A DNA stretch of 18,480 nt. Source: a bacterium. GTDB lineage: Bacteria > Babelota > Babeliae > Babelales > JAUWHS01. The stretch lies in the NCBI GenBank assembly GCA_043818275.1, contig JBDRFY010000041.1, positions 1 through 18,480 on the forward strand. The letters are read 5' to 3'. Numbering within the stretch: position 1 is the stretch's first letter; each line of letters starts with the position of its first letter. This document shows positions 1 through 18,480 of the stretch, piece after piece. The notes beneath the pieces are model-generated. The model was given only the letters and a program-made list of their open reading frames with translations. It did not search any database and had not been told where the DNA came from. The position numbers and the translations under genes were made by a program.

Positions 1-138
1 CTACGGAGGATATTCTTTGTAGCTTTAGCGAAAGAGAAAAAGCTTCGAAGGGTTCTACCCCGCCATTCATCCCAAGGCTTCCTCCTTCGCTAAAGCTTCG
101 GAGGACAAGAAAGCCTAGGGTATTCTGGCGAAGTAGAA
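1..138. repeat. Cluster of nested REP-like palindromes: partial family-B copy at 1-10, family-B copies at 13-38 and 80-105, and a larger hairpin at 53-138 enclosing the 80-105 copy
   Basis: 13-38 reads TTCTTT-GTAG-CTTTAG-CGAA-AGAGAA. 80-105 on the minus strand reads TCCTCC-GAAG-CTTTAG-CGAA-GGAGGA. The outer stems are TTCTAC/GTAGAA (53-58/133-138), CGCCA/TGGCG and CCC-A-AGGCTT/AAGCCT-A-GGG. Confidence 0.85.
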
Positions 139-142
139 TAAT

Positions 143-781
143 CTAAATATTTTTCCAAAAAGAAAGTTTTCTGATCTTTTTGCCAAGCGCGTATTCTTTT
201 AAATCTTGCAAATATTTTTCAACCTTTTTTTCCGGTTCCCACATCTCAGTTACCCAATAAACAAGCTCTGCATTTTTATAATCTGAATTTGCTTTAAACA
301 TTCTGCAAAGTTCAACTTCATCCATAGCCGCTCTACTAACAAATAAATCAATATCTCCTTTTGTTGTTCTTAAAAATGTTCTCCAGTCTATTTCACAAAT
401 TTCAACATCTTTTAAATCCAGTTCTTCAAGTAAAAAATGCAAAAATTCCTGTTTTTTATGATTAGTCTCAATTAACAACACCGCCAAATGCGGATAAAGA
501 ATTTTTAATGGAATTGCAGGAAAGCCAGCGCCAGCCCCAATATCAGCAATACTTTTTATTTTTTTTAAATCTTTAAATTTTGTCAAAGCCATAGAATCAA
601 TAAAATGTTGTCTGACAACACCTGATAAATCTTTGATAGCAGTTAAATTAATCTTTTGATTCCATTCATCCAAAATTTCATAATATTTCTTAAACTGATT
701 TATTTGGTCATCTGTCAAATTTTGTTCTTCCTTAAATTCTGCCCACACTTTTTCAGGATCTTTTTGCCTAATTTTTTTCAT
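143..781 (-). CDS. rsmG: 16S rRNA (guanine(527)-N7)-methyltransferase RsmG/GidB
   Basis: Motifs WNQKINLTAI, HFIDS, DIGAGAGFPAIPLKI and VSRA. ATG at 781 is preferred over GTG at 787 because AAGGA lies 7 nt upstream of it. Confidence 0.95.
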   Translation of the reverse strand: MKKIRQKDPEKVWAEFKEEQNLTDDQINQFKKYYEILDEWNQKINLTAIKDLSGVVRQHFIDSMALTKFKDLKKIKSIADIGAGAGFPAIPLKILYPHLAVLLIETNHKKQEFLHFLLEELDLKDVEICEIDWRTFLRTTKGDIDLFVSRAAMDEVELCRMFKANSDYKNAELVYWVTEMWEPEKKVEKYLQDLKEYALGKKIRKLSFWKNI

Positions 782-809
782 AATCACGTCCTTAATTATG
801 TATTGATAG

Positions 810-818
810 ATTTTAGCA
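810..818 (-). promoter_or_regulatory. Putative extended -10 promoter element (TGCTAAAAT) for rsmG
   Basis: TGn-TAAAAT lies about 30 nt upstream of the start. The same motif class occurs upstream of the ligase gene, secD and the gene at 14624. Confidence 0.5.
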
Positions 819-886
819 TTAAATCTTTGTTAGAGTATCAGTATAAATGGATTGGTAAATTTATTAATAAACCATGGGGTAAAATC

Positions 887-1651
887 ATGAAAAAAATAAA
901 AAAACTGGCAATTGTAGTATCAATTGTAAATATTTTTACACTTAATTTAATCAAACCTGACAACCGAATCGTAATTTATCTTAAAAATGCTCCGCAAAAA
1001 GCCATAACATTAGTTGAACAAGATGCCCAAAAAGAAAAACTAATAAAAAAAATAGAAAAACTTAATCAAAAAACACCTTCTCAGATAAACAACAAATTTT
1101 TAAAAGGTGAATTAAGAAAAATATTGCAGCCAAATCTTAATGGCTTTATCGCTCTTTATGCCGGTTATATGGATTATTCTAATGCAAATGGACTAATCTC
1201 TTTTCCTTTAAGACATACAGAACCAAAAATTTACGTCGCAATAACCCCAAGAATTAATTTAGTTAAATTAAAAGAAAATACGATTTCACATGCAGAATAT
1301 GTTTTGGATGATGAAAACGTAAAAACCGAAATTTACAAATTTGAAAAAAAGAAAGACAATAAAGGGCATTCTTTTTGGCATTCAGAAAAACAAAATATTC
1401 TTGATAAAAAAATAAATTCTTTAACCGTTGTAATTTTGTCAAAACCAAATAATTTTTATGTTGCCCTTGGAGATTTTTTATCAAATGACAGCAAACAAAT
1501 TGTTTTGAATGATAATATTTATGTTTTAGGTAAAAATGCTCAACGAGAAATTCTTTTAAACACTCTTGATATCAAAAGATTTTTTGAACCAATTGATCTG
1601 CAAGAACGCAAAATTGGAGAAGTGAAACAAGAAATGATTATGAATACTTAA
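887..1651 (+). CDS. Hypothetical exported protein (254 aa) with an N-terminal signal peptide or anchor
   Basis: Open frame starting MKKIKKLAIVVSIVNIFTLNL at ATG 887, with GGGG 7 nt upstream. The longer start at 656 overlaps rsmG and is unlikely. Confidence 0.75.
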   Translation: MKKIKKLAIVVSIVNIFTLNLIKPDNRIVIYLKNAPQKAITLVEQDAQKEKLIKKIEKLNQKTPSQINNKFLKGELRKILQPNLNGFIALYAGYMDYSNANGLISFPLRHTEPKIYVAITPRINLVKLKENTISHAEYVLDDENVKTEIYKFEKKKDNKGHSFWHSEKQNILDKKINSLTVVILSKPNNFYVALGDFLSNDSKQIVLNDNIYVLGKNAQREILLNTLDIKRFFEPIDLQERKIGEVKQEMIMNT

Positions 1652-3111
1652 ACATGTTTTTGTTTTATTGCTGCTTTATCGCTCATTATATTTATTAAAT
1701 TTGTTGTTGAATATCCTTTTTGGTAATTAACAATATGCACTCTACCACCTTGAGAAATTACAAATTCCCCTCCCGCAACATCTTCTATTTTGTAATCTCC
1801 ACCTTTCACTAAAACATCTGGTTTTAAAAATTGAATTAATTCTGCGGGAGTATCCTGATCAAAAGAGGTTACAAAATCAACGACTTCAATTGCCTCCATC
1901 AATTTCGCACGATCAGACAAAGGATTAATTGGCCTAGTTACACCTTTATATCTTTTAACAGAATCATCCGTGTTTAAGGCAACAACTAAAACAGCACCCT
2001 GTTTTTTTGCTTCCTGCAAAGAAAAAATATGGCCAACATGCAAAATATCAAAGGATCCATTTGTAAAAACAATTTTTTTATTTTGTTTTTTCAGTTGATC
2101 AATTTTATTTTTTAATTCTTCCCAATCATCAATAATTTTACTACGTTCTTCTTTCAATTCTTCTAAAACTTCATCAAGACCAACTGAATATGTTTTTAAA
2201 TGCGATATGGCAATTGATGCAGCCAGGTTTGCAAGAGTTAAAGTTTTTTCAATTGGTAATGAGGCGGCAAAACCAAAACCCAAAAAAGAAAAAACTGTAT
2301 CCCCCGCACCTGTTAAATCATAAACCTCTTTTTTATTTGCTGGAATAAAAATAGAATCTGTTTTTGATATAAACTGAATTCCTTTTTCACCAAGGGTTAC
2401 AAATAATCCAGTAAGTTGTAATATATCACAAATTTTTCGACCATTAATTACAATTGAATCATCCGAATTTAATTTAAAAAAATTAATCAAAGCTTTAAAT
2501 TCCTTTGCGTTGGGTTTTAAATAATTTACACAGCAATATTTATCAAAATCCGGACCCTTTGGATCAACCAAAATCAAACATTTTTTTTCTCTGGCTTTTT
2601 TTATAATTTTTTCTAAAAGAATTGGCGTTACAATACCTTTTGCATAATCAGAAATTAAAATAACAGAATCGGGTTTTATCAAATTATTAAATTTTTCAAT
2701 AATTTGATTTTGAAGATCACCTGAAATTAAAGAATTATTTTCTGTATCCAGTCTTAATAATTGATGATGACCGGCCATTACTCTATTTTTACATATGGTA
2801 TTGCGTTGATTTGTTTTTACTAATCCTTCTTGCGAAATATTTTTTTCATTTAATAAAGAAATTAATTTTTGCCCACTTAAATCTTTATCATTAATTACAC
2901 CAATTAAATCAACTTCAAGACCAATTTTTTTGCAATTTGAGGCAACGTTTGCAGCGCCACCCAAACTCCATTCTGTTTTTTCTTTTTTAACAACCACAAC
3001 CGGTGCTTCAGGCGAAATGCGATCAACATTACCAAAAAAATATTCGTCGATCATAACATCACCAATGATTAAAACATTTTTGGTTTTTAAATTTTTAATC
3101 CCTGAAAACAT
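1648..3111 (-). CDS. hldE: Bifunctional D-glycero-beta-D-manno-heptose-7-phosphate kinase / heptose-1-phosphate adenylyltransferase HldE (RfaE)
   Basis: PfkB kinase motifs GDVMIDEY..G.VDRISPEAPV, GGAANVA, SDYAKG and DLTGAGDT. C-terminal nucleotidyltransferase motifs FTNGSFDILHVGH and KPDVLVKGGDY. GGGAG Shine-Dalgarno upstream. Confidence 0.96.
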   Translation of the reverse strand: MFSGIKNLKTKNVLIIGDVMIDEYFFGNVDRISPEAPVVVVKKEKTEWSLGGAANVASNCKKIGLEVDLIGVINDKDLSGQKLISLLNEKNISQEGLVKTNQRNTICKNRVMAGHHQLLRLDTENNSLISGDLQNQIIEKFNNLIKPDSVILISDYAKGIVTPILLEKIIKKAREKKCLILVDPKGPDFDKYCCVNYLKPNAKEFKALINFFKLNSDDSIVINGRKICDILQLTGLFVTLGEKGIQFISKTDSIFIPANKKEVYDLTGAGDTVFSFLGFGFAASLPIEKTLTLANLAASIAISHLKTYSVGLDEVLEELKEERSKIIDDWEELKNKIDQLKKQNKKIVFTNGSFDILHVGHIFSLQEAKKQGAVLVVALNTDDSVKRYKGVTRPINPLSDRAKLMEAIEVVDFVTSFDQDTPAELIQFLKPDVLVKGGDYKIEDVAGGEFVISQGGRVHIVNYQKGYSTTNLINIMSDKAAIKQKHV

Positions 3112-3229
3112 TATTAAACCACTCCCATTTCATTAAAAACTTGCGGTTAAATTAATTTTTTAGATAAACATTGTTGTATAGTTTATTAATAAATTTTAAT
3201 TATAAAAGAAAAATATAAGGAGTTTAATA

Positions 3230-3850
3230 ATGGAATTGCAAATTTCATATGATATGCCAAGCCTGGATCAGGCTTTAAATATTGCAAAACATACAGCAGA
3301 ATTTGCAGACATCCTGGAAGTTGGATCACCATTAATTTTAAAAGAAGGTGTAAAATCTGTTTGCGAATTTAAAAAAAATTTTCCTGATAAAAAAATCTTT
3401 GCTGATATCAAAATGGTTGACCGCATAGAAACAATAAAAATTTTTACTGACTGCGGAGCTAAAATAATTTCTGTACTGTGTGCTACAAGTCATTACGTAA
3501 TTCAAAAAGCTGCAAATATTGCTCATGATAACGGCGCAAAATTGGCTCTCGATTTACTTGGTGATTATTCTATGGGGCAAATTGCAATGGATGCAAAAGC
3601 ATTAAATGTAGACATTTTAATATTGCATAGACCTCATGAAGACGGAACAGTTATAAATATATTAGATGAATGGGAAACAATTAGGGGAAATACAGATCTT
3701 CCAATTTTTTTAGCTGGTGGCATTAGCAGAAAAAACATTGATAAAGTTCTTGAACTAAAACCTGAAGGAATTATAATTGGAACCTCAATTACTCAGGCAA
3801 ACAATCCTGCAAAAGAGGCTGAATATTTTAGATCGTTGATAAAAAAATAA
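3230..3850 (+). CDS. Orotidine-5'-phosphate decarboxylase/HUMPS-family TIM-barrel protein (3-hexulose-6-phosphate synthase / KGPDC-like)
   Basis: Motifs MELQISYD, ILEVGSP, ADIKMVD (DxKxxD), AGGI and IIGTSIT. AAGGAG Shine-Dalgarno. Confidence 0.85.
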   Translation: MELQISYDMPSLDQALNIAKHTAEFADILEVGSPLILKEGVKSVCEFKKNFPDKKIFADIKMVDRIETIKIFTDCGAKIISVLCATSHYVIQKAANIAHDNGAKLALDLLGDYSMGQIAMDAKALNVDILILHRPHEDGTVINILDEWETIRGNTDLPIFLAGGISRKNIDKVLELKPEGIIIGTSITQANNPAKEAEYFRSLIKK

Positions 3851-3871
3851 TATCAAATAAAGGCTGCAAAA

Positions 3872-4471
3872 ATGGAAATACCTAAATATGAAGTTCAGGA
3901 ACAATTAAAACCCTCTGGTTTGGATGGGATTTCTGATGAACAAATAAATGACCATTGGAAATTGTACGAAGGTTATGTCAAACAAAGCAACCAATTAAAT
4001 GAAGATCTAAAAAATTTAGAAGAAAAAGGTGATGGAAATAGTTTGTTGTACGCTGATAGAAAAAGAAGATATGGATTTGAATACAATGGCATGATTTTAC
4101 ATCAATACTATTTTGGAAATTTAAAATCAAATCAAAAGTTAACTGATGAAAGTAAATTAAAAAAAACAATTGAAAATCAATGGGGATCTTTTGAAAATTG
4201 GACTCAAGATTTTGCAAACACAGGAAAAACAAGAAGTATTGGCTGGGCAATTTTGTATCTTGATCCAGTAACCGGAAATTTAACAAATCATTTTATTCAA
4301 GAACATGGAAATGGAATTATAGCAGGCTTTGTTCCAATTTTAGTTATGGATATTTGGGAACATGCATACATGGTTGATCATAAATCTGGCGGACGTTCGG
4401 ATTATATACAAGCTTTTATGAAAAATATCAATTGGTCAAAAGTTGAAAAACGATTTACTAAATCAAAATAA
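3872..4471 (+). CDS. Fe/Mn superoxide dismutase
   Basis: Metal-ligand motifs DHWKLYEGYV, NGMILHQYYF and VMDIWEHAY, plus IGWAIL and FMKNINW. Confidence 0.93.
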   Translation: MEIPKYEVQEQLKPSGLDGISDEQINDHWKLYEGYVKQSNQLNEDLKNLEEKGDGNSLLYADRKRRYGFEYNGMILHQYYFGNLKSNQKLTDESKLKKTIENQWGSFENWTQDFANTGKTRSIGWAILYLDPVTGNLTNHFIQEHGNGIIAGFVPILVMDIWEHAYMVDHKSGGRSDYIQAFMKNINWSKVEKRFTKSK

Positions 4472-4497
4472 AAAAAGCCAGAAAAATGCAGTTTTTT

Positions 4498-6276
4498 TTA
4501 TTTCTTCTTCTTCCCTTTTTTTTCTTTTTCAAATTGTAGCTTATAAAGTTCTTTTATTTCTTTAACGGTTGTTGCATCTTGCGCCGCTTTATCTTGCCTA
4601 TAACCCATAATTCTTGGAAACCGCAAAGCAAAACCAGGTCCTTCTTTTGTCAATCCCGCGGTATGCAATGGAGACTGTGTTATTTCATCAGCGCGAATTT
4701 CACAAACAATTTTAGGTTCACACCAAACATCAGGGTAAAGCTCTTTGGCGCATTCAACATTTTTTGGTTTATTTGCTACTTTAATTTCATCACACATTTT
4801 TTTCTGTTCTTTCCACTGTTTATCAGTAAGTCCTGTTCCCATTTTTGCTATAGTTTCAAAATTATCATCTTTTTTATTGTAAACACCAACAAGTAAAGCG
4901 CCAATACCGAAAGAAACTCGTTTTCCTTTGCCATGATAATAACCTAAAATTACACAATCAATTGAATCAGAGAGTTCCCCACCTTCTTCTCTTTTTAATT
5001 TAATCCAGTTAAAATTACGTTTTCCCGGTTGATAAACTGCATCTGGTCTTTTTGCAACAATACCCTCTAAACCAACTGTAATATTTTCATTAAAATATTT
5101 TTCTAATTCTTCAGATGTATCTATTTTTTCTTCATCGATTGGAAGCAAAATATTTTGTTTTTTAATTGTTCCTGATTTAAAAAGATTAAGTAATTCTTTT
5201 CTTCGTTCATGATAAGGTTGATCAAGATATGATTTGTTATTCAAAAATAAAACATCAAACAAAAATAATTTTAATGGAAATTCTTTAGCCATCTCTTCTA
5301 TCGCATATTTTCTTTTTCTTTTTACTGTTTCCTGGAACGGTAAAAAATTACCTGTCTCTTCATCAAAAGCAATTGCCTCACCTTCCGAAATCAAATTTTT
5401 AACACTTAATTTTTCTACAATTTTTTTTAAATCCGGAAACATATAAGACATATCTTGTAAATTTCTTGAATAAAAATGAATTTTTGGAATTTTTGTATGC
5501 TTATCAACATGAACCTGCAACCGAAAGCCATCAAGTTTCGGTTGAGCTATACACTTTCCAATTTTTTTCAATATTGCTTTAGAGTTTTCTAATCTTTCGG
5601 CAGCTGCTGGTCTAATTGGAATTCCTGGAATTATTTTCATATGCCGTATAGCTTTTATTCCATCTTCTTTTAATGTTTTTACAATTAAACCAATATCAAC
5701 TGAAACATTATATGCATCTTCCAAAGCTTTTCGTAAAGATTTATCCCCTAATTCCATCCATGAAAAAGCATCAAGCAAAGTCATATCTGAAAAACCAAGG
5801 CGTAATTTTCCAATAATTATTCGAACGACATATTTTGCTGAAATTGCATCAAGATTATGTAATAATTCTAATAAAATTTTTTCTTTTTTTTCCTGGGCAC
5901 CAGTCCCTGAAATTTTTTCAAATTCATGCAATTCTTGTTCTACATCTTTTATTGATAATTCTTTTTTTATTCTTGATTTATAATTTTCCTTTTCAAAAAT
6001 CAACCCTAAATCACCTGCTCTAGTTGCCGATGATTTTATTTTACTCTCACTTAAATCCAAAAGTTTACCTAAAACTTTTAGCATGTTTTTTTCAGCAAAA
6101 TTAAATTGAGTTCCAATATATGTAGGATTTAATTCCCCCAAAGACATATACGAAATTATTGCCGCTTCATTTGGAGATACCTTTTTTAAGAGTTCAGCCA
6201 AAAGCCTGGTAATTTTTGTACGAGAAGATTCTTTTTCAATTTCATTAAAGACTTGAGCCACTTCTATAAATTTCAT
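4498..6276 (-). CDS. ATP-dependent DNA ligase (DNA-binding, adenylation and OB domains; archaeal/LigB-like)
   Basis: Motif I KLDGFR, EGEAIA, LFLFDVL, EGIVAK, WIKLK and ALRFPR. N-terminal DNA-binding domain segment GKLRLGFSD. Confidence 0.95.
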   Translation of the reverse strand: MKFIEVAQVFNEIEKESSRTKITRLLAELLKKVSPNEAAIISYMSLGELNPTYIGTQFNFAEKNMLKVLGKLLDLSESKIKSSATRAGDLGLIFEKENYKSRIKKELSIKDVEQELHEFEKISGTGAQEKKEKILLELLHNLDAISAKYVVRIIIGKLRLGFSDMTLLDAFSWMELGDKSLRKALEDAYNVSVDIGLIVKTLKEDGIKAIRHMKIIPGIPIRPAAAERLENSKAILKKIGKCIAQPKLDGFRLQVHVDKHTKIPKIHFYSRNLQDMSYMFPDLKKIVEKLSVKNLISEGEAIAFDEETGNFLPFQETVKRKRKYAIEEMAKEFPLKLFLFDVLFLNNKSYLDQPYHERRKELLNLFKSGTIKKQNILLPIDEEKIDTSEELEKYFNENITVGLEGIVAKRPDAVYQPGKRNFNWIKLKREEGGELSDSIDCVILGYYHGKGKRVSFGIGALLVGVYNKKDDNFETIAKMGTGLTDKQWKEQKKMCDEIKVANKPKNVECAKELYPDVWCEPKIVCEIRADEITQSPLHTAGLTKEGPGFALRFPRIMGYRQDKAAQDATTVKEIKELYKLQFEKEKKGKKKK

Positions 6277-6313
6277 AATAAAAATCCTTTTTTATAATTT
6301 TTTATCTAAAAAA

Positions 6314-6322
6314 AGATTAGCA
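6314..6322 (-). promoter_or_regulatory. Putative extended -10 element (TGCTAATCT) for the ligase gene
   Basis: TGn-TAATCT lies about 38 nt upstream of ATG 6276. The identical 9-mer occurs upstream of secD (8472-8480). Confidence 0.45.
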
Positions 6323-6337
6323 TAAAAAAATGACAAT

Positions 6338-6368
6338 AAAAAAAGACGGAGTTTTAAAAACTCCGTCT
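6338..6368 (-). terminator. Intrinsic terminator downstream of tRNA-Met
   Basis: Perfect stem AGACGGAGTTTT/AAAACTCCGTCT (6344-6368), followed by a T-run on the minus strand. Confidence 0.85.
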
Positions 6369-6380
6369 CAATAATTTAAA

Positions 6381-6457
6381 TGGTAGCGACGCAGGGACTC
6401 GAACCCCGGACCTACGGATTATGATTCCGCCGCTCTAACCAGCTGAGCTACGTCGCC
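6381..6457 (-). tRNA. tRNA-Met(CAT), elongator type
   Basis: Cloverleaf GGCGACG...CGTCGCT-A-CCA with anticodon arm GCGGA-AT-CAT-AA-TCCGT and T-loop TTCGAGT. It has G1.U72 and lacks the GGG/CCC initiator stem. Confidence 0.93.
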
Positions 6458-6688
6458 ACATAATATTTCAAGAACCATTATTTGCGGAGCCTGCCCCGCG
6501 TGTCCGCCGAAGTTTTAACGAAGGCGGAAGTTCATCGAGGGGTCGCCACATAATATTTCAAGATTCCTCGCTCAGTTCAAAATAAATCCTGATCATCCTG
6601 AGCCTGTCGAAGGACACATAATATTTCAATAATAATATCGCAATTTTTTTCACCTACTTGTCCGCCGAAGTTTTAACGAAGGCGGAAG
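6452..6688. repeat. Repeat-rich tRNA-Met leader: three direct copies of CACATAATATTTCAA interleaved with REP-like hairpins
   Basis: The 15-mer occurs at 6457-6471, 6547-6561 and 6615-6629, and the 22-mer GTCGCCACATAATATTTCAAGA at 6452-6473 and 6542-6563. An identical 30-mer TGTCCGCCGAAGTTTTAACGAAGGCGGAAG occurs at 6501-6530 and 6659-6688. A family-A hairpin lies at 6586-6614. Confidence 0.9.
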
Positions 6689-6698
6689 GGATCGCCAA

Positions 6699-8348
6699 TT
6701 AAATTTTTATGCTTTTTATTTTTGAATTATCCAAAATAAAATCAAAAATCGAATGTAAGAAATAAACGCCCGAAAGAACTGTAGCTATTATACCAACCAT
6801 CAAAGTTACGGCAAAACCCCTGATCGCCGGACCACCAAATTTAAATAAGACAACTCCAGTTAAAAAAGTGGTTATATTTGAATCCAAAATAACAACCATC
6901 GCGCCACTAAAACCATCGCTTAATGCTTTGCGATAGGTTGCTCCGGTTTGAAGTTCTTCTTTAATTTTTTCATAAATTAAAATGGACGCATCAATCGCCA
7001 TACCAATAGTAAGAACCATTCCAGCGATACCTGGCAAAGTTAATGTTGCTTCAAAATAAGACAAGAACAACAAAATCAAAAATAAATTGAAAAACAACGC
7101 CAGAAAGGCAAAAATTCCTGCAAGTTTGTAATAAAAAATACTAAAACCAAATAATAAAAGAAGAGCAACTAAACAAGAAATTAATCCCTTTCTAATCGAG
7201 TCTTGCCCTAATGATGCACCAACCCTATTTTCCTGTTCAAATTTTAATGGAGCAAGAAGCGCTCCCGATCTTAAAACAAGGGCCAAATCTTTTGCTTCTA
7301 TTTGGTTTGAAATTCCAGTTATTCTACCATTTCCACCAATCGCTGATTGAATTGTGGGAGAAGAAAACATAACATCATCAATTATAATTCCCAAACTTCT
7401 ACCAATATTATTTCCGGTTAATTCTCTAAAATCTCTTGCTCCCATTGCATCTAATTGAAATGCAACTTCAACTCTGTTAAATTCATCAAAACTTATTCTT
7501 GCATCAACAATATGATCTCCTGTTAAATCTGGAAATGCAGAAACTAAATACCATCGGCCAACCTCTTCATCTTCATCATAATTTTTACGATTGTTTTTTC
7601 CGACAACAATTGTTTTATCTGGTGGAAGTTCACCATCATATTCGTCAAGAAGTTCTTCTTTAGTTGATCCTTCTTTTTCAACAATTTTAAATTCAAGCAA
7701 AGCCGTTTTTGTAATAACTGATTTAACTCTTTCGGGATCATCAACTCCTGGCATTTGAACAACAACCTGTTTTTCACCATGTTGTTGCACAGTTATTCCT
7801 TCAACGCCAAAACCACTAAGTCTGTTACTTAAAACGCTTACGGCTTGTTCCACCGCTCCTGTTCTGATTCTTTGTTCTTCAACTGGAGTCAAAGTACAAA
7901 TTAAATCATTATCTTTCAACACTACTCTTAATGTTGGGACTTCTGCCCGAATAAGGTTGTAACAAACTTTAGCATTATCTTCATCATCAAAATCTAAATT
8001 CAATGATGTTTTAATAACATCCATTTTTTTAGGTAAAACTTTTAAACCCTTTTTTTTGAATAAATCAGTTAAGGCTTTTTTTTCAAGGCCTAAACGGTTT
8101 TCAATTGCTTTATCAACTTCCACACCCAAAACAAGATATGTGCCCCCCTGCAAATCAATTCCTAATTTTAATCGTGGCATTTTAATCGCGCCCAAATATT
8201 TTTTAACAATATTTGTAAACCCTGAAACAGGACCAACTTTTTCCAGCGCTTTGGTGTTAAACGAAAATAAAAAATATGATCCAACTACCAAAACAGCAAT
8301 CCAAAACATTAATTTTGAAAAAATCATATGAACGACACGAGTATTCAT
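6699..8348 (-). CDS. secD: Protein translocase subunit SecD
   Basis: Motifs KLGIDLQGG, VQMPGV, TALLEFKIV, LRSGALLAP, VGASLG, TLPGIAGMVLTIGMAIDA and DSNITT. ATG 8348 has GGGAG 7 nt upstream, whereas the 8384 start falls inside a repeat hairpin. Confidence 0.96.
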   Translation of the reverse strand: MNTRVVHMIFSKLMFWIAVLVVGSYFLFSFNTKALEKVGPVSGFTNIVKKYLGAIKMPRLKLGIDLQGGTYLVLGVEVDKAIENRLGLEKKALTDLFKKKGLKVLPKKMDVIKTSLNLDFDDEDNAKVCYNLIRAEVPTLRVVLKDNDLICTLTPVEEQRIRTGAVEQAVSVLSNRLSGFGVEGITVQQHGEKQVVVQMPGVDDPERVKSVITKTALLEFKIVEKEGSTKEELLDEYDGELPPDKTIVVGKNNRKNYDEDEEVGRWYLVSAFPDLTGDHIVDARISFDEFNRVEVAFQLDAMGARDFRELTGNNIGRSLGIIIDDVMFSSPTIQSAIGGNGRITGISNQIEAKDLALVLRSGALLAPLKFEQENRVGASLGQDSIRKGLISCLVALLLLFGFSIFYYKLAGIFAFLALFFNLFLILLFLSYFEATLTLPGIAGMVLTIGMAIDASILIYEKIKEELQTGATYRKALSDGFSGAMVVILDSNITTFLTGVVLFKFGGPAIRGFAVTLMVGIIATVLSGVYFLHSIFDFILDNSKIKSIKI

Positions 8349-8383
8349 CAAAAAACTCCCTGTTATTATTTTTACTACTCTCA

Positions 8384-8408
8384 TCCGTCTTCGTTACTCT
8401 TCGACGGG
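8384..8408 (-). repeat. Family-B REP-like hairpin upstream of secD
   Basis: Minus strand reads CCCGTC-GAAG-AGTAA-CGAA-GACGGA. Confidence 0.7.
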
Positions 8409-8497
8409 ACAATTTATTTAATTTACTAAAACATTAAATCCTTCGTTCCTCAAAATTCCTCTGGAAAAACAAGATTAGCAGGCAAAAAAATGGCCTG

Positions 8498-8523
8498 CCA
8501 TCTGAAGCCTTGGCGAAAGATGG
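8498..8523 (+). repeat. Family-B REP-like hairpin overlapping the CCA end of tRNA-Leu
   Basis: CCATCT-GAAG-CCTTGG-CGAA-AGATGG. The final TGG (8521-8523) is the complement of the tRNA CCA. Confidence 0.8.
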
Positions 8524-8607
8524 TGCCGAGGAGGAGACTCGAACTCCTATGGGATTTCTCCCGCTGCCCCCTTAAAGCAGTGCGTCTACCAGTTTCGCCA
8601 CCTCGGC
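8521..8607 (-). tRNA. tRNA-Leu with anticodon AAG
   Basis: GCCGAGG...CCTCGGC-A-CCA with a long variable arm (GGGA-GAAA-TCCC) and anticodon arm CTGCT-TT-AAG-GG-GGCAG. Confidence 0.92.
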
Positions 8608-8654
8608 ACAACACGCATTATTTTGGAAAAAATTCTTTGTTTATAACAATGCGA

Positions 8655-8683
8655 AATTTATCATATTCTAATTGTATTGGCAA
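8655..8683 (-). promoter_or_regulatory. Sigma70-type promoter for tRNA-Leu
   Basis: -35 TTGCCA (8683-8678), a 17-nt spacer containing the extended -10 TG, and -10 TAAATT (8660-8655). Confidence 0.65.
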
Positions 8684-8709
8684 ATGTTAAATTGGACAAA
8701 TTTAAAGAT

Positions 8710-8747
8710 AATTCAGGGTGATTTTAGTTTTAAAATCACCCTGAATT
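8710..8747. terminator. Perfect 17-bp inverted repeat downstream of the Pro-rich gene cluster (probable terminator or mRNA-stabilising hairpin)
   Basis: AATTCAGGGTGATTTTA-GTTT-TAAAATCACCCTGAATT. The U-tract is weak. Confidence 0.55.
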
Positions 8748-8792
8748 CAACAGCTGTGTAATTTTTTAAATTTATTATTTAATTTTTTAAGC

Positions 8793-10436
8793 TCAAGACA
8801 TTGGAGGTGGCGCCTCTGGCATTGGAACAAATGACATAGGAGAAGGTGGTACTGGCGGCATATTCATTGGCATTTGAGGTATAGGTTGAGGTGGAATTGA
8901 AGCAAGAGGTTCCATCCCTGTTGACTGAATTGTCATATCCATGGAAGGCGGTGGAGATACTTCAACTTCTTCTTTTCCATCTTCTTCAACCCGTTGTTTT
9001 ACAGCCAAAACAAATTTTTCAAGTCGGGGTAAAAATATTCTGTTATAAATCCCACTTGATACTATTCCTATTTTTTCAAGAACATAACTACCAAAATCTA
9101 AAACTTTGCCAAATGCAAACTCTAATTTATTTCTTATTTCGCCTTTTTCTTCTCTCGCCATCTCCATAGATAATCCAAGTTGCTTCATTAATTCCTGATA
9201 TTTTTTCAATGCCGCTTTTTGTGTTTTAAGTTCAGCTAATAATTTCTTTTTTTCTTCAATCTGCATTTCTTCCTGTTTAATTTGTTTCTTTTTTTCTGAT
9301 AGTTGCCCAATCTTTTTTTCATAACTCATCATCTGATCATCAAATTTTTTAGTCAAATCATCTGCAGTTAAACTTTCTTGTGGGATTGGGGCTATTTGAG
9401 TTGGCTCAACTCCTATTTTATCTATAATGTTCTCTTCTGCTTTAAATATTTTATTAAACCAGTTCTTGATCCAATCAATCATGTCAACAAAACTATCTAT
9501 TACAAAAGCTATTACATCCGCAACTCTTTGTGTAAGGGTTGATTGTATTTTAACCTTTTTTTTTACAACTACCGGCGGCTCAATTTTTTGAGGTAAAATA
9601 ATAGCCGCACTTTTATTTTTAATCACATTCATTTTTGTATTTACATTTTGAATTTTATTCTGAATCTGAGAAACAACATTAGTAAATTCCTGAGAAAAAG
9701 GTCCCTGCAAACTTGCCTGAATTCCCTGAATTTGATCAGCAACCATATTTAACTGATTTAATAATTCCTGAGCTTGTTCAACTGTTTGGGCATTTAATAT
9801 TTGCGCCTTCGTTTGACGCGCGCCTAATTCCTGACCTTTAGCCTGATTGAACTGATTTTCTAATTCATTAATTTTTGCCATCAAATTTTCTTCTTGCTGT
9901 TCAATGGAATCTATATCTATTTTTAATTGTTCTAAAGCCTGCTTCTGTTTATTTATTTCTAATTCTTCCGGTGATACAGGAAGACCAACAGAAACTTGTT
10001 GCATTGTTGATTCAGTAATAATTTGTGGCCGAGCAACAGGTACTGGTGGTGGAGGAACCTGAACAGGAACTACCTCAACAGGTTGAGCAACTAGTTCAAT
10101 TTGCGCAATTTCAACAGGAGCAGAAATAGGTTCTTCAACAGGTGATGGAATTGGGGGCATTTCTGTTTGAGCAATATCAATAGAAGCATATTCTTCAGAA
10201 GGAACATTTTCCGGCAAAGGTAGAAGCAATTCTTCAGCTGGTGGAACATCAACTAAAACTTCAGTCTCAACAGGAACATTTGTTGGCTCAGGAATATCTA
10301 TTTCAGGAGGTGGCAGCAAATCAAATTCTTCAGTTGGTTCTTCAGGAAGAGGAATAACCTCTGCTTCCATTGGCATAGAATTTAAAGAAAAAATAAAAAT
10401 ATTTAAAATAAACAAAATAAATATCTTTTTTAACAT
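8793..10436 (-). CDS. Secreted Pro-rich coiled-coil hypothetical protein A (547 aa)
   Basis: Signal peptide MLKKIFILFILNIFIFSLNS, a Pro/Glu-rich N-terminal region, two coiled-coil segments each followed by an amphipathic helix, and a Pro/Met-rich tail. AAGGAG Shine-Dalgarno. Confidence 0.85.
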   Translation of the reverse strand: MLKKIFILFILNIFIFSLNSMPMEAEVIPLPEEPTEEFDLLPPPEIDIPEPTNVPVETEVLVDVPPAEELLLPLPENVPSEEYASIDIAQTEMPPIPSPVEEPISAPVEIAQIELVAQPVEVVPVQVPPPPVPVARPQIITESTMQQVSVGLPVSPEELEINKQKQALEQLKIDIDSIEQQEENLMAKINELENQFNQAKGQELGARQTKAQILNAQTVEQAQELLNQLNMVADQIQGIQASLQGPFSQEFTNVVSQIQNKIQNVNTKMNVIKNKSAAIILPQKIEPPVVVKKKVKIQSTLTQRVADVIAFVIDSFVDMIDWIKNWFNKIFKAEENIIDKIGVEPTQIAPIPQESLTADDLTKKFDDQMMSYEKKIGQLSEKKKQIKQEEMQIEEKKKLLAELKTQKAALKKYQELMKQLGLSMEMAREEKGEIRNKLEFAFGKVLDFGSYVLEKIGIVSSGIYNRIFLPRLEKFVLAVKQRVEEDGKEEVEVSPPPSMDMTIQSTGMEPLASIPPQPIPQMPMNMPPVPPSPMSFVPMPEAPPPMS

Positions 10437-10454
10437 TCCAATCTCCTTTAAATT

Positions 10455-11090
10455 TTATTGTGCTAAAGCTCTAGCAAATTCTTTTTCCTTTTTTTCTAAT
10501 TCTTTTGTTTGTTTTCCTCGTTCAAATCCTAGTGTTTGGTATGTAATATCCAATTGCTTATCAATATTAGAAAATTGACCATATAAATTTTTTCTTAAAT
10601 TTTCAATTAAATCTAAATTATTTTTGATCCTCTGCATTGTTTGCTCTGCCCGATCTAAAATATTTTGTAACTCCGCAACCCTTGGAGTTTGAATTAAAGG
10701 AGGTGTTGCTTCTGTCAAATTTTTTTGCTTGTCTGGTCCCGCATCGATCCAAGGAAATTGATTTTCAGTAACAGAAGGAACAACTGGAGATGGCGCTACA
10801 GTAGTTGGAGCTCCAGGAATTGTAGGCCCAGCAGAAACAGGTAATTGTTGCGCTGGTATTGGAGCAGAAACAGGAAACTGTTGGGCAAGCATTGGAGCGC
10901 TAATAGGTTGTGGGATAGGCATAGGAACCGGTCCTGGCATTCCCCCGGGAATTGGCGGCGGCATTTGAATATCCTGAGAAAATTCAAGATCACCTTCAGG
11001 AAAATCAGCCATCGGATCTTCCATTCCAGGCATCGCTATTAAATTTTTAAAAAAAATGAAAACCAAAACAGTTAAATTAAAAACTTTCAT
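10455..11090 (-). CDS. Secreted Pro-rich coiled-coil hypothetical protein B (211 aa)
   Basis: Signal peptide followed by MPGM, a Pro-rich region with an 11-aa tandem repeat, and a C-terminal coiled coil. GGGAG Shine-Dalgarno. Confidence 0.85.
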   Translation of the reverse strand: MKVFNLTVLVFIFFKNLIAMPGMEDPMADFPEGDLEFSQDIQMPPPIPGGMPGPVPMPIPQPISAPMLAQQFPVSAPIPAQQLPVSAGPTIPGAPTTVAPSPVVPSVTENQFPWIDAGPDKQKNLTEATPPLIQTPRVAELQNILDRAEQTMQRIKNNLDLIENLRKNLYGQFSNIDKQLDITYQTLGFERGKQTKELEKKEKEFARALAQ

Positions 11091-11182
11091 GAAAGTTCTC
11101 CCGACAAATTAATTTTATTTTACTGAAAATAAATATTATCAGGAGTTTGTTTGAGAAATCAATTCTTTAAAAAAGCAATGGT

Positions 11183-12535
11183 TTAAAACATAGGCTCTTG
11201 AGAAAGTTGTGATATATCTTTAGGTGTTTCTGGTATAGGCATCACCGGTTGAGCAACAGGTATTACTTGTTGCGGTTCAGCAACTTGTAACTGTGGTAAC
11301 TTAGGTTTTTTAGATTTAACTTTCTGTTGAGATTCACCACTCAGAAAATTAACTATTGTCTTGTACCATTTATAAATTTTTGCAGCCAAATCAACAAAGA
11401 AATTAAAAATTTTGTCCTTTGATTCAGCTTCTTCTTTCTTAACTTCAATTTCTTTCTGAATTTGTTGACCTGCTCTTAATGCATCAAGTTCTTTTAATTT
11501 AAGTTCCTCTAATCTTTTTGCCCGATTAATCACAATAAAACCGTTATTTTCTAAATTAGTAATACCAGATCTCACCTGACTGATTTGAGATCTTATAGAT
11601 GATAAAACAGAATCCATGTTTCTCATTAATGTTGTCTGAACATACTGCTTTGAAACTTTAATCTTTTCTAAAATATTTCCTTTTAACTCATAATAAGCCA
11701 GCCGGGCCTTTTTATCATCAATCATATTCCATATATCGCGAATTAAATCATTAGCTTTTTGCGCATCAAGTTTTGCTATATTAATTTGTTCATCCAATTT
11801 ATTTACACGATCTTGAAGCGATTTATCTAAATCTTCAATAGACTTCATATCCAAATTAAATTGTTCTAAATTATTCTTCATAGATTTAATTTCATCTTCA
11901 ACAATATCAATTTTAACTTCCATCTCACTTGTAACACCTTCATCCTCACCTGTTGCCTTTATTCTTGCAACTTTTTTTTGCCTTCTTTTTTCTAAATAAT
12001 TTAGTAATTCATCAAAAACCGTTTGCATCTCTCCGTACTTAAAACCAATTTGTCTATAAAAATTATCCAATTCATTATCAATAGAATTAATTTTATTTGT
12101 GTAAGAACCTCTAGATTGTTCAATTTGATCAACCAGATCCTGAATTTGATCGTTCACCTCTAAACTGTACTTCAACCATTCTCTTTTTTTTACCCAATTT
12201 CCCTGATTACCAACTGTTTCATCTTGCAACAAAACCGTTTGAGCGCCCATTGAACGCCCGCTATTCATTATTGGCATTTGAGAAGATTGAATTGGCATTG
12301 AAACAGGAACAGACATAGGCATTGGTTCTGGTAGAGGAGGCGGCGGAACTTGCATTTGTGTCATAGGAGAAATAGGCATTACTGGTTGTTCGATAGGAAT
12401 TGGTTGTAACGGCATAGAATTTGGTTGCGGTACATTTTCAATCATTGGCATGCCAGGCATAGAATTAATTTTAATAAAGGATAAAAACAAACTAACAACC
12501 CAAAACAAACCAAATGAAAAACAACTCTTTTTCAT
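11183..12535 (-). CDS. Secreted Pro-rich coiled-coil hypothetical protein C (450 aa)
   Basis: Signal peptide followed by MPGM, a Pro/Met-rich region, GNWVKKREW, a long coiled coil and the amphipathic helix FFVDLAAKIYKWYKTIVNFL. Confidence 0.85.
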   Translation of the reverse strand: MKKSCFSFGLFWVVSLFLSFIKINSMPGMPMIENVPQPNSMPLQPIPIEQPVMPISPMTQMQVPPPPLPEPMPMSVPVSMPIQSSQMPIMNSGRSMGAQTVLLQDETVGNQGNWVKKREWLKYSLEVNDQIQDLVDQIEQSRGSYTNKINSIDNELDNFYRQIGFKYGEMQTVFDELLNYLEKRRQKKVARIKATGEDEGVTSEMEVKIDIVEDEIKSMKNNLEQFNLDMKSIEDLDKSLQDRVNKLDEQINIAKLDAQKANDLIRDIWNMIDDKKARLAYYELKGNILEKIKVSKQYVQTTLMRNMDSVLSSIRSQISQVRSGITNLENNGFIVINRAKRLEELKLKELDALRAGQQIQKEIEVKKEEAESKDKIFNFFVDLAAKIYKWYKTIVNFLSGESQQKVKSKKPKLPQLQVAEPQQVIPVAQPVMPIPETPKDISQLSQEPMF

Positions 12536-12606
12536 ACCACCAACCTTTTTAATTCTCCCTCACTTTTTTTAATACATTAAAATCATTATACAACAGAAAT
12601 ATGAAA

Positions 12607-13068
12607 TTATAATGTTCTTGCTAATTCTTTTAATTCTTTGAAAAGAGCTTTTTCCAATTCCTCCGCTTCAACTGATGTATAACTCCATTGCACTCCCTGA
12701 TCAACTCTTGTCAAAATCGATCTGTCACATTTGATATCTATAATATCAATTCTGACAATATTCATTAAAGGATGAACCTGAGATGGCGCCCTTACAACTC
12801 CAGCCCTACCTAAAATGCTATACGCAACATTACCTTCACCAAGAAAACAAATCATCACTTTTTTTTGCCAAACCATATTTTGATAACCCGTGTGTTCCTT
12901 GTGAATGCTAAGAAGTAAGCTTTCTTCCCCCTTTGGATAAATACATTGAATTGGAGTTGTATTCGGAATTCCTTTTTCCGAAAAAGTTGCTAACACTGCT
13001 ACGGTTTTTTCTCTTCTTAAAAGTTCTATTAAATCTTCGGGTAATTTCACCCCTACATGTTTTGCCAT
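12607..13068 (-). CDS. Pyridoxamine 5'-phosphate oxidase-family (FMN-binding split barrel) protein
   Basis: VAVLATFSEKGIPNTTPI and TGYQNM...KVMICF fit the PNPOx-like pattern. The start is taken as MAKHV (13068) because the 13098 start lies inside a repeat hairpin. Confidence 0.75.
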   Translation of the reverse strand: MAKHVGVKLPEDLIELLRREKTVAVLATFSEKGIPNTTPIQCIYPKGEESLLLSIHKEHTGYQNMVWQKKVMICFLGEGNVAYSILGRAGVVRAPSQVHPLMNIVRIDIIDIKCDRSILTRVDQGVQWSYTSVEAEELEKALFKELKELARTL

Positions 13069-13085
13069 ATTTTTATAACATCCCC

Positions 13086-13135
13086 TTCTACTTCGCATAA
13101 AGCTTCGTAGAATACTGCGAAGTTTTAACGAAGCA
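13086..13135. repeat. Inverted pair of family-B REP-like hairpins (BIME/REPIN-like doublet)
   Basis: 13086-13112 on the minus strand reads TTCTAC-GAAG-CTTTATG-CGAA-GTAGAA. 13116-13135 on the plus strand reads TGC-GAAG-TTTTAA-CGAA-GCA. Confidence 0.8.
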
Positions 13136-13172
13136 CGTAATAAATTTTAAAGTTAAACATAAAAAGACAAAA

Positions 13173-14336
13173 CTACTGCATTAAATTTAAAACTACCTCA
13201 TTTTCTAAAAACATACCTTTTAAAGTAAGTTGAATATTCTTGCCATCAGTTTTAACCAAGCCTTCTGACTCAAGAAATTTTATATTTTCAAGAAACTTAT
13301 TTTTAAAAGAAGAATTCTTTAACAAGTATAGCATATGCTGCAAGCCCACTCCTTTGTTCTGCCTTAAACCCAGCATTAAAGTTTCTAAATATTCTTGTTC
13401 TTTAGTTAAGTCTTCAACATTAAACGTGGCCCCCGTAGATGAATTTTTAACATACAAAGGTAAATTTTTGTAATTAATAAATCTTCTTTTCCCGTCAAAC
13501 GAACTCGCAGATAATCCAAACCCTTTGTATGGTTCACGGTCCCAATAAGCTATATTATGAATTGAGCGAAATCCAGATTTTGCAAAATTTGATATTTCAT
13601 ACTGTTCAAACCCATGTTTTCTTAAAAAATCAATACTCTTTTTATACAAAAAAATATTTTCTTTTTCTGAAGGTAAAATTATTTCACCACTTTTCACTCT
13701 AAAATACAGCTTTGTCTTTTCATATACTGTCAAAAAATACACTGAAACATGATTTACTGGCCAGGATGCAATAGTTTTTAAAGTATTAAACCAAATTAAA
13801 TTATTTACACCGGGAAGACCAAGAATAAGATCTACAGAAATATTGTCAAAGTATTTAGAAGCAATTGTCATTAAATTAAGAACATCCTGAGTTTTTTGGG
13901 TTCGACCTAAATTTTGCAACACTTCATCATCTAAAACCTGAATCCCTAAACTTAACCTATTTATGCCCAACTTCCTCCAGGTTTTCAATTTTTCTTCTGT
14001 TACATCTGCCGGATTGCATTCGATTGTAAATTCCTTCAAACAGGATAAATCAAATTTGTTGTTTAATATTTCAACTAATTCTTTTAACGATTCCAACGGA
14101 CAAAGGCTTGGGCTTCCCCCGCCTAAAAAAATTGTTTTAACCGTTTTTTTGATATTATTATCCAAATAATTTGAAAAAAAAGTTATTTCTTCCATCAATG
14201 CCTGATGATATTCATTTATAAAATCATCATGTTTTGCAAAAGAAATAAAATCACAATAATGACATTTATTTTTACAAAATGGCCAATGAATATAAATCCC
14301 TTGCGGGAAGATATTTTTTTGCCAACAAAATTTCAT
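13173..14336 (-). CDS. hemW: Radical SAM heme chaperone HemW (HemN-like)
   Basis: YIHWPFCKNKCHYCDF (CxxxCxxC), GGGSPS, TIECNP, RLSLGIQ, YEISNF and the HemW signature HNxxYW (HNIAYW). Confidence 0.92.
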   Translation of the reverse strand: MKFCWQKNIFPQGIYIHWPFCKNKCHYCDFISFAKHDDFINEYHQALMEEITFFSNYLDNNIKKTVKTIFLGGGSPSLCPLESLKELVEILNNKFDLSCLKEFTIECNPADVTEEKLKTWRKLGINRLSLGIQVLDDEVLQNLGRTQKTQDVLNLMTIASKYFDNISVDLILGLPGVNNLIWFNTLKTIASWPVNHVSVYFLTVYEKTKLYFRVKSGEIILPSEKENIFLYKKSIDFLRKHGFEQYEISNFAKSGFRSIHNIAYWDREPYKGFGLSASSFDGKRRFINYKNLPLYVKNSSTGATFNVEDLTKEQEYLETLMLGLRQNKGVGLQHMLYLLKNSSFKNKFLENIKFLESEGLVKTDGKNIQLTLKGMFLENEVVLNLMQ

Positions 14337-14507
14337 ATATTCCTAATTTTTTTTAATCTTAATACAAGATAGCCCACCCAATACAACAATTGGAATATAC
14401 TAAAATATCTCAAATCAAACAAATTATGTATGTTTTTTTATTTTAGATAAGTATCCTTAACAAGGCTAAAAGATTAAATACTGGTGGCCGATGTTAGTAA
14501 ATAACTG

Positions 14508-14547
14508 AAAAAAGAAAAAGGCCTGAGTTTTTACCCCGGACCTTTTT
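14508..14547 (-). terminator. Putative, possibly bidirectional, intrinsic terminator
   Basis: Minus strand reads AAAAAGGTCCGGGG-TAAAAA-CTCAGGCCTTTTT-CTTTTTT, an imperfect stem with T-tracts on both strands. Confidence 0.5.
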
Positions 14548-14556
14548 ATCCTAACT

Positions 14557-14584
14557 TTGCCAAAACAAACTTTCCTGCTAAAAT
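14557..14584 (+). promoter_or_regulatory. Sigma70-type promoter for the gene at 14624
   Basis: TTGCCA, a 16-nt spacer ending in TGC, and TAAAAT. Confidence 0.6.
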
Positions 14585-14623
14585 CAGACAACTTTTTCAC
14601 TTATAAATTTAATAGGAATAAAA

Positions 14624-15265
14624 ATGTTTAAAAAATTATTTTTCATCGCAAGCCTGTTTTTGTTCTCTTCAATTTTTGCAAAAGAAGAAAATCAAAAAAC
14701 TTCCAATGTTGAAGGAACACAACAAGAAGTAAAAATAAAATCAAAGTATTTAGATTATCTTTTGGAATTGTATGCAAATGATAAATGGGGTTTTATGGGA
14801 AAAAAGTTTATTGATGAATTGAACGCGCTATATGACAGACGAAGCGCGCAATTTAAGCAAACCTCTTTCACTATATTGGGAACAACATTAGGTTTAGTCT
14901 TATTAATACTCATTTTAAAATCACAAGAACATCCTGATGTTGAAATGCAATTGTGGGGAGCAGGAGGAGTATTTTTTTTAATAACAGCTCTTATATACAA
15001 GTTAATCATTAAATTAAACACAGATAACAGGAATATAACAATTCTTACAAATTTTCTATTAAAATGGCATTTATATAAAAAGGTAACTCCAGAAGAATTA
15101 CATTTATTTTTTGAAAAATTCATTCAAAAATTAAAAAGAACAAATTTCATATACATAAATTCCCAAGAAGCAAGAGAAATAATTGAAGGAATACAATCTC
15201 AAATTATAAATAACCACTTAAAGTATTATGGGAAACATAGCAAACTCTTCGATTCAACTTATTAA
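14624..15265 (+). CDS. Hypothetical membrane protein (signal peptide plus two TM helices)
   Basis: Signal peptide MFKKLFFIASLFLFSSIFA and hydrophobic segments TILGTTLGLVLLILIL and LWGAGGVFFLITALIY. AGGA Shine-Dalgarno. Confidence 0.8.
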   Translation: MFKKLFFIASLFLFSSIFAKEENQKTSNVEGTQQEVKIKSKYLDYLLELYANDKWGFMGKKFIDELNALYDRRSAQFKQTSFTILGTTLGLVLLILILKSQEHPDVEMQLWGAGGVFFLITALIYKLIIKLNTDNRNITILTNFLLKWHLYKKVTPEELHLFFEKFIQKLKRTNFIYINSQEAREIIEGIQSQIINNHLKYYGKHSKLFDSTY

Positions 15266-15591
15266 TTTTTCTTTTTATCAAATTTTGCATCAAGTAAAAA
15301 GGGATTCTTTGATTTCGAAATTTCATCCCCAATTACTTTTATAATATTACCTAACCGCTCAAAATCTAATATAGTTACAGGATTTTCATCATTCAATATC
15401 TTTTTCAACCACTCCCAATCGTCACAAAAAGAACCAATTCCTGTCTTTATTTCTTTATCATACAATTCATATGGTTTTAAAACAGTCAAATAATAATCTT
15501 CATTAATATCAATTTCACTAAATCCATTTTTTTCAGCCGATGTTAAAATACATTTAAATATTTTTTTTAAATCATTTAGTAATATTTTCAT
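15262..15591 (-). CDS. Putative immunity protein of the upstream polymorphic toxin
   Basis: Small cytoplasmic protein (109 aa) starting 11 nt after the toxin stop, with a GGGAG Shine-Dalgarno. The pattern EDYY...IGSFCDDWEWLKKIL resembles, from memory and not a search, proteins encoded after Rhs-type toxin tips. Confidence 0.65.
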   Translation of the reverse strand: MKILLNDLKKIFKCILTSAEKNGFSEIDINEDYYLTVLKPYELYDKEIKTGIGSFCDDWEWLKKILNDENPVTILDFERLGNIIKVIGDEISKSKNPFLLDAKFDKKKN

Positions 15592-15602
15592 ATCTAAGCT
15601 CC

Positions 15603-16601
15603 CTACTTATTTAATAGAAAATTAATTTTGGCTAATTCACCCTCTTGTTTTAATATATCTTTTTTTAATATTTCAGCTCTATTATTAATTATTTGTTGTC
15701 TAATATTTGTATTTGGAGCATTCTTTAGAAATCCCTTATTATCATATTTATCAGGATTTTTAAGATAAGCTTCCAATTTTTCTTTATGCTCTTGAATTAA
15801 TTTTTCATAAGATCGTTTGGATCTAAGAAGCTCATCTCTACTTTGATTTGCAAGATTACCTTCACCAGAAATATTTTTAAATTTACCGCCTTGATCATCT
15901 TTATCAGAATCCTTGTCATCATCCTTTTTAGGCTTCTTTGGTGGTTCCTGGTTTGGCTGACCGGTTTGTCCCGCAATTTCTTCGTGTTTGCGTTTAAAAG
16001 TTTTTCGATCTTCTGTGTTTGTTGTAATTGTACTTAAATCTTTAAACTTTTCACCTTTAAAAATCAAGCCTGCTAATTTTCTTTTAGGTTGCTGAATGCC
16101 GGTCTTTGGGGTGTAAGTATTTCTTTTAATTACTTCTTTTCTTAGGTTGTCTAAAAATTGTGATTCCTGAGAATCTTCAACCATTCCAAATGGATTTCTT
16201 ACACTTGAAAATGGATCCTTACACTGATCAAAAGGTGAAGCTATTTGCGAAGAAATTGGATCATGTGATTGACCGTCAAACGGCATTCTAATATCTCTGA
16301 ATGGATCTACGGGAACAATATCCTCTCCTCCATTTAAAAATCTATTTAGCGCCTGCTGGGCTAATACACTGCCTGTTTGAGCTAATGTTTCAACTCCAAC
16401 ATTATAAGCAATGCCACCAAAAATTTTTCCAGTTTGTTTTAATGCGCTATCGCCAGCCGGTGTTTTTTCATTTTTTTTACTTGATTCAGGAATTACAACT
16501 TTATTTTTTAATTTTTCATCAACAACTTCTTCGACAACTTCATCAGCTACTTTTTCAGTTGCAACATTTTGCGTAGATGCATCAACGGCTTCTACTGGCA
16601 C
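15603..16601 (-). CDS. Putative polymorphic toxin C-terminal part (xPF repeats, PPKKPKKDDD linker, helical toxin-like tip), possibly a frameshifted continuation of 16634-18433
   Basis: The tip RSYEKLIQEHKEKLEAYLKNPDKYDNKGFLKNAP...RQQIINNR resembles, from memory and not a search, C-terminal domains of Rhs/CdiA-type proteins. GTG start with only AGGA 4 nt upstream. The frame is open back to 16637. Confidence 0.65.
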   Translation of the reverse strand: MPVEAVDASTQNVATEKVADEVVEEVVDEKLKNKVVIPESSKKNEKTPAGDSALKQTGKIFGGIAYNVGVETLAQTGSVLAQQALNRFLNGGEDIVPVDPFRDIRMPFDGQSHDPISSQIASPFDQCKDPFSSVRNPFGMVEDSQESQFLDNLRKEVIKRNTYTPKTGIQQPKRKLAGLIFKGEKFKDLSTITTNTEDRKTFKRKHEEIAGQTGQPNQEPPKKPKKDDDKDSDKDDQGGKFKNISGEGNLANQSRDELLRSKRSYEKLIQEHKEKLEAYLKNPDKYDNKGFLKNAPNTNIRQQIINNRAEILKKDILKQEGELAKINFLLNK

Positions 16602-16633
16602 TTGTTCCTGATTTATTTGATTTTTAAAGAATT

Positions 16634-18433
16634 TTAATTAACCACTTCAGGTTCAACAGGTTCAACATCCTCTTTACCTGTGCCAGTCAAAACGTCTTTT
16701 GTAACGCTTTTAAATATCCTGGTTGTTGTACTGTCTTCAGGTTTTTCTTCGAGGTGTTTTTTCTTAAAATCTTCCAGCTCTTCTCCTACTAATTCTTTGC
16801 CCTTTTCCCCTATTTTTTTAATTTTTGATTTAACCCATTCAACAACTTTACTCTTTTCTGGCTCAGGTTCTTTTTCCTCCTCAACTTTTTTTCCTGCTTC
16901 AACTTTTTCTTTTTCAACAATCACTTCCGGTTTTACAATATCTTCTTTTTCTGATTTTTGTTCAGCGGTAATTTCTGTTTTTTTAGGTTCTTCTTTTGTA
17001 ACTGCAACTGGCAAAATAGTTAAAATATCTTTTTTAGTAATTCCTTCTGGTAAAAAACCAAATATTTTTATCAAATCAATTTCTTCAAACTTTGGAGTGT
17101 GTTGTTTAATGAGATTAACTGATTGTTGAATGAAATTATAAACTGTATTTTGACCATCGACAGAAATAAAAATACTTCGTGATTTTAATGTTTTTTCCAT
17201 TTCAGATTTTGCCAGTCCTATTTCTTCTTTTGCTTTTTGAGTTTTTTCAAAGGCTAATATAACTTCTTTATCATCCCGATCACCCTGAGCCACGAGTTCC
17301 GAACCCCGAACTTGTTGAGGGGTTGAGGAATCGAGGGGTCGAAGGGCATCCTCACCAATTTGTTTTTTATCGTAAAGTTCTTTTGAATACTTTTCTGCTT
17401 CCTGATAAGCCTTTTCAGCTTCCTGCATTTTTTCCTGATACGTTTTGATAAAATTTTTGCCATTAAATGAAATTTCATCGCCATGCAAATCAATAAATTT
17501 TATTGGTTCCGCTGATTCCAAAATTAATTTGTTCGATTTCGGCAAAATATTTTGTCTAACATAAGCCGCAACCAGATTTAACAAATCGTTTGCGTCTTGA
17601 ACGGATAATTCCTGATCATCGGATAATTTTAATAAATCTTTTGGAGTTGTGATTTTTTCTTTATCCCGATCACCCTGAGGAGCATAAGCGTCTCGAAGGG
17701 TTTCTTCAGATTTTATTTCAGGAGGTTCTGGTTTGACAACTATGGGTTTTGTAATTTCTGGTTCTTTAAATTCTTCACCGGAAACTTCACCCACAGGCAT
17801 TTCAGTTTTATCTTCATCTTTGCCTAATAAGGATTCATCCCACGAAGTGAATTCTGTTACATCTCCAGCCTCAAGTATTGCCGCGCCAGCAGTTCCAAGG
17901 CCCGCAAGACCAACACTTGCTGTGCCTAACCCGCCCAAACCAACCATACCTGTTCCACCACCAACAGCCGCCGCTTTGGATTTCTTTGTTGATAAAAGAC
18001 CAGTCGCTTTTCCTGCTACCTGTTTTAAACTGCCCTTTAATCCAGATGCCTCATAACCCTCGACCTGTTCTTTTACAATAGGTTCTAATTCTTTTTTGGC
18101 TTCTTTCAGAATGTTTAACTGATTTTTTTCTTCCTCTGTTCTTTCACTCTCAGTTTTTTTTATAATTGTTTCAATTTGTTGTGTTTTGTCTACATAGTCT
18201 TTAAGTTTTGATATACCTATTTTATAATTTTTCTGCTTCTCTTGCGATTGTTTTGCAATCCATTTTTGCATATCATTATAAACTTTTTCAGCTCGATCTT
18301 CTAATACTTTAATAGATTTCGCTTGTCTTTTTTCAAAAAAACTTGTTATTTTTTTACCTAATAAAAAATTCACTCCACAATTCAAAAACAAAATTATTAA
18401 AAAAAGATACCTAAGTGAAAAAAGCTTATTCAT
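16634..18433 (-). CDS. Secreted protein with a Gly/Ala-rich hydrophobic segment and Lys/Glu-rich regions (putative toxin carrier / N-terminal part)
   Basis: Signal peptide MNKLFSLRYLFLIILFLNCGVNFLLG and the segment AAAVGGGTGMVGLGGLGTASVGLAGLGTAGAAIL (aa 154-187). AGGGGA Shine-Dalgarno. Confidence 0.8.
   Translation of the reverse strand: MNKLFSLRYLFLIILFLNCGVNFLLGKKITSFFEKRQAKSIKVLEDRAEKVYNDMQKWIAKQSQEKQKNYKIGISKLKDYVDKTQQIETIIKKTESERTEEEKNQLNILKEAKKELEPIVKEQVEGYEASGLKGSLKQVAGKATGLLSTKKSKAAAVGGGTGMVGLGGLGTASVGLAGLGTAGAAILEAGDVTEFTSWDESLLGKDEDKTEMPVGEVSGEEFKEPEITKPIVVKPEPPEIKSEETLRDAYAPQGDRDKEKITTPKDLLKLSDDQELSVQDANDLLNLVAAYVRQNILPKSNKLILESAEPIKFIDLHGDEISFNGKNFIKTYQEKMQEAEKAYQEAEKYSKELYDKKQIGEDALRPLDSSTPQQVRGSELVAQGDRDDKEVILAFEKTQKAKEEIGLAKSEMEKTLKSRSIFISVDGQNTVYNFIQQSVNLIKQHTPKFEEIDLIKIFGFLPEGITKKDILTILPVAVTKEEPKKTEITAEQKSEKEDIVKPEVIVEKEKVEAGKKVEEEKEPEPEKSKVVEWVKSKIKKIGEKGKELVGEELEDFKKKHLEEKPEDSTTTRIFKSVTKDVLTGTGKEDVEPVEPEVVN
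17273..17346 (+). repeat. Family-A REP-like element, four-layer nested hairpin, in-frame within the CDS
   Basis: ATCCCGATCA followed by CCCT-GAG-CCAC-GAG-TTCC-GAA-CCCC-GAA-CTTG-TTGA-GGGG-TTGA-GGAA-TCGA-GGGG-TCGA-AGGG. Confidence 0.85.
17663..17700 (+). repeat. Family-A REP-like element, in-frame within the CDS
   Basis: ATCCCGATCA-CCCT-GAG-GAGCATAAGCGTC-TCGA-AGGG, matching the intergenic copy ATCCTGATCA-TCCT-GAG-CCTG-TCGA-AGGA (6586-6614). Confidence 0.85.
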
Positions 18434-18480
18434 TCTTTCCCCTAAACAAAAATAATTAATCCTTATCTGATTTGAAAAAT

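Follow-up and report, generated by a model that had tools for sequence, protein, structure and literature searches.

A probable orphan polymorphic toxin-immunity cassette behind a secreted-protein gene in a Dependentiae genome

Organisation of the locus

The window, which is the whole stretch of 18,480 nucleotides that was analysed, belongs to a 92-contig assembly that is 94% complete with 4.2% contamination. The initial annotation had read three consecutive minus-strand frames of 599, 332 and 109 amino acids near its right end, and the frames are found exactly where it placed them, as are the linker at aa 213-240 of the middle frame and the Shine-Dalgarno sequence of the shortest gene, a GGAG within the 11-nt gap preceding it. 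The features of the locus are the following:

16634..18433, minus strand: 599-aa signal-peptide protein with a Gly-zipper, the upstream neighbour of the cassette and not its carrier
16602..16633, minus strand: insertion junction, the break in similarity to the paralogue C73
15603..16601, minus strand: 332-aa ORF, a likely orphan toxin cassette truncated at its 5' end and made up of carrier tail, linker and tip
15936..16523, minus strand: aa 27-222 of the 332-aa ORF, a fragment of a genus-specific large protein with similarity to G119:C64
15882..15965, minus strand: Pro/Lys/Asp linker, aa 213-240, the likely graft point; the relative in genome G119 stops at the matching place
15603..15872, minus strand: toxin tip, about aa 244-332, predicted as a two-helix hairpin with a conserved loop
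15592..15602, minus strand: 11-nt spacer whose ribosome-binding-like GGAG couples the immunity gene to the tip
15262..15591, minus strand: 109-aa likely immunity protein, predicted to form three helices and a two-strand hairpin
14624..15265, plus strand: 213-aa membrane protein with a signal peptide, from a family expanded in the genus; its gene is convergent with the cassette

The 332-aa ORF starts with GTG, and AGGA lies 4 nt upstream of it. No terminator-like site is present within window positions 15000-18480, hence none between the three genes, and promoter-like sites at the locus do not exceed the chance level. Copies of the 213-aa membrane protein family also lie beside the variable loci of C50, C73 and G119. 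The initial annotation had noted no YD, FHA, PAAR, LXG or HINT motif in the N-terminal carrier; none of the three minus-strand proteins matched an Rhs/YD, FHA, PAAR, LXG or HINT family in Pfam or NCBIfam, and for the 599-aa and 332-aa proteins no Rhs, CdiA, LXG, MafB or PT-HINT carrier family was found in these libraries even at E<=1.

A mobile tip and its partner gene

The tip is a mobile C-terminal domain found on many classes of carrier, and the partner gene moves along with it. The compact tip of about 80 aa described initially is present and slightly longer, the family match covering aa ~245-332. The profile search with this domain collected 1,098 clusters at 50% identity (E<=0.001), spanning many bacterial phyla and mostly free-living bacteria, and the tip ends within 15 aa of the C-terminus in 149 of the 150 best clusters. 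Among the 89 of these 150 proteins that were scanned in Pfam, the carriers above cut-off were PT-HINT (7) and RHS_repeat (2), with T7SS_signal, PT-TG, DUF637, DUF4280, eCIS_core and Peptidase_S8 found once each; an Rhs core was above cut-off in 12 of the 16 tip-bearing frames submitted. Haemagglutinins are among the carrier classes of the tip. The resemblance to pairs from Rhs loci, which the initial annotation had pointed out and proposed to check at toxin gene ends, was correct: profile searches place the tip at Rhs C-termini with the partner gene downstream. Both families were missed by single-protein word-index searches, which returned only the query itself for the partner and one relative for the tip, and were found by profiles.

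Of 34 genome loci, 33 have a gene of the 109-aa family directly downstream of the tip (two of the 33 matches being weak, E 0.001-0.003), and 26 of 27 do so once seven duplicates of phylum seeds are removed. Within the phylum the partner is present in all 13 genomes with a strong tip match and in four further genomes where no tip was detected, and it is multiplied, with up to 14 domain matches in genome G077 and 12 in G010. The 109-aa protein has conserved D32, Y34 and G53, a pI of 5.2 and no hydrophobic segment (Kyte-Doolittle maximum 0.72), and the GC content of its gene is 23.9%. Judged from sequence, the tip and the small gene have the properties of a polymorphic toxin-immunity pair, as had been suggested, and the product of the 109-aa gene likely binds and neutralises the tip.

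The pair has no counterpart among the named families that were searched. Pfam gave no named Ntox or Imm match for 16 tips and 14 partners, and NCBIfam gave none for the window proteins and five partners; the Atlas returned hypothetical-protein clusters only, with scores under 0.9, and its partner clusters have no Pfam 38.1 family in common. Sequence and fold searches of the PDB with tip and partner brought no significant match. Additionally, five tip motifs were found neither in the literature nor in the supplements of PMC12994826, PMC3482391 and PMC13483458. The pair defines a large putative toxin-immunity family that is without a match in the libraries searched and has a very simple predicted fold.

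No relative of the tip was found in viral contigs. Plasmids yielded a single cassette array, from Cronobacter, and two matches to the partner, from Streptomyces, all unnamed. The tip tree of 43 rows is poorly resolved: the tips of the phylum need seven changes, of which the starred branches force only one. Closest to the window tip stand a tip from Bacillota (59%) and two Dependentiae tips of other families. The tree names no donor.

Origin of the cassette

The signal peptide and Gly-zipper of the 599-aa protein are borne out by a hydrophobic N-terminus (Kyte-Doolittle 1.97), next to which the Gly-rich stretch near aa 164-190 is weaker (1.26). The initial annotation had taken this protein for the carrier of the tip, a claim that did not hold: it is encoded by a separate gene, in a reading frame different from that of the 332-aa ORF. 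Its family has four copies in the genome and is present in one of 261 phylum genomes; the three paralogues, one of which ends at a contig edge, are all tip-less. The closest of them, C73, has the same C-terminus and the same stop, followed by a terminator-like hairpin and no tip. Similarity to C73 runs ~25 nt beyond the stop and then breaks in the first arm of this bidirectional hairpin. Recombination would have replaced the terminator behind the 599-aa gene, and therefore the toxin cassette is probably co-transcribed with it.

One would argue that the 599-aa protein nevertheless delivers the tip, either as a fusion hidden by a frameshift or an assembly error or as one half of a two-part system, since the genes are adjacent, co-oriented and likely on one transcript, and the 332-aa frame is open from 16637, at the 599-aa stop. 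However, the stop and the next ~25 nt are common to the tip-less C73, the paralogue C57 is tip-less too, the sequence at the stop shows no slippery run, the 332-aa ORF has a front part from another family, and the other 12 genomes of the phylum in which the tip matches strongly all lack the 599-aa family. We regard such delivery as highly improbable, and a fusion of the two ORFs through frameshift or assembly error was rejected on the conserved stop. Contigs from four public runs consist of short pieces only, and among those listed none spans the junction, so that they speak neither for nor against the join.

At its front the 332-aa ORF consists of the rear part of a larger protein specific to the genus (47-50% identical), present here as a copy without an export signal. 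Aa 27-222 of the ORF are 47% identical to the rear of a frame of 884+ aa in G119:C64, which is in turn related to C50:71853-74216 of the same genome as the window. Neither a tip nor an immunity gene is found at the end of the G119 relative. The tails of the two C50 relatives are unrelated and contain no recognisable tip or immunity gene, and their direct similarity to the 332-aa ORF falls short of significance (z 1.5 and -0.9). The relatives therefore offer no case of one carrier of this family with different toxin tips. Both large-protein relatives run into contig ends, no contig continuing the C50 carrier was found, and none of 754 candidates was a longer protein containing aa 50-230. The proposal that the linker is the tip-swapping junction gains support within the lineage, as carrier similarity stops, the tip family starts and GC drops at this place. 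The comparison indicates that the 332-aa ORF is likely an orphan cassette whose tip was grafted onto a carrier tail at the linker.

Sec export had been proposed for the system. The tip-bearing ORF has no signal peptide and no hydrophobic segment (Kyte-Doolittle maximum 0.78), and the 599-aa gene is in another frame and has a conserved stop; thus Sec export of the window copy is not demonstrated. As for the lineage-specific delivery class suggested along with it, Pfam-less lineage-specific carriers do occur in the phylum, but they are other proteins.

We conclude that the 332-aa and 109-aa genes are probably an orphan polymorphic toxin-immunity cassette behind an unrelated secreted-protein gene, with a tip predicted to act as an antibacterial toxin in the cytoplasm. 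The immunity gene of such a cassette could protect its bearer now, and the carrier tail could serve as a homologous stretch through which the tip is moved to a full-length carrier. A quite unlikely alternative is that the ORF is a stand-alone cytoplasmic protein made from the GTG and that the pair is a selfish toxin-antitoxin (addiction) module and not a reserve cassette; the AGGA 4 nt before the GTG, the intact state of both frames and the lack of a terminator-like site between the three genes would agree with this, but the toxin-first order, the 240 aa of carrier tail and the occurrence of tip relatives on secreted carriers or in cassette arrays do not.

Predicted activity, delivery and relation to known systems

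The near-invariant residues of the tip are H272, K275, P283, D287, N288, L292, R301 and R308; its pI is 9.5 and its GC content 25.5%, and the predicted fold is a long two-helix hairpin with a 16-residue inter-helix region. A pore-forming tip was rejected for want of a hydrophobic segment. Our best guess for the activity is a nuclease: at its closed end the basic hairpin has conserved residues (His, Lys, Asp, Asn and two Arg) that may, with a likelihood somewhat under even, attack nucleic acid, the acidic partner masking the site. Fold searches gave no relative among nucleases: Foldseek returned nothing at E<=0.001, and the best VIA-align match (Z 9.0) is a generic helical hairpin, as are the others listed. 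It is also conceivable, but unlikely, that the tip has no enzymatic activity and works as a plug, with a coiled-coil hairpin whose acidic loop enters the secondary channel of RNA polymerase like Gre/Gfh1 or jams another conserved machine. The long hairpin, a weak profile match to Gfh1 2etn (E 0.28) that aligns the conserved Tyr-Asp loop, and Gfh1 3aoh at Foldseek rank 40 (TM 0.56, E 4.8) point in this direction; however, neither match is significant, Gfh1 is absent from the top 50 VIA-align rows, and the 16-residue region with its invariant His and Arg looks more like a catalytic site. The tip is like the Gre/Gfh1 factors in forming a two-helix hairpin that has acidic residues where it closes, again by weak matches only, and unlike them it has a longer loop, no Gre C-terminal domain and a toxin-type gene context.

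HINT profile matches, 285 in number and possibly a mixture of toxins and inteins, occur in 111 of 261 phylum genomes, in the genome of the window at C21 and C13 only. Signal-peptide-HINT carriers bear either the window-type tip or Ntox21, Ntox35 or Ntox37, with five of 16 HINT-carrier tips scanned in Pfam above cut-off, and the tip is also found in cassette arrays alongside EndoU, Ntox17 and Imm50. The genome has three secretins, and no T6SS VipB match was found in this 94% complete assembly. Full-length versions in the phylum would thus be built as signal peptide-HINT-linker-tip or as signal peptide-helical carrier-tip and may exit by Sec and then through a secretin channel, with HINT cleavage at its His-Asn end presumably releasing the toxin part. 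The likely targets would be other bacteria in the same protist host, kin included. A toxin directed chiefly against the protist host or its mitochondrion, with an immunity gene that merely guards the producer, would fit the description of Dependentiae as obligate parasites of protists that have many secreted proteins (PMC6561590, PMC4378268) and the report that some polymorphic toxin tips also kill yeast (Nachmias et al., bioRxiv 10.1101/2021.10.19.465003). However, the tip family is mostly found in free-living bacteria, and the orphan and multiplied immunity genes (G077, G010) indicate defence against other bacteria, so we consider a primary host target very unlikely.

Dependentiae, so far known for host-directed effectors and two toxin-antitoxin pairs, hold immunity-paired polymorphic toxins in many genomes. 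In the non-subscription literature searched we found no paper linking Dependentiae to polymorphic toxins or to toxins with immunity proteins, and none linking Babelota to secretion and toxins. Our tentative proposal, to which we give rather less than even weight, is that these bacteria with genomes of ~1-2 Mb wage an unreported phylum-wide interbacterial arms race in their hosts, in which minimal signal-peptide-HINT toxins exchange tips and stockpile immunity genes, as do several carriers specific to the phylum or to a genus, and that the hairpin tip represents a so far undescribed family of toxins, with >1,000 clusters, whose catalytic or machine-jamming mechanism is new. Competition among co-infecting bacteria inside a protist cell becomes a testable question.

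Orphan cassettes of Rhs and CdiA systems are 5'-truncated and consist of a carrier piece, a tip and an immunity gene. The cassette of the window, likely 5'-truncated too, resembles these in its make-up, and the signal-peptide toxins with swappable tips in the phylum resemble those of Neisseria MafB (PMC3482391). Unlike them, the window cassette is single and away from any full-length carrier seen, and its carrier fragment is genus-specific with no MafB, YD or FHA match.

The PT1-PT9/PIM pairs of Nachmias et al. (bioRxiv 10.1101/2021.10.19.465003) are presented as short C-terminal domains that have no Pfam family, sit on varied carriers and are accompanied by syntenic immunity genes, and in all these traits the toxins are like the window tip. 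Among them, PT1 and PT7 are DNases, and the surfaces of their immunity proteins are acidic; both toxins were crystallised, whereas the window tip has no significant PDB sequence or fold match. The tip may belong to one of the PT families; PT5, PT6 and PT9 have overlapping phyletic ranges.

In the tables of Zhang et al. (2012, PMC3482391) that were compared, no toxin or immunity motif clearly fits the pair and Dependentiae are absent; Ntox32 (all-alpha; H, [KR], [ED], [DE]; no immunity listed) is nearest, by table description only. The same account notes immunity genes in intracellular Odyssella and chlamydiae. It describes polymorphic toxins as C-terminal tips on varied carriers with a downstream immunity gene, stand-alone cassettes, poly-immunity loci, HINT processing and lineage-specific N-termini after a signal peptide (MafB-N, APD1/2), and these features are shared by the window-type pairs.

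The cassette and its mobile C-terminal domain

The window is the entire contig C41 of a genome of 1.33 Mb in 92 contigs. Re-inspection of the sequence bore out three minus-strand open reading frames:

16634-18433, minus strand: 599-aa signal-peptide protein with a Gly-zipper stretch
15603-16601, minus strand: 332-aa protein with a Pro/Lys/Asp linker (aa 213-240) and a C-terminal tip (aa 244-332)
15262-15591, minus strand: 109-aa partner protein

The linker position and the 11-nt gap with GGAG before the partner gene were likewise as initially annotated, and known carrier domains were absent from all three proteins (Pfam and NCBIfam). The 332-aa and 109-aa genes likely represent a toxin-immunity family without a library entry, present here as an orphan cassette.

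Searching with the 332-aa protein matched 14 of 261 phylum genomes, and in 12 of the 13 others the tip region alone was matched, at the ends of unrelated proteins. A profile built from 16 such phylum tips retrieved 1,098 clusters at 50% identity, of which 746 reached E<=1e-10, and in 149 of the best 150 the match lay at most 15 residues from the C-terminus. Within these 150 profile-selected rows H272 and D287 are invariant, K275, P283, L292 and R308 reach 99%, and N288 and R301 93%. The Pfam scan covered 89 of the 150 proteins: the majority had no family, and the remainder carried RHS_repeat, PT-HINT, T7SS_signal, PT-TG, DUF637, DUF4280, eCIS_core or Peptidase_S8. A species-genome scan placed 34 tip loci in Bacteroidota, Pseudomonadota, Planctomycetota, Bacillota and others, and 12 of 16 submitted tip-bearing frames held an Rhs core above cut-off, as expected from the suggestion that tip homologues end Rhs-type proteins. 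By these sequence comparisons the tip qualifies as a genuine mobile domain.

Judged by gene neighbourhood, the partner gene travels with the tip, which agrees with its original designation. Using a profile seeded from phylum partners only, we found a homologue directly downstream of the tip in 33 of 34 species-genome loci (26 of 27, two matches being weak, once seven seed-duplicating loci were removed); the sole exception, L062, has its tip 84 residues from the protein end. All 13 phylum genomes with a strong tip match contain the partner, as do four further genomes without a detected tip. Some genomes hold multiple copies, arranged in arrays or as tandem double domains (G077 has 14 domain matches and G010 has 12); orphan copies stand behind unrelated toxins. 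Three loci, L124 (G077:C6), L125 (G077:C1) and L024 (G010:C2), are poly-immunity arrays in which domains of the 109-aa family are doubled in tandem; two of these have extra C-terminal helical tails, TPR-like by eye.

Likely graft point and proposed insertion junction

Residues 27-222 of the 332-aa protein match, at 47% identity and E 1e-48, the rear of a frame of at least 884 aa in G119, a genome of the same genus. That frame is itself related to C50:71853-74216 of the window's genome, which shares a duplicated segment with the 272-aa ORF behind it. This carrier family occurs in 2 of 261 genomes, both of the window's genus. The linker, proposed as a tip-swapping junction, is in the window a likely graft point, because the G119 protein ends at the point matching its start and the GC content drops from 35.8% to 25.5% in the tip and to 23.9% in the partner (genome 30.8%). 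Both large relatives run off contig ends, no relative has a recognisable tip or immunity gene, and our search found no longer protein containing the carrier segment. The related large protein of G119 (L017, G119:C64, 4350-7004) ends in several tandem repeats of ~45-55 aa, which correspond to the segment preceding the linker.

The initial annotation had read the locus as a toxin-immunity system carried by the 599-aa protein. Tip and partner do behave as such a pair; the proposed carrier is rejected. Its three paralogues in the same genome (C73, C32, C57) are variable at the N-terminus and alike at the rear, the opposite of a toxin carrier, and the C73 copy has the same stop, ~25 further bases in common and then a bidirectional terminator-like hairpin. 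The window departs from C73 within the first arm of this hairpin and continues with AGGA and a GTG start; no terminator-like site was found in 15000-18480. The simplest reading of this alignment would be cassette insertion with terminator loss, its direction being inferred. The secreted Gly-zipper family, absent from every other genome of the 261, has an ankyrin-like gene before each of the three paralogues, and its four copies are possibly host-directed effectors.

Elsewhere in the window, 14624-15265 encodes a signal-peptide membrane protein of a genus-expanded family found beside variable loci (four copies in its own genome, seven matches in G119), and 8793-12535 holds three ORFs in the same orientation (547, 211 and 450 aa), whose products are Pro-rich, coiled-coil signal-peptide proteins with no Pfam or NCBIfam family above cut-off.

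Predicted toxin loci across the phylum

In G131 a 1,001-aa signal-peptide protein bears the tip, followed by the partner and by cassettes that repeat one junction with other tips, one of them EndoU; G162 has a cassette array with Ntox17 and Imm50. Helical carriers of this type, without Pfam matches, comprise several further unrelated families. The arrays L018 (G131:C23), L021 (G162:C40) and L022 (G134:C19) repeat a junction peptide and include tips without a Pfam match that look restriction-endonuclease-like by motif.

Nine phylum carriers supplied a HINT profile that had matches in 111 of 261 genomes, some of them inteins; G000:C13:2119-5070, in the window's genome, is a GyrB-like frame with an intein-type HINT domain. 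We listed 32 HINT frames in 30 loci (L129-L158), most with a hydrophobic leader and 29 closely coupled to the next gene. The majority of inspected HINT domains directly follow the signal peptide, start with Gly instead of Cys and end in His-Asn. Thirty-three C-termini (31 from the listed loci, plus the window genome's C21 and GyrB) formed 16 clusters; the one bearing the window-type tip has five members, all seed loci. Sixteen other HINT tips were scanned: five matched Ntox21, Ntox35 or Ntox37 above cut-off, and one of the partners is a CdiI_N protein. The window's genome matched three secretins, with no match for VipB, and contains a second toxin-immunity-type locus, by gene layout apparently complete:

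G000:C21:11162-12103, minus strand: signal-peptide HINT protein with a different tip; a 135-aa gene overlaps its frame

Predicted mechanism and known systems

Structure prediction gives the tip two long helices with a short helix and loop between (pLDDT 92.8), and by register its conserved polar residues would lie near the closed end of the hairpin. The predicted partner combines three helices with a two-strand hairpin (pLDDT 89.4). PDB sequence and fold searches gave no significant solved relative of either. Because the tip is basic with invariant His, Asp and Arg and the partner acidic, we tentatively suggest a nuclease and a mimic inhibitor. The main alternative, a Gre/Gfh1-like plug, drew weak matches only, and a pore is unlikely for a tip without a hydrophobic segment. 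A nuclease would accord with the argument, in the part of Zhang et al. (2012, PMC3482391) available, that most novel polymorphic-toxin tips are nucleases; PT1 and PT7, nucleases with mimic inhibitors in the available text of Nachmias et al. (bioRxiv 10.1101/2021.10.19.465003), resemble the pair in charge.

No paper in the literature searched ties Dependentiae (Babelota), the window's phylum, to polymorphic toxins, and the available parts of the Babela and Chromulinavorax papers (PMC6561590, PMC4378268) mention only two toxin-antitoxin pairs and export by a type II or Sec route. The pair places a likely toxin-immunity family in a phylum for which we found no report of such systems. The accessible toxin and immunity tables of Zhang et al. 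held no clear match, judged by descriptions; Ntox32 is the nearest candidate for the tip, compared by description only, and PT5, PT6 and PT9 of Nachmias et al. are candidates known here by description, not sequence. The architecture, as far as the available text of Zhang et al. sets it out, is that of the polymorphic toxins, lineage-specific N-termini included.
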